Origin: a virus
Taxonomy: Duplodnaviria; Heunggongvirae; Uroviricota; Caudoviricetes
Reading direction: 5' to 3' (one strand)
IMG/VR virus record: IMGVR_UViG_3300016484_000447
Coordinates: 1-23,772 of that record
DNA length: 23,772 nucleotides
Shown: one piece after another, positions 1 through 23,772 of the stretch
How positions within the stretch are numbered: the stretch's first letter is position 1
Layout of the letters: each line of letters opens with the position of its first letter
Translations under genes and position numbers: made by a program
Notes under the pieces: generated by a model
What the model saw: only the letters and a program-made list of their open reading frames with translations
Told to the model about the DNA's origin: nothing
The model's database searches: none

Positions 1-98
1 TCGAGTGTCGGTTCCTCCTGCTCTGGCATCGGGCCACCGTAGTAGACCTCTAGCTCCCAGTCTTCTTGCGGACGAAACCTGTCCCACGGACTGTTCAT
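1..98 (-). CDS. Hypothetical protein, N-terminal part only (MNSPWDRFRPQEDWELEVYYGG...), runs off the window
   Basis: Hand translation; ATG at 98 overlaps upstream TGA (ATGA) and follows a GGAGG SD. Confidence 0.6.
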   Translation of the reverse strand, partial: MNSPWDRFRPQEDWELEVYYGGPMPEQEEPTL

Positions 99-271
99 CC
101 GACCTCCCAGCACTTGATTTCTCCGCAATGCTTGCAGCGGAGTACGTAGCGTTTGTACCGACGAAGCACACCGCCTACACGGTCTTCGACTTGGATCACC
201 TCCACGGTGTCCCACTTGTGATCGCAGCGGTGGAACGTGCCGACGATCAGGCGATACAGGAAACCGATCAC
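95..271 (-). CDS. Small Cys/His-containing hypothetical protein (58 aa, GTG start)
   Basis: GGAGG SD then GTG at 271 overlapping upstream stop (GTGA); C-D-H and CKHC motifs; ORF-track start at 358 rejected. Confidence 0.6.
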   Translation of the reverse strand: MIGFLYRLIVGTFHRCDHKWDTVEVIQVEDRVGGVLRRYKRYVLRCKHCGEIKCWEVG

Positions 272-468
272 TTCGTCACCTCCAGTCGATAGATGTCCTC
301 GTCCAGCACTTCGCACCAGACGGGGCGAGGGTCGCCGATCTTCTTGAACTGGTGCCATGCCCCGCTCTTGCCGACGTAGATCAGCTTGTCACTCTGGTAG
401 CGCCAGTTGTACTTGCCGCCTCGAACGAGGTCAGAGGGCTTCAGGCCGTTGCTTTGGGTGTCTTCCAT
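268..468 (-). CDS. Hypothetical protein (66 aa)
   Basis: ORF with GGAG SD, packed between coupled genes. Confidence 0.7.
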   Translation of the reverse strand: MEDTQSNGLKPSDLVRGGKYNWRYQSDKLIYVGKSGAWHQFKKIGDPRPVWCEVLDEDIYRLEVTK

Positions 469-469
469 G

Positions 470-718
470 TCAAATCTCCTTGATGCGGGTGATCTTCAGG
501 TAGCGGGTGTAGTCACCCGGGTCGTAGCGGTCGTAGTACAGGCAGTCCGTGTTGATGTACTCGGATTCGATGTCCAAGTCAGCCCACCCGTCAGGCCACT
601 TCACCTTGGCCCTGTCCATGATGTCGGACAGCGTGGCAGAGTTGGCGATGTAGAACTCTTCGTCCGTGTCATCGGGCTCGAAGCTGTCGATTCCACGGCT
701 GTCTTTGTAGTGGCCCAT
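470..718 (-). CDS. Acidic hypothetical protein (82 aa)
   Basis: AAGGAG SD, phage-like codon usage, tight packing. Confidence 0.75.
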   Translation of the reverse strand: MGHYKDSRGIDSFEPDDTDEEFYIANSATLSDIMDRAKVKWPDGWADLDIESEYINTDCLYYDRYDPGDYTRYLKITRIKEI

Positions 719-730
719 GTCAGGCTCCTT

Positions 731-961
731 TCAGTCGAATGTAAACTCCATCGGCTCAGGCGGGCCGATGAAGTCGTTGGCTCTCTGCTCTGCTGCTGCT
801 GCGTGGTACACAGGGCACTGCTCACAGCCCCACGGGTACACGCAGTCGAACTCGCCCCAGTAGTCCCGGGAACCTTGACACCCGGCGTTGACGATCTTAG
901 GCCACCCCTTCTGGTGTCGCATCGGGGGTTGGGCTTTGTTCCAGTCTGAGGGCCTGTTCAT
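731..961 (-). CDS. Cys-containing hypothetical protein (76 aa)
   Basis: Start overlaps upstream stop (TGATG); C..C..CxxC pattern. Confidence 0.7.
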   Translation of the reverse strand: MNRPSDWNKAQPPMRHQKGWPKIVNAGCQGSRDYWGEFDCVYPWGCEQCPVYHAAAAEQRANDFIGPPEPMEFTFD

Positions 962-1323
962 CAGATCAGGTAGGCAAGGCCGATGAGGCAGAAGATCACG
1001 CCCACAGGCAGCAAGCTGCGAAGATGAACGGGCAGAAGGCGATGCCGTAGTCGCCCCGCTTGAACTCGTGGTAGGCTTCGACAGAGAAGGCCCACAGCCC
1101 GAAGAGGCACGAGACGAGTCCGATCAGGACTGAGGCCCAGAGGATGATGTACTCTCCGAGGCTCATGTCGCAGCTTCCGCAGGGCTTCTTGGGCGACGTA
1201 GGTCACGACGCACATGATGTAGGCGACCAGGGCAACATCCATCCACCCGTTGTTGCGGCGGACGAGGACGAAGAAGCCCGAGACGAGGATGGCAGCATAC
1301 ACTGCCAGAACGATGAAGAACAT
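961..1323 (-). CDS. Hydrophobic membrane-protein region; probably two small membrane-protein genes (1323 start and 1166 start) rather than one 120-aa ORF
   Basis: N-terminal 50 aa hydrophobic; nested out-of-frame ORF 996-1166 (MSLGEYIILWASVLIGLVSCLFGLWAF...) is more protein-like than the middle of the long frame. Confidence 0.5.
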   Translation of the reverse strand: MFFIVLAVYAAILVSGFFVLVRRNNGWMDVALVAYIMCVVTYVAQEALRKLRHEPRRVHHPLGLSPDRTRLVPLRAVGLLCRSLPRVQAGRLRHRLLPVHLRSLLPVGVIFCLIGLAYLI

Positions 1324-1333
1324 GGGGAACCTT

Positions 1334-1849
1334 TCAGTGGTTTTCTTGGATGTCGAAGGTGTAGTAGTCGGTGAACTCGCCGAAGCTGTTCACCACACGC
1401 TTGTTGGGGTTGTGGAAGACCGCAAGGCGGTTTGGGGCGTAAAGCTCTTCGAGGTAGCTCATCAAGTCTTGGTAAGCCAGGATGGCAACGCAGTTTGCAG
1501 GGGAGAGGTCGGCGTGAACGCCAGCGAAGGTTGCTCCAGTGGCGATGCAGTCGTCAAGGAACAGGTACTTCGACACCCTACAATCGCCCTTGTCGTGGAA
1601 CATCGAGATGGATTCTCCGTGACTGGCTTCGCCAGCCTTGCGGGCGATGATGAACGGGATGTCGCACAGCATCCGCATGGCGAAGGCCACAGAATAGCCC
1701 GACGTGCCACGCACTGCCACTGCCTCTGCCCCAGTCTTCTCCATCAACTTGGGGAGACACTCTGCGAGCTTCTGGACGAGGATGCGGAAGCGTTCAGGAT
1801 TCAGGCCCAGGGCGGAGTAGGTCGTGGTGTAGATGTGGGTCGAGTGCAT
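1334..1849 (-). CDS. Type I phosphoribosyltransferase (PRPP-binding) family protein
   Basis: PRPP-binding loop YLFLDDCIATGAT; N-terminal VAVRGTSG and ARK motifs. Confidence 0.8.
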   Translation of the reverse strand: MHSTHIYTTTYSALGLNPERFRILVQKLAECLPKLMEKTGAEAVAVRGTSGYSVAFAMRMLCDIPFIIARKAGEASHGESISMFHDKGDCRVSKYLFLDDCIATGATFAGVHADLSPANCVAILAYQDLMSYLEELYAPNRLAVFHNPNKRVVNSFGEFTDYYTFDIQENH

Positions 1850-1876
1850 GTCTTTCCTCTGTTGTGCGATTCAGTG

Positions 1877-1904
1877 ATTATGGCACGGGCTGAAGACCTG
1901 TCAA
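1877..1904 (-). promoter_or_regulatory. Sigma70-type promoter for the PRTase operon
   Basis: TTGACA-N16-CATAAT with TGn extended -10. Confidence 0.7.
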
Positions 1905-1926
1905 GTACTTTCGTCTCAGAAATGAG

Positions 1927-1952
1927 AAAAGCCGCTGTCTCCCGACAGCGGC
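1927..1952 (-). terminator. Rho-independent terminator
   Basis: GCCGCTGTC-GGGA-GACAGCGGC 9-bp hairpin followed by TTTT on minus strand. Confidence 0.8.
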
Positions 1953-2101
1953 CCTTCCTTCTCACTCGCAGTGATTCGACGCTTCCCAGCGTAGCAGTGC
2001 TTCCCAGCATGGCTCTAGGGGACTGCCTAGGATGTCCACAGGCTAGCTACAGCGTTGCCCCAGCATGTAGCCTTAGCCTACACATCTTCCTGCGCGGAAG
2101 A
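1927..2101 (-). ncRNA. Candidate ~178-nt structured small RNA with its own promoter and terminator
   Basis: Promoter at 2108-2136, terminator at 1927-1952, no SD-preceded ORF, nearly fully base-paired. Confidence 0.65.
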
Positions 2102-2107
2102 TGCCCC

Positions 2108-2136
2108 ATTGTATCACTGAAATCGGGGTTTGTCAA
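2108..2136 (-). promoter_or_regulatory. Strong sigma70-type promoter; -35 sits inside a GGGGTT-N4-AACCCC inverted repeat
   Basis: TTGACA-N17-TACAAT with GTGA before -10. Confidence 0.8.
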
Positions 2137-2387
2137 CCCCCTTCAGCCTTTTTCTTGTCGATTTCTCGCCACTGCGCCACCACCTTCTCCATGTCGAAGC
2201 CGTGGGGATTGAAAACCGCCCCATCTTCGCGGATCAGGACTGCCACAGCGACGTGGTTCACTTGCGGGTAGCCCGCTTCAGTCGTTCCGGTGATGACACC
2301 GGGGCCGACAGGGCTGTCCTTGACCGGATCACCGACTTGCAGGTAGTCCGGGTTCATCTCGTGTTGTTTTTCTGCAACATCAGTCAT
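2133..2387 (-). CDS. Hypothetical protein (84 aa, MTDVAEK...)
   Basis: GGAGG SD before ATG 2387; stop TGA lies within the downstream TTGACA. Confidence 0.7.
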   Translation of the reverse strand: MTDVAEKQHEMNPDYLQVGDPVKDSPVGPGVITGTTEAGYPQVNHVAVAVLIREDGAVFNPHGFDMEKVVAQWREIDKKKAEGG

Positions 2388-2407
2388 CGTTGTCCTCCAT
2401 TTGCCTC

Positions 2408-2854
2408 TTACGGCATCACCCACAGGTTGAGTTCGGCGTTCGGGTGCTGGGTCTTGAGGATGATGTCCTCGACAACATTCCACTTACCACCGCCGAGGCC
2501 ACAGCCGATGAGAGGAAAGTTGACTGCTGACCCGGTGAGGTGTTCGATGCCCGCCACGAACTCGAAGACCTCGCGCACAGCGTCGTAGTCCACGTACTTC
2601 TTGCCATCGCGCCCGTAGAACTCCTGCGTCACACCGTTGATGACCGTTGTAGTTCCGTCCGTCCAGAACGTGCAAGTCCCGAGTCGCAGCTTGCCAGCTT
2701 GGAAGGCTTTCATGTACTCGACGTAGGCGTCAGGGAACTTCCGCTTGATCGCCAGCGCAACGCCAGACCCCATCACACCCTGCGCATTGCAGCCGTGGAC
2801 GATGATGCCCTTTGCCGAGGTGATGTCACCTCGAACTTCGTTGATCCTGCTCAT
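2408..2854 (-). CDS. Macro-domain protein (ADP-ribose processing; TARG1/DarG-like subgroup)
   Basis: Motifs VRGDIT, IVHGCNAQGVMGSGVA, FPLIGCGLGGGKW; ATGA overlap start at 2854. Confidence 0.85.
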   Translation of the reverse strand: MSRINEVRGDITSAKGIIVHGCNAQGVMGSGVALAIKRKFPDAYVEYMKAFQAGKLRLGTCTFWTDGTTTVINGVTQEFYGRDGKKYVDYDAVREVFEFVAGIEHLTGSAVNFPLIGCGLGGGKWNVVEDIILKTQHPNAELNLWVMP

Positions 2855-3057
2855 TGGCCCTTCCTCTTCAAGTGGATGTCGAACCCAGCCAGGGAATGCC
2901 CACACACGTCGCCACGGAAGTCGAACTGTACTGTCACGGTCGGGACTACTTGTGAGACGACGTACCCTGGGTTCGCTTTTTCAAGCTCTTCCTTCAGGAA
3001 CGCTTCCACTTGAGCCTTGGTCAGCTTGACCATCAGGTTGTTGAACACCAGACTCAT
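2851..3057 (-). CDS. Hypothetical protein (68 aa)
   Basis: Coupled ORF in operon. Confidence 0.65.
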   Translation of the reverse strand: MSLVFNNLMVKLTKAQVEAFLKEELEKANPGYVVSQVVPTVTVQFDFRGDVCGHSLAGFDIHLKRKGQ

Positions 3058-3239
3058 AGCCCGAACCCCTCATTGTCCCCGTCGTCGTGGTTGGAGATGT
3101 ACCGCTTGCAGCTTCCGTCTGCCTCGACAGGCGGAGTCATGAAGAAGCTCTGCCGCCACGGATTCTGCGGCGCAGTGTGGCGATAGCACGCCCGCTTCTT
3201 CAAGCAACCCTCCCCGCCGCACATGGTAATGTCGGCCAT
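3054..3239 (-). CDS. Small Cys-rich phage protein (MADITMC...CYR...C, 61 aa)
   Basis: TGATG overlap with upstream gene; four spaced Cys suggest metal binding. Confidence 0.7.
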   Translation of the reverse strand: MADITMCGGEGCLKKRACYRHTAPQNPWRQSFFMTPPVEADGSCKRYISNHDDGDNEGFGL

Positions 3240-3601
3240 CAGTCGCTGCTCCAGCTTGAAGAGCCGGAGTCCGACGAACACGACGAGTAGGAGTCGCCCG
3301 TGGACGTGGACTCGTAGCACGGTGTTGGTGCCGGGCTCGGCGCAGGCTCGTAGTACACAGGCGCGGGCGCAACGCACACGCCGTCCGTGTTCGACAGCAT
3401 GACCCCGACAGCCACCACCGAGGAAAAGTCGGCGCAACCGGCGTCTTGGACGACAGTCACAGTGCTGGTGTCGCTGCTGACAGCCCTGAGAGGGCTGACG
3501 TAGGCGGGTTGATTGGCACCGCTCTGGAAGCGAGCCTTCCCGGTGCATCCGGGTCGCTTGTTGCAGCGGTTGTACCACTTGCAGTCACACGGTTTGTTCA
3601 T
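3239..3601 (-). CDS. Hypothetical protein with N-terminal Cys cluster and Ser-rich low-complexity C-terminus (120 aa)
   Basis: AAGGAG SD before ATG 3601. Confidence 0.7.
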   Translation of the reverse strand: MNKPCDCKWYNRCNKRPGCTGKARFQSGANQPAYVSPLRAVSSDTSTVTVVQDAGCADFSSVVAVGVMLSNTDGVCVAPAPVYYEPAPSPAPTPCYESTSTGDSYSSCSSDSGSSSWSSD

Positions 3602-3893
3602 GGTTCTCCTTCTCAGGGTTGAGACGTGCAGCCCAGCGTGCTTTCGCAAGGGCTACAGTCTGCTTCATCGTGATTTCGACGGCGCCAAGGGCAACGGCTT
3701 TGGCACGCTTTCCCGTAGCCACGTCGAAGTGTTCTTTCCACGTCCCCTCTTCCTGAAGCCAGTCTCGGGACATGCCCAGATTGTAAGCCATTTTCAGCAA
3801 CTCTTCGGTGCTGTCAGCCGTCATGTGGCACATTTTCATGCGCCCCAGCCTGCCCATGTTGGTCAGGTGCATGTCATCGACGTAGACTGTCAT
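3585..3893 (-). CDS. DUF4031-family protein
   Basis: MTVYVDD...CHMTAD..EEL...A..LG..R.W.Q....EHFD pattern recognised from memory of the family. Confidence 0.75.
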   Translation of the reverse strand: MTVYVDDMHLTNMGRLGRMKMCHMTADSTEELLKMAYNLGMSRDWLQEEGTWKEHFDVATGKRAKAVALGAVEITMKQTVALAKARWAARLNPEKENHEQTV

Positions 3894-4099
3894 CCTCCAC
3901 GGACTCCCATGATCTTCAGAACCATGTCCTCGGCATCTCCGAGGGCAACACGGGCTCTGAAAACGTCTGATGCAGCCTTCATTGCCCTGTTCCCGTTGAC
4001 AGTCTCCTGCGTGAGACGCCTTCCGTCCTCTTCGAGTTCCTGTTGCAACGCGAACAGGGCGCCATTCAGCAACTGAATGCCGTTCAGCCGCTCCTTCAT
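3890..4099 (-). CDS. Hypothetical helical protein (69 aa)
   Basis: Coupled to rtcB stop and to the DUF4031 start. Confidence 0.65.
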   Translation of the reverse strand: MKERLNGIQLLNGALFALQQELEEDGRRLTQETVNGNRAMKAASDVFRARVALGDAEDMVLKIMGVRGG

Positions 4100-5373
4100 C
4101 AGTTTCCCTTCACGCAGAGGACAGCCTTCAGGACGTGAACGACTTCCACCAAGTCCTTCTGAAGCTCCATGACGACATCCAGACGCTTGTAGGCGCCGGG
4201 GATTTCATCCAGCACTGCGGAGTCCTTCCGGCACTCCACGCCATCCGTCTGCTCGATCAGGTCTTGCAGGGAGAACCGGCGCTTCGCTTCAGCCCGGGAC
4301 ATCGCCCGCCCCGCACCGTGCGAACACGAACAGTAGCTGTCGGCGTTGCCCTTGCCACGGACGATGTAGGACTGCTGACCCATCGAGCCAGGGATGATGC
4401 CCATGTCGCCCTCGCGTGCGCGGATTGCGCCCTTGCGCGTCACCCACAGGTTCTGCCCGAAGTGGTTCTCACGGGAGATGTAGTTGTGGTGGCAGTTGAT
4501 GGCTTCACTGGTCACGGTGAACTCCACCGGGACGTGCCGACGCAGAGCCGCCAGGACGACAGTCATCATCTCCTTGCGGTTCTCCAGGGCGTAGTCCTGC
4601 GCCCACTGCACCGCGTCCGTGTACGCCTTGAAGTCGTCGTCGGCTTCCGGGATGAAGGCGAGGTCGCCATCGGGCAGGGTGATGTAGAACATCTCCATCT
4701 TGCGCTTGGCCTTCTCGATGTAGTAGCTGCCGATCATGTTGCCGACGCCACGGGAGCCCGAGTGCAGCATGACCCACACGTCGTCGTTCTCGTCGGTGCA
4801 GAGTTCGATGAAGTGGTTGCCGCTGCCCAGCGTGCCAACTTGGCTGACGCTCTTCTTCAGGAAGGCTTCCTCGTCCTTGAACGGCACCTTGGCGGATTCC
4901 GGGGCGCTCTTGAACAGGTCGCTCCGCGCCGCGATCCAGATGCTTCGCTCCAGGCCATCGACGTTGTGGCTTCCACCAGTGCCCATCGGGATGTCACGCT
5001 CGATTTGCGAGCGGATGGCCTTCAGGTTGTCGGGCAGTTGGTGCGCCTTCAGCGACAGGCGGACGGCGTTCATGCCGCAGCCCAGGTCAACGCCAACGGC
5101 AGAGGGGATGATCGCGTTCGTGGTCGGAACCACGGAACCCACGGTCGCACCCTTGCCCAGATGGGCGTCGGGCATCAGGGCCACGCCCTGCGGAGCGATG
5201 AACGGCAGACGTGCGATGTTCTTGGTCTGTTGCAGCGCCGCGTCTTCCACGTCGATGACCGTCACCTTGTCGTAGTGGTTGACCCCGAACTCGTCTTCGC
5301 GTCGAACTTTGGACTCCTTCGTGCCCAGCCATGCCTTGATGGGCTTTGCGCCCTCTTCGCGGGTGACGATCAT
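4099..5373 (-). CDS. rtcB: RtcB RNA ligase (3'-phosphate/2',3'-cyclic phosphate to 5'-OH, GTP/Mn dependent)
   Basis: MPDAHLGKG, VGVDLGCG, GTLGSGNHF, LHSGSRG, HHNY, IPGSMG, SHGAGR motifs; AAGGAG SD before ATG 5373. Confidence 0.95.
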   Translation of the reverse strand: MIVTREEGAKPIKAWLGTKESKVRREDEFGVNHYDKVTVIDVEDAALQQTKNIARLPFIAPQGVALMPDAHLGKGATVGSVVPTTNAIIPSAVGVDLGCGMNAVRLSLKAHQLPDNLKAIRSQIERDIPMGTGGSHNVDGLERSIWIAARSDLFKSAPESAKVPFKDEEAFLKKSVSQVGTLGSGNHFIELCTDENDDVWVMLHSGSRGVGNMIGSYYIEKAKRKMEMFYITLPDGDLAFIPEADDDFKAYTDAVQWAQDYALENRKEMMTVVLAALRRHVPVEFTVTSEAINCHHNYISRENHFGQNLWVTRKGAIRAREGDMGIIPGSMGQQSYIVRGKGNADSYCSCSHGAGRAMSRAEAKRRFSLQDLIEQTDGVECRKDSAVLDEIPGAYKRLDVVMELQKDLVEVVHVLKAVLCVKGN

Positions 5374-5386
5374 CTTTCTCTCCTTC

Positions 5387-5527
5387 TCAGCGTCTTGAAA
5401 ATCGAACAGCCCACAGTATACCGTAGGCGAGAGCCACGTACATCGCAAGTGGCGCCAAAGCCACACACAGGATGATGACGGCTGGGGCGGGAAGAGCCCG
5501 CCCGCTTCGGCTGAATCTACGGCTCAT
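5387..5527 (-). CDS. Small single-pass membrane protein (46 aa)
   Basis: Hydrophobic core VIILCVALAPLAMYVALAYGILWAV flanked by Arg-rich ends; fills the gap between genes. Confidence 0.5.
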   Translation of the reverse strand: MSRRFSRSGRALPAPAVIILCVALAPLAMYVALAYGILWAVRFSRR

Positions 5528-5792
5528 TGGAGCCCGCCCCCGGAGCGAGCTTCGCCCACTCTCCACGCTCAAGGAACCCGACGCACTTCCACTTTGCACA
5601 TTCGCAGCAGCAGTCGTGCATCTCCTTGCCGTGAAAGCCGAGGTACTCGTCATGCACGGAGTACATGAACTCTTCGGTCTTCCCCTGGACAGGTGCCACG
5701 ATGAACGAGTAGGCGTCGTTGATCCTCAACAGCCAGTGCCCGTTCACCTCGTCTTGTCGCCAATGGTAGTCAGAGAGCCTTTTGCGAGCCAT
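5517..5792 (-). CDS. Hypothetical protein with CCCEC motif (91 aa)
   Basis: AAAGG SD, tight packing. Confidence 0.65.
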   Translation of the reverse strand: MARKRLSDYHWRQDEVNGHWLLRINDAYSFIVAPVQGKTEEFMYSVHDEYLGFHGKEMHDCCCECAKWKCVGFLERGEWAKLAPGAGSNEP

Positions 5793-5802
5793 GTCGAACC
5801 TT

Positions 5803-5958
5803 TCAGTAGCGTCTGGTGGCCTTGAACTCCGTGTTCCAGCCGTCGATCCACCTCTGGGCGGACACCGTGCCCGCCTTGTGGGGACATTGTGCCACAGACT
5901 TTCCTTCGGTGAAAGCCTTTCTTCCAGCCTCGTATGGAAAGTACCAGTGCGCCGCCAT
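5803..5958 (-). CDS. Rmf-like small protein (51 aa), below ORF-track cutoff
   Basis: Hand translation MAAHWYFPYEAGRKAFTEGKSVAQCPHKAGTVSAQRWIDGWNTEFKATRRY; Y..G..A...G....CP.......W..GW pattern. Confidence 0.65.
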   Translation of the reverse strand: MAAHWYFPYEAGRKAFTEGKSVAQCPHKAGTVSAQRWIDGWNTEFKATRRY

Positions 5959-5959
5959 G

Positions 5960-7219
5960 TCAGCCCTTCTTCAGCAGGTAGCTGTTCGAGATGGCCTTGA
6001 AGCTGAAGTCCCGCTTGTTCGACTTGAACACCACACCCTCGCGCTTCACGCCCTTGTTCATGCCAGGGCCTTCGGCGTAGGCCAGGATGCTCTCGACCAT
6101 CGCACGGGCTGACTCTTGCGGAGTCAGGCTGGCATCAGCCTCGTGCCGGAACTCCTTCAGCGACATGCGACGTTCCAGAACTGGCACGTAACTCAGGCAG
6201 GCGAACTCAGTCGCAAGACGTGCAGCAACCGGGCGCAGGTAGGTGCCCTCGGTGATGTTGAACACGTCGAAGACGTGCCACCCGTAGCCGCTGACTTGCT
6301 CGTGGTTCTGCTGGATCGACGGCGCGATCAGTTCCCCTTGGAAGGCGACCGCTTCATCCGGTTGCGCACCCAGGGCGATCTTCTCGATGATGCGGTGTTC
6401 GCGCACGAACTGGCTGAAGTGGTTGTCACCGTCGATGTCCAGTTCGATGTTGCGACTGCACACGCCCGACAGGTACTCAGGCTTCGGTGCAGGCCAGAAC
6501 CGCGACTTGATGGAGTCGATCACCCGACCGAACAGGCCCATCTTCGCACGACGCTTCTCGTCACGCTCCTTCAGGATTTCGGCGTACAGCGGGTTCTCCT
6601 TGCCGATCACGTAGACCGTCATGGAAGAGCCGTCCAGCTTGATCGTGGCCTCGAAGGTTTCTTCGTCATCGACTGTCGGGATCAGGTGGATGTAGTTCTG
6701 CACCCGCTCTTGGTCGGTCTTGCGCAGGAACCACGGGAAGGCACGAGTCTTGCTTGCCTGCGACGGCCCGCCCTTCTCGGACTGTTGCACCTCCAAGGGC
6801 TCCCACTTCTCGACCTTGAGAATGTCGGTCACGTCGTCGCCCTCGTTGTAGAACAGGCCGGGGCCGACAGACGCCTTGAACGGGCTCGTGCTGACTTCCA
6901 CAGTCGTCCCCATCAGTTCGGGGAACTGGCTCGTGGACAGTATCAGGCCCTGCGACAGTTGCTTGCGCAGCTTGATCGTCTTCAGGCGCATCCCGCGCTT
7001 CGTGCCCCAGTTGGTGAAGCGTTCCTCGAAGGAAGCGTACACCGGGTTGCTGGCGTCCAGCCACGAGTCCACCTCGAAGTAGACCACGAGGTCGCCCACG
7101 GCGAATTCGCCCTTCTTGACGACGACAGACCAGCCCAGGACATCGGCGACTTCGATCAGGTCGGCGCCGGGGATCGGGCGCAGGCCCGTGACTCGTTGAA
7201 TGCTTGCGAGTTTACGCAT
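5960..7219 (-). CDS. ATP-dependent RNA ligase, DRB0094/Rnl2-like family with N-terminal OB-type domain
   Basis: MRKLASIQ N-terminus, motif I KLDGSS, FQGEL, FDV, REGVVFK, FKAISNSYLLK. Confidence 0.9.
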   Translation of the reverse strand: MRKLASIQRVTGLRPIPGADLIEVADVLGWSVVVKKGEFAVGDLVVYFEVDSWLDASNPVYASFEERFTNWGTKRGMRLKTIKLRKQLSQGLILSTSQFPELMGTTVEVSTSPFKASVGPGLFYNEGDDVTDILKVEKWEPLEVQQSEKGGPSQASKTRAFPWFLRKTDQERVQNYIHLIPTVDDEETFEATIKLDGSSMTVYVIGKENPLYAEILKERDEKRRAKMGLFGRVIDSIKSRFWPAPKPEYLSGVCSRNIELDIDGDNHFSQFVREHRIIEKIALGAQPDEAVAFQGELIAPSIQQNHEQVSGYGWHVFDVFNITEGTYLRPVAARLATEFACLSYVPVLERRMSLKEFRHEADASLTPQESARAMVESILAYAEGPGMNKGVKREGVVFKSNKRDFSFKAISNSYLLKKG

Positions 7220-7244
7220 GTTGTTTCTCCTTCTCGTTCGGCCT

Positions 7245-7520
7245 CTAGTTCGACTCGTCGTGCATGTCGCAGATGGTCAATCCGCCCTCCTCGGCGCTTG
7301 GCAGTTTTCGCACTTCGACCTCATAGCGATTCCCGTGGTTGTCCGTCACCAGCCGTGCAGTGCCAGGAGGCGCCCACTCCATCAGTGCGCCAATGAACTT
7401 GCTTGTGTAGTCCGTCTTGCTCGCCCAGGTGCCGCGGTCGCGCTTGCTCACCGTGCCCAGATACAGGCGGTCTGTCAGCGGTGACACACCGATGTGCAGT
7501 TCCTCAAGTTTCACAGTCAT
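7245..7520 (-). CDS. Hypothetical protein (91 aa, MTVKLEELHIGVSPLT...)
   Basis: GAGG SD before ATG 7520. Confidence 0.7.
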   Translation of the reverse strand: MTVKLEELHIGVSPLTDRLYLGTVSKRDRGTWASKTDYTSKFIGALMEWAPPGTARLVTDNHGNRYEVEVRKLPSAEEGGLTICDMHDESN

Positions 7521-7554
7521 CCTCTCTCGGCGCGTGGCCGAACTGGTCAATCGA

Positions 7555-7902
7555 TCAGACCGGGCTGCGCCCGGCTCGTTCATTTCTTGTGTTACGTGAC
7601 CCTATCCAGCGTCTGTACGCCTCCATTTCCCATGTGTTCCCAGACTCATCCACGACTTGAAACACAGGGGACACGAACACGTACTCTCTTCCGTACAGGT
7701 TTCCATCTAGCAGGCTTACGGGGCTAGTGCTTGAAACCAACCCTTCCGGGAATCCGTCTTCACCCTCTTCCCAAGACTCTGACACATGCCAAGCTATGAT
7801 TGGGTTGTCAGTGTCTATGTAGACTTTCCCATCACAATCTGAAACCATGAAGTACCCCGGCACTGCCGTGATCATGTTTCGTGCGTGCCGCCTCGTCTTC
7901 AC
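7555..7902 (-). CDS. Hypothetical protein with lower GC and atypical codon usage (start may be 7875, MITAVPG)
   Basis: ORF overlaps vWA stop; A/T-ending codons frequent. Confidence 0.55.
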   Translation of the reverse strand: MKTRRHARNMITAVPGYFMVSDCDGKVYIDTDNPIIAWHVSESWEEGEDGFPEGLVSSTSPVSLLDGNLYGREYVFVSPVFQVVDESGNTWEMEAYRRWIGSRNTRNERAGRSPV

Positions 7903-9194
7903 TTGTAGGTGTACCAGCCGAAGATGGTGTTGCCGACGACGACGCTGCCGCGCTGCGGAGTGCCGGTCTTGCTGTCGCGGGCCTCTTGGCGCGTGCTGAA
8001 CACGTTCACAGGGCGACCGTTGACGGTCGGGAAGAGGCTCTTGGGCGCCTGGGCCTTCGGAATCGGGCTTGCAGTCGGACGGGTGTTGCCGACGACGGCT
8101 GGCAGAACCGGGACTGCGGGTGCCGCAGGGGCCTTCGGCGCGAACTTGTCGATGTCCTCCTGGGTGAACGGCACACCTTGCTTCTCCCAGTAGATCACGC
8201 CCACGTTGTCGGGCAGCAGCCTGTTCAGCGACTCGCTCTGGATGAAGATGTCGTAGTTGCCGTGGTCGCCAGGGTGGACGCGAGCGTTGCTCGTCGGGTC
8301 GGTCGGCATCCCGATCATCTGGCGGGCTTCCTTGCCAGCGAAGATGCGGTGCGGTGCCTGACGCTCACGAATCAGCACGATCTTCTTCGGGCCGATCTTG
8401 GGCTCGGTCTTCACCAGTTGCACGAACGCGGCGCCCTTGAGGAACTTGCTGCGCTTGCTCAGGATGAAGTCGTCGATGCGCAGGCGTGCGGTGCCGTTCG
8501 AGTTGGGCACTTGGTACAGGCTCACTTCCGAGGTGATGTCGGTCAGCTTCGACACGTCCACCGCTGCGGCGTTGGTGTAGAACGACGACGAAGACCGGGC
8601 ACCAGCCGAACGGGCGGCGTAGTACGCAGTGGTCGCGGCCTGGGTCGCCACGGTGGCCTTTGCCATGCCTTCGCGGGTCGTCTCCCACTCCAGCACGTTG
8701 CCATCGGGGATGCCGATGGCCGTCGCGTGATGTGCTGCACCGCGAGGCATACGGGCGACGAAAGTCCAGCGACCAGTGGCCTGAAGCTCTTCGATCTTTC
8801 GGCAGAGGTTGGTGGCGCTTCTGCGCTTCGAGTGGCTCTCGCGCCCGTCTGTCGTGATGAAGATCAGGAACGACACGTCCGGGTTGGAGTAGTCGGGGAG
8901 CTTCTCGTGCAGTTCGATGGCATCCCAGATGCCGTCGTACAGCGGGGTGCCGCCCGGCGTCGGCCAGGAAGTCTCTTCGCGCATGACGTTCGGGTTCGAG
9001 ATGACGTACTTCCGCACGACGCCCGAGTCTCCGTCGAGGCCGACACCGAAGGCCGAGACGATGGTGTCCAGACGCTCCTTGGTAGCGGCATTGGCGATGG
9101 ACATGCGGTTGGCGTTCGAGTCGGCCAGGGCCATCTTTGCGATGCCGTGCATCGAGCCGCTGTGGTCGTCCACGAATGCGATGTAGTTCTTCAC
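7899..9194 (-). CDS. von Willebrand factor A (vWA) domain protein with uncharacterised C-terminal half (431 aa, GTG start)
   Basis: MIDAS elements DHSGS, GGTPLYD, ITTDG; AAGGAG SD. Confidence 0.85.
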   Translation of the reverse strand: MKNYIAFVDDHSGSMHGIAKMALADSNANRMSIANAATKERLDTIVSAFGVGLDGDSGVVRKYVISNPNVMREETSWPTPGGTPLYDGIWDAIELHEKLPDYSNPDVSFLIFITTDGRESHSKRRSATNLCRKIEELQATGRWTFVARMPRGAAHHATAIGIPDGNVLEWETTREGMAKATVATQAATTAYYAARSAGARSSSSFYTNAAAVDVSKLTDITSEVSLYQVPNSNGTARLRIDDFILSKRSKFLKGAAFVQLVKTEPKIGPKKIVLIRERQAPHRIFAGKEARQMIGMPTDPTSNARVHPGDHGNYDIFIQSESLNRLLPDNVGVIYWEKQGVPFTQEDIDKFAPKAPAAPAVPVLPAVVGNTRPTASPIPKAQAPKSLFPTVNGRPVNVFSTRQEARDSKTGTPQRGSVVVGNTIFGWYTYK

Positions 9195-9208
9195 GTTGTT
9201 CTTCTCCT

Positions 9209-9355
9209 TCAGTTGTTCGCTGCAACCACACCGAACACAACGTCTGCGTGGGGGATGAAAATGAACGGCTCGCCTGTTTGCAGCAGGAATGGCAGACCGA
9301 TCTGGGCCAGTGCCGAAGCGACTGGGATGAACTTGGGGCCTTCAGGCGTCTTCAC
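9209..9355 (-). CDS. Small hypothetical protein (48 aa, GTG start), possibly the C-terminal part of the upstream gene
   Basis: Hand translation VKTPEGPKFIPVASALAQIGLPF...; GTGA overlap, weak SD. Confidence 0.45.
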   Translation of the reverse strand: MKTPEGPKFIPVASALAQIGLPFLLQTGEPFIFIPHADVVFGVVAANN

Positions 9356-9567
9356 GATTCACGCACCACGTCGAAGACATCAGGGAGCATCCGTGCTTGA
9401 CTCGGACGCTGGCCGCGAAGGAAGCCGTAGAAACTGCCTTTGACACGGACGCGGCGACCACTTGCAGTGTCTTCCACGAAGTCGTGGTCGGAAATCTTCT
9501 CATCGTTGAGAAGCGGACGGAAGCGCATCTCGACGGTCTTCGGTTTGCTTGACTTGGTGAGGTACAT
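9352..9567 (-). CDS. Hypothetical protein (71 aa, MYLTKSSKPK...)
   Basis: AAGGAG SD before ATG 9567. Confidence 0.65.
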   Translation of the reverse strand: MYLTKSSKPKTVEMRFRPLLNDEKISDHDFVEDTASGRRVRVKGSFYGFLRGQRPSQARMLPDVFDVVRES

Positions 9568-9568
9568 A

Positions 9569-9841
9569 TCAGGACTCCTTGGGCCACTCGGGCGTATTGA
9601 GGAATTCGAGACACCGTTCGTACAGGCTCTCGGGAACTTCACGAAATTCGTTCGCACAGTGTAGCACGAAACTTCGACCGTAGCCGTCGAATCGCACTGC
9701 AAAACACTTCCCGTCTCGAAGGTCGATGCTCGGGTAGATGTACTTTACCGTCTTCGTCGGGTTGCGTGAGAACGGCCCGTTGTAGACCTCTGCCCTGGTC
9801 AAGACGTTGTGCAGTTCGGCAAGCGTCATCGGGCGAGACAT
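9569..9841 (-). CDS. Hypothetical protein (90 aa)
   Basis: TGATG coupling with upstream gene. Confidence 0.7.
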   Translation of the reverse strand: MSRPMTLAELHNVLTRAEVYNGPFSRNPTKTVKYIYPSIDLRDGKCFAVRFDGYGRSFVLHCANEFREVPESLYERCLEFLNTPEWPKES

Positions 9842-10263
9842 CAGGCATCCACCCACTTGTAGACGCTGAAGTTCAGCGTGACGCTTTCAGAGCCCCACGG
9901 CCCGCGTTGGATGCTACTCCGACTGCCAAGGTACGTGCTGACGTGCCAGCCGTCCTCCTTGTACTGCGTGCGCAACCACTCTTCGTAGTCCTCGCGCCTG
10001 TCCCGCCCCACAGCGGAGAACGGGATCGTCACAGACCGTCGCTCGCTCACACGCTTCTTGCCAAGCACATCGGCGCCACGGACCGTCACTTTCAGTCGCT
10101 CAGTGCCGTTGCCCTTCACCAGCCTTCCGAACTGCTCGAACGACAGCGGCAGTTCGAGGAATTGCACGCCACTGGCCTTGTCAGTGATCGTGATTTCCAC
10201 GTAGTCGCTCCCCTTGGAACTCATGATGTTGCCGAAGTGGACATCGACTTCAAGCTCTTGCAT
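9841..10263 (-). CDS. Hypothetical protein (140 aa)
   Basis: AAGGAG SD, phage-like codon usage. Confidence 0.75.
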   Translation of the reverse strand: MQELEVDVHFGNIMSSKGSDYVEITITDKASGVQFLELPLSFEQFGRLVKGNGTERLKVTVRGADVLGKKRVSERRSVTIPFSAVGRDRREDYEEWLRTQYKEDGWHVSTYLGSRSSIQRGPWGSESVTLNFSVYKWVDA

Positions 10264-10315
10264 CGTTTCTCTCCTTTAACCCGCACTGCGGGTGAAATTT
10301 TGCGCGCCTTCGGCG

Positions 10316-10759
10316 TTAGTACGTGGCCTTCAGTTGCAGGGCCACGGCTCCAGTCGGAGTATCCGTCTTGCTGGGCGCGATGACAAGCAGATCAGCAGAT
10401 AGGGCCTTGCAGATGTCGTATTCGAGCAACAGGTTGTAGAACGGCCCGTACTTCCCGTCGTACATCGGGTATCCGCTCACCACCCCTGCGCGGAGTCCAG
10501 CACGCACAGGGCCAATCTCCCAGGGGAGGTAGCTGACGTACAGGATGTTCGAGGTCTTGTAGTACGAGTTGGCAAAGCTCCCAAGCCCAGCCCGGAACTC
10601 GCCTTCCCGGACTTCCAGGCCCAGGCCGAAGTTGTTCTCGTTGTAGTCTTTCGCCCTGTTTGCGTGATAGGAGCGTGTCATCACAGTCCCCCAGTACGTT
10701 TCTGCTGTCGCTGCGATGACTACCAGCACCAGCGCCAGGGCTATTACCAGCCTTTTCAT
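10316..10759 (-). CDS. Secreted outer-membrane beta-barrel protein, PagP-like (147 aa)
   Basis: Signal peptide MKRLVIALALVLVVIAATA; SYH....DYNENNFGLG; ANSY; alternating beta-strand pattern; C-terminal aromatic beta-signal LQLKATY. Confidence 0.7.
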   Translation of the reverse strand: MKRLVIALALVLVVIAATAETYWGTVMTRSYHANRAKDYNENNFGLGLEVREGEFRAGLGSFANSYYKTSNILYVSYLPWEIGPVRAGLRAGVVSGYPMYDGKYGPFYNLLLEYDICKALSADLLVIAPSKTDTPTGAVALQLKATY

Positions 10760-10795
10760 GTGTGTCCTTGATGTTGAAAGCCGCGATTCTACATG

Positions 10796-10827
10796 AAAAA
10801 AGCCGCCGCACCAGTAGGTGTGGCGGC
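10796..10827 (-). terminator. Rho-independent terminator after the ClpP-like gene
   Basis: GCCGCCACACC-TACT-GGTGCGGCGGC hairpin plus TTTTTT on minus strand. Confidence 0.8.
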
Positions 10828-10837
10828 GATACAACAC

Positions 10838-11419
10838 TTAGTCGCGTTGCTTGATTCGTTCTTTCAGGCGCTCCCTGAACTCGTCGGCGTTGAACCAGAA
10901 GTCCTTGCCTTCGATCATGCGCTCGATTTCGTCCTTCGTCAAGAAGCCCTTGTAGGTCTTGCGGAAGAGGTCGCACATGAACGCCCGGCTGTGATCGGAT
11001 GCTGCGGCGTACTCGTTGAACTTCCCGCCATGACCGACGCTTCCGTTGTGGACGAGAGCATTGAAGCCTTCAGACAGGATCACCTCGTCGGCGTGCATCA
11101 GGATCAGCGTACCGGCAGAGTGGACACCGCCGCTTGCGATGAACACGATCCTTGCACGGCACATCTTCAACGCCAGCAGGAAGGTGTCAGTCGCATCGAC
11201 GCTCCCACCAGGGGTGGACAGATGCACCATCACGAGGTCATCTTCTTTGGCGATCTGGAGTGCCTCGATTGCAGGGATGAACTGCTCCGCGCTCTCGATG
11301 CCGTCGAAGATGAAGATGTTGAAGATTTGCGGCCCCTCTTCCGACTCCACGACGGAGACGTGGAAGGCTTCGTTGTAGATCGGCTCGTCGCCGTCCTCAG
11401 ATTGCTTGCGTTTTCCCAT
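10838..11419 (-). CDS. ClpP-like (S14) serine protease
   Basis: HLSTPGGSV, HSAG (Ser), LVHN (His), KDFWF (Asp) align with the ClpP catalytic triad. Confidence 0.85.
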   Translation of the reverse strand: MGKRKQSEDGDEPIYNEAFHVSVVESEEGPQIFNIFIFDGIESAEQFIPAIEALQIAKEDDLVMVHLSTPGGSVDATDTFLLALKMCRARIVFIASGGVHSAGTLILMHADEVILSEGFNALVHNGSVGHGGKFNEYAAASDHSRAFMCDLFRKTYKGFLTKDEIERMIEGKDFWFNADEFRERLKERIKQRD

Positions 11420-11428
11420 GACGCTCCT

Positions 11429-12226
11429 TCAGGTGTTGTGGTAGTACATCTTGACGAACGCACGAGTCAGGCCGCTACGGACGACATCCTCGGGCATGAA
11501 CCTGACGACTCCGATGCTCTCGTCAAGAGCGTCGATGTCGGACGAGTCCATGTACTCGGGGTGCGTCTGAAGCATCCGTTCGATCAGCGCCACAGCCGTC
11601 TTCAGGCCGCTCTCCGTCTTCAGGTCGTTCTGCTTCGTGTCACCAGTGAACACCATCTGGGTGTTCTCGCCAAGGCGAGTCAGAACCATCTCCATGTCTT
11701 CGTGGTCGAAGTTCTGTGCCTCTTCCACCAGCACGAAGCAGTCCTCGAAGCTCATCCCTCGAAGGTACTCAGTCGGCACCATCTCTATGATCTTCTTCTC
11801 CAAGCAGTAGGTCGTGAAGCCCTTGCCAAGCATCCGCTCGAAGTGAGCCAGTGTCTGCTTGAAGTACGGTGCCAGCTTCTCTTCGACCTCTCCGGGAAGC
11901 AGGCCGATGCTCTTCCCGGTCACGACTGCCGGGCGTGCGAGGTACACCTTGTCGATCTGCTTCGACTTGAGCAACACGGCTGCTCGATGCACAGCGAGAA
12001 GCGACTTGCCCGTACCGGCACTGCCAGTCAGGAACAGAACCGGGACGCCTTCCGCAAGGAACTTCATCGCCCTGCGTTGGTTCTGGTTTTTCGCTTCGAG
12101 TTGCGGAATCGCTGCGGGCTTCTGCACCACGTCTTCGGGGGTGCTGGCCTGCCGTGCTGCAATCCGCTCTTGCAGCAGCTTCTCGCGCCGGGTCAGGCGC
12201 GGGGTGCGTTGTGTTTTGCGTCCCAT
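11429..12226 (-). CDS. phoH: PhoH-family ATPase
   Basis: Walker A GSAGTGKS, RGMSF, VEEAQN, TGD..Q motifs. Confidence 0.9.
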   Translation of the reverse strand: MGRKTQRTPRLTRREKLLQERIAARQASTPEDVVQKPAAIPQLEAKNQNQRRAMKFLAEGVPVLFLTGSAGTGKSLLAVHRAAVLLKSKQIDKVYLARPAVVTGKSIGLLPGEVEEKLAPYFKQTLAHFERMLGKGFTTYCLEKKIIEMVPTEYLRGMSFEDCFVLVEEAQNFDHEDMEMVLTRLGENTQMVFTGDTKQNDLKTESGLKTAVALIERMLQTHPEYMDSSDIDALDESIGVVRFMPEDVVRSGLTRAFVKMYYHNT

Positions 12227-12239
12227 CGTTTCTCCTGGG

Positions 12240-12446
12240 TCAGCCGTCCACGCCTCTCAGGAGGGCGGGTGTGGCTTGTTGTTCTTCGAGCCGTTTCCGG
12301 CCCCAGCGTGCGAAGATGAAGTGTTGCAGAGACGCACCAGTCCGGGGCGGGCGACCCTCCCTGAAGGCTTCCACGAGGCTTGCGAGGTAGTCACGCTCTG
12401 CTGTGACTTGTACAAGCCGCTCCTTCAGCTTCACGACGCCGTTCAT
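12240..12446 (-). CDS. Hypothetical protein (68 aa)
   Basis: ATGA overlap with upstream gene. Confidence 0.55.
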   Translation of the reverse strand: MNGVVKLKERLVQVTAERDYLASLVEAFREGRPPRTGASLQHFIFARWGRKRLEEQQATPALLRGVDG

Positions 12447-12754
12447 TCAGCAGGGGCTTCAGCAGGGGCTTCAGGCGCCGGTTGCTCTGCCTGGGCCTGG
12501 GCCTGGGCCTCTTCAGCCGCCTTCGCAGCCTTCGCCGCACGGGCAGCGGCCAGGATTTCGGCACGGGTCGGCTTCGGTGCTTCGACCAGATTCTCAGGCT
12601 TGAGAACGTGTGTCTCGTAGAGCCACGAGAACTGCGTCGGGGGGTTCATCGGGTCGATTTCCCAGCCGTCCTTCGTTGCAGCGACGATGCGCTCGATGAA
12701 CGTTCCGAGGTTGGGTTCTTGGATGATCTGGCGGGCCAGGGTGGGGTCAGTCAT
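12443..12754 (-). CDS. Hypothetical protein with Ala/Glu/Pro-rich tail (103 aa)
   Basis: GGAGG SD; tandem 12-bp repeat at 12446-12469 encodes repeated APAE. Confidence 0.75.
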   Translation of the reverse strand: MTDPTLARQIIQEPNLGTFIERIVAATKDGWEIDPMNPPTQFSWLYETHVLKPENLVEAPKPTRAEILAAARAAKAAKAAEEAQAQAQAEQPAPEAPAEAPAE

Positions 12755-12902
12755 TGTCGTCCTCCGTTGAGGTGTTCAGGGGTTGCAGGGGGTCGCTGTC
12801 GTCACCGTCAGCGGCTTCGAGTTCAAGACGGGCAAGGATGGCTTCGAGTGTCGGTGTGTTCTCGTCGGGCCACTCCAACGCCTCGTCATGGTTCCGTGGC
12901 AT
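12747..12902 (-). CDS. Very acidic 51-aa protein, first gene of the leftward operon (below ORF-track cutoff)
   Basis: Hand translation MPRNHDEALEWPDENTPTLEAILARLELEAADGDDSDPLQPLNTSTEDDND; GGAG SD; overlaps start of next gene. Confidence 0.65.
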   Translation of the reverse strand: MPRNHDEALEWPDENTPTLEAILARLELEAADGDDSDPLQPLNTSTEDDND

Positions 12903-13038
12903 CTTGTTCTCCGATCATTGTATCACACTATGTTATTTCATAATGTGAAAGTCTAAGTCATGATGACCGCTTAACGCGGTCTTAAATGTAACAACTAAGT
13001 AGTAGTCTTAGACAGTAACTTAGTTATATATAATCAAG

Positions 13039-13067
13039 AGTGTAGCACAGCTTTCAGCCTTTGTCAA
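13039..13067 (-). promoter_or_regulatory. Leftward sigma70-type promoter
   Basis: TTGACA-N17-TACACT with TGTGC before -10. Confidence 0.8.
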
Positions 13068-13182
13068 GCCCCAGCCGCCCACCGCTTCGCAGTGGTCGGA
13101 TTCTCAAGGCTGAGAACTCTGGCTGACGCCAGGACTGCCACAGTCCTTCACCTGTGCAATGCTCCGCGCCGGTGGGCGCCAG

Positions 13183-13212
13183 TTGACATCTTGGGCTGTC
13201 TGGTGCTACACT
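13183..13212 (+). promoter_or_regulatory. Rightward sigma70-type promoter 1
   Basis: TTGACA-N18-TACACT, GTGC before -10. Confidence 0.75.
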
Positions 13213-13242
13213 CCCAGTTGTGCAAAACTTCTGTCACACCCC

Positions 13243-13272
13243 TTGACAACTTGACGACTGTCGTGCTACAAT
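13243..13272 (+). promoter_or_regulatory. Rightward sigma70-type promoter 2
   Basis: TTGACA-N18-TACAAT, GTGC before -10. Confidence 0.8.
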
Positions 13273-13300
13273 GACGGTCTACGATAATCATGGAGGTAGT

Positions 13301-13657
13301 GTGAGCGATCAAGCTGTCTCCACCCCCTCTGTGGTGGTGGAACTGAAACAGGAGGTTCCGAGCTTCCTGAACGGCGGAATCGACCTGAAGCGTCTGCTCA
13401 AGGACGTTGCAAGGCAGTCGAAGCCAGCAGTCGAGGCTCTTGTCAAGCTGTTGGAGTCCAAGGACGAGAAGGTGCGCCTGACTGCGGCACGGACGCTTCT
13501 GGAGCTTCAAGTGACTGTGGCGAAGGAAATCAACTCCGACGAGGTGAACCGCCTCATCGCGGAGATGAAGCTGCACGGTGCCAGCAAGGCCCTGGTCCCC
13601 GTCGAAGACGAAGACCGCCCCCTGGTGGACTTCACGACAATCCGGGAAGTGAAATAA
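13301..13657 (+). CDS. Probable terminase small subunit (118 aa, GTG start)
   Basis: GGAGG SD before GTG 13301; helical protein, first rightward gene upstream of tRNAs and terL; function assigned by position only. Confidence 0.5.
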   Translation: MSDQAVSTPSVVVELKQEVPSFLNGGIDLKRLLKDVARQSKPAVEALVKLLESKDEKVRLTAARTLLELQVTVAKEINSDEVNRLIAEMKLHGASKALVPVEDEDRPLVDFTTIREVK

Positions 13658-13671
13658 GTTGTAACAGAGCC

Positions 13672-13701
13672 TTGACATCTGCACATACCGTGTGCTACAG
13701 T
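13672..13701 (+). promoter_or_regulatory. Promoter for tRNA-like RNA
   Basis: TTGACA-N18-TACAGT, TGTGC before -10. Confidence 0.75.
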
Positions 13702-13721
13702 TGAGGCTTCAACAGATCAAC

Positions 13722-13810
13722 GGGTGTTTTCCTGCTGCCGGGCTGTAACCCCGGCGTCGTAAAACAGGTAGGCTGGTAGACGAGAGGTTCGAGTCCTTGA
13801 ACACCCACCA
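13722..13810 (+). ncRNA. Non-canonical tRNA(Tyr)-like RNA lacking a D-arm at the normal position (89 nt)
   Basis: Acceptor GGGTGTT/AACACCC + A-CCA; anticodon arm GCCGGG-CTGTAAC-CCCGGC; TTCGAGT T-loop; only 8-9 nt between acceptor and anticodon stems. Confidence 0.75.
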
Positions 13811-13828
13811 GACACAAGGAGAGAGAGC

Positions 13829-14017
13829 ATGTTCGGTCTTCTCGAAGACATCGCAAAGGCGGCTGTGGCAGTCGTGACCACGCCGGTTGCAGTGGTGGTC
13901 GATACCGCAGAACTGGTCGGCATCAAGCAAGACAGTGGTCGCTGCCACACAGCCGACACCCTCGGTGCGGTGGTCAAGAACCTCGAAAACGCTGCGAACC
14001 CCACGTCCAGGGGTTGA
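13829..14017 (+). CDS. Small Val/Ala-rich protein (62 aa)
   Basis: AAGGAG SD; stop overlaps next -35. Confidence 0.7.
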   Translation: MFGLLEDIAKAAVAVVTTPVAVVVDTAELVGIKQDSGRCHTADTLGAVVKNLENAANPTSRG

Positions 14018-14043
14018 CAGGACAAGGAAGTGTGTGATACACT
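14014..14043 (+). promoter_or_regulatory. Promoter of the tRNA/ncRNA operon
   Basis: TTGACA-N18-TACACT with TGTGA; first tRNA starts 11 nt downstream. Confidence 0.8.
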
Positions 14044-14053
14044 TCCAACACTC

Positions 14054-14129
14054 GCCCTTTTAGCTCAGTTGGTAGAGCAACTGCCTTGTAAGCAGTAGGT
14101 CGTCCGTTCGAGTCGGACAGGGGGCACCA
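14054..14129 (+). tRNA. tRNA-Thr(TGT)
   Basis: Canonical cloverleaf, encoded CCA. Confidence 0.95.
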
Positions 14130-14133
14130 GTCC

Positions 14134-14325
14134 TCATTCGCGTGGGCTTGTAGGTGATAGTGACGAAAGGTGCTTGACTGGTACATCTTGCACTGAGCCA
14201 CCCGTTCGAGTCGGGGAAGAGGCCACTGGCAAGTAGTCACAACGTTCACCGTGACGCACTCAGACGTATTCTGAGCAACGGTAGGTCGTATGTAAGCGTA
14301 GCCTACTACGAGCCCACACGAATGA
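14134..14325 (+). ncRNA. Candidate structured RNA A (192 nt)
   Basis: ~20-bp closing stem 14134-14153/14306-14325; internal T-loop-like hairpin and three further hairpins. Confidence 0.7.
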
Positions 14326-14330
14326 AGATT

Positions 14331-14407
14331 GCCCGGGTGGCGAAATTGGCAGACGCGGACGGTTGAGGGCCGTCTTCTTGCAGGTTCGAGTCCTGCCCTG
14401 GGCACCA
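14331..14407 (+). tRNA. tRNA-Leu(GAG) with short variable loop
   Basis: Cloverleaf, anticodon GAG, 5-nt variable region, CCA. Confidence 0.9.
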
Positions 14408-14652
14408 TGTTCTTTGATAGTCGCTTCGGAATACCGAAAGAGAAACACCGCGAGAGGGGCAGGGGCTAGCACACCTCCCCGAAAGGTGAAAAGTCGGAAT
14501 TCAAAGCAACGGGGACGTTGCTGGCGAAACAGGATCGGAGTTGGCGGAAGGCACCGGGCTGAGTAACCCGGAGAAGCCACCCTTGAACTCTACGACTGAC
14601 GCATTCGCCCGAAGGCAAACGGTAATCCGACCGGAGCGACTTTCAAAGAGCA
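14408..14652 (+). ncRNA. Candidate structured RNA B (245 nt)
   Basis: ~21-bp closing stem 14408-14429/14631-14652; nested helices, GNRA-type loops. Confidence 0.7.
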
Positions 14653-14655
14653 TTT

Positions 14656-14727
14656 GCGGGTTGTCAATGGAGTACGTTTGGCCTTCCAAGCCGAAAGAGG
14701 CAGGTTCGACCCCTGTAGCCCGCTCCA
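14656..14727 (+). tRNA. tRNA-Gly(TCC) with degenerate D-arm
   Basis: GCGGGTT/AGCCCGC acceptor, U73-CCA, TCC anticodon; 72 nt, D-stem barely pairs. Confidence 0.8.
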
Positions 14728-14734
14728 AAGAATT

Positions 14735-15060
14735 TTCGATGTAGCACGGAAGACGCCTGCTAAGGTTGCGGGTAGTCACGGAAGATGCGAAGCACTGCTA
14801 CGGTGCTAGCCCGAAACTACTGAGGATTTGCGGCCCTACTGCACACAGGCCATAAGGTAGAAAAACGAAGTGCCCGCAACGTTATCGAAGGAATACGGAC
14901 GAAAGTGGCCTGAAAAGAACACTAGACGGACTAGCTTCGACATAAAGCGGTAGAGATGCCCGAGCGGTGACAGCGTAAGCTGATAGCGTCGGATCGACAG
15001 GGACAATAACCCGGCAAATCCTGTTCATCTCAGCCAATGACTGTAGGCTATAAAACAGTC
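14735..15060 (+). ncRNA. Candidate structured RNA C (~330 nt) with kissing loop, pseudoknot and repeated ANGGA motifs
   Basis: Helices 14735-40/14884-89, 14765-72/14873-80, 14953-58/15026-31; loop-loop CAGGCCA/TGGCCTG; 3' H-type pseudoknot. Confidence 0.6.
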
Positions 15061-15063
15061 GAT

Positions 15064-15140
15064 GGGTGCGGTAGCTCAACTGGCAGAGCAACGGATTCCA
15101 AATCCGTAGGTTGTAGGTTCGACTCCTACCCCATTCGCCA
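15064..15140 (+). tRNA. tRNA-Trp(CCA) with weak acceptor stem
   Basis: Canonical D, anticodon and T arms; acceptor has 2 G-U pairs, a C-C mismatch and one extra connector base. Confidence 0.8.
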
Positions 15141-15144
15141 GTTC

Positions 15145-15235
15145 TGTCCTGCACGCAGCGCATGTCTCCAAACTAGAGGTTGCCCCGCCTTGAGTGGCCG
15201 GGCAATAGTACAGGCAATGCACGCTGCGGCAGGCA
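15145..15235 (+). ncRNA. Candidate branched hairpin RNA D (~90 nt)
   Basis: CCTGC-ACGCAGCG-CAT pairs with ATG-CA-CGCTGCG-GCAGG; internal TTGCCC/GGGCAA hairpin. Confidence 0.45.
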
Positions 15236-15241
15236 TTTTTT

Positions 15242-15355
15242 AAGCGGTGGCGCAATCTCGTGCCGCTTGCAACTTGCGCCCTAACAGCGGTGCCGTGTAT
15301 CGCGGCCTTGCTAGCTGCGTTGCGGATCAAACGAGATGCGGGAGTGCGGTTGCAC
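15242..15355 (+). ncRNA. Candidate multiply pseudoknotted RNA E (~115 nt)
   Basis: Crossing helices GGCGCAA/TTGCGCC, TCTCGT/ACGAGA, AAGCGGT/GCCGCTT. Confidence 0.5.
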
Positions 15356-15361
15356 CAATGT

Positions 15362-15437
15362 TGGCCGGTAGCTCAGTTGGTAGAGCACAGGGCTTTGATC
15401 CCTGGTGTCCTTGGTTCGAGTCCAAGTCGGTCTGCCA
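15362..15437 (+). tRNA. tRNA-Gln(TTG)
   Basis: Cloverleaf, U1-U72 mismatch, G73, CCA. Confidence 0.9.
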
Positions 15438-15439
15438 GT

Positions 15440-15515
15440 TGCGGGGTAGCTCAGTCGGTAGAGCGCCGGGCTCATAACCCGGATGTCGTCGGTTCGATCC
15501 CGGCCCCCGCAACCA
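15440..15515 (+). tRNA. tRNA-Met(CAT), initiator-like
   Basis: CAT anticodon, three consecutive G-C pairs at the base of the anticodon stem, U1-A72. Confidence 0.9.
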
Positions 15516-15516
15516 C

Positions 15517-15545
15517 TTGACAAGTAGCGCGTATTGTGCTACAAT
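15517..15545 (+). promoter_or_regulatory. Internal promoter of the tRNA operon
   Basis: TTGACA-N17-TACAAT with TGTGC. Confidence 0.85.
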
Positions 15546-15563
15546 TCTCATACGTAAGAAATT

Positions 15564-15640
15564 GCCCTGCTAGCTCAGTTGGTTAGAGCGGATGATTGTC
15601 GATCATCAGGCCAGCGGTTCGAGTCCGCTGCGGGGCGCCA
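15564..15640 (+). tRNA. tRNA-Asp(GTC)
   Basis: Cloverleaf, G73, CCA. Confidence 0.95.
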
Positions 15641-15641
15641 T

Positions 15642-15717
15642 TGCCGGATAACTCAGTTGGTAGAGTAACCGCCCGATAAGCGGTAAGTCCTTGGTTCGAG
15701 TCCGAGTCTGGCAACCA
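15642..15717 (+). tRNA. tRNA-Ile(GAT) with C33
   Basis: Cloverleaf; anticodon loop CC-GAT-AA. Confidence 0.9.
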
Positions 15718-15723
15718 AACAAC

Positions 15724-15799
15724 GTCCTCATAGTTTAATCGGTTAGAACGCTGGACTTTCAATCCGGTAATTCGGGTTCGATCCCCGATGAGGGCTCCA
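15724..15799 (+). tRNA. tRNA-Glu(TTC)
   Basis: Cloverleaf, CT-TTC-AA loop, U discriminator, CCA. Confidence 0.9.
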
Positions 15800-15805
15800 T
15801 TCAGT

Positions 15806-15881
15806 AGTCTTGTAGCTCAGTTGGTAGAGCGGCGCACTGTTAATGCGTTGGTCGCGGGTTCGATCCCTGCCTTGACTGCCA
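15806..15881 (+). tRNA. tRNA-Asn(GTT)
   Basis: Cloverleaf, two U-U mismatches in acceptor stem, CCA. Confidence 0.9.
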
Positions 15882-15890
15882 GAACATATC

Positions 15891-15961
15891 GGGCTGTTAT
15901 CTGGGGAGACTCTAGGCTTTGCAAGCCCGGGGGAAGGGTTCGATTCCCTTACGGTCCACCA
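15891..15961 (+). tRNA. tRNA-Ala(TGC) with miniature D-arm (71 nt)
   Basis: G3-U70 alanine identity pair, A73-CCA, TT-TGC-AA loop, D-arm reduced to TCT-GGGG-AGA. Confidence 0.8.
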
Positions 15962-15963
15962 TT

Positions 15964-16041
15964 CAGTGTGTATTGTCAATCTGGTAGACGGCCGGGCCAG
16001 GAACCCGGAGGTTGTAGGTTCGATTCCTGCCGCACTGACCA
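15964..16041 (+). tRNA. tRNA-Pro(AGG) with A34 and C33
   Basis: C1-G72, A73 proline identity; loop CC-AGG-AA; CCA. Confidence 0.85.
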
Positions 16042-16050
16042 AACACAACG

Positions 16051-16115
16051 CCAACTACAGCCAGCGCCTACGCTGTTTCTCTTTCTCCTTGGGCAAGGGT
16101 GCTGGCTATAGTTGG
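16051..16115 (+). other. Long hairpin with pyrimidine-rich (anti-SD-like) loop in the tRNA operon trailer
   Basis: CCAACTA-C-AGCCAGCGCC / GGTGCTGGCT-A-TAGTTGG stem, loop contains GTTTCTCTTTCTCCTT. Confidence 0.6.
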
Positions 16116-16123
16116 TGACACGG

Positions 16124-16157
16124 CCCCTGTCGTCCGTTGGACGCTCAGGGGTTTTTT
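16124..16157 (+). terminator. Rho-independent terminator ending the tRNA operon, directly before the terL RBS
   Basis: CCCCTG-TCGTCC-GTT-GGACG-CT-CAGGGG plus TTTTTT. Confidence 0.8.
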
Positions 16158-16170
16158 CATTGGAGGTCGC

Positions 16171-17661
16171 ATGAAGGTGAAGCCGAAAGCCGCTCCCAAA
16201 GAGCGCATGGTCTTCGCTCCTTGCAGCCGCAAGCAACAGTTGATCCTGTTGGATGACTCGACAGACATTCTACTCTGCGGCGGCGGTGCTGGGGGCGGGA
16301 AGTCGCATACGTGTCTGACAAAGGCACTCAAGTACATCAATGACCCCGCAGCGCGGGTTCTGATCGTCCGTCGAACCTACCCGATGTTGAAGATTTCGGG
16401 CGGTCTGTGGGACGAGTCGAAGAAAATCTACCGTCACTTCGGCGGCGTGCCGAAGATTCAGAAGCTGACCTGGGAGTTCCCAAACGGGGCAACGATCCAG
16501 TTTGCTGCCATCCCGGATGACCTGTCCGAGTGGCAAGGTCTTCAGGCCACGAACATCCTCGTGGACGAGTCAGCAGAGTTCACGCAGGAAGAGATTCTGT
16601 TCCTTGCCTCGCGTCTTCGTGGCGCGGACTACAAGGGGCACCTGAACGTCACGATGACGTGCAACCCTTCTCGGGACTCCTTCCTGTACGAGTGGGTGAA
16701 ATACTCGCTGGATGAAACCACAGGCGTCCCGAACGAGGGCACCGAGGACATCGTGCGGTACTTCATCAACGTCGGCGGCAAGATTTACTGGTCGTCGGTG
16801 TCGAAGGATGACCTCTGGGAGCGTTACGGTGAGCCTATGGGCCTCATCCGCTACCACGAGGACGAGAAGAAGATCAACTTCCTGCCGATGTCGTTCCGGT
16901 TCATCCCGCTGACGATCTACGACAACCCGATCCTGCTGAAGAACAACCCGCAGTATCTGGCGAACCTGCTTTCGCAGCCTCGCGTCAACCAGTTGCGTTA
17001 CCTGCACGGGTCGTGGACTGCGCGAGCGGAAGGCTCTGGATTCTTCCGGCGAGAGTGGGTGGAGGTCGTTGACCACGCACCGGCAGACTTCACGTACAAC
17101 CGTGTCCGTTCTTGGGACTTTGCGGCGTCGATTCCATCGGAGTCGAACCCGAACCCCGACTGGACGGCTGGCGTCAAGATGTCCCGAGACAAGTTCGGGT
17201 ACTACTACGTCGAGGACGTGAACCGCTTCCGAAAACTGTCAGATGGCGTCATCAAGGAAGTCATCAAGACAGCCGAGAGCGACGGGCTAGACCAGACGGT
17301 CACGATCCCGAAAGACCCTGGTGCTGGCGGAAAGACGGCGAACGCCTTCCAACTGCGCACACTAGCGGAGCATGGTATCACAGCCAAGTCTGTTGTGGTC
17401 AGCGGTCACAGCGGGAAGATTGCCCGCTTCACACCGTTCTGCACGCTGGCAGAAGCTGGGTTTGTCCGCGTCGTGCGTGGAGACTGGAACGAGGCTTGGT
17501 TCACCGAGCTTGAACTGTTCGAGGGTCTTCGGACGCAGAAGGATGACCAAGTTGACGCGACAGCGGACGCCTTCAACACGCTGTCCAAGTCGGTCGTGCT
17601 TCCGACCATCGCAGTACCAAAACTTGAACAAAGTAGCCCGATTCCCACCGTAGGTACTTGA
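16171..17661 (+). CDS. terL: Terminase large subunit (496 aa)
   Basis: Walker A GGAGGGKS, Walker B ILVDES, MTCNP coupling motif, RSWDFA and DDQVDA nuclease motifs; GGAGG SD before ATG 16171. Confidence 0.95.
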   Translation: MKVKPKAAPKERMVFAPCSRKQQLILLDDSTDILLCGGGAGGGKSHTCLTKALKYINDPAARVLIVRRTYPMLKISGGLWDESKKIYRHFGGVPKIQKLTWEFPNGATIQFAAIPDDLSEWQGLQATNILVDESAEFTQEEILFLASRLRGADYKGHLNVTMTCNPSRDSFLYEWVKYSLDETTGVPNEGTEDIVRYFINVGGKIYWSSVSKDDLWERYGEPMGLIRYHEDEKKINFLPMSFRFIPLTIYDNPILLKNNPQYLANLLSQPRVNQLRYLHGSWTARAEGSGFFRREWVEVVDHAPADFTYNRVRSWDFAASIPSESNPNPDWTAGVKMSRDKFGYYYVEDVNRFRKLSDGVIKEVIKTAESDGLDQTVTIPKDPGAGGKTANAFQLRTLAEHGITAKSVVVSGHSGKIARFTPFCTLAEAGFVRVVRGDWNEAWFTELELFEGLRTQKDDQVDATADAFNTLSKSVVLPTIAVPKLEQSSPIPTVGT

Positions 17662-17687
17662 CAGATGGTGGGTTGACGTGCTATAAT
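17658..17687 (+). promoter_or_regulatory. Promoter for portal/head operon overlapping the terL stop
   Basis: TTGACA-N18-TATAAT, GTGC before -10. Confidence 0.85.
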
Positions 17688-17710
17688 TCCAAAACATGAA
17701 GGAGTGATAC

Positions 17711-19225
17711 ATGCCTGACAACAAAGCGTCGGATGACGCTATCAGCGCAGCAGCCCTTCAGCCTGATCCCGGAATGGTGATCCCCCGTATCCAACTGGGG
17801 GAGCAAGGCGTTCTCGGCCTGAAGGTGACTCACAAGCGGATCATGGAAGAGGCTCAAGCCGCCTTCCGCTACCCCGCCTTCATCGGAACTGTCAACGAGA
17901 TGCGCAACAACCCCACTGTTGGTGCTGCGATGAACGTGTACAGGATGATGATTTCCCGCGTCCAGTGGGATGTCGAGCCCCCGGTCGAAGCGACTGACGT
18001 TGACAAGCAACGTGCAGAAATCATCCGAACGATGATGCACGACATGGAACACTCCTGGGGCGCCTTCGTAGAGAGCGTGATCCCGTACCTTGAGTACGGC
18101 TTCGCCATCAACGAAATCGTCCTACGCCGCCGACTGAAGCGGAACGGTTCCAAGTTCAACGACGGGCTGGTCGGACTGAAGAAGCTTGCGCCGCGAAGCC
18201 AAGACACCATCTGCGGGTGGGTCTTTTCGGACGATGGCGCAGACCTCGTTGCAGTCGAGCAAAGCCTGAAGCACACTACCAACTCCGCCCGGTTCGCAAA
18301 CCGGACGAACGAGAACGGTACACTGACCATCGACAGGGAGAAGTTCCTGCTGTTCAGTGCGAGTGCGACAAAGGGCAACCCCGAGGGGACTTCGCTCTAC
18401 AAGAACATCTACCTTGCATTCAAGCAGATGACTCTGCTGCAAAACCAAGAGCTTCTTGGAATTGCCAAGGACGTGCAAGGCATCCTGAAGATCGCTATTC
18501 CGCCTCGATACCTTGATCCGAACGCTTCGCCGGAAGATCAAGCTGTCGTGTCGGCCTTCCAGACGATCATCGACAACTACAACGCTGGGACGCAGCGGGG
18601 CCTTCTGGTTCCGAACATGATCGACCCGGAATCGAAGCTGCCGCTTTTCACCTATGACCTCATGGAGTCGAAGGGTGGGGCGAAGTACGATACCGAAGCA
18701 GTCATCAAGCGTCTTCAAGGGGACATCCTCTCTGCGTTGAGTGTTGACATTCTGAAGCTTGGCTCTGAAGGGTCTGGCTCGTTCTCCCTGGCTGAGAGCA
18801 AGAGTTCGGTGCTGGCACTTGCCATCGACTACCGGCTCAAGGAAATCGCCGAGGTGCTGAACAGCCATCTCATGCGTACATTGTACGAGATGAATGGCTG
18901 GGACACAACCAACATGGCGCGTTTCAGCTACAAGGACGTTGAGGAAGTCAGTCTGGAAGAGTTCAGCAAGGCGATCCAACGCATCTTCTCGACAAGCGCA
19001 ATCGAAGTTGACCGCGAGGTTCTCAACCGTGTGCGTACAGTCTTGGGCATCGACCCTCGACCCGATGACGAAGAAGTGGACAAAGACAACCTGCCCGCCA
19101 ACCTGACTGGCAACAAGTCAGCGGCGGGGGCTGGAATGGAAGTTGGCACCACCGGAAACGGGACTGCCAAGAACCCGAACGGTCAGCAAGATTCGTCCGC
19201 GAACAACGCTGACAACACTGACTAG
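17711..19225 (+). CDS. Portal protein (504 aa)
   Basis: Size and position between terL and protease; GS.SLA motif typical of DUF935-type portals. Confidence 0.85.
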   Translation: MPDNKASDDAISAAALQPDPGMVIPRIQLGEQGVLGLKVTHKRIMEEAQAAFRYPAFIGTVNEMRNNPTVGAAMNVYRMMISRVQWDVEPPVEATDVDKQRAEIIRTMMHDMEHSWGAFVESVIPYLEYGFAINEIVLRRRLKRNGSKFNDGLVGLKKLAPRSQDTICGWVFSDDGADLVAVEQSLKHTTNSARFANRTNENGTLTIDREKFLLFSASATKGNPEGTSLYKNIYLAFKQMTLLQNQELLGIAKDVQGILKIAIPPRYLDPNASPEDQAVVSAFQTIIDNYNAGTQRGLLVPNMIDPESKLPLFTYDLMESKGGAKYDTEAVIKRLQGDILSALSVDILKLGSEGSGSFSLAESKSSVLALAIDYRLKEIAEVLNSHLMRTLYEMNGWDTTNMARFSYKDVEEVSLEEFSKAIQRIFSTSAIEVDREVLNRVRTVLGIDPRPDDEEVDKDNLPANLTGNKSAAGAGMEVGTTGNGTAKNPNGQQDSSANNADNTD

Positions 19226-19232
19226 GAAAGAC

Positions 19233-20090
19233 ATGCGGCAACCTCACAGCCTCTTCCGGCTGTCGCAGCGAGTCTACAACACACCTCACCTAATCACGCC
19301 GCAGGCCCTGTCTGTCGTGCTTGACTACTTCGAGCGCCGGAATCTCCAAGATTTCCGACTCGACATGATCGAGCCCGCAGAAGCGCCTGACGATCAAGAG
19401 GATGACGACGACGGCATGACGCCAGACATCGGCATCCTCTGCGTGGACGGAAGTCTCACATACCGTCCTGTGATGACGCTGTGTGGCGAAGTCGGCACAA
19501 GCTATCAGTCTCTCGTTGACAAGACGGAAGACATGATCGAAGCGGGTGTCAAGACCATCGTCATGTGGGCGTCGTCTGGCGGTGGTGAAGCGAGCCATGT
19601 GTTCGAGACTGCGAACGACATCCGCTCCCTGTGCGATGAAAACGGTGTCCAGCTTGTCGGCTACGCCGACACGATGGCCTGCTCTGCGGCATACGCGCTC
19701 CTGTGCGTGTGCGACGTGGTGATCGCAAACCCTTCCGCTGACCTCGGCTCCATCGGCTGCGTCGTGGCCTTGATGGACACATCGAAGGCAATGGAGAAGG
19801 CAGGGCTCAAGCGAATCTTCATCACGTCTGGCGAGAACAAGGTTCCGTTCGACGCAGATGGTGCTTTCAAGGACTCGTTCCTCGAAGACATCCAAGCTGA
19901 AGTTGACCGACTGAACGACGAGTTCGCGGCCCACGTCAGCGCACACACCAACCTCTCTGTCGATGCCATCAAGGGCTTCGAGGCCAAGGTCTTCAACGCT
20001 GCTGAAGCGAAGAAGCGTGGCCTGTGCGATGCCGTGATGACAGCGAAGGAGTTCTCGCAATACCTCGCGCAAGCGAAAGGAAACACATGA
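19233..20090 (+). CDS. Prohead maturation protease, S49 family (285 aa)
   Basis: SGGGEA, ACSAAYAL, GSIGCV motifs; follows portal. Confidence 0.9.
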   Translation: MRQPHSLFRLSQRVYNTPHLITPQALSVVLDYFERRNLQDFRLDMIEPAEAPDDQEDDDDGMTPDIGILCVDGSLTYRPVMTLCGEVGTSYQSLVDKTEDMIEAGVKTIVMWASSGGGEASHVFETANDIRSLCDENGVQLVGYADTMACSAAYALLCVCDVVIANPSADLGSIGCVVALMDTSKAMEKAGLKRIFITSGENKVPFDADGAFKDSFLEDIQAEVDRLNDEFAAHVSAHTNLSVDAIKGFEAKVFNAAEAKKRGLCDAVMTAKEFSQYLAQAKGNT

Positions 20091-20620
20091 AGCCTGAATC
20101 CACACTGGGTCGGCTGCTGAAGGGCTGGGGCGCTGCCCCCGCTGCTGAAGCTGTCCAACCTGAAGCCCTGGCGGCACTCCAAGCGGAGTTCGACGCATTC
20201 CGTGCAACTGCTGAGTCGGACATCGCTGAAATCGGCGCGAAGCTGACTGAAGCCCTGGACGCACTGAAGACAGTCGAAGCTGCCCGTGACGAACTGGCCG
20301 CAAAGCTGCAATCCGCTGAAGCGGAAGCTGCTGCGAAGGCCGAAGCGGAAGCTGCTGCGAAGCTGCAAGCCCGCAAGACCAAGATCGAAGCTGCTGTCGG
20401 CACCGAACGTGCAGACGCTGTGTTCGCTGCTGTGAACGGCATGGACGACGCCCAATTCGAGGCAGTGCTGTCGGCGATGACTGTCGCTGGCGCCTCGGAA
20501 GCCAAGTCCAAGATGTTCGCAGAGCAAGGTGCTGACCTCGACGCTGACCCGGCTGCGGCTGCGGCTGGCCCGTCGAAGGAAATGCAAATCCTGCGTGCCA
20601 AGTACGGCAACGCCAACTGA
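20087..20620 (+). CDS. Capsid scaffolding protein (177 aa)
   Basis: Ala/Glu-rich coiled coil with duplicated EAEAAAK; ATGA overlap with protease. Confidence 0.75.
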   Translation: MKPESTLGRLLKGWGAAPAAEAVQPEALAALQAEFDAFRATAESDIAEIGAKLTEALDALKTVEAARDELAAKLQSAEAEAAAKAEAEAAAKLQARKTKIEAAVGTERADAVFAAVNGMDDAQFEAVLSAMTVAGASEAKSKMFAEQGADLDADPAAAAAGPSKEMQILRAKYGNAN

Positions 20621-20642
20621 TCCCACCTGAAAAGGAAACGAA

Positions 20643-21056
20643 ATGACTGTTCTCGCAACAGAATCGACTCGCCTGAGCGGCGTCGTCAAGTACGAATTCG
20701 AGCCTGCCCTGGGCTACACCCGTGAATCGGTGGTCATCAATGACCCCACCGCGCAGACGTACAAGGTCGGCGCCGTGCTGGGCAAGATCACTGCCTCGGG
20801 CAAGTACCGTCTGGCTCTCTCGGCTTCGGCTGACGGCTCGCAGACCCCGGCTGGCGTGTACATCGCTGACGGCATGGGCCTGAGCGGCGACCTCGCTGTG
20901 GCTGCTGCCACCGACACCAAGGCAGTCGCCATCACTCGCGGCCCGGTGATCTTCGCCGACGCTGGCCTGCAACTGGGCACCGGCATCACGCTGGCTGCTG
21001 TCAAGACCGCTTTCGCTGCGATCAACCCGCAGATGATCGTGGAAACCGCCGTCTAA
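20643..21056 (+). CDS. Head decoration protein (lambda gpD-like, 137 aa)
   Basis: Position before MCP; G.VLGKITASGKY and DGSQ.P.GV motifs. Confidence 0.8.
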   Translation: MTVLATESTRLSGVVKYEFEPALGYTRESVVINDPTAQTYKVGAVLGKITASGKYRLALSASADGSQTPAGVYIADGMGLSGDLAVAAATDTKAVAITRGPVIFADAGLQLGTGITLAAVKTAFAAINPQMIVETAV

Positions 21057-21092
21057 TCGACCGGCTGAACCAAACACAGAAAGGATCATAGC

Positions 21093-22109
21093 ATGATCGT
21101 TCGTTCGTTCAACAGCGGCTTTGAAGTCCAAGACTGGACCGAAGAAGTCAACGTCATCCCGAACCAGTGGGGCACCATCGGCCAACTGGGCATCTTCCAA
21201 ACGGAAGCCATCGCTGAACACGTCGTTGTGTTCGAGGAAACCATCAAGGATGGCGCCCTGCTGGTGGACCGCGTGCGCGGTGATCGTGGAACGCAAGGCA
21301 AGGACGCCAGCCGCAAGCTGCACACCTTCGCCGTGCCTCACTTCCCGCACGACGACTACATCAGCCCGCAAGACCTGCAAGGCAAGCGTGCCTACGGCTC
21401 GCAAGGCGTCGAAACCCTGGAAGCTGTCCGCGCCCGCAAGCTGGAACGCATCCGCCAGAACCACGCCTGGACCCTGGAGTACGCCCGTGCGCAAGCGATC
21501 ACCGCTGCCACCGTGTACGCTCCGAACGGCACCGTGTCGCAGAACTGGAACACTGAATTCGGCGTGACCCGCCTGTCGGTGGACTTCACGCTGGGCACCT
21601 CGACAACGGAAGTGATCGCCAAGATCGAAGCCGGTCTGGCCCAGATCGCGGACAACGCCTTCGGCGAAACCGTGAGCGGCACCGTCGTCCTGACCTCGCC
21701 GGAATTCTTCGCCAAGCTGATCGCTCACCCCTCGGTGAAGGTCGCCTACCAATACTACCAACAAAGCGGCATGAACCCGCTGCGCGAGCGGCTGGGTGGC
21801 GCGAACGCGCTGCACCGTGAGTTCGAGTTCGGTGGCACCCGCTTCGTGGAAATGCGCGACACCTACGCAGGCAACCGCCTGATCCCGGTGGGCAAGGCGT
21901 ACATGGTTCCGCTGGGCACATCGAACACCTTCAAGACCTACTTCAGCCCCGCCAACCGCTTCGGTCTGGTGAACACCCTGGGCGAACAGGTCTACGTGTT
22001 CGAGAACGCTGACCAGAAGGGCACCAAGATCGAACTCGAAAGCGAGTCGAACTTCGTGAACGCTCTCCTGCGCCCTGCGCTGATCGTGGAATTCACCACA
22101 TCGAACTAA
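21093..22109 (+). CDS. Major capsid protein (lambda gpE-like, 338 aa)
   Basis: Size, position, very strong codon bias, terminator downstream. Confidence 0.9.
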   Translation: MIVRSFNSGFEVQDWTEEVNVIPNQWGTIGQLGIFQTEAIAEHVVVFEETIKDGALLVDRVRGDRGTQGKDASRKLHTFAVPHFPHDDYISPQDLQGKRAYGSQGVETLEAVRARKLERIRQNHAWTLEYARAQAITAATVYAPNGTVSQNWNTEFGVTRLSVDFTLGTSTTEVIAKIEAGLAQIADNAFGETVSGTVVLTSPEFFAKLIAHPSVKVAYQYYQQSGMNPLRERLGGANALHREFEFGGTRFVEMRDTYAGNRLIPVGKAYMVPLGTSNTFKTYFSPANRFGLVNTLGEQVYVFENADQKGTKIELESESNFVNALLRPALIVEFTTSN

Positions 22110-22139
22110 TCGACTGAGCCTTCGGGCTCTTCGGTTGAT
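22109..22139 (+). other. UUCG-capped hairpin directly after the MCP stop (mRNA stabiliser or processing site)
   Basis: ATCGACTGA-GCC-TTCG-GGC-TC-TTCGGTTGAT. Confidence 0.55.
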
Positions 22140-22166
22140 GCCCCTCCCTCCTGGGGAGGGGCTTTT
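22140..22166 (+). terminator. Rho-independent terminator after MCP
   Basis: GCCCCTCCC-TCCTG-GGGAGGGGC plus TTTT. Confidence 0.8.
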
Positions 22167-22183
22167 CTACTGAAAGGGTTCTC

Positions 22184-22606
22184 ATGATCGAGAAGACATT
22201 CACTTTCAACGCTGGTGCGCAGTTCGCCCCCGCAGTGGTCGCAATCGACTCCGCAGGCAACGCAGTCTACGCCCCGTCCTCGACGTACCACGTCACTTCG
22301 GCTGCAAGCAACAACGCTGCTGTGGTCAAGGCGTCCGCAGGTCGCGTCTGGTCGATCACGCTGGCGAACACAGTGGCGTCTGACCGCTGGGTGAAGCTGT
22401 ACAACAAGGCCACCCCGCCCGCCCCTGGCACTGACGTTCCTGTCCGGGCAGTCAAGGTGCCCGCGAGCGGCTCCGTCTCCTTCAACTTCGCAGCGGGTTC
22501 GTACTTCTCCGCTGGCATCGGTGTTGCCATTGTGGCAGGTGCTGCGGATTCCGACAACACGGCTGTTGCAGCCGGTGACGTGATCCTTGACATCGACTAC
22601 GCATAA
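22184..22606 (+). CDS. Putative accessory virion (head decoration/fibre) protein, beta-rich (140 aa)
   Basis: Position after MCP; Ala/Val/Ser/Thr-rich, WVKLYNKAT..GTDVP motif; function inferred. Confidence 0.55.
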   Translation: MIEKTFTFNAGAQFAPAVVAIDSAGNAVYAPSSTYHVTSAASNNAAVVKASAGRVWSITLANTVASDRWVKLYNKATPPAPGTDVPVRAVKVPASGSVSFNFAAGSYFSAGIGVAIVAGAADSDNTAVAAGDVILDIDYA

Positions 22607-22614
22607 GGTGTAGA

Positions 22615-23040
22615 ATGGCACTTGATCCCGCAACCGCTCTCGGCAAGGTGCGTCTGCGGATCGGAGACTGGTCGGACATCCCGATCCTCCCCGATTCCGT
22701 CATCACGGCAACCCTGACTGACTGCAACAACAACGTGCCGCGTGCAGCCTCGCTCTGTGCGCAGTACATCCTGGCAACGCTGACAGCGAAGACTCACAAG
22801 AAGCTGGCCCAGATCGAAACGTGGTCGTCGGAGCAATTCGACAACTACGTCAAGTTCCTCCAGATGACGGTGCTGAATCCCCACCTCGCTGCTGTGGCAC
22901 CTGTGCCATACGTCGGTGAACGGGATCAAGACCATCCGCTCCAGACCTTCATGGAAGACTGGGCTGCTGGCTACACCCCTGGGGCTGTTGTGCTTCCGCT
23001 GCAACGAACTCCAACGGTGATCCTCTATGACCCTTCCTGA
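22615..23040 (+). CDS. Head-tail adaptor/head completion protein (141 aa)
   Basis: VRLRIGD motif and helical pattern; canonical position. Confidence 0.7.
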   Translation: MALDPATALGKVRLRIGDWSDIPILPDSVITATLTDCNNNVPRAASLCAQYILATLTAKTHKKLAQIETWSSEQFDNYVKFLQMTVLNPHLAAVAPVPYVGERDQDHPLQTFMEDWAAGYTPGAVVLPLQRTPTVILYDPS

Positions 23041-23416
23041 CTTTGATGCAGCAGCCCTTGAGCTTGTGTCGGAGATGGGGACGACGGGGACGTACATCTC
23101 CGTCTCGAAGGGCAGCTACGATCCCGAGACTGGGACTGTCGTTCCTGCATCGACTCCGCAGACTGTCAAGCTTGCGGTTCTCGACCTGACGCTCCAAAGC
23201 AACGGACTGAGCCTGAAGTATGGCACAGAAGTCTTGGCGGGAGACAAGGAAGTCTACATGATCCCTCCGCAGAAGACGGGTGGTGCTGCGATTTCCGTCA
23301 ACCCCGGGGCTGACAAGGTGGTCGTCGGTGGCGTCACGTACACGGTCGTCACCTTCAAAGAGGTGAACCCGACGATGACCGATCCGGTGGTCTTTTTCCT
23401 GTACGTCCGTCGATAA
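23027..23416 (+). CDS. Head closure/neck protein (129 aa)
   Basis: G.YDP.TG motif, beta-rich, canonical position. Confidence 0.65.
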   Translation: MTLPDFDAAALELVSEMGTTGTYISVSKGSYDPETGTVVPASTPQTVKLAVLDLTLQSNGLSLKYGTEVLAGDKEVYMIPPQKTGGAAISVNPGADKVVVGGVTYTVVTFKEVNPTMTDPVVFFLYVRR

Positions 23417-23420
23417 CCTC

Positions 23421-23449
23421 TTGACAAGCTGGCTGCGACGTGGTACAAT
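23421..23449 (+). promoter_or_regulatory. Promoter for neck/tail genes
   Basis: TTGACA-N17-TACAAT, GTGG before -10. Confidence 0.8.
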
Positions 23450-23465
23450 CCTGAAAGGATAGAAC

Positions 23466-23771
23466 ATGGGTTTCGCAAACTCTTTGCGACTCAACTCCCG
23501 CCGCCTCATGGCCCGGGTAAATTCTAAGTGCTACGCCATCGCCAGGGAGCTTTTCACGAAGGTCGTTGACCTGACGCCAAGCCCGTCGCACCCAGGCCCG
23601 TATGCTGAAGGCTATCTGGTCAACCAGTGGTATCCAGCAGAGGGTCGGAACTTCTCTTCAGAGCTAGGCCCCGAGTATGACACGGGCGGGGACGGTTACG
23701 CAAGCCGGGCGCGCATCGACAAACTTGACGGTTACGCCTTCAATGGCAGGGACGGCGCTGTGACGTTGGCG
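23466..23771 (+). CDS. Neck/tail completion protein (HK97 gp10-like), partial, runs off the window
   Basis: AAGGA SD, open to window end (MGFANSLRLNSRRLMARVNSKCYAIARELFTKVVDLTP...G.L.NQW); position. Confidence 0.6.
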   Translation, partial: MGFANSLRLNSRRLMARVNSKCYAIARELFTKVVDLTPSPSHPGPYAEGYLVNQWYPAEGRNFSSELGPEYDTGGDGYASRARIDKLDGYAFNGRDGAVTLA

Positions 23772-23772
23772 A

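Follow-up and report, generated by a model that had tools for sequence, protein, structure and literature searches.

A predicted stand-alone small RNA gene with repeated tetraloop hairpins in the accessory region of an uncultured tailed phage

Phage small RNAs are turning up in numbers, and a function is known for very few of them. The lambda pR'-tR' unit yields a 194-nt '6S' RNA until Q acts, and the nut/boxB sites and the put RNA of phage HK022 are comparable antitermination elements. Base-pairing small RNAs of the MicL/DapZ type are transcribed from a promoter of their own, located within the 3' end of the gene before them, and end at the operon terminator; pairing between a purine tract and the U-tail is a feature described for ProQ ligands. 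In type III antitoxin loci, direct repeats of ~34-45 nt stand in tandem, and a terminator and the gene of an endoribonuclease toxin come after them. Known CsrA sponges carry GGA in penta- or hexaloops, at roughly twice the density of the RNA described here, and are driven by GacA-type promoters, not by a constitutive consensus promoter. PeSL (promoter-early stem-loop) cassettes of T4-type phages were reportedly described by Arbiol et al. 2010. In virulent Pseudomonas phages, ONT-cappable-seq identified ncRNA candidates, 5'UTR-derived or stand-alone, that are abundant, short, conserved at the genus level only and of no known function (Putzeys et al. 2024, PMC10914365).

We analysed a 23,772-nt stretch (the window) of the 87.8-kb genome of an uncultured phage whose host is Gram-negative (Pseudomonadota). 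On the minus strand, a promoter (P1) is followed by ~178 nt of hairpins, an intrinsic terminator, a second promoter (P2) and a gene for a protein with a phosphoribosyltransferase (PRTase) fold. P1 (2136-2108, minus strand; TTGACA-17-TACAAT with a TG extension) is a host-type, near-consensus promoter with 11 of 12 consensus matches. Its -35 element is flanked by GGGG/CCCC and contains the stop codon of the upstream gene, which encodes an 84-aa protein of unknown function (2133..2387, minus strand). P1 is retained in the related contigs L002, L003, L012 and L015, with a spacer that is partly conserved and partly palindromic, and it resembles repeated early-promoter cassettes at the right end of the phage genome (GGGG-TTGACA-CCCC and ACAATGGG). 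From the geometry of promoter and terminator, the primary transcript is predicted to span 1924..2102 on the minus strand (~178 nt), starting probably at A2102, alternatively at G2104, and ending in the U-tract at about 1924-1927. P2 (1904-1877, minus strand; TTGACA-16-CATAAT), the consensus promoter of the PRTase-fold gene, keeps its -35 and -10 elements in L003, L004, L012 and L015, with varying spacers. A small hairpin read directly from the sequence, UCUCA-UUUC-UGAGA (1914..1927, minus strand), also uses the U-tract and has GAAAG behind it; it is possibly part of the P2 upstream region, and L012 pairs differently at this position.

The PRTase-fold gene (1334..1849, minus strand) encodes a 171-aa, APRT/OPRT/PurR-like protein of the type I fold with the motifs VRGTSGYS, ARKxGExSH and LDDxxxTGxT; by sequence it is closest to the PRTase domain of PurR, a regulator, and the fold search returned OPRT, APRT and PurR. 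This gene comes after the RNA in every lineage that bears the RNA. The other neighbours are genes for RtcB, an Rnl-type RNA ligase, a macrodomain protein and DUF4031. The initial annotation had described a promoter, folded arms, tandem hairpins, a terminator and a second promoter, and each was found where it had been placed.

The minus-strand sequence between P1 and P2 is, as had been noted, strongly paired. The RNA of the window has a minimum free energy of -82.5 kcal/mol (z = -3.6), with none of 200 shuffles folding as well, and the RNAs of relatives reach z = -3.1 to -5.2. The fold comprises seven helices: a 5'-terminal hairpin, two inner helices, three G(G/U)GA-tetraloop hairpins including the terminator, and one small hairpin, all on the minus strand. 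The 5'-terminal hairpin, H1 (2083..2103), is an 8-bp stem, CATCTTCC/GGAAGATG, with a GCGCA loop that is invariant across lineages, and leaves no free 5' end. The inner helix M1 (2039..2080; UAGGCUA/UAGCCUG) contains a U-G pair and has a lineage-specific apex of 4 to 39 nt in relatives. It matches the TAGGCTA..GCTACA/TGTAGC..TAGCCTG arm recognised earlier at 2080-2039; the GATGT/ACATC pairing proposed to close that arm is, however, lost in relatives. The second inner helix, M2 (2018..2039; (G)UGGAC/GUCC(C)), competes with a CTAGG/CCTAG pairing that had been proposed instead, and relatives favour the GUGGAC/GUCC(C/A)C helix: L002 has GUGGAC/GUCCAC, in which a C to A change completes the helix, and L012 has GUAGAC/GUCUAC. 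No counterpart of M2 was found in L003. The middle of the RNA, held by these two helices, is hypervariable (38-54% identity).

Toward the 3' end lie two further tetraloop hairpins, HA (1998..2009; UGCU-GGGA-AGCA) and HB (1979..1992; ACGCU-GGGA-AGCGU). The HA core, GCUGGGAAGC, does not vary between lineages, and the outer pair is U-A or C-G; the HB stems differ among relatives, with a loop that is always GGGA or GUGA. Of the 12 conserved loops (three in each of four lineages), nine are GGGA and three GUGA, and no other tetraloop occurs. Genome-wide, hairpins with a GNGA tetraloop and a stem of at least 4 bp number 19 in 87.8 kb (0.108 per kb per strand); eight are on the minus strand, three of them within 63 nt at the RNA locus. 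The small hairpin HC (1962..1974; UCACU-GCG-AGUGA) keeps its position in relatives, with unrelated sequences. Just before the terminator, the purine tract GAGAAGGAAGG (1953..1963) is Shine-Dalgarno-like with no start codon behind it, and can pair with the U-tract, extending the terminator stem. Its 8-mer GAGAAGGA is common to all lineages and is the Shine-Dalgarno (SD) sequence of this phage, preceding five of its start codons at 5-8 nt.

The terminator (1921..1952, minus strand; stem-loop 1952-1931) is a 9-bp stem, GCCGCTGTC-GGGA-GACAGCGGC, followed by TTTTCT (tail UUUUCUCAUU), and no stronger terminator-like site was found on the minus strand in positions 1-8000; perfect-stem terminators are few in the phage genome. 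At 97-100% identity between lineages, the 32-nt terminator block is the most conserved part of the locus; the flanking coding sequences reach 63-68%, the surroundings 60-65%, and the RNA middle is lower still. The stem-loop is a perfect 22-bp palindrome that occurs once in the genome, and the block shows zero covariation. Because the terminator is the most conserved element and lacks covariation, its role could lie in transcription control or at the DNA level instead of in the free RNA. Its near-total conservation amid diverged surroundings is a small puzzle by itself.

Four further metagenomic contigs (L002, L003, L012 and L015) carry the RNA unit ahead of the homologous gene, and L011 has a partial copy; in total, four distinct lineages are represented. 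The samples containing the family are SRR22388079, SRR12825412, JGI 3300050196 and 3300050154, and ERZ28654960. The spacing is constant in all lineages, with H1 at nt 1-21, M1 beginning at nt 24 and 46-48 nt from HA to the terminator. Compensating base changes were found in at least five helices: two pairs of H1 (U-A to G-C; U-A to A-U) and four pairs of HB changed on both sides, M1 reads UAGCAUA/UAUGCUA in L003, and M2, HA and HC vary likewise. Covariation statistics are modest, the observed scores being reached by 61 of 500 shuffles for H1 and 11 of 500 for HB, since only four lineages are independent. A covariance model of the 3' domain matches only six RNA loci (84-108 bits), with no paralogue in the whole phage genome. 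The RNA is absent beside the more distant homologues of the downstream gene (L005-L010, L013 and L014), and locus searches of IMG/VR and JGI metagenomes with the flanking proteins or a PRTase alignment gave no further copies. Scanning for the pattern of the 5' hairpin or of the terminator yielded no further family member; a looser 5'-hairpin pattern gave 15 IMG/VR matches, all within coding sequence and with no hairpin, and a pattern of HA plus terminator gave at least 120 matches in GTDB genomes, the terminator hairpin being present in none among the matches listed. In Rfam, both at gathering thresholds and at E up to 10, the window and three relatives gave chance-level matches only (miRNA models on the terminator; RsmV, 10.7 bits). 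Neither ARAGORN nor Rfam made a tRNA-like call in the RNA stretch, and no DNA similarity to GenBank phages was found.

No conserved ORF was found on either strand of the RNA region, and the ORFs there lack ribosome-binding sites, as the initial annotation had held in finding no SD-led ORF. The generic hallmarks of a phage small RNA gene, namely its own promoter, its own terminator, no conserved ORF and a compensated structure, are all present, the promoter, folded body and terminator recurring in four lineages. The earlier proposal of a stand-alone, independently transcribed, non-coding small RNA gene is thus well supported as a prediction from sequence and comparison.

As for what such an RNA does, our preferred reading, held tentatively with a probability of roughly 0.35, is that of a stable RNA acting in trans, whose repeated tetraloop hairpins bind a protein. 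We infer its expression, stability, action in trans and protein binding. Host RNA polymerase would start at the near-consensus sigma-70 promoter P1 and stop at the strong intrinsic terminator; the RNA would build up early in infection and serve in trans as a scaffold or decoy for a protein. One binding site would be presented several times over, by the repeated tetraloop hairpins and the purine-rich motifs. The partner would be a host or phage RNA-binding protein, and the genes around the locus deal with RNA repair and probably counter-defence. The three GNGA hairpins in 63 nt, the invariant HA core and the identity of the 8-mer with the phage SD are consistent with such a multi-site character. 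More specifically, though this is rather unlikely, the RNA may be an abundant early decoy for counter-defence or takeover, which would mimic a host RNA feature by means of its three GNGA-tetraloop hairpins, SD-like tract and invariant terminator hairpin. It would thus disable either a regulator of the host that binds RNA or an immune nuclease directed at RNA, and would act together with the neighbouring genes for RNA repair (RtcB, the Rnl ligase, the macrodomain and the PRTase).

Other accounts of the locus have to be weighed against a protein-binding RNA. That it is not an RNA gene, its palindromes acting on DNA or its plus strand encoding a small protein, appears extremely improbable. A plus-strand ORF (MRKAAVSRQR..., 35 to more than 63 codons) does open at the same invariant ATG (conserved CAT, U-tract) in four lineages, and the terminator palindrome, perfect and free of covariation, would suit a DNA-level role; however, the ORF has neither ribosome-binding site nor promoter, its peptides are unrelated past the 10 residues encoded by the invariant block, and the frame used for the homologous HA block differs between L012 (LPS) and L015 (FPA). 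The polarity of promoter and terminator is minus for both, and the G-U pairs (M1, HA) and GNRA loops make sense only as minus-strand RNA. Very doubtful, too, is the CsrA/RsmA-type sponge proposed in the initial annotation, in which GGA loops and an AAGGA tract would titrate a host CsrA-family translational repressor. The RNAs carry 5-8 GGA each (3.2-3.9 per 100 nt, ~2.3x the genome density), unpaired in the HA and terminator loops, an AAGGA or AGGA tract precedes the terminator in all lineages, and L003 has an ACGGAU hairpin; yet the GGA excess over dinucleotide shuffles is marginal (P = 0.146, 0.028, 0.057 and 0.076), the GGA in H1 is base-paired (P unpaired 0.00-0.45), and A(N)GGA sites number 1, 1, 4 and 4 across the four lineages, with a single one in the window RNA. 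Three of the 12 loops are GUGA, so selection keeps a GNRA loop, not GGA; GGGA is better read as just a GNRA tetraloop, a caveat that the same annotation had raised. The weak RsmV match (10.7 bits, E = 1) compares with a gathering score of 100, and L003, L012 and L015 gave no match to any Rsm or Csr family in Rfam at E up to 10. As to the host, the nearest cultured phages by TerL (~40% identity) infect Pseudomonas, which bears RsmA, but a Limnohabitans phage is an equally close match and the host could be a betaproteobacterium.

Action by base pairing, in the manner of MicL/DapZ, would have a conserved accessible segment pair with host or phage mRNAs, assisted by Hfq or ProQ; we regard this as possible but unlikely. 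P1 overlaps the end of the upstream gene, no strong terminator was found between that gene and the terminator of the RNA, the hairpin is strong with a U-tail to which the purine tract can pair, and short segments (GCGCA, GCUGGGAAGC and GAGAAGGA) are invariant. Against this, the invariant segments are short and mostly within hairpins, the longest single-stranded stretches fall in the hypervariable middle, and TCCTTCTC, the complement of GAGAAGGA, occurs once on the transcribed sense strand of the phage when antisense copies of SD sites are excluded. An account on the level of transcription, which we also find possible but unlikely, makes the locus a control cassette: the terminator would end the leftward early operon and insulate P2, P1 and the terminator would form a gate opened by antitermination, or a PeSL-type cassette of terminator and P2 would be homogenised by recombination. 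The extreme identity of the terminator block, the likeness of P1 to the early-promoter cassettes, its partly palindromic spacer in relatives, the boxB-like look of the GNRA-capped 4-6-bp hairpins and a size and layout that fit the lambda pR' transcript all point this way. However, regulated read-through would be largely pointless with a consensus promoter directly behind the terminator, and the RNA lacks a boxA-like sequence; the terminator palindrome is single-copy and thus not a repeated cassette, and compensating changes in H1, M1, M2, HB and HC indicate that the RNA body is under selection, unlike a mere by-product. Finally, the RNA could be the ligand or regulator of the neighbouring PRTase-fold protein, in the style of PyrR, itself of PRTase fold, which binds the leader RNA of pyr genes, or a type III antitoxin-like RNA, both of which seem highly unlikely. 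The two genes are adjacent in all four lineages, even in L015, where an ANT/pRha gene sits between the 84-aa homologue and the RNA; the nearest match of the protein, the PRTase domain of PurR, fits this reading, and promoter, structured RNA, terminator and ~170-aa protein is the layout of type III systems and of pyr leader-pyrR. Nevertheless, the PRTase-fold gene is preceded by a consensus promoter of its own, the RNA is missing beside homologues at 38-51% identity, and the protein has intact PRPP-loop motifs, like APRT/OPRT enzymes, not a ToxN/AbiE fold. An antitoxin of the ToxI/CptI/TenpI kind was rejected for the absence of tandem direct repeats and for this downstream protein, and a PyrR-like RNA-binding protein because PyrR was not among the listed protein matches or the folds returned; no PyrR site was matched in Rfam.

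Several other identities were considered and rejected. A riboswitch or attenuator leader was discarded for the consensus promoter between terminator and gene, the lack of an Rfam match, and a conservation profile (terminator highest, middle lowest) contrary to that of a conserved aptamer core. For a lambdoid nut site, no boxA (CGCUCUUUA-like, with at most two mismatches) was found in 1927-2103 on the minus strand. A Y RNA, such as YrlA of rsr-rtcB loci, which has a Ro60/Rsr (TROVE) gene beside it, paired 5' and 3' ends and a tRNA-like domain, was set aside since the whole phage genome encodes no TROVE domain and the RNA ends are unpaired.

Should the RNA prove a true decoy for a host RNA-binding protein or nuclease, phage takeover or anti-defence by means of RNA would gain a mechanism in addition to pseudo-ToxI, RNA anti-CRISPRs and phage tRNAs; should it be only a regulatory cassette, the RNA would be ordinary. 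The locus is a clean one, with its own consensus promoter and terminator and a compensated seven-helix fold, and it lies among genes for RNA repair and, probably, counter-defence.

The RNA matches no catalogued family and is of a kind already known, phage small RNAs without known function. Like the Pseudomonas phage ncRNAs (PMC10914365), it is a short transcript, here predicted, that a host-type promoter and a terminator delimit shortly before a gene; unlike them, it has no sequence similarity to GenBank phages and its terminator is followed by a second consensus promoter, so that it is not the leader of the next gene. Like CsrB and RsmX/Y/Z/V (Rfam clan CL00106), it has several G-rich hairpin loops and a GGA-bearing purine tract ahead of a strong terminator, and it lacks an ORF, but its GGA density is about half, its GNRA tetraloops tolerate GUGA, its promoter is of the constitutive consensus type and no covariance model gave a significant match. 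The lambda '6S' (194 nt) and OOP (77 nt) RNAs likewise combine a strong constitutive promoter with a short terminated transcript and genes behind the terminator; here, in contrast, neither a Q-type pause element nor a boxA was found, the terminator has a consensus promoter behind it, structural selection acts on the RNA body, and the RNA, unlike OOP, does not lie antisense to a gene. Lambdoid boxB also has 4-6-bp stems with a GNRA-type loop, between an early promoter and a terminator, but its loops are pentaloops, whereas those described here are true tetraloops in three copies, with no boxA and no N-like protein identified. As in PeSL cassettes, a terminator stem-loop that is highly conserved at the nucleotide level stands directly before an early promoter; in contrast to PeSL, this stem-loop is unique in its genome and is preceded by ~150 nt of conserved folded RNA.

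The IMG/VR phage record, 87,772 bp long and rated complete by CheckV, of which the window covers the first 23.8 kb, has only three minus-strand consensus promoters in its left arm (13067, 2136 and 1904). That at 2136-2108, P1 (TTGACA-17-TACAAT with a TG extension; 11 of 12 consensus matches), borders the 3' end of a gene for an 84-aa protein (2387-2133, minus) and opens a predicted minus-strand RNA body of about 178 nt without a credible ORF, which ends at the tail of a terminator (1952-1925, minus; 9-bp GC-rich hairpin, GGGA loop, UUUUCU tail). Within positions 1-8000 of the minus strand, no stronger terminator-like site was found than the hairpin itself (1952-1931), whose palindrome occurs once in the genome. 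A second hairpin, UCUCA-UUUC-UGAGA (1914-1927, minus), takes part of the terminator U-tract and is followed by GAAAG before the −35 element of the next promoter, P2 (TTGACA-16-CATAAT, 1904-1877, minus), downstream of which lies the gene for a 171-aa protein of the phosphoribosyltransferase (PRTase) fold (1849-1334, minus). P1 (2108-2145) and the early-promoter cassettes repeated at the genome's right end (79443-83530, plus) have in common a GGGG-TTGACA-CCCC bracket and a ACAATGGG start.

No similar DNA was found in GenBank phages, and an Rfam search with the RNA returned no family match. Metagenomic contigs were reached via homologues of the 171-aa and 84-aa proteins, and in five of these (L002, L003, L011, L012 and L015) the RNA unit immediately precedes the PRTase-fold gene. 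L002 is almost identical to the window, L011 is of the L015 type but truncated at the 5' end, and L004 starts just past the terminator, the assembly break falling exactly at this shared element; L015 and L004 come from one sample, so that two related strains co-occur there. The window, L002, L003, L004 and L015 retain the second hairpin; the pairing in L012 is different. In L015, an inserted pRha/ANT antirepressor-type gene (332 aa, 1448-2446) separates the 84-aa homologue from the RNA promoter; thus, the RNA remains with the downstream PRTase-fold gene. It is absent near the more distant PRTase-fold homologues (L005-L010, L013, L014). A covariance model of the 3' domain matched the six known loci only (84-108 bits) and detected no paralogue in the whole phage genome; no further member was found in IMG/VR, the JGI metagenome collection or, among the matches listed, GTDB genomes. 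The family is small, with four lineages (window/L002, L003, L012 and L015) and six loci.

A weak second match to the 3'-domain model in L003 (2100-2185; 21 bits, E about 0.004) is probably due to chance. Its hairpin, UGCU-GUGA-AGCA, is identical to helix HB of L012/L015 and falls within the last part of a 78-aa gene, and the terminator behind it is a different one. Upstream of two distant PRTase-fold homologues, gene-poor DNA was observed. In L014, a 1.4-kb ORF-poor stretch (90-1500), about 570 nt upstream of the homologue with a 166-aa gene in between, contains imperfect GC-rich repeats (GGGC.. units) as well as three or more tandem GGG(G/C)TTGACAA-N17-TACAGT promoter units, each followed by a short sequence. 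In L013, about 700 nt of GC-rich sequence without a called gene (350-1058) carries long inverted repeats, e.g. GGACCTTCCGGT ... ACCGGAAGGTCC, and may be a large structured RNA. Neither stretch contained a tRNA or an Rfam match.

The minimum free energy of the RNA is −82.5 kcal/mol (z = −3.6 vs. dinucleotide shuffles). From the four lineages we derived a shared architecture, with helices H1, M1, M2, HA, HB and HC upstream of the terminator hairpin. H1 (nt 1-21), an 8-bp hairpin at or beside the predicted 5' end, has an invariant GCGCA loop and two pairs changed on both sides (U-A to G-C in L003, U-A to A-U in L012/L015). M1 begins at nt 24 in all lineages (UAGGCUA/UAGCCUG in the window, UAGCAUA/UAUGCUA in L003), its apex varying between a tetraloop and a 39-nt insert. 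For M2, L002 has GUGGAC/GUCCAC and L012 has GUAGAC/GUCUAC, and the window shows one U-C mismatch; no counterpart was found in L003. Every pairing listed in the initial annotation was located where it had been placed; for CTAGG/CCTAG, however, the relatives back M2 instead. The HA core, GCUGGGAAGC, is invariant, HB has three unrelated stems (ACGCU/AGCGU, GUCGUC/GACGAC and UGCU/AGCA) with four pairs changed on both sides, and for the small hairpin HC three sequences occur that are unrelated to one another. Between HC and the terminator lies a purine tract, GAGAAGGA (GAGGAAG in L003), and the HA-to-terminator spacing is 46-48 nt throughout. Of the 12 tetraloops in HA, HB and the terminator, nine are GGGA and three GUGA. 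Counting both strands of the whole genome, just 19 hairpins combine a GNGA tetraloop with a stem of 4 bp or more, and three of them lie within 63 nt in this RNA. The pattern of compensating changes is consistent over at least five helices, with modest shuffle statistics for four lineages. Only a minus-strand RNA is compatible with the GNRA loops, with the G-U pairs found in M1 and HA, and with the direction in which promoter and terminator point.

Conservation between lineages is uneven: 97-100% identity in a 32-nt terminator block (1921-1952; stem, loop and UUUUCUCAUU), 76-100% in H1, 59-83% from HA to the terminator and 38-54% in the middle domain, with 63-68% in the adjoining PRTase-fold coding sequence. 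The terminator block shows zero covariation, its sole change being GGGA to GUGA in the loop. This invariance possibly reflects sequence-specific recognition of the hairpin in the RNA or, by analogy with what has been proposed for PeSL cassettes, a terminator-plus-P2 cassette maintained by recombination.

On the RNA strand, ORFs lack a ribosome-binding site and none is common to the lineages, in agreement with the earlier claim that no SD-led ORF is present. With a promoter, a terminator, a seven-helix fold conserved in four lineages and no coding, the proposed stand-alone sRNA gene is well supported, and we give a real RNA gene under selection at this locus a probability of about 0.85. A DNA-level function, or one of an antisense ORF, is very improbable. 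All four lineages do have an ORF of 35 to more than 63 codons on the opposite strand, opened by an ATG that is complementary to the invariant U-tract CAT, and they share its first ten residues, MRKAAVSRQR, encoded in the invariant terminator block; however, the peptides are unrelated beyond these, the frame in which the homologous HA block is read differs between L012 and L015, and both an SD and a promoter are lacking, so this ORF was treated as spurious.

As to function, we tentatively place first a protein-binding decoy or scaffold, because three tetraloop hairpins are nearly identical (tops GCU-GNGA-AGC or GUC-GNGA-GAC) and purine-rich strings (GGAAG/GGAGA) recur, which together resemble multiple copies of one putative binding site. 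Such an RNA would be made early by the host polymerase, stabilised by its paired 5' end and strong 3' hairpin, and would act in trans. A base-pairing sRNA of the 3'-end type is a less likely option, as is, to the same degree, a terminator/promoter cassette or antitermination gate in which the RNA is secondary. The CsrA/RsmA-type sponge suggested initially is improbable. GGA is denser in the RNA (6, 5, 8 and 8 copies in the four lineages; 3.2-3.9 per 100 nt) than in the genome (1.4-1.6), but its enrichment over dinucleotide shuffles is marginal (P = 0.146, 0.028, 0.057 and 0.076), the window RNA has a single A(N)GGA, and Rsm models had no match in the relatives. In the HB loop (L012/L015) and the terminator loop (L003), moreover, G has changed to U independently, which retains the GNRA tetraloop and destroys GGA, a conservation pattern that points elsewhere. 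That the RNA is a partner of the PRTase-fold protein appears quite improbable. This protein has a PRPP-loop motif (LDDxxxTGxT), gives a structure model with pLDDT 82.6 and matches orotate and adenine phosphoribosyltransferases and the PurR PRTase domain.

The GAGAAGGA 8-mer is used as a ribosome-binding site by the RNA ligase, RtcB and three other phage ORFs: followed by G, it stands at 7228-7235, 5381-5388 and 3607-3614 in the window (minus) and at 70111-70118 (minus) and 36979-36986 (plus) in the genome, in each case 5-8 nt before the ATG. Inside the RNA no start codon follows the 8-mer, and for the window RNA pairing between it and the U-tract is predicted. The leftward arm encodes the Rnl-type RNA ligase (7219-5960), RtcB (5466-4099), a DUF4031 protein and a macrodomain (2905-2408). 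For RtcB, the ATG at 5373 (424 aa) is the more likely start than the GTG at 5466 reported by the ORF finder, because a GAGAAGGA-type Shine-Dalgarno precedes it. Between DUF4031 and the macrodomain, in this RNA-repair cluster, lies a 174-aa protein (3054-3578, minus) of which the C-terminal 47 residues alone match a PHROG (function unknown). The 84-aa protein (2133-2387, minus) belongs to no Pfam or PHROG family and has 18 homologous clusters on small phage-like contigs, with varied neighbours (P22 NinX, Nmad5, AAA_3). Eleven tRNA genes cluster at 14-16 kb. The large terminase shares about 40% identity with its counterparts in Pseudomonas phages and a Limnohabitans phage, which indicates a Gram-negative proteobacterial host.

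The nearest described RNAs are the 29 promoter-to-terminator small RNA candidates, with functions unknown, identified in Pseudomonas phages by long-read transcriptomics (PMC10914365), and two short lambda transcripts, pR'-tR' and OOP. Unlike these, the present RNA is followed by the neighbour gene's own consensus promoter, has a conserved multi-hairpin body and ends in a sequence-invariant terminator. Stand-alone phage small RNAs are already known as a kind, and this one is a new family.

What the first reader, a model, noticed from the sequence alone, without database searches (positions are those of the whole stretch)
13722..13810. D-arm-less, possibly pseudoknotted tRNA(Tyr) mimic with its own promoter
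Seen: perfect 7-bp acceptor with G1-C72, A73 and CCA (bacterial Tyr-type ends), a 6-bp anticodon stem with GTA, and a TTCGAGT T-loop. Only TTCCTGCT separates acceptor and anticodon arms. A D-loop-like string (AGGCTGGTAGAC) appears after the anticodon arm in a ~30-nt insert. CCTG (13731-34) can pair with CAGG (13765-68) across a TCGT/ACGA helix, giving a pseudoknot that could rebuild the elbow in a rearranged order. It has a dedicated promoter (13672-13701). Established: the retron Ec78 PtuAB system destroys tRNA-Tyr, and phage tRNAs can rescue tRNA-targeting defences. Inference: a rearranged tRNA architecture acting as nuclease decoy, TyrRS substrate or sensor bait.
Basis: partly seen in the sequence, partly recalled or inferred. 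Interest (0 to 1): 0.78.

Follow-up and report, generated by a model that had tools for sequence, protein, structure and literature searches.

The report
Pseudoknotted, non-cloverleaf phage tyrosine tRNA
This phage gene encodes a tyrosine transfer RNA that is not a cloverleaf: half of its D arm has moved into the loop of the variable arm and pairs back across the anticodon arm, a design shared by hundreds of phage and bacterial genes (also in arginine and cysteine versions) that standard tRNA finders miss and for which I found no published description.

Summary
Relatives show an 8-bp acceptor with a 4-bp T stem. A 6-bp long-range helix (13731-36 with 13767-72) crosses a variable-arm stem (13755-58 with 13779-82), and a displaced D-loop UGG follows it. 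I collected 242 distinct members from phages (two cultured Pseudomonas phages carry it unannotated), planctomycete tRNA arrays and metagenomes. Both crossing helices covary strongly. ARAGORN calls none of the 242, and Rfam has no family. The scaffold carries three identities: Tyr (A73 in 170/171), Cys (U73) and Arg (A just after the displaced GG in 64/67, the ArgRS determinant A20). Arrays that carry one version mostly lack the ordinary tRNA with that anticodon. Best reading: a working spare tRNA whose D stem is strand-swapped (a non-circular permutation), not a decoy. Charging and decoding are inferred, not shown. The promoter is real but also serves the next gene. This scan found the Tyr family before on other DNA (at least five notes). 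I found no paper describing it.

The parts
13672..13701 (+). Sigma-70-type promoter (TTGACA, 18-nt spacer, TG, TACAGT); would give a 5' leader of about 14 nt and also read the 62-codon gene
   Evidence: conserved in 5 of 6 close relatives that carry the RNA and in one that lacks it
13722..13810 (+). Whole RNA: pseudoknotted 8/4 tRNA-Tyr(GUA), 89 nt
   Evidence: Model R1 scores it 78 bits; members 66-102 bits, best non-member 32 bits; missed by ARAGORN and Rfam
13722..13729 (+). Acceptor stem 5' strand, 8 pairs with 13799-13806 (G1-C72; eighth pair U.G)
   Evidence: Eighth pair formed in 171 of 171 Tyr members, five pair types; mutual-information z 10.8
13731..13736 (+). 5' strand of the long-range helix P; runs straight into the purine at position 26 and the anticodon stem, as the 3' strand of a D stem would
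   Evidence: Pairs with 13767-72; 5 of 6 pairs show changes on both sides; inner pairs formed in 36 of 36 representatives at 75% identity against about 17 when shuffled
13738..13754 (+). Anticodon arm: 5-bp stem, 7-nt loop, GUA at 13745-13747, C38
13755..13758 (+). Variable-arm stem 5' strand, pairs with 13779-13782 and crosses helix P
   Evidence: Middle pair takes U-A, C-G, G-C and A-U and is formed in 171 of 171; compensatory forms found by a model that lacked this stem
13759..13766 (+). A-rich connecting loop (7-11 nt in Tyr members)
13767..13772 (+). 3' strand of helix P, inside the variable loop; plays the part of the D-stem 5' strand
13773..13778 (+). Displaced D loop: UGG at 13774-13776 (G18-G19 equivalents, inferred to dock on the T loop)
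   Evidence: Conserved in all members, partly by search design; the next base is A in 64 of 67 Arg members and 31 of 171 Tyr members
13779..13783 (+). Variable-arm stem 3' strand and one linker A
13784..13798 (+). T arm: 4-bp stem and TTCGAGT loop
13799..13810 (+). Acceptor 3' strand, discriminator A73 (13807) and encoded CCA
   Evidence: A73 in 170 of 171 Tyr members
13829..14017 (+). 62-codon gene of unknown function behind the same promoter (context, not part of the RNA)
   Evidence: (weak PHROG hits)
13271..13657 (+). Upstream conserved 118-128-aa gene that marks the locus in relatives; ordinary tRNA-Tyr genes sit directly behind it in L025/L026

Best explanation
It is a working spare tRNA-Tyr built on a non-cloverleaf scaffold. 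SHOWN by comparison: an 8/4 acceptor-T branch of the normal 12 pairs, a normal anticodon arm, and two crossing helices (P and the variable stem). INFERRED, step 1: the chain leaves the acceptor and runs down helix P directly into the anticodon stem, so P stacks where a D stem stacks; its 6 pairs equal the 4 D-stem pairs plus the 8-14 and 15-48 layers, as in tRNA-Sec. Step 2: the partner strand comes out of the variable loop, climbs to the elbow and presents UGG to the T loop, so an L shape forms with the D-domain strands in a different order. Step 3: host RNA polymerase transcribes it from the promoter, RNase P and 3' nucleases mature it, host TyrRS charges it (G1-C72, A73, GUA), and EF-Tu delivers it to UAC/UAU codons. 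Purpose (least certain): to keep Tyr decoding going when the host's tRNA-Tyr pool is depleted or cut during infection or stress, as for other phage and array tRNAs. The altered core may also escape enzymes that read an ordinary D arm.
For: Covariation of both crossing helices. Identity elements follow the anticodon: Tyr A73 170/171 and G1-C72 165/171; array Cys versions U73 4/4 with G2-C71 and C3-G70; Arg versions have A after the displaced GG in 64/67, or 14/14 against 3/36 for Tyr after clustering at 75%; these are the bacterial determinants listed in PMC9976931. Reciprocal gap filling in loci with at least 15 tRNAs: with the rearranged Tyr, ordinary Tyr in 12/76 and ordinary Arg(UCU) in 42/76; with the rearranged Arg, ordinary Tyr in 10/17 and ordinary Arg(UCU) in 0/17. 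The 87.8-kb genome has no other tRNA-Tyr, and relatives carry an ordinary tRNA-Tyr at the same place (L004, L025). 8/4 tRNAs are charged and translate in E. coli (PMC5389517). Array tRNAs of Anabaena are charged under stress (PMC8421152).
Against: Covariation cannot show that the two helices form at the same time; alone they give similar energies (-24.7 and -25.1 kcal/mol). In Arg members the variable stem shrinks to about 2 pairs. The five bacterial genomes checked also have an ordinary tRNA-Tyr elsewhere, and 12 of 76 arrays hold both, so it is not essential there. The invariant columns (CC/GG, G-x-C, UGG) were partly imposed by my search patterns. Members are related, so the counts overstate independent events. 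One relative (L029) has a GCA anticodon with A73.
Confidence: 0.75

Rival explanations
1. Decoy or bait: the RNA folds like a tRNA but is not used in translation; it soaks up a tRNA-Tyr nuclease, or binds TyrRS or a sensor.
For: Strong promoter, often as the first or only tRNA of a phage (L252, L253). It sometimes coexists with an ordinary Tyr. tRNA-Tyr is a known defence target (PMC11555353). Some irregular 8/4 tRNAs are charged but not used in translation (PMC5389517).
Against: A pure decoy need not keep the cognate discriminator or A20, nor replace the ordinary gene anticodon by anticodon. It also sits inside bacterial arrays among ordinary tRNAs.
Confidence: 0.12
2. Charged but used off the ribosome or only conditionally; the two helices are alternative folds of a switch rather than one pseudoknot.
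For: The two nested half-structures have nearly equal energy. Identity elements show synthetase contact, not ribosome use.
Against: The two helices use different bases and the linkers (7-11 and 4-7 nt) allow both. The 12-pair branch and 7-nt anticodon loop needed by EF-Tu and the ribosome are kept.
Confidence: 0.08
3. The gene is scrambled, but the transcript is cut and rejoined into an ordinary cloverleaf, as for circularly permuted tRNA genes.
For: Permuted tRNA genes that are restored by processing exist (PMC10085705). Relatives of this phage encode an RNA ligase.
Against: This order is not circular; repair would need an internal segment moved. I saw no conserved cut motifs, and the family occurs in many bacterial arrays with no such gene examined.
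Confidence: 0.03
4. Decayed tRNA pseudogene with a chance insert.
For: Not called by ARAGORN or Rfam; folding z -1.2. Planctomycete clusters have been called degenerate (PMC4807772).
Against: 242 distinct members with compensatory changes in every helix.
Confidence: 0.02

Closest known systems
Bacterial and phage class II tRNA-Tyr(GUA) (Rfam RF00005), e.g. Otagovirus PPSC2 tRNA-Tyr (L001)
   Same: G1-C72, A73, GUA loop, a short stem right after the anticodon arm; the T-arm and acceptor end match PPSC2 at 96% over 26 nt; same genomic slot as ordinary Tyr genes of relatives
   Different: No D hairpin; 8/4 instead of 7/5; the variable loop is about 20 nt and carries the D-stem strand and D loop; pseudoknot
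(8/4) allo-tRNAs and (8/4) tRNA-Ser/His/Cys/Sec of bacteria and phages (Mukai et al., PMC5389517)
   Same: 8-bp acceptor plus 4-bp T stem; 6-bp D-type helix; found in phage tRNA clusters; weak tRNA-Sec model match for a planctomycete member (28.4 bits, cut-off 47)
   Different: Those keep a local D hairpin and are cloverleaves; the text names no Tyr version and no pseudoknot. Their 'E-loop' tRNA1 could not be inspected (figures not held).
Non-circular permutations of hammerhead ribozymes (Eckert et al., PMC10085705)
   Same: Conserved elements in a new 5'-to-3' order, producing pseudoknots while (by inference here) keeping the 3D positions
   Different: Described only for a ribozyme; the passages I read mention for tRNA only circular gene permutations that processing undoes
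Long tRNA arrays (L-arrays; Anabaena trn operon, PMC8421152) and planctomycete 'degenerate tRNA clusters' (PMC4807772)
   Same: Most bacterial members examined lie inside such arrays; Tyr and Cys were reported among the rarest array isotypes (PMC4758250), which missed genes may partly explain
   Different: The Anabaena operon has an ordinary Tyr and no member; neither paper mentions this gene
D-armless mitochondrial tRNAs, plant-virus tRNA-like structures, bacterial YrlA RNAs (own knowledge; TLS also PMC9976931)
   Same: tRNA function or mimicry without an ordinary cloverleaf; TLS use pseudoknots
   Different: Mitochondrial forms simply lose the arm; TLS pseudoknots build the acceptor arm; YrlA has no free CCA end. 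Here the D domain is kept but rewired.

Membership tests
Canonical cloverleaf tRNA (RF00005) | Local D hairpin between acceptor and anticodon arms | tested here: not met
   Only 8 nt lie there and they pair at long range; ARAGORN 0/242; no Rfam hit at 13722-13810
Canonical cloverleaf tRNA (RF00005) | 7-bp acceptor plus 5-bp T stem | tested here: not met
   8/4; eighth pair covaries
Canonical cloverleaf tRNA (RF00005) | 5-bp anticodon stem, 7-nt loop with U33 and R37, T loop, discriminator and CCA | tested here: met
Bacterial tRNA-Tyr identity | G1-C72, A73, G34, U35 | tested here: met
   Window and 165-170 of 171 members; determinants from PMC9976931
Bacterial tRNA-Tyr identity | Tyrosylation by TyrRS and decoding on the ribosome | not testable with these tools
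   Needs experiment
(8/4) allo-tRNA | 8-bp acceptor and 4-bp T stem | tested here: met
(8/4) allo-tRNA | Long D stem closed by a tetraloop as a local hairpin | tested here: not met
   The helix is 6 bp but encloses the anticodon arm and crosses the variable stem
(8/4) allo-tRNA | Ser or Ala identity (G73/U73 with a long variable arm, or G3.U70) | tested here: not met
   A73, G3-C70 and a GUA anticodon in the window
tRNA-Sec (RF01852) | UCA anticodon, G73, 13-bp branch, model score of at least 47 bits | tested here: not met
   28.4 bits for a planctomycete member; none for the window
Non-circular RNA permutation | Conserved elements in a changed order that is not circular | tested here: met
   Order: acceptor 5', D-stem strand, anticodon arm, V 5', D-stem strand plus GG(A20), V 3', T arm
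Non-circular RNA permutation | Same 3D positions and function as the parent RNA | not testable with these tools
   Indirect only: A20 follows the moved GG in Arg versions
tRNA pseudogene | Loss of pairing and of conservation | tested here: not met
   94.7% of cells paired, 18 of 26 pairs with double changes

The most novel reading that the evidence does not exclude
A widespread class of ribosome-competent tRNAs in phages and bacteria has a pseudoknotted, non-circularly permuted core. The scaffold is portable across at least three amino acids (Tyr, Cys, Arg), host synthetases read the relocated D loop, and it is kept because enzymes that attack ordinary tRNAs recognise it poorly.
Probability: 0.45. 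Interest if true: 0.93.

Novelty: new variant of a known kind. Interest (0 to 1): 0.85.

Why it matters
Outside mitochondria the cloverleaf is treated as universal, and tRNA finders rely on it. A common bacterial and phage tRNA that reaches the L shape with a different chain order would show that the translation machinery reads shape, not topology. It would extend natural non-circular permutation from a ribozyme to tRNA. It would also mean that Tyr, Arg(UCU) and some Cys genes are missing from annotations of phages and tRNA arrays. It is directly testable: two cultured Pseudomonas phages and cultured planctomycetes carry it, and an 89-nt transcript can be charged and probed in vitro. It may also be a new scaffold for engineered tRNAs.

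Tried and rejected
Single-sequence folding was uninformative. BLASTN of the window element against cultured phages gave only T-arm matches, and an exact 28-nt pattern found nothing. My idea that it is the only tRNA-Tyr of planctomycetes was rejected: all five genomes checked have an ordinary Tyr elsewhere, and only 7 of 151 sampled genomes of the phylum matched, one of them a damaged copy. The Anabaena trn operon has no member, so its charging data do not apply directly. No full-length match was found in PLSDB plasmids with one query. KVP40 pseudo-tRNAs are not members. One search used miscounted columns and is superseded. Ten literature searches found no description. Gaps in that check: the Pope et al. 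cluster M paper was not held. The supplements of PMC5389517 and PMC10690425 were not held, so I could not inspect Fremin's candidates DNAVirus_1423 (Tyr), _215 (Cys) and _2961 (Arg), which only sometimes overlap ARAGORN calls and might be automatic captures of this family.

Full report
Setting. The window is the first 23.8 kb of an 87.8-kb uncultured phage. PhoH and ClpP-like genes lie on the minus strand; a tRNA cluster, large terminase, portal, protease and major head protein follow on the plus strand. The closest cultured terminases are only about 41% identical (PAK_P1-like Pseudomonas phages). ARAGORN tRNAs, none for Tyr, in the window and in the whole genome. Rfam has no hit at 13722-13810 up to E = 1.

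Observation. The ends, anticodon loop, T loop, missing D hairpin and promoter are as described. The sequence does not fold better than shuffles (z -1.2), so I looked for homologues through the conserved upstream gene. Six distinct close relatives carry the same RNA at the same place. Two other relatives (L004, L025/L026) carry an ordinary tRNA-Tyr there, and one (L005) has promoter and downstream gene but no tRNA. The shifted registers hold in all seven: 13731-36 with 13767-72 (at least 5 pairs, one U-A to C-G double change) and 13755-58 with 13779-82.

A large family. Architecture patterns found members in many unrelated viral contigs, including contigs of 170-460 kb. They gave 89 hits in bacterial genomes, nearly all Planctomycetota, mostly inside long tRNA arrays, and further members in metagenomes. 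Two cultured Pseudomonas phages, Rembedalsseter (PQ464593) and SCYZ1 (MH518298), carry it unannotated behind a near-consensus promoter just before the small terminase. A covariance model separates members (66-102 bits) from other tRNAs (at most 32 bits). A descriptor that did not require either crossing helix recovered 242 distinct members: 171 GUA, 67 UCU/UCG and 4 GCA. ARAGORN at default settings calls none.

Structure. On a plain MAFFT alignment of 65 members, 94.7% of cells pair and 18 of 26 pairs have changes on both sides; sliding the partners drops pairing to 42-59%. Structure-free mutual information ranks only real helix pairs in the top 16. These include five pairs of the long-range helix P and an eighth acceptor pair, so the branch is 8/4. 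The variable stem looked invariant because my first pattern fixed it. Members found without that constraint show U-A, C-G, G-C and A-U at its middle pair, paired in 171 of 171. After clustering at 75% identity, P pairs 3-5, the V middle pair and the eighth acceptor pair are each formed in 36 of 36 representatives, against 15-21 on shuffling. Since P opens before and closes inside the variable stem, the two helices cross. That they form at the same time is inferred: they use different bases and have linkers of 7-11 and 4-7 nt.

How the fold likely works (inference). In an ordinary tRNA, strand 22-25 runs into position 26 and the anticodon stem, while strand 10-13 climbs to the D loop, whose G18-G19 dock on the T loop. 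Here the strand after the acceptor runs straight into a purine and the anticodon stem, so it takes the role of 22-25. Its partner, coming from the variable loop, ends in UGG and so takes the role of 10-13 plus the D loop. Six pairs equal the four D-stem pairs plus the two tertiary layers they replace, as in tRNA-Sec (own knowledge). The best test available here is the Arg subfamily. Bacterial ArgRS reads A20, the base after G18-G19 in the D loop (PMC9976931). The base after the displaced GG is A in 64 of 67 Arg members but 31 of 171 Tyr members; at 75% clustering it is 14/14 against 3/36. The moved segment therefore behaves as the D loop in the eyes of a synthetase.

Function. Tyr members have A73 in 170 of 171 and G1-C72 in 165. 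The four array Cys members have U73, G2-C71 and C3-G70. Arg members use A, G, U or C at position 73. In loci with at least 15 ordinary tRNAs, those with the rearranged Tyr have an ordinary Tyr in 12 of 76 and an ordinary Arg(UCU) in 42 of 76. Those with the rearranged Arg have an ordinary Tyr in 10 of 17 and an ordinary Arg(UCU) in 0 of 17 (loci are partial and related, so the p-values of 6e-4 and 1e-5 are optimistic). This anticodon-by-anticodon replacement, and the swap with ordinary Tyr genes at this very locus, point to a working tRNA. 8/4 tRNAs are known to be processed, charged and delivered by EF-Tu in E. coli (PMC5389517). The phage uses UAC for about 89% of Tyr codons in its long open frames, which GUA reads directly. 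Why this scaffold is kept is open. Supplying tRNA-Tyr from a strong promoter is enough to beat retron-Eco7 (PMC11555353). The anticodon loop is ordinary apart from C38, which ordinary Otagovirus Tyr genes share. The fold would therefore protect only against enzymes that read the D arm or elbow. I put working tRNA at 0.75 and decoy only at 0.12.

Comparison and novelty. It works like a class II tRNA-Tyr but fails the cloverleaf tests. It shares the 8/4 branch with allo-tRNAs but not their D hairpin or identity. It fits the idea of non-circular permutation, reported for hammerhead ribozymes (PMC10085705). Ten searches of the held literature found no description. The library is incomplete, and I could not inspect the supplements of Mukai 2017 (E-loop tRNA1) or Fremin 2023 (candidates overlapping Tyr, Cys and Arg calls), so an earlier automatic capture is possible. 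After I had reached this reading, the scan's own index showed the same Tyr family noted on at least five other genomes. Those are AI notes and not independent proof. The excerpts shown did not mention the Arg subfamily with its A20 or the reciprocal gap filling. Verdict: real, conserved, a new structural variant of tRNA; interest 0.85.

Noticed in passing
L364-L483 (e.g. L383:500-587 -, L406:589-674 -); L268, L270, L275, L291, L303, L334, L345: Arg(UCU/UCG) subfamily on the same scaffold, abundant in metagenomic tRNA arrays and in phages, with A after the displaced GG, a variable stem of about 2 pairs and often a G.U first pair with U73.
   Followed up: yes
L151:1054-1142, L163:1199-1287, L179:995-1083, L207:4788-4876: Cys(GCA) version with U73 in the same planctomycete arrays as the Tyr version, 260-430 bases away; no ordinary Cys in those loci.
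   Followed up: partly
L029:704-792; L027:754-850: One close relative has a GCA anticodon on the Tyr body with A73 (point mutant or mis-decoder); another has a tandem duplication of 8 nt after the acceptor strand.
   Followed up: no
window 14655-14727: tRNA-Gly(UCC)-like gene with a short D arm, missed by ARAGORN, 26.6 bits in Rfam (below the cut-off).
   Followed up: no
window 15891-15961, 14331-14407, 15964-16041, 15064-15140: Other odd tRNAs: Ala(UGC) with a very short D arm (also in L003, L023, L027), Leu(GAG) without a long variable arm, Pro with A34 (AGG), Trp with three acceptor mismatches.
   Followed up: no
window 14130-15360: Long spacers between the tRNAs with hairpins and an isolated T-loop-like element (about 14200-14215), conserved in L023; no Rfam hit. 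Earlier notes of this scan cover them.
   Followed up: no
window 13039-13272: Three near-consensus sigma-70 promoters (one on the minus strand, two on the plus strand) in the divergent region before the 128-codon gene.
   Followed up: no
L004:2390-2482; L025:4366-4458: The ordinary tRNA-Tyr at the same locus in relatives is itself long (93 nt), with an enlarged D region and a long variable arm.
   Followed up: no
L264:1908-1993; L266:1262-1346: Other irregular tRNA-like genes with an apparent 8/4 branch next to members in planctomycete genomes (about 30 bits with my model).
   Followed up: no
L213, L214, L155, L176, L166, L101: Members with no ARAGORN tRNA in the fetched flanks: stand-alone copies outside arrays.
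   Followed up: partly
L254:380-626 (Vibrio phage KVP40): The annotated pseudo-tRNAs 4 and 5 look like intact tRNA bodies with large inserts in place of the anticodon loop.
   Followed up: no

Follow-up and report, generated by a model that had tools for sequence, protein, structure and literature searches.

The question raised by this locus is what fills the long spacers of a phage tRNA operon, and whether the RNA transcribed from them serves for anything other than joining one tRNA to the next. The tRNA arrays of phages harbour several enigmatic RNAs (T4 RNAC and RNAD, GOLLD, ROOL, theta ribozymes and Y-like RNAs), whose functions are mostly unknown. The stretch of DNA analysed here, 23,772 nucleotides long, will be referred to as the window; it is the start of the complete 87.8-kb genome of an uncultured phage, and its tRNA operon (13722-16041, plus strand) comprises 11 standard tRNAs, all called with ARAGORN, together with two non-canonical ones. 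The first-pass annotation of this DNA had proposed that the gaps between these tRNAs are more than linkers and that they hold five structured blocks, A to E. The first proposal stands, as conserved, plus-strand, structured non-coding elements were found in the gaps; the second stands for A and B, which fold stably and have pairing ends, and for D, which is a conserved hairpin, but neither for C as a single knot nor for E. Among these elements, B stands out as part of a family of tRNA-trailing RNAs that had not been catalogued before.

One of the non-canonical tRNAs, whose presence had already been proposed, sets the borders of the spacers. This tRNA-Gly(UCC) matches the Rfam tRNA model at 14656-14724 with 26.6 bits, under the 29-bit cut-off, and shares 96% identity with a tRNA-Gly called by ARAGORN in the relative L003 (387-460) and 90.5% with a stretch of Variovorax phage V45v66; despite its sub-threshold score, it is a real, non-canonical tRNA. 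The spacers thus become A, B, C and D+E, with the revised borders collected in Table 1. The tRNA-Leu(GAG) of the window is also unusual, with just 77 nt and without a long variable arm, whereas its counterpart in L030 has 86 nt. Near-consensus sigma70-type promoter-like sites (TTGACA-N17/18-TACAnT with TG) are situated at 13672, 14014 and 15517, in keeping with the sigma70 promoters initially suggested for the operon; altogether six promoter-like sites were found, against 1.3 expected in shuffles. The transcript that includes A, B, C and D is likely to begin at the site at 14014. Across relatives the order of the modules is constant while the surrounding tRNAs come and go.

Table 1. Features of the tRNA operon and the two ligase genes of the window (fold z, z-score of the minimum free energy against shuffles).
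Feature	Position	Strand	Fold z	Description
RtcB RNA ligase	4099..5466	-		context gene
ATP-dependent RNA ligase, DRB0094 (DraRnl) family	5960..7219	-		Pfam PF21189 + PF09414; context gene
Promoter-like site	14014..14043	+		TTGACA-N18-TACACT, TG-extended -10; 10/12 matches; 10 nt 5' of tRNA-Thr
tRNA-Thr(UGU)	14054..14129	+		ARAGORN; CCA encoded
Spacer A / RNA A	14130..14330	+	-4.7	201 nt; multi-helix RNA; one homolog
tRNA-Leu(GAG)	14331..14407	+		ARAGORN; CCA encoded
Spacer B / RNA B	14408..14655	+	-5.9	248 nt; member of new tRNA-trailing RNA family
tRNA-Gly(UCC), non-canonical	14656..14727	+		odd D arm, CCA encoded; not called by ARAGORN
Spacer C	14728..15063	+	-1.4	336 nt
C1 module	14728..14870	+		leader AAGAAUUUUCGAUG, variable hairpin patch, conserved core
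C1 variable hairpin patch	14749..14778	+
C1 conserved core	14776..14866	+		two hairpins: GCACUG/CGGUGC, GGCC/GGCC; possible pseudoknot
C middle segment	14871..14948	+		hypervariable hairpin patch 14894-14930
C2 module	14949..15035	+		~87-nt three-way junction; outer stem GGUAGAGA/UCUCAGCC
C3 hairpin	15038..15063	+		GACUGU-AGGCUAUAAA-ACAGUC; abuts tRNA-Trp
tRNA-Trp(CCA)	15064..15140	+		ARAGORN
Spacer D+E	15141..15361	+	-1.9	221 nt
RNA D	15141..15242	+		~95-nt irregular long hairpin, then CAUUUUUU
Block E	15243..15361	+	-1.07
tRNA-Gln(UUG) + tRNA-Met(CAU)	15362..15515	+		ARAGORN; tRNA-Gln end 15437

No family in Rfam 15 matches any of the spacers, either at the gathering score or at E<=10, and the initial impression that none of them belongs to a named family is thereby borne out. 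Equally in line with that first inspection, neither SD-led nor otherwise plausible ORFs were found in them; as the substitutions in C also lack a 3-nt periodicity (window-L003 mismatches are distributed 18/18/19 by codon phase), a protein-coding nature of the spacers was rejected. A and B stand out by their folds: 0/200 shuffles were as stable, and their ends form 21 and 20 pairs, respectively, vs a shuffle mean of ~4. Both had been described as ending 0-5 nt from the flanking tRNAs, and the measured distances are 0 and 1 nt for A and 0 and 3 nt for B, the helix beginning in either case at the base right after the upstream CCA. On the other hand, the view that the blocks constitute one family does not hold, since no homology is detectable among the five of them, and models of A and B match their own orthologues only.

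The comparison with related phages is shallow, comprising two sequences each for A and D, three each for C1 and C2, and five for B. The MAFFT alignments of B were mis-registered, and model-based alignments were therefore used instead; the alignments used for counting pairs had been fitted to the models. The covariation sought in homologous spacers was observed, with compensated pairs in A, B and D and a covarying apical stem in C2. Identity at TerL third codon positions (40-63%) was used as neutral yardstick, against which C, C1 and C2 reach 79-87%. Conserved G-U pairs, together with folding energies that for B and D+E are lower on the plus strand, favour the strand of the tRNAs. Beyond the first relatives, IMG/VR searches added L190 alone, besides chance matches in coding DNA; a metagenome search gave no further close relatives, the GTDB genomes no homologs, and the cultured phages of INPHARED neither the B core nor spacer homologs. 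A CsrA/RsmA sponge was considered for B and C and rejected, the counts of GGA and A(N)GGA being 8 vs 6.5 for B and 8 vs 8.1 for C in composition-matched shuffles.

The B family consists of five distinct sequences (the window, L003, L030, L004, which equals L005, and L190), three of which are close relatives, and all of them occur in phage tRNA arrays, on the same strand and 0-9 nt 3' of a tRNA CCA. Their consensus, with covarying helices in the five members, is P1-P2-GAGAAACAC-P3-GUGAAAAGUCGGAAYU-variable-RARGGYAAA-P2'-P1'. In the window, the terminal helix P1 (14408-14429 with 14631-14652, 22 bp) is followed by P2 (UACCG/CGGUA), the motif GAGAAACAC and the P3 hairpin, and then by GUGAAAAGUCGGAAUU (14486-14501), a 109-nt variable domain, GAAGGCAAA (14611-14619) and the closing strands P2' and P1'. 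A model (R2) built from L190, L030 and L004, with the window and L003 left out, recovers both of these, L003 with E 2e-10 and the window with E 2e-6 (38.1 bits); its second match in the L190 contig (E 0.25) falls in a promoter region and is no family member. Within the family, 92.4% of cells are paired, vs 64% in shuffles (0/500 as high) and 33-41% once the partners are slid, and 22 of the 27 pairs have changed on both sides. The sequence of P2 is different in each of the five members, P1 reaches only 7-14 bp in three of them, and the variable domain evolves at the neutral rate or faster. By contrast with these helices, every one of which covaries, the single-stranded joints of the junction are near-invariant in the five members, a combination that constitutes the signature of a specific binding or catalytic pocket in the junction.

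RNA A has its homolog at L030:704-894, likewise between tRNA-Thr and tRNA-Leu(GAG), found at E 3e-15 with a model (R3) built from the window sequence alone. Its terminal helix (14130-14152 with 14307-14329) exceeds 20 bp (~21-25 bp) and encloses five hairpins, one of which is an isolated, T-arm-like CCCG-UUCGAGU-CGGG; the loops CGUAU, GGCAAGUAGUCA and UGACGAAAGGUG are kept. Between the two sequences 93.9% of cells are paired, as opposed to 33-38% in slid controls, and 17/53 pairs have changed on both sides, none of this covariation affecting the T-arm-like hairpin.

Spacer C, not stabler than shuffles as a whole, is a string of modules, at least two of them separable, rather than one knot. C1 is kept in L003 and stands alone as a 124-nt Gly-Ser spacer in L020, L010 and L090, with an identity of 79% vs 40% at TerL third codon positions; C2 is kept in L003 and L030, with 87% vs 54%. 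A relative retains C2 without C1, just as others retain C1 without C2. C2 includes a stretch of 36 nt with 100% identity across three phages and a long irregular hairpin with a GNRA cap, whose apical stem covaries (CAGC-GUAA-GCUG, CAGUG-GCAA-CACUG, GAG..CUC). The middle segment concentrates 23 of the 55 mismatches between the window and L003, and the C3 hairpin reappears in L003 as GACCGU/ACGGUC with an identical loop and one compensated pair. RNA D keeps its internal loops CUCCAAACUAGA and AGUACAGG, and 8/25 pairs are compensated in its homolog (L003:1182-1278). With regard to an intrinsic terminator, D shows a hairpin plus U6 (CAUUUUUU) in the window, just UUU in L003, and no call in the terminator scan. 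Block E has no homolog in the relatives or in its own genome, is missing at the same position in L003, and finds no support as a conserved folded RNA; an acceptor-like stem followed by A-CCA can form at 15268-15357.

Several known RNAs offer themselves for comparison. T4 RNAC and RNAD are small stable ncRNAs from the T4 tRNA region, matured along with the tRNAs and of unknown roles (PMC3014915). These species 1 and 2 stable RNAs and the present modules are alike encoded in a phage tRNA gene region, but T4 is no relative of this phage, which carries five or more modules, and the comparison is by description, RNAC and RNAD being absent from Rfam. To our knowledge, T4 has not been described to have long closing helices set directly against the CCA. 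GOLLD and ROOL are structured RNAs of phages and prophages, often near tRNA islands (10.1101/2024.12.08.627333; PMC5737381), and are much larger (~580-800+ nt for GOLLD, RF02032, and ROOL vs 87-250 nt for the modules); their models do not match the spacers at the gathering score or at E<=10. RNA A is also reminiscent of the bacterial and phage Y RNAs to which Rsr/Ro60 binds, in that its ends form a long stem and its interior holds a T-arm-like hairpin. In bacteria, RtcB frequently neighbours rsr and yrlA. YrlA (RF02553) has no match on A at E<=10, its matches (E 0.6-2.4, far below gathering) being all on canonical tRNAs; no TROVE/Rsr gene (PF05731) was matched in the complete 87.8-kb genome with controls detected; and the T-loop of A is not kept in its sole homolog, where it reads UGAGAGU. 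RNase P RNA was rejected: the look-alikes noticed by eye, AAAAGUCGG after a hairpin of B and ACAAUAACCCGGCAAA in C2, have no model match at E<=10, and UCCGAC, the candidate partner for a P4 pseudoknot in B, is not kept in L003, L004 or L030. Finally, B contains AGAAACA, CAC..GUG and AGUC, as a hairpin ribozyme would, but lacks the second loop-B strand and any model match, and forms a multi-way junction instead of the loop A/loop B layout.

On balance, we lean towards considering at least five modules, A, B, C1, C2 and D, as ncRNAs that fold independently and are kept by purifying selection, functional and released by tRNA processing. They would be transcribed together with the tRNAs from host-type promoters, and the maturation enzymes of the adjacent tRNAs would most likely excise them as discrete, stable RNAs. 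At the 5' side, an endonuclease would cut in the A/U-rich bases just past the encoded CCA, with exonuclease trimming; at the 3' side, RNase P would act at the next tRNA, where one follows. In L190 no tRNA lies 3' of the B element, and RNase P thus cannot be the general maker of the 3' end. Judging from position alone, RNase P and 3' trimming could plausibly excise the RNAs, and the long helices that join the two ends of A and of B may shield them from exonucleases; a helix starting right after the CCA could also hinder tRNA 3' maturation instead of aiding it. The pocket-type junction of B suggests that the modules are functional in tRNA or RNA metabolism during infection and not mere linkers. 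The counter-defence or translation-takeover role initially put forward for them is speculation.

Alternatively, the modules might be cis-acting cassettes for processing or insulation, the terminal helices acting as RNase III-type or RNase E entry sites around a functionless interior, an explanation that we find unlikely but worth serious consideration. Its models are the leader-trailer helices of rRNA operons and the RNase III sites of T7 early RNA, where long helices likewise border co-transcribed stable RNAs. The helices of A and B are RNase III-sized and start at the CCA, the tRNA trailers of the clade are A/U-rich at their start (GAAU, AAUU or UGUU), and the pace at which the B variable domain changes would suit a dispensable interior. 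Nonetheless, in the three B members with 7-14 bp, P1 falls short of the length of a canonical RNase III site, unlike the rRNA and T7 helices; the junction motifs of B, the identical block of C2 and the loops of A are unneeded for a simple cleavage helix; and most long tRNA spacers of related phages have no terminal helix. Furthermore, what the rRNA and T7 helices border is an RNA of known function or an mRNA, whereas here the helices enclose conserved RNAs.

A bolder form of the functional reading, and quite improbable in our estimation, is that the B-type RNA (perhaps also A and C1) represents a new catalytic or tRNA-docking RNA class fused to phage tRNA 3' ends. In its catalytic variant, B would cut itself off the tRNA, and the RtcB and DRB0094-family ligases would then seal or recycle the ends; in its docking variant, the B junction (T-loop-like UGAAA, UCGGA) would grip the tRNA elbow and so control maturation or shield the tRNA from host anticodon nucleases. 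If true, phages of Gram-negative hosts would have a layer of tRNA supply based on a ribozyme or an RNA chaperone.

Doubtful, too, is the related proposal that the modules, B above all, are undescribed self-cleaving ribozymes cutting at or near the tRNA 3' end in the manner of theta ribozymes. These HDV-like ribozymes adjoin phage tRNAs, mostly in Bacteroidota gut phages (Kienbeck et al. 2024, PMC10879173), and the DRB0094-family ligase is reported to be enriched 140-fold in phages with tRNA-adjacent theta ribozymes (PMC10879173). The two RNA ligases announced by the first-pass annotation were recovered by family matches in the window, as RtcB and as a DRB0094-family Rnl (152.4 bits for TIGR02306, whose cut-off is 151.15), and the cleavage ends of a ribozyme (2',3'-cyclic phosphate and 5'-OH) would suit this pair. 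A and B also start 0 nt after a tRNA 3' end, like theta ribozymes, B members never lie beyond 9 nt from the CCA, and the helices of B covary around invariant junction nucleotides. Conversely, none of the ribozyme families of Rfam (HDV-like, hatchet, hammerhead, twister, pistol, hairpin) gives a match at E<=10. A theta ribozyme consists of a minimal double pseudoknot and sits behind a CCA-less tRNA, CCA being encoded in only 4.5% of theta-associated tRNAs (PMC10879173), whereas A and B are larger, follow CCA-encoding tRNAs and are nested, their first strand pairing with their last. The association with the ligases is likewise no help: B occurs in 2/4 genomes with the DRB0094-family ligase and in 0/6 without it among ten complete or near-complete relatives, which is not significant (Fisher p ~0.13, n=10 related genomes), with kinship as a confounder; G000, G001 and G004 have RtcB, although G004 has no B, and G003 lacks it, so there is no clean association.

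The least credible explanation, disfavoured for A, B, C1, C2 and D, is that the spacers are decaying remnants (dead tRNA genes or inverted-repeat mobile elements) or DNA-level signals with no RNA function selected: tRNA turnover is fast in the clade, several tRNAs are aberrant, the 5' part of C2 resembles by eye the acceptor and D region of a class II tRNA, as the end of E resembles by eye an acceptor stem with ACCA, and the folding energy of A is the same on both strands, but the conserved blocks are far more alike than neutral sites, the helices stay paired through double substitutions with plus-strand G-U pairs conserved, and a mobile element is rejected because the terminal repeats differ in sequence among orthologues, unlike inverted repeats recognised by a transposase, and the modules have no copies elsewhere in the genome.

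The locus thus adds several compact, covariation-supported RNAs to those of phage tRNA arrays, including a new, well-delimited family whose members always follow a tRNA. At 148 nt in L190, B is small enough for direct biochemistry and structure determination. Since the phage also has RtcB, a DRB0094-family ligase and aberrant tRNAs, a link of the spacer RNAs with RNA repair or with tRNA-targeting defences is testable. Even if they were processing cassettes only, these RNAs show how phages organise dense tRNA operons.

The source record of the window is given in IMG/VR as complete and linear (87,772 nt), and its tRNA operon stands just upstream of the genes for the large terminase and the portal. 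ARAGORN called 11 tRNAs in the window, and tRNAs were the only Rfam families to reach the gathering score there; two tRNA-like matches appeared below threshold (E<=10). The first (14656-14724) is a genuine though odd tRNA-Gly(UCC), which has a discriminator, an acceptor stem of 7 bp and, up to 14727, an encoded CCA, and is 96% identical to an ARAGORN-called tRNA-Gly of the closest relative; the long spacers are therefore A, B, C and D+E, as bounded in the table. The second (13722-13806) reads as a tRNA-Tyr(GUA) with a perfect 7-bp acceptor stem, A73, CCA and almost no D arm; its sub-threshold Rfam match is tRNA-Sec-like (25.1 bits), it has its own promoter (TTGACA-N18-TACAGT, region 13672-13810), and it partially matches tRNA-Tyr of the related loci L020 and L008. 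The tRNA-Leu(GAG) has 77 nt and lacks a long variable arm (86 nt in the relative L030), the 71-nt tRNA-Ala(UGC) fails the Rfam tRNA model, and tRNA-Pro(AGG) scores only 32.9 bits. Directly after the encoded CCA, GAAU, AAUU, AAGAAUUU or UGUU is usual (window, L003, L008, L013, L015, L020, L031), an A/U-rich trailer signature that would be compatible with RNase E cutting at the 3' ends of tRNAs.

Features of the window discussed in the text
Feature	Position	Strand	Remark
DarG-like macro domain protein	2408-2905	minus	upstream of tRNA operon
RtcB	4099-5466	minus	upstream of tRNA operon
ATP-dependent RNA ligase, DRB0094/DraRnl family	5960-7219	minus	N-terminal OB fold; TIGR02306 152.4 bits (cut-off 151.15)
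PhoH, ClpP-like protease, PagP-like protein		minus	upstream of tRNA operon
tRNA operon	13722-16041	plus	
62-aa ORF	13829-14017		good Shine-Dalgarno
Spacer A	14130-14330		
tRNA-Leu(GAG)	14331-14407		aberrant
Spacer B	14408-14655		
Spacer C	14728-15063		
Spacer D+E	15141-15361		in block E, 15268-15357 can close with an acceptor-like stem
tRNA-Ala(UGC)	15891-15961		aberrant
tRNA-Pro(AGG)	15964-16041		low-scoring
Large terminase gene	about 16171-17661		

The non-canonical tRNAs of the first-pass annotation are borne out, as are its two RNA ligases (RtcB and the DRB0094-family enzyme) and, as sigma70-like sites, its strong promoters: near-consensus TTGACA-N17/18-TACAnT sequences that include the TG of an extended -10 occur at 13672, 14014 and 15517, and 6 promoter-like sites were found versus 1.3 expected. 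Both ligases and the DarG-like protein make up an RNA-repair-like gene set. The 62-aa ORF, between the Tyr-like tRNA and the tRNA-Thr promoter, weakly matches phrog_38693 and phrog_33676, both PHROGs of unknown function, and is conserved in L030.

A terminase-based search of IMG/VR and metagenomes yielded about 160 related loci, among which spacer sequence is common to the closest relatives only. TerL amino-acid identity to the window is 90% for L003, 89% for L030 and 74% for L004/L005 and L020/L010/L090; identity at TerL third codon positions served as a rough neutral baseline (63, 54, 48 and 40% for L003, L030, L004 and L020, respectively). Against it, the whole of C is 82% identical with L003, its module C2 87% with L030 and its module C1 79% with L020. 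The surrounding tRNAs come and go among relatives and the module order is constant, with A after tRNA-Thr, B after tRNA-Leu(GAG), C after tRNA-Gly (or His) and D before tRNA-Gln. At its end, the 208-nt Glu-Ala spacer of L003 (L003:1768-1975) carries a tRNA-Asn(GUU)-like gene that escaped detection, with GACUGUUAAUCAGU as anticodon arm and CUGGUUCGAUUCCAG as T-arm.

Folding z-scores are -4.7 for A and -5.9 for B, and 0/200 dinucleotide shuffles reached the same stability. The first and last bases of each of these spacers are joined by a helix of over 20 bp, which begins with the nucleotide that follows the upstream CCA and stops 1-3 nt short of the next tRNA.

B homologs were sought by fuzzy matching to the most conserved B string and a degenerate scan of IMG/VR. 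Besides the elements of the window and L003, three further members were found: L030:978-1135, L004:417-600 (the same in L005) and L190:3059-3206, the last in an unrelated 104-kb phage contig. All five begin 0-9 nt after a tRNA CCA (Leu-GAG in three, Glu-UUC and Lys-UUU in one each), with one copy per genome. Their common layout opens with a terminal helix P1 (7-22 bp) and a short helix P2. The joint GAGAAACAC (GACAAACAU in L003) leads to hairpin P3, which CAC/GUG closes (CAU/AUG in L003), and the joint GUGAAAAGUCGGAAYU to a variable domain, 32-109 nt long. Next, the joint RARGGYAAA runs straight into P2', and a short joint links this to P1'. The P2 sequence is unique to each member (UACCG/CGGUA, CAUCG/CGAUG, GCCC/GGGC, CACUG/CAGUG, CCC/GGG). 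A covariance model trained on L190, L030 and L004 only recovered the left-out L003 (E 2e-10) and window B (E 2e-6) at full length, and nothing beyond these two over 78 loci. In the alignment, which was fitted to the model and holds five sequences, three from close relatives, standard pairs occupy 92.4% of cells versus 64% with shuffled partners (0/500 as high) and 33-41% with partners slid by 1-3 columns; 22/27 pairs are changed on both sides, including 14/14 of P1. The family was not found in cultured phages, nor by motif in GTDB genomes. The definition of the B type is sharp enough to permit searches and tests. In L004, an extra GC-rich element of about 70 nt (600-671) follows the B-type RNA. 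The motif scan also met by chance, in an unrelated viral contig (L195:~5250-5480, and L206), a promoter, a GC-rich RNA of about 130 nt with GGGCAAGUAGUCAACCGGGGCGGGUGGAGUGACGCACCC and a strong terminator; this has the look of an independent small RNA or of a riboswitch-like element.

With window A as its sole training sequence, a model retrieved a single homolog (E 3e-15), L030:704-894, which likewise lies between tRNA-Thr and tRNA-Leu. Between the two, both partners differ in 17/53 pairs, and pairing holds in 93.9% of cells (33-38% in slid controls), most clearly in the terminal helix and in a hairpin with an invariant CGUAU loop; two conserved G-U pairs point to the plus strand acting as RNA. 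A T-arm-like hairpin retains three pairs, with its loop changed in L030. The overall design is similar to that of YrlA-type Y RNAs, but by the checks made A is not one of them: the YrlA model gave no match and a TROVE/Rsr gene is absent from the genome. Another spacer RNA family, in more distant relatives (L031:1349-1486, L041:3145-3288), shares the design of A without detectable homology; it has a closing helix of about 14 bp, an isolated T-arm GGGUUCGAUUCCC, conserved ACGAAAUAC and CUAGCAAG, and 6 compensated pairs.

Global folding of C (z -1.4) and D+E (z -1.9) is not exceptional versus shuffles. C1 is kept alone in the 124-nt Gly-Ser spacer of L020-type phages and C2 in L030, immediately behind its B element, so C is a string of modules. 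C2 forms a three-way junction; its GNRA-capped arm covaries, and a stretch of 36 nt is the same in three phages. The 55 mismatches of C with L003 concentrate in two hypervariable hairpin patches and split 18/18/19 over the three phases, hence C is not coding. D is an irregular long hairpin (8/25 pairs compensated versus L003); conservation does not extend to the U6 tract that follows. E has no homolog, its own genome included, and no significant fold; an acceptor-like stem (GCAACUU/CGGUUGC) can close there, followed by A-CCA as in the encoded ends of real tRNAs, and E could represent a highly degenerate RNA of tRNA shape. RNase P and hairpin-ribozyme loop B look-alike strings in B and C2 are treated as coincidence, since no model matched and conservation is lacking for the pseudoknot partner that would be needed. 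A CsrA/RsmA sponge is argued against by GGA motifs that are not enriched.

The first-pass annotation had described five blocks with pairing ends or a compact knot, which holds for A and B and roughly for D, is too simple for C and is unsupported for E; that they form one family is contradicted by the lack of homology among them. Its view of them as non-coding agrees with the absence of credible ORFs from the spacers and the phases of C, and it recognised no named family, as did our Rfam search, in which no spacer, each taken alone, had a match at E<=10.

The modules have conserved sequence, helices covarying on the tRNA strand, a fixed spot relative to tRNA 3' ends and upstream promoters. They would be co-transcribed with the tRNAs and excised through tRNA maturation, the 5' side presumably by a cut in the A/U-rich bases behind the CCA and the 3' side by RNase P, where a tRNA follows; closing helices would stabilise the products. 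We lean modestly toward functional RNAs over passive linkers, because B has invariant joints amid covarying helices, an arrangement suggestive of a specific pocket. That the modules serve purely as processing cassettes (RNase III/E type) is distinctly less probable. A self-cleaving ribozyme of an undescribed class, which would liberate the tRNA 3' end, seems improbable: theta ribozymes offer a precedent for structured RNAs in phage tRNA regions, and the DRB0094 ligase family is reported to be 140-fold enriched among phages that have theta ribozymes next to tRNAs (PMC10879173), yet topology, the encoded CCA and model searches are unlike HDV-like ribozymes, and co-occurrence of B with the ligase is not significant among ten related genomes. 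Remnants or DNA-level signals, mainly a matter of E, are slightly less probable still.

Structured RNAs of unknown function within phage tRNA regions are an already known kind, such as RNAC and RNAD of T4 (PMC3014915) or, near tRNA islands, GOLLD and ROOL (10.1101/2024.12.08.627333; PMC5737381). The modules of the window are new sequence families, each with its own architecture.

Follow-up and report, generated by a model that had tools for sequence, protein, structure and literature searches.

The tRNA array of this virus raises a simple question: what is the 192-nt segment that separates tRNA-Thr(UGU) from tRNA-Leu(GAG), and does it represent a functional RNA, a relic of tRNA genes, a processing spacer, or an element acting at the level of DNA? 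The window, i.e., the entire stretch of 23,772 nt analyzed here, is taken from an IMG/VR virus record of 87,772 bases with a completeness rating of 100%, of which it forms the opening 23.8 kb. Its right part codes for the large terminase (16099 to 17661), the portal (17711 to 19225), and the major head protein (21093 to 22109), and an array of 11 tRNAs detected by ARAGORN (14054 to 16041), all on the plus strand, lies directly upstream of the large-terminase gene. The segment in question, hereinafter RNA A (14134 to 14325, plus strand), fills its spacer to within 4 to 5 nt: the 3′ end of tRNA-Thr(UGU) (14054 to 14129, plus strand; CCA encoded; 69.8 bits) lies 4 nt ahead of it, and the 5′ end of tRNA-Leu(GAG) (14331 to 14407, plus strand; 77 nt; 50.5 bits) lies 5 nt past it. 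Upstream of the array, the virus encodes, on the minus strand, an RNA-repair pair comprising RtcB (4099 to 5466; 412 bits) and an RNA ligase with the PHA02142 OB-fold domain (5960 to 7219); the ligase gene is kept in relatives together with the Macro, ClpP, and PhoH genes. The nearest cultured phages are distant, with the best terminase identity being about 41% (Pakpunavirus, Otagovirus, and Felixounavirus-type phages), and there are many uncultured relatives of about 85 to 95 kb.

The array and its surroundings show several further peculiarities. A tRNA-like gene at 14656 to 14724 scores 26.6 bits, under the Rfam threshold, and is not called by ARAGORN; its anticodon loop, CUUCCAA, suggests Gly(UCC). 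The tRNA-Leu(GAG) at 14331 to 14407, like its counterparts at L098:1265-1341 and L002:9-85, has no long variable arm of the kind that bacterial tRNA-Leu species typically possess. Mobile elements have inserted themselves into the terminase genes of relatives: in L106, the terminase ORF as called runs at its end into a group I intron (L106:2649-2877; 67.7 bits in Rfam), and terminases of 799 to 828 aa (proteins P0003 and P0014) carry intein-like LAGLIDADG/Hom_end inserts. In a close relative, a gene for a 471-aa DUF2828/DUF7788 protein is lodged within the tRNA array (L097:2029-3444), and this gene is absent from the window's genome.

An earlier interpretation made from the letters of the DNA alone (the sequence-only reading) took RNA A to be a discrete RNA with paired ends and, further, a mimic of the tRNA elbow in the manner of the bacterial Y RNAs. 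The first part of this interpretation stands, whereas the second fares poorly, as detailed below. The termini do pair, 14134 to 14153 with 14306 to 14325, to form a terminal helix (P1) of 20 positions with 18 Watson-Crick pairs, one G-U pair, and one C.A mismatch. The internal hairpins that had been listed are likewise all present, namely, CCCG-TTCGAGT-CGGG (14201 to 14215), GTCAC/GTGAC, CTCAGA/TCTGAG, and GTAGG/CCTAC, and the observation that acceptor and anticodon arms are missing is supported by the failure of both ARAGORN and the Rfam tRNA models to return a match. The minimum-energy fold of −78.4 kcal/mol (z = −4.67; as good in 0 of 200 shuffles) consists of the terminal helix enclosing five hairpins. 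In the ensemble, pair probabilities are about 0.9 to 1.0 for P1 and P3 to P6, with those of P1 being mostly 0.95 to 1.0 and dropping at both ends. RNA A is a genuine, independently folding structured RNA.

Gapless pairing at 19 of 20 terminal positions, 60 to 400 nt apart, is not uncommon in itself: it is found at three loci in the window (RNA A, RNA B, and 9103 to 9418), as against about 0.9 in shuffled windows. The last of these, an inverted repeat bounding a 316-nt stretch with 19 to 20 of 20 positions paired, is a chance occurrence with a fold z of +0.5 and provides a useful control against which the stem of RNA A can be judged. Hence, what lifts RNA A above chance is not its terminal pairing alone but its flush fit between two tRNAs together with the covariation seen in its homolog.

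This homolog, the only one, lies at L031:706-891 (186 nt; 64% identity), on a viral contig of 15.9 kb that encodes part of a terminase (87% identity), and occupies the same slot between tRNA-Thr(UGU) and tRNA-Leu(GAG), with the spacer again filled to the base. A match to L031:714-870 was obtained with nhmmer, and a covariance model made from the window sequence alone with a hand-drawn structure recovered L031:706-891 at 64 bits (E = 2e-17); the fold of this copy has a z of −2.94. In the alignment of the two copies (A4), which is model-guided and fitted to the structure and hence favors it, 96.6% of the cells are paired and 14 pairs are changed on both sides (seven in P1, two in P2, three in P5, and two in P6). 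This covariation is matched in 0 of 500 shuffles, and sliding the 3′ partners by 1 to 3 columns lowers the pairing to 30 to 40%. A separate MAFFT/RNAalifold run on the window and L031 copies yielded seven compensatory pairs.

Traversing RNA A from its 5′ end, with all parts on the plus strand, the 5′ strand of P1 (14134 to 14153; 7 of 19 pairs changed on both sides in L031) is followed by an invariant junction block, GACGAAAGGTG (14162 to 14172), which is identical in the L031 copy and unique in the 87.8-kb genome. The P2 hairpin (14170 to 14193) is the least certain helix: its loop reads GUACA in both copies, and it is predicted in L031 (probability, 0.67) and absent from the window RNA's own ensemble. 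A further invariant block, ACTGAGCC (14192 to 14199), precedes P3 (14201 to 14215; probability, 0.87), the T-arm-like hairpin CCCG-UUCGAGU-CGGG, whose CCG/CGG stem is invariant. The block GGCAAGTAGTCA (14228 to 14239), again the same in L031 and unique in the genome, supplies with its 3′ part the 5′ strand of P4 (14233 to 14257), a GUCAC/GUGAC hairpin with an invariant stem and a variable loop. P5 (14259 to 14275; CUCAGA/UCUGAG) bears the conserved loop CGUAU, and P6 (14281 to 14306; GUAGG/CCUAC; probability, 0.96 to 0.99) bears the conserved loop AUGU.AAGCGUA and leads into the 3′ strand of P1 (14306 to 14325). In this family of two members, P3 and P4 are supported by conservation and energy only, their stems being unvaried, and P2 is ambiguous.

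At an overall identity of 64%, the five invariant blocks GACGAAAGGTG, ACTGAGCC, GGCAAGTAGTCA, TGACGCA, and AAGCGTA extend over 7 to 12 nt each, and the P5 loop CGTAT and AACG are also the same in the window and L031. Given these blocks and the 14 compensatory changes, the structure of RNA A is under selection, and RNA A is not a tRNA in decay. The window copy is overlapped by an antisense ORF of 144 codons that has no counterpart in L031, and RNA A is therefore taken to be non-coding. The invariant junction strands along with the unchanged P3 and P4 stems are likely to constitute its functional surface. In both copies, the loops of P5 (CGUAU) and P6 (its conserved AUGU) have the capacity to pair, a putative loop-loop contact, and the conserved GUAC of the P2 loop is self-complementary, which would allow putative RNA A dimers.

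The hairpin P3 is what had suggested an elbow mimic, in which the T-loop would dock on a D-loop-like GG so as to bind RNase P, Ro60/Rsr, or defense nucleases. As had been pointed out, the TTCGAGT loop is the same as the T-loops of the flanking tRNA-Thr and tRNA-Leu. The present analysis adds that the 13-mer CCGTTCGAGTCGG is common to RNA A and the T-arm of tRNA-Thr. The window copy indeed displays two GG strings and a T-loop that is perfect for a tRNA and closed by a G-C pair, and the phage carries both RtcB and the RNA ligase; moreover, isolated T-arm hairpins recur in T4 rnaC and in closed inter-tRNA RNAs of related phages, there with an invariant GTTCGATTC loop. In the tRNA elbow, U55 and C56 are the two bases that contact the D-loop, and the first and fifth bases of the loop, U1 and A5, form the minimal T-loop pair. 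In L031, the sole homolog, the loop UUCGAGU is replaced by UGAGAGU: U54 and A58, i.e., U1 and A5 of the loop, are retained, but U55 is changed to G and C56 to A. The preferred L031 hairpin is also register-shifted (CCGAC-CGUGAGA-GUCGG), with the 3-bp version of the window type having a pair probability of about 0. Of the two D-loop-like GG strings of the window copy, the first, CUGGUACA, is AAAGUACAC in L031, with GG changed to AG and GUACA retained; no change compensating for the T-loop or the GG-to-AG substitutions was found in L031.

The Y-RNA reading is not supported either. The YrlA model (RF02553) gives no match inside 14134 to 14325, even at an E value of ≤10, and its matches in the window, at 18 to 20 bits against a gathering score of 69, all fall on true tRNAs at 15406 to 15830; the tRNA model is likewise without a match in RNA A. 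No TROVE/Ro60 gene was found in the complete 87.8-kb record with a search that did match control genomes, and a search for a hidden Ro60-like protein in the genome gave no TROVE or DUF2828 match. (The long plus-strand ORFs at 7881 to 9443 and 10793 to 12319 belong to no family, have low recognition scores, and may not be real genes.) The supposed link to RtcB holds to the extent that the phage encodes this protein, but its gene is located 9 kb upstream, in the reverse orientation, and is not an operon partner. The size of RNA A also falls outside the Y-RNA range (PMC4201824). The sequence-only reading had itself named a T-loop that varies among homologs as an outcome that would contradict it, and in L031 the T-loop is indeed not kept. 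The mimic idea is thereby strongly weakened, with the comparison involving one homolog only; we consider it improbable and conclude that RNA A is probably not a tRNA-elbow or Y-RNA mimic. The T-arm of the L031 tRNA-Thr is another one (GACTG-TTCGATT-CAGTC), so that the identity over 13 nt seen in the window does not look like a trait of the family but like the product of shared ancestry with, or homogenization against, the neighboring tRNA-Thr. P3 is best read as a tRNA-derived relic or a homogenized copy and not as a conserved elbow mimic.

Stray T-arms and closed structures are not restricted to this locus. Among 154 distinct inter-tRNA gaps of 90 to 450 nt in the fetched loci, 24% show at least 8 end-to-end pairs compared to 12% of shuffles. 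Several of the gaps with the longest stems are closed RNAs with isolated T-arm-like hairpins and no Rfam match, namely, those at L003:2310-2453, L032:1349-1486 (homolog, L045:3145-3290), L106:939-1073, and L043:2282-2409 (homolog, L042:2104-2239). Those of L003, L032, L106, and L043 are 128 to 144 nt long and resemble RNA A in having a long terminal helix (13 to 18 bp) flush with the flanking tRNAs; neither nhmmer nor the covariance model detects homology between them and RNA A. In both families with a homolog (L032/L045 and L043/L042), the GTTCGATTC loop is invariant amid variable surroundings, a constancy that the RNA A family does not share. T-arm-like hairpins, for which we required a TTCRANN loop, a closing G-C pair, and a stem of 4 bp or more, number 60 in 104 kb of array gaps, 34 in 551 kb of the plus strand outside arrays, and 0 in 720 kb of the opposite strand of the same loci; the 60 must include some tRNAs overlooked by ARAGORN. 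This enrichment points to many unrecognized or tRNA-derived RNAs in these arrays, and structured RNAs with a stray T-arm represent a recurring theme of phage tRNA arrays, one that probably stems from descent from tRNA genes.

The same enrichment, along with the 13-nt T-arm identity with the neighboring tRNA-Thr, is what one might cite in favor of RNA A being what is left of one or two tRNA genes in decay, with a structure that is not selected. The sequence-only reading had itself mentioned this as a way in which its proposal might fail. Opposing it are the absence of any residual tRNA model signal and, at an identity of 64%, the persistence of invariant blocks that are not of tRNA type together with 14 compensatory pairs. 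The covariation largely rules out such a remnant; we regard it as very unlikely. A tRNA-derived origin of P3 is possible, with RNA A as a whole being under selection.

How constant a component of the array is RNA A? It is absent from relatives at 82 to 86% terminase identity, in which the gap between tRNA-Thr(UGU) and tRNA-Leu is 1 nt (L098), 6 nt (L097), or 15 nt (L101). The flanking tRNA alleles of the two carriers are themselves divergent (Thr, 66% identical; Leu, 69% identical). The tRNA-Leu of the window has the short arm (77 nt) and that of L031 the long arm (86 nt); at this array position, L031 and L101 alike hold long-arm versions of 86 to 87 nt. In L098, which is without RNA A, an L031-type tRNA-Thr (91%) and a window-type tRNA-Leu (92%) lie 1 nt apart. 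RNA A is thus kept in two tRNA backgrounds and missing from a third, and it behaves as an optional, self-contained accessory module that recombination has moved about in the array. It is also dispensable, since close relatives do without it.

Such precise presence or absence between the same two tRNAs, together with the terminal inverted repeats, could also be explained by an element acting at the DNA level, in which the 20-bp repeats would either bound a miniature mobile element or form a cruciform at which recombination takes place. However, RNA A is present in a single copy in the genome, and no target-site duplication is seen at its borders. Further, the arm sequences are wholly different between the carriers yet complementary, and they make use of G-U pairs, which fits selection at the level of RNA rather than at that of a transposase. 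We therefore hold a DNA-level element to be highly improbable.

With regard to expression, a sigma-70-type promoter with an extended TG motif (TTGACA-18-TACACT; 14014 to 14043, plus strand), recognized by its match to the consensus only, precedes tRNA-Thr. Because no plus-strand terminator-like site was found between it and the next promoter at 15517, it should give one shared transcript with tRNA-Thr, RNA A, tRNA-Leu, RNA B, and the following elements. That second promoter, also near-consensus and TG-extended (TTGACA-17-TACAAT; 15517 to 15545), is located in the array between tRNA-Met and tRNA-Asp.

Our favored proposal, which we judge to be fairly probable, is that RNA A is a self-contained non-coding RNA cassette of about 190 nt that is cotranscribed within the tRNA operon, released from it, stable, and active in trans. 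Transcribed with the tRNAs from the promoter at 14014 to 14043, RNA A would acquire its 3′ end through RNase P cleavage at the 5′ end of tRNA-Leu, leaving a 5-nt tail, and its 5′ end would be freed by the endonuclease cut behind the CCA of tRNA-Thr that is needed for the maturation of this tRNA. The terminal helix might then block exonucleases, so that RNA A accumulates as a stable RNA like T4 rnaC and rnaD. It could act in trans via the invariant core GACGAAAGGUG, ACUGAGCC, GGCAAGUAGUCA...UGACGCA, CGUAU, and AAGCGUA; the likeliest role is that of a decoy or platform to which a protein or another RNA binds.

An alternative without any function in trans is that RNA A is a passive processing spacer, its helix providing a site for RNase III or another endonuclease or insulating the folding of the two tRNAs. 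A helix of 20 positions suffices in length for RNase III, as is the case in the window, and both the placement of RNA A exactly between two tRNAs and the fact that relatives manage without it would accord with such a role. A spacer would, however, have no need for five internal hairpins kept by covariation and for invariant junction blocks, and neighboring tRNAs of these arrays mature with spacers of 1 to 15 nt. Further, the terminal helix of L031 has only 11 contiguous pairs and a short extension, under the usual length for RNase III, and RNase III is therefore unlikely to be a conserved player. On balance, we find a passive spacer unlikely, and we prefer the trans-acting cassette.

A more specific version of the latter is that RNA A is a decoy or scaffold set free from the tRNA precursor, possibly as a homodimer formed via GUAC, whose invariant junction core either binds and neutralizes a host defense factor directed at tRNAs or recruits the RtcB or RNA ligase of the phage; as framed, we see this as a slim prospect. 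A search for an antisense target of RNA A in the phage genome yielded nothing above chance.

The family is rare, with one other phage carrier found. Over 80 terminase-linked viral loci, nhmmer detected L031 only, and covariance models R1 and R2 found nothing beyond it in about 820 kb of related loci and 29 whole related virus records, nor any new copy in 12 further contigs from Logan, ENA, and JGI. Scans for exact blocks, with four patterns applied to viral contigs, one to metagenome contigs, and one to genome contigs, yielded only L031 and chance matches in coding DNA. No match to RNA A was obtained by blastn against cultured phages, and protein-anchored searches using two small upstream genes led to no further RNA A.

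Some candidates were discarded. Matches of 15 to 17 bits to the covariance models in L099 to L101 reflect overlap with tRNA-Asp, and RNA A and RNA B share short resemblances only. An sRNA at L085:5290-5450 and L088:4220-4380 has CACTGA...GGCAAGTAGTCA...GTGACGCAC in common with RNA A, probably by chance, as its fold has a z of −0.19 and it gives no model or Rfam match; the unit is about 115 nt long, has a strong promoter and terminator, and belongs to a viral contig of low GC content.

That phage tRNA clusters contain extra stable RNAs, T4 rnaC and rnaD, has been known for some fifty years, and their roles are still unknown. RNA A offers a new and unrelated example: its secondary structure is clear, its invariant nucleotides make up a small set of targets for mutation, and genomes that naturally carry or lack it permit comparison. 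Together with the many other closed inter-tRNA RNAs of related phages, it suggests that tRNA operons serve as a general platform for the expression and release of accessory phage RNAs. If the decoy or scaffold reading were true, phage tRNA arrays would be delivery cassettes for a large and fast-evolving RNA repertoire. The individual weight of RNA A is modest, as it forms a family of two members.

Comparison with the known families places RNA A outside most of them. None of the 4,227 Rfam models matches inside RNA A, even at an E value of ≤10, and for tRNA (RF00005; at least 29 bits), neither ARAGORN nor Rfam gives a match. The Y RNAs are 80 to 130 nt long and are encoded beside Ro60 (Chen et al. 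2014, PMC4201824). RNA A is akin to YrlA in its paired ends, in the presence of RtcB in the genome, and, in the window copy only, in the T-loop hairpin and GG strings. It differs in its length (192 nt and, in L031, 186 nt) and, as judged from one homolog, in not conserving the tRNA-like domain with a UUCRA T-arm and D-loop GG. A long stem is present, but its sequence is almost wholly different between the two copies, with 7 pairs changed on both sides; the terminal helix covaries freely, and a conserved helix for Ro binding is not apparent from these two copies. GOLLD RNAs frequently occur in prophages and in the vicinity of tRNAs, and ROOL RNAs resemble them in their properties (PMC5737381). 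Both share multijunction folds with RNA A but, at 580 to 800 nt, are three to four times as long; their pseudoknotted architecture is not seen in RNA A, and the window has no Rfam match to either. As Rfam gives no match, TROVE/Ro60 is absent, rtcB is distant, and the size differs, RNA A is not a YrlA, tRNA, GOLLD, or ROOL RNA.

The closest parallel is provided by T4 rnaC (species 1) and rnaD (species 2), which are multihairpin RNAs of 119 to 139 nt with roles that are still unknown (PMC3014915 and PMC9697503). These T4 RNAs are encoded within the tRNA cluster, on the same strand as the tRNAs, and have neither a promoter nor a terminator of their own; RNA A likewise lies in a phage tRNA cluster, on the strand of the tRNAs, and in their predicted transcription unit. 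The T4 rnaC fold has a z of −4.6 and includes a T-arm hairpin, CCGGG-UUCGAAU-CCCGG; this T-arm adjoins the 3′ end, as in a tRNA, whereas that of RNA A is internal, within the closing helix of 20 positions. RNA A is also longer (192 nt) and is known here from its sequence alone, and model R2 with filters off scores ≤1.5 bits on both T4 RNAs, giving no sign of homology. The stable RNAs of tRNA clusters typified by T4 rnaC and rnaD are the closest known system, to which RNA A is analogous and not homologous.

Follow-up and report, generated by a model that had tools for sequence, protein, structure and literature searches.

RNA B, a 245-nt element at positions 14408-14652 (+) of the 23,772-nt stretch of viral DNA that we analysed (IMGVR_UViG_3300016484_000447, hereafter the window), belongs, as an enlarged form, to a conserved RNA family that is uncatalogued and located between phage tRNA genes. 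Members of this family, mostly 105-150 nt long, were found in 40 or more contigs from phages or metagenomes, as well as in Synechococcus phage S-CBWM1; they come mostly from a few related freshwater phage groups, so that the independent lineages are fewer than the contig count. Their alignment and genomic positions show a conserved fold, predicted to be a pseudoknotted three-way junction, and residence in tRNA operons. The anticodon-like hairpin that the initial annotation had singled out in RNA B is at most a lineage-specific add-on to it.

RNA B and its relatives

RNA B begins directly after the CCA of a tRNA-Leu(GAG) gene (14331-14407, +; encoded CCA, called by ARAGORN, Rfam tRNA score of 50.5 bits), as the initial annotation had placed it, and both its coordinates and its sequence were confirmed. 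Its 3' end lies 3 nt (UUU) before a tRNA-Gly(UCC)-like gene (14656-14727, +). The minimum free energy of the 245-mer was -102 kcal/mol, compared with -74.2 ± 4.7 kcal/mol for its dinucleotide shuffles (z -5.9), and none of the 200 shuffles was as good. The original observation is real, and we read the locus as the gene for a compactly folded non-coding RNA. Two minus-strand ORFs over RNA B (14260-14580 and 14501-14779) were dismissed because they run across tRNA genes.

The first homolog came from a search around terminase homologs: contig L003, whose terminase is 88% identical, carries it at 86-311, after the same tRNA-Leu(GAG). A shared 14-mer then led to further copies in L006/L007 and L032, and a two-block pattern to compact forms (~129-142 nt with the terminal stem P1 included) in low-GC phage contigs that are unrelated and reach 192 kb in length. 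Later scans contributed 14 metagenome contigs more, and the junction strand occurs in naturally varying form in 21 additional viral contigs. Natural variants of J3/4 in the family are AAAACUCGGAA, AAAAAUCGGAA and AAACACCGGAA. Chance pattern matches were removed with the family model; the rejected ones (L083, L085-L087, L091, L093, L095, L098-L100, most of L102-L135 and of L144-L157) lay in coding or AT-rich DNA.

When RNA B and the compact members were compared by BLAST with 50,697 cultured phage genomes, S-CBWM1 was the sole cultured phage matched. Its member (L101 1453-1582, equal to NC_048106.1 19704-19833) occupies an unannotated gap with tRNA-Gly on one side and tRNA-Asn on the other and has the junction strand variants GGGAAG and AAACACCGGAAUU. 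Contig L151 holds two diverged paralogs (2618-2748 and 2838-2978) in the same tRNA array, each between two tRNAs. This 4.3-kb contig was binned to a Chitinophagaceae MAG; as it carries 10 tRNAs within 4.3 kb, it is probably phage DNA.

Model R1 scored the compact members at 73-115 bits and L007 at 36 bits, and the lower scores of RNA B (24 bits) and L003 (17.9 bits) reflect their large insertions, so that membership leans partly on manual mapping for these two. The match to RNA B was the single one in its 87.8-kb genome (E 8.3e-4; E 0.0089 among 948 kb), with an alignment that is partial because of the insertion. Rfam 15 gave only tRNA matches at gathering thresholds and, at E up to 10, none on 14408-14652. 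The compact members were likewise without an Rfam match, and L089 and L090 had no non-tRNA match at E up to 10. A literature search found no paper describing this fold or family. Extra stable RNAs in phage tRNA clusters are of a known kind, but this fold and this family are absent from Rfam.

The conserved junction and its form in RNA B

The family core runs in the order P1, P2, J2/3, P3, J3/4, P4, J4/2, the 3' strand of P2, J3' and the 3' strand of P1. P1 is 6-21 bp long and free in sequence, P2 is 3-5 bp, the J3' strand has 6-9 nt and P3 is closed by CAC/GUG. The strands that form the three-way junction, GAGAAA (J2/3), AAAAGUCGGAA(UU) (J3/4) and GGYAAA (J4/2), are near-invariant and amount to about 30 nt in all. 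Across 18 distinct sequences aligned to R1, 91.7% of the helix cells were paired, compared with 73.9 ± 1.3% in shuffled alignments. Double changes were seen in 15 of the 19 pairs, a result that none of 500 shuffles matched, and slid registers paired at 33-52%.

The first hairpin in the P4 domain has a loop whose sequence complements the J3' strand. This complementarity was seen in six covarying classes (AAGAGA/UCUCUU, UUGAA/UUCAA, GCUC/GAGC, CGAGA/UCUCG, CUUUCU/GGAAAG and AUCCA/UGGAU), on which the statistics rest, with Watson-Crick runs of 4-6 nt between cognate J3' strands and loops versus mostly 0-3 nt between non-cognate ones. We read it as a pseudoknot, through which the P4 arm would be bent back against the internal loop that separates P1 from P2. 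The initial annotation had named a homolog alignment as one way of checking RNA B for conserved structure in relatives, and such an alignment yielded both covariation and the putative pseudoknot. Its suggestion of a large RNA of unknown class stands, in the form of a pseudoknotted three-way-junction family that Rfam does not hold; the GNRA docking that it mentioned is plausible, and a ribozyme is unlikely.

RNA B holds J2/3, the P3 closure, J3/4, J4/2, P2 and P1 in the family order. P1 pairs 14408-14429 with 14631-14652, contains one U-U mismatch and covaries across the family; it corresponds to the terminal stem of about 21 bp in the initial annotation, whose extension by GGAAUACCG/CGGUAAUCC proved to be an alternative register. 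P2 is formed by UACCG (14432-14436) and CGGUA (14620-14624), and its columns are 100% paired, with double changes in alignment A6. J2/3 (AAAGAGAAA, 14437-14445) is a near-invariant block with the family consensus NNN-GAGAAA; in RNA B it ends in GAGAAA, with the CAC...GUG closure of P3 directly after it (14437-14448, 3' side at 14486-14488). The P3 hairpin domain as a whole spans 14446-14488 and is closed by CACC/GGUG (CAC/GUG in the family, CAU/AUG in L003). J3/4 (AAAAGUCGGAA, 14489-14499) is identical to the family consensus at 11 of 11 positions, and the identity includes the UU that follows (14489-14501). After the expanded P4 domain (14500-14613), J4/2 reads GGCAAA (14614-14619; GGYAAA in the family) directly before the 3' strand of P2, and the internal-loop strand J3' reads AUCCGA (14625-14630; AUCCAA in L003), the counterpart of which is the putative pseudoknot strand in relatives.

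Two inner closures proposed earlier, AGTCG/CGACT (14492-96 / 14593-97) and GAATTCAA/TTGAACTC (14497-504 / 14583-90), were not upheld. The complementarity is present, but the nucleotides involved are conserved junction strands that have no such partner in any relative. Similarly, some of what had been listed as several GAAA loops are junction strands rather than loops, and the only true GNRA loop is the GGGA at 14512-14515. When the three junction strands were forced to be unpaired, RNA B folded at -97.5 kcal/mol versus -102 kcal/mol, a cost of 4.5 kcal/mol.

Between J3/4 and J4/2 the family has a P4 helix of 7 bp (6 bp in L003; UUG/CAA in L007). In the constrained fold of RNA B, compared with L003 and L007, P4 consists of UUC/GAA only (3 bp; 14500-14502 / 14611-14613) and opens into two arms, P4a and P4b. 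The P4 domain is larger than that of compact members by about 75 nt, and the insertion inside P4 comes to about 110 nt. L003 and L007 carry analogous P4 expansions that are built differently from that of RNA B. The P4a hairpin GCAACG-GGGA-CGUUGC, found at 14506-14521 as described earlier, is GNRA-capped and is the positional equivalent of the hairpin that would form the pseudoknot in relatives. In L003, J3' (AUCCAA) has the P4a loop GUGGAU as its partner. The candidates for pairing with J3' AUCCGA in RNA B are the GGA of the GGGA loop (GGA/UCC only) and UCGGA at 14535-14539. Since a GGGA tetraloop sits in the relatives' pseudoknot-loop position, the pseudoknot of RNA B may be reduced to GGA/UCC or swapped for tetraloop docking, which is plausible for this loop; these details of P4 and of the pseudoknot in RNA B are model-based.

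P4b (14523-14609), closed by GGCGAA/UUCGCC in the constrained fold, is a lineage-specific expansion. At its tip is the hairpin CCGGG-CUGAGUAA-CCCGG, found at 14554-14571 as first reported, with a loop of 8 nt; this hairpin is not conserved. The tip reads GGC-A-CCGGG-CUGAGUAA-CCCGG-AGAA-GCC in RNA B versus GUA-CCC-GAAA-GGG-AGAAAC-UAC in L003. The two share the AGAA bulge and covary in the flanking helix, but in L003 the stem has 3 bp and the loop is GAAA, and CCGGG...CCCGG occurs there only in tRNA-Met and tRNA-Pro. The anticodon-like hairpin was absent from L003, L007, L032 and all compact members, and L007, L032 and the compact members lack the whole arm. A search of IMG/VR viral contigs for the exact 18-mer of the hairpin returned one match (L002), which lies in coding sequence with no nearby tRNAs and was put down to chance.

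Genomic setting and possible functions

In 28 of 33 members, a same-strand tRNA ends no more than 31 nt upstream of P2 and thus abuts P1; a same-strand tRNA starts no more than 35 nt downstream in 22 of the 33. All tRNAs at the 33 member loci are on the strand of the RNA, and the identity of the flanking tRNA differs by lineage (Leu, Gly, Phe, Ile, Lys, Asp, Glu and Asn). The members in L185, L135 and L088 have no adjacent called tRNA, so release by tRNA processing would not be the sole maturation route; P1 is longer in the L185 member.

The large terminase, portal and major capsid genes of the window follow shortly after its tRNA array. The first tRNA of this array is preceded by a sigma-70-like promoter match, TTGACA-18-TACACT (14014-14043, +), which is a match to the consensus only. 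The tRNA-Gly(UCC)-like gene downstream of RNA B has an odd D-arm region and no ARAGORN call, and its Rfam tRNA score of 26.6 bits (at 14656-14724) is below the gathering score of 29; ARAGORN calls its near-identical homolog in L003 (387-460) as tRNA-Gly(UCC). The spacer that follows, RNA C (14735-15060, ~330 nt), is clearly conserved in L003 (552-900), and its 3' part (GCCCGAGCGGUGA...GGAUCGACAGGGACAAUAACCCGGCAAA) directly follows the RNA B homolog in L032 (1130-1215). With its D-arm-like string, RNA C is apparently a further conserved RNA of this lineage that is not a tRNA. In L005, whose terminase is 75% identical, the slot between Leu(GAG) and Gly(UCC) holds a different insert of 170 nt (4907-5076), with the paired ends GCUCCAGC/GCUGGAGG and without any of the family junction motifs; the slot seems to exchange its contents.

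A leftward cluster in the window (2408-7219, -) encodes a macro-domain protein (2408-2905), RtcB (4099-5466) and an Rnl-type RNA ligase (5960-7219, -) that includes a PHA02142 OB domain, and looks like an RNA-repair kit. The gene at 7899-9194 (-), previously labelled 'vWA', had no Pfam hit, and the label does not hold. RtcB was found in one of the ten other records holding the RNA, the L007 genome among the genomes with RtcB, and was absent both from a complete 192-kb genome with the RNA and from S-CBWM1. We rejected a general link of the family to RtcB or RNA repair, as RtcB accompanied the RNA in these records only within the lineage of RNA B itself.

Taking these comparisons of sequence and gene order together, we lean somewhat towards reading the family as a stable RNA that is released by tRNA processing and whose invariant junction is the functional site. 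The RNA would be transcribed within the tRNA precursor; 3' processing of the upstream tRNA would set its 5' end, RNase P acting at the 5' end of the downstream tRNA would set its 3' end, and the paired ends would make the released product stable. The invariant junction, shaped by the pseudoknot (or in RNA B perhaps by docking of the GNRA tetraloop), would then be the working part. It might bind a partner that very different hosts share, whether a protein or RNA of the tRNA and translation machinery or a small ligand, or it might instead have an intrinsic activity. What extends P3 and P4, the anticodon-like hairpin among it, would be lineage-specific decoration.

Retention of the same core at widely differing GC content and in phages of different hosts suggests either a self-contained activity or a target that many bacteria share. 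Each option would be new phage RNA biology and might provide structural studies with a new RNA fold, and S-CBWM1 on Synechococcus CBW1002 offers a cultured host-phage pair for such work. For annotation, the gaps in tRNA arrays would have to be treated as gene space, not as spacers. A bolder and rather doubtful version of this reading is that the junction and pseudoknot form the core of a new class of ribozyme or high-affinity aptamer acting on or sensing tRNA or the translation machinery, to which RNA B would add a copy of an anticodon arm as a second function confined to its lineage. If so, phages would deploy such an RNA from their tRNA operons, and the machinery concerned would be common to very different bacteria.

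The initial annotation had offered a different function for RNA B, namely a scaffold that presents an anticodon-loop decoy: the hairpin would mimic the anticodon arms of the phage and soak up host anticodon nucleases or other anticodon-loop enzymes. The stem shared by these arms is real, since CCGGG-N7/8-CCCGG occurs four times in the window against an expected 0.08, in a tRNA-Tyr-like element, RNA B, tRNA-Met and tRNA-Pro. (The tRNA-Tyr-like element, CCGGG-CUGUAAC-CCCGG at 13738-13754, lies upstream of the array and has no ARAGORN tRNA call.) The loop of the RNA B hairpin also retains the CU...AA flanks of tRNA-Met, and the RtcB and Rnl-type ligase of this phage suggest pressure from tRNA-cutting defences. 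However, CUGAGUAA has 8 nt and does not match the anticodon-arm pattern of a 7-nt loop with U33 and a purine at 37, conservation is found in the junction rather than at the tip, and RtcB is scarce among the genomes with the RNA. The annotation had also tied this proposal to a loop that would not vary freely among relatives. The loop varies in both length and sequence, and, with the hairpin in a lineage-specific expansion and present in no relative, the decoy proposal fails on its own terms; we consider it very improbable. The identity of the hairpin with the tRNA-Met arm may be a product of recombination, and a role limited to this lineage is conceivable.

Other functions would place the activity in, or deny it to, the junction itself. 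A new self-cleaving or otherwise catalytic RNA, with the junction as a putative active site that cuts the tRNA precursor or acts on tRNAs, would be in keeping with the ~30 near-invariant junction nucleotides and the compacting pseudoknot, which are typical of small ribozymes. A-GUC occurs within J3/4, and the block GAGAAACAC...GUG may be similar to the hairpin ribozyme in its loop B and helix 4. Precedent exists in the HDV-like theta ribozymes, which occur beside phage tRNA genes (PMC10879173). Nevertheless, no Rfam ribozyme family matched at E up to 10, no conserved cleavage-site geometry was identified, and cleavage is not needed where the neighbouring tRNAs would already set both ends of the RNA, so we regard a ribozyme as unlikely. 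Improbable as well is a riboswitch-like aptamer, in which a ligand bound in the junction would stabilise P1 and alter the processing of the adjacent tRNA. Many riboswitch aptamers share this architecture, in which P1 closes a conserved junction of several strands and a pseudoknot makes a long-range contact, but the family has neither an expression platform nor a downstream ORF, matches nothing of this kind in Rfam, has flanking tRNAs that vary by lineage and includes members away from tRNAs. There is a slim chance that the RNA is a passive structured spacer, a stable hairpin-like insulator without a function of its own that lets the neighbouring tRNAs fold independently. It does fill gaps from tRNA to tRNA, and the different 170-nt structured insert of L005 indicates that the slot tolerates varied contents; yet a spacer would not preserve ~30 junction nucleotides and a covarying pseudoknot across 36% to 57% GC and different hosts, and members outside arrays exist.

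Comparison with known RNAs

Several likenesses to known RNAs did not hold. A resemblance to RNase P RNA (GUGAAAAGUCGGAA versus GAGGAAAGUCCGG, and the order P2-P3-P4) was rejected because the compact members offer a P4-type long-range helix no 3' partner that is conserved and because there was no Rfam hit. The string AGUCGGAA was unconvincing as a D-loop mimic given the variants AAACACCGGAA and ACUCGGAA, and UGCGA was unconvincing as a T-loop motif, being missing from the L088, L090 and L032 forms. On the RNA B region, L089 and L090, Rfam 15 gave no match to GOLLD, ROOL, group I introns or known small ribozymes.

Riboswitch aptamers that combine a three-way junction with a loop-to-internal-loop pseudoknot, such as those of the THF-I class, follow the same general plan as the family: a helix closes a conserved junction, and a long-range pseudoknot reaches an internal loop. 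The family, however, has no sequence or Rfam similarity to them, lacks an expression platform and is not found in 5' UTRs. Bacterial Y RNAs (YrlA, RF02553; associated with Ro/Rsr and RtcB) resemble RNA B in the paired ends that close a modular RNA and in the RtcB gene nearby. P1 of the family, however, has no conserved Ro-binding sequence, and RtcB is missing from most genomes that hold the RNA. In the window, YrlA matched nothing but true tRNAs (E no better than 0.5), with no match on 14408-14652, and no TROVE/Ro domain was present among the 20 window ORFs scanned.

The HDV-like theta ribozymes are, like this family, small structured RNAs directly beside phage tRNA genes. They are built on a nested double pseudoknot, whereas the family appears to have a three-way junction with one loop-to-internal-loop pseudoknot, and no HDV family of Rfam matched. 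GOLLD (RF01998) and ROOL (RF03087) are large ornate RNAs of phages and prophages that often lie beside tRNA genes (PMC12286853). The family shares with them that it is phage-borne, intricately folded and frequently beside tRNA genes. They are 4-6 times larger, with an unrelated consensus core, and the family gives no sign of their oligomeric cages.

There is a parallel in genomic niche with the T4 tRNA cluster, whose species 1 and species 2 RNAs (rnaC and rnaD) are non-tRNA RNAs of ~120-140 nt on the same strand as the tRNA genes, between or after them, and would likewise be released by tRNA-processing enzymes. We asked how far the likeness to rnaD goes. T4 rnaD begins with GAGAAAC-hairpin-UAAGUCGUCGGA, a short local likeness to the family in the arrangement GAGAAAC-hairpin-AAGUCG..GGA, and T4 itself also has a UUCC-CUGAGUAA-GGAA hairpin. 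This CUGAGUAA loop is not conserved among T4-like phages, though, and R1 gave T4 rnaD 5.3 bits (E 3.8). Conversely, the rnaD model R2, built on 8 T4-like phages, matched no member of the family, its best match being to the anticodon and T arms of tRNA-Met. The topology of rnaD also differs: it has no P1/P2 closure, three-way junction or pseudoknot and looks tRNA-derived, whereas the family has no tRNA-like 3' end. Distant homology to rnaD is, from these comparisons, largely refuted, and we give it very little weight. As for rnaD itself (L136 3054-3172, - strand, in T4), the best foreign matches of its model were the anticodon arm, variable loop and T stem of tRNA-Met, which suggests a degenerate tRNA derivative. 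The extra stable RNAs of phage tRNA clusters, known since T4, have stood unexplained for fifty years; the family described here brings to this kind of RNA an architecture supported by covariation and ~30 near-invariant nucleotides.

Follow-up and report, generated by a model that had tools for sequence, protein, structure and literature searches.

By comparison of homologous loci, the spacer between the tRNA-Gly and tRNA-Trp genes of an uncultured phage is a real, conserved, folded, and pseudoknotted phage-encoded noncoding RNA made up of three separable modules. A sequence-only reading of this DNA had proposed a knotted RNA of ∼330 nt here, and that much is borne out, since a conserved pseudoknotted noncoding region is present in full-length homologues. 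This element, RNA C, is conserved, structured, modular, and dispensable, and it is placed between tRNA-type processing sites. The family is new with respect to Rfam and INPHARED, although it may already be listed among the 10,006 candidate viral RNAs of a published catalogue (PMC10690425).

Genomic setting, conservation, and modules

The stretch analyzed (the window, 23,772 nt) makes up the opening 23.8 kb of a phage record 87,772 bp long. RNA C fills the tRNA-Gly/tRNA-Trp spacer of a tRNA array that precedes the terminase gene, with the following features:

14014 to 14043, plus strand: sigma-70-type promoter-like site ahead of tRNA-Thr (10 of 12 matches, by consensus match alone)
14656 to 14728, plus strand: tRNA-Gly with encoded CCA, the 5′ boundary (detected as 14656-14724, E 0.1)
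14729 to 15063, plus strand: RNA C, the whole spacer, with three structured modules, variable hairpins between them, and known full-length homologues
14730 to 14747, plus strand: AU-rich leader and 5′ strand (14741-14746) of pseudoknot a, 18 of 18 positions invariant in three lineages
14752 to 14777, plus strand: variable hairpin that folds in five C1 copies of differing sequence
14781 to 14873, plus strand: C1 core, 89% invariant over 14781-14865
14884 to 14940, plus strand: variable linker hairpin closed by 14884-90/14935-40, 28% invariant inside
14953 to 15031, plus strand: C2, a three-way junction whose long arm has a GNRA-type tip
15032 to 15061, plus strand: C3, a terminal H-type pseudoknot with an A-rich loop, ending 3 to 4 nt before tRNA-Trp
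15064 to 15140, plus strand: tRNA-Trp, the 3′ boundary

The upstream tRNA-Gly was missed by ARAGORN, and its L002 homologue was called as tRNA-Gly. The promoter-like site at 14014 to 14043 is the nearest upstream candidate promoter of the transcript containing RNA C; the next lies at 15517, and a consensus scan found none inside RNA C. The phage terminase is ∼41% identical to Pakpunavirus terminases, and the capsid protein is 51 to 53% identical to those of Limnohabitans phage DC31, two Pseudomonas phages, and Curvibacter phage P26059A, from which we take the host to be probably a proteobacterium. Other genes of the phage code for RtcB, an RNA ligase, and a macro-domain protein, a set that fits RNA-damage conflict but does not by itself tie these proteins to RNA C.

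We retrieved homologous loci via relatives of the terminase and found full-length copies of RNA C at L002:562-901, at L342:5369-5709, and in L343 and L344. The window, L002, and the L342 group constitute three independent full-length lineages, and five lineages are available per module. Identity of RNA C among the three full-length lineages is 81 to 83%, as against 50% (window versus L002) and a saturated 26 to 28% (window versus L342) at fourfold-degenerate terminase sites, which indicates that RNA C is under selection. Across these lineages the invariant positions fall in blocks, comprising 100% of the leader, 89% of the C1 core, 95% of the joint, 91% of C2, and 90% of C3, and the ∼90% in the cores compares with 36% and 28% in the two variable hairpins; this blockwise pattern fits selection better than it fits recent transfer. 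The flanking genes vary by lineage, with a tRNA for Gly, His, or Leu upstream and a tRNA for Trp or Ser or an HNH-like gene downstream, and RNA C is retained while the neighboring tRNAs change.

Most relatives are without RNA C, and in L502, a member of the same terminase cluster as L002, it has been lost apart from ∼22 initial bases. Covariance models of C1 and C2 recovered no further copies from ∼1 Mb of related loci and 36 whole virus records, indicating that the family is rare and accessory, and neither model had a significant match anywhere in the complete genomes of the three cultured phages nearest to this one (top hit E 0.07, 16 bits, lying outside the array). Rfam searches at E up to 1 to 10, run on the window, on the RNA C region, and on five loci homologous to it, recovered nothing other than tRNA, tmRNA, and group I introns elsewhere. 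When the region and divergent copies of its modules were compared by blastn with INPHARED phages and plasmids, no real match emerged. The one metagenome scan returned a 168-kb phage (L176/L340) and nothing else. Matches to looser patterns were discarded as chance among the genome-contig matches listed, as a common prophage coding match, and as coding sequence in L480.

Module C1 is built around a stem at 14787-14810 whose loop (14796-14801) pairs with the leader strand 14741-14746 to form pseudoknot a, a feature absent from the sequence-only reading and carried by three different complementary sequence pairs over five lineages (one in the window, L002, and L342, one in L009, and one in L347). 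The module further contains a stem at 14817-21/14856-60 with a large conserved internal loop and an invariant 4-bp stem at 14832-35/14848-51 whose hairpin loop can pair with 14870-73. The C1 covariance model (R1) finds only the window, L002, L342, L009, and L347 lineages; C1 occurs without C2 in L009/L019, where it occupies a 124-nt Gly-to-Ser spacer, and in L347, where it accompanies C3. L009 also retains the leader, which survives in L502 as a stub. In L009 the 3′ half of C1 (L009:1454-1495) looks like a C3 whose loop has an inserted small hairpin, a likeness that suggests that the two are paralogous or recombining.

C2 has a conserved loop of 18 nt able to pair back with 14957-59, and in 5/5 copies the tip of its long arm is a GNRA or GNRA-like loop. 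Across five sequences, 96.7% of cells are paired and 6 pairs are compensatory, a level reached by 0/500 shuffles and by none of the slid controls, with the proviso that relatedness can inflate the compensatory count. C2 stands alone in L029 and in the 168-kb phage, which has no detectable homologue of the window terminase and in which a circularly permuted tmRNA gene (L340:845-1257) has exactly C2 as its intervening segment, again flanked by a CCA end on one side and a tRNA-like 5′ end on the other. L340 has more unannotated structured spacers at 138-266, 344-447, and 700-845. Separately, a hairpin with the base sequence of the C2 long arm follows a promoter-like site in L485:4050-4100 and L496, which are unrelated contigs (E 0.09); this resemblance may be chance.

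C3 shows a compensatory change in L002 and has a new second stem in L347. C3-like knots within 12 nt of a tRNA start were found at 5/199 spacer ends versus 0.24 in shuffles, 2 of these 5 being independent of the descriptor's design, and similar terminal knots precede tRNA-Leu or tRNA-Ser in L012, L030, L040, and L345, as well as occurring in L014. More distant relatives carry a second family of terminal H-type pseudoknots, located immediately ahead of tRNA-Leu (L014:532-684, L012:308-454, L030:1040-1102, and L040:820-864), and three of its members have in common a purine-rich stretch before the knot; the L014 region has no INPHARED match.

Listed motifs and the CsrA question

All of the strings that the sequence-only reading listed are where it placed them, including two copies of CANGGANG at 14745 and 14777, the closing hexamers at 14735/14884, the octamers at 14765/14873, the heptamers at 14846/14906, the GNRA hairpin at 14971, the 3′ pseudoknot strands at 15032, 15039, 15046, and 15055, and six ANGGA motifs. 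We assessed the helices drawn from them by pairing in four full-length copies from three independent lineages, over which that structure model is 76% paired. Two of its elements held up: the GNRA hairpin stem is 100% paired with one compensatory change, and both stems of the 3′ H-type pseudoknot are 100% paired, with one compensatory change in the second. The hexamer closing helix is likewise 100% paired, and its strands hold, but it shows no variation at all and 14935-14940 offers an alternative partner that is just as good; for strand 14884-89, pairing with the 5′ leader and pairing with 14935-40 are both possible. The string of the proposed ACGGA pentaloop is present, but the CTAG/CTAG stem meant to display it is only 62% paired.

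Two long-range pairings did not survive the comparison. The kissing helix drawn between 14846-52 and 14906-12 is 43% paired and absent from homologues, its first strand being the 3′ side of the C1 stem 14832-35/14848-51, and the 8-bp octamer closing helix (14765/14873) is 50 to 62% paired, its 5′ strand pairing locally within the 14752-14777 hairpin in the comparative model. A perfect 7-bp complement occurs somewhere in 96% of shuffles of the region and an 8-bp one in 58%, placing both matches within chance. Single-sequence nested folding does not distinguish the region from shuffles (z −1.19, not significant) and gives pairing probabilities of 0.56 for the octamers and 0.36 for the heptamers, and these pairings could form in the window copy alone; it is the homologue comparison, not folding energy, that leads us to reject them as family features. 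The comparative model is 97% paired, a figure to be read in light of its having been built from the same sequences with mostly invariant pairs, and since most pairs of RNA C never vary, those pairs are uninformative on structure.

The same reading had cast RNA C as a sponge for CsrA/RsmA, and had named loss of the ANGGA motifs in homologues as grounds for giving that up. The window copy contains 6 ANGGA versus 2.1 in dinucleotide shuffles (p ∼0.01 to 0.015, uncorrected, for a motif chosen post hoc), and its ANGGA density is in the top 0.4% of genome windows. GGA itself is not enriched (8 versus 6.9 to 7.0 in shuffles, p 0.36 to 0.38). Among the homologues, L002 has 2 ANGGA and L342/L343 have 1, where ∼2 are expected by chance, and single-module copies have 0 to 2. 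Of the six window sites, five are within variable segments or border on them, and each of these five is lost in at least one other lineage; three of the six fall in the linker hairpin 14884-14940, which folds in all three lineages with differing inner sequence and also holds the second kissing strand. The sole ANGGA kept in all full-length copies (14999) is part of a helix, and L340 carries a changed version of it. The sites are therefore not kept, and the sponge reading fails at the family level: as far as the homologous sequences indicate, the partner of the RNA C family is not CsrA. The phage encodes no CsrA gene, and RNA C has no Csr/Rsm match in Rfam.

RNA C is near CsrB in size and resembles CsrB, CsrC, RsmX, RsmY, and RsmZ in its six ANGGA, the latter in the window copy only. 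It differs from them in having GGA at chance level, unconserved and mostly outside hairpin loops, and in having a compact pseudoknotted fold with no promoter or terminator of its own, whereas CsrB carries 22 GGA and high-affinity CsrA sites display GGA in hairpin loops (PMC7652899). A sponge function gained perhaps in the window lineage alone would draw on the six motifs, one of them in a pentaloop, and on the fact that Pseudomonas is the host of some of the nearest cultured relatives; others infect Limnohabitans and Curvibacter, and with 8 GGA, motifs lost across lineages, and the one conserved site paired, we regard even this restricted version as highly improbable.

Proposed role and alternatives

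Phage tRNA arrays have held non-tRNA RNAs with unexplained roles since species 1 and 2 (rnaC and rnaD) of phage T4, structured stable RNAs of the tRNA cluster transcript that are freed by host processing and whose function is unknown. RNA C resembles them as a structured non-tRNA RNA in a phage tRNA array, its existence as a discrete molecule being predicted from sequence, and it has a conserved structure between same-strand tRNA genes, the property by which we recognize stable non-tRNA array RNAs. It differs in its ∼330 nt, its three modules, its lack of a T-loop string, and its lack of a blastn match to any INPHARED phage. By analogy, RNA C probably acts like these RNAs, as a new family within a known class.

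Our preferred reading, held tentatively and with slightly less than even confidence, is that RNA C is an accessory stable RNA, freed from the tRNA transcript by host enzymes, capped by a pseudoknot, and binding a partner through its modules. It would be transcribed as part of the array and, under standard bacterial tRNA processing, released by the host's trimming of the upstream tRNA back to its CCA and by RNase P cleavage at the tRNA that follows, with C3 at the new 3′ end presumably shielding it against exonucleases in place of a terminator; we consider this route of release and protection likely by analogy with known tRNA maturation. C1 and C2 would be two independently folding domains followed by the 3′ pseudoknot C3, and the three might also be set free, or function, as separate RNAs. 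The least certain step is that the purine-rich strands of C1 and C2 that are unpaired and invariant may serve as binding surfaces for a host factor, candidates being an RNA-binding or tRNA-attacking defense protein or a nucleotide ligand, with RNA C acting in trans as a decoy or aptamer. There is usually no gene directly downstream of RNA C, which argues against cis regulation.

We weighed this reading against several others. C1 and/or C2 could belong to a new class of ribozymes, self-cleaving or processing, that assist in cutting up the tRNA array, as do theta ribozymes, minimal HDV-like pseudoknotted RNAs found directly 3′ of phage tRNAs (PMC10879173). Compact pseudoknotted cores with many invariant unpaired bases, and the start of C1 1 to 10 nt past a tRNA CCA in 4/5 lineages, suit this idea, but C1 in L347 does not adjoin a tRNA, no Rfam ribozyme matches, and the hammerhead-like heptamer is broken in L347 and has no conserved partner strand, so that we find it unlikely. 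Taking theta/HDV-like RNAs as those with a nested double pseudoknot, a G1 within 5 nt of the tRNA end, and a J4/2 cytosine, RNA C shares with them small pseudoknotted modules near phage tRNAs but has a different topology in the comparative model (the C1 5′ strand pairs with a hairpin loop) and no G1 site at the CCA end; our own HDV descriptor, which lacks a validated positive control, gave no match. The hammerhead combination of core heptamer, GAAA strand, and three stems is not present in RNA C either. Resemblances seen by eye to hammerhead, HDV, glmS, twister, glycine, and ykkC RNAs all failed to pass a test. For ykkC, two short C2 strings resemble what we take to be the 3′ region of that motif (guanidine-I, ppGpp, and PRPP aptamers), but they pair differently, a tRNA and not a regulated gene lies downstream, and RF00442 (ykkC/guanidine-I) has no match in the phage genome at E up to 10; we treat the resemblance as a lead and not as an identification.

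The modules might instead merely organize or stabilize the precursor as folding spacers or processing signals and bind no outside partner. Their constant location within tRNA or tmRNA precursors, the survival of the leader where the rest is lost (L502), and the suitability of C3 for end protection agree with this, but ∼90% loop and junction invariance across saturated divergence exceeds what a spacer needs and the arrays of most relatives are processed without RNA C, making it rather unlikely. GOLLD and ROOL RNAs, pseudoknotted phage or prophage RNAs of unknown function near tRNA islands (PMC12286853), many GOLLD members exceeding 800 nt, share the genomic niche and pseudoknotted nature of RNA C. 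That RNA C is a small relative self-assembling into oligomers would accord with its conserved GNRA-type tip and with repeated short palindromic strands that have alternative partners; its size is less than half that of GOLLD, no GOLLD or ROOL covariance model matches (Rfam, E up to 10), the proposed kissing loop is unconserved, and modules occur singly, and we judge this quite improbable. A nonfunctional spacer whose similarity stems from recent DNA exchange would explain the patchy distribution and few homologues, but it is very hard to credit given variation limited to hairpins that still fold, compensatory changes in the cores, and modules recurring in new contexts.

The natural variants of RNA C delimit minimal domains of ∼95 to 125 nt, with C1 alone in L009 and C2 alone in L340. 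The occurrence of C2 in unrelated phages and the recurring pre-tRNA 3′ pseudoknot suggest a general promoter- and terminator-free route to stable RNAs. A broader version, which we offer as speculation and think improbable as a whole, is that C1 and C2 are two new functional RNA domain classes (ligand- or protein-binding aptamers or ribozymes) swapped as cassettes among phage families into tRNA and tmRNA precursors and released by host tRNA processing as pseudoknot-capped counter-defense RNAs.

Other elements of the tRNA arrays

Further RNAs of the array are conserved around RNA C: RNA A (window 14134-14325) in the relatives L029 and L502; RNA B (14408-14652) in L002, L029, L342, L352, and L003; and RNAs D and E, in the spacer after tRNA-Trp (15141-15360), with homologues at L347:6613-6740, L502:1920-2135, and L507:9580-9725. 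An E-like element is fused immediately upstream of C1 in L347, indicating that the tRNA array shuffles several RNA modules. An unusual tRNA-Tyr-like element with its own promoter (window 13722-13810) recurs in L342 and L502. Open reading frames resembling HNH or PD-(D/E)XK nucleases are repeatedly inserted within the arrays (L342:5710-6083, L009, L007, L341, and L502), one in L342 beginning directly after C3, and a DUF2828/DUF7788 protein gene lies within the array of another relative (L341:3029-4444). Elsewhere in the window, positions 10316 to 10759 encode a predicted beta-barrel protein that has no Pfam match and whose nearest named structural neighbors are PagP-like (TM ∼0.8).
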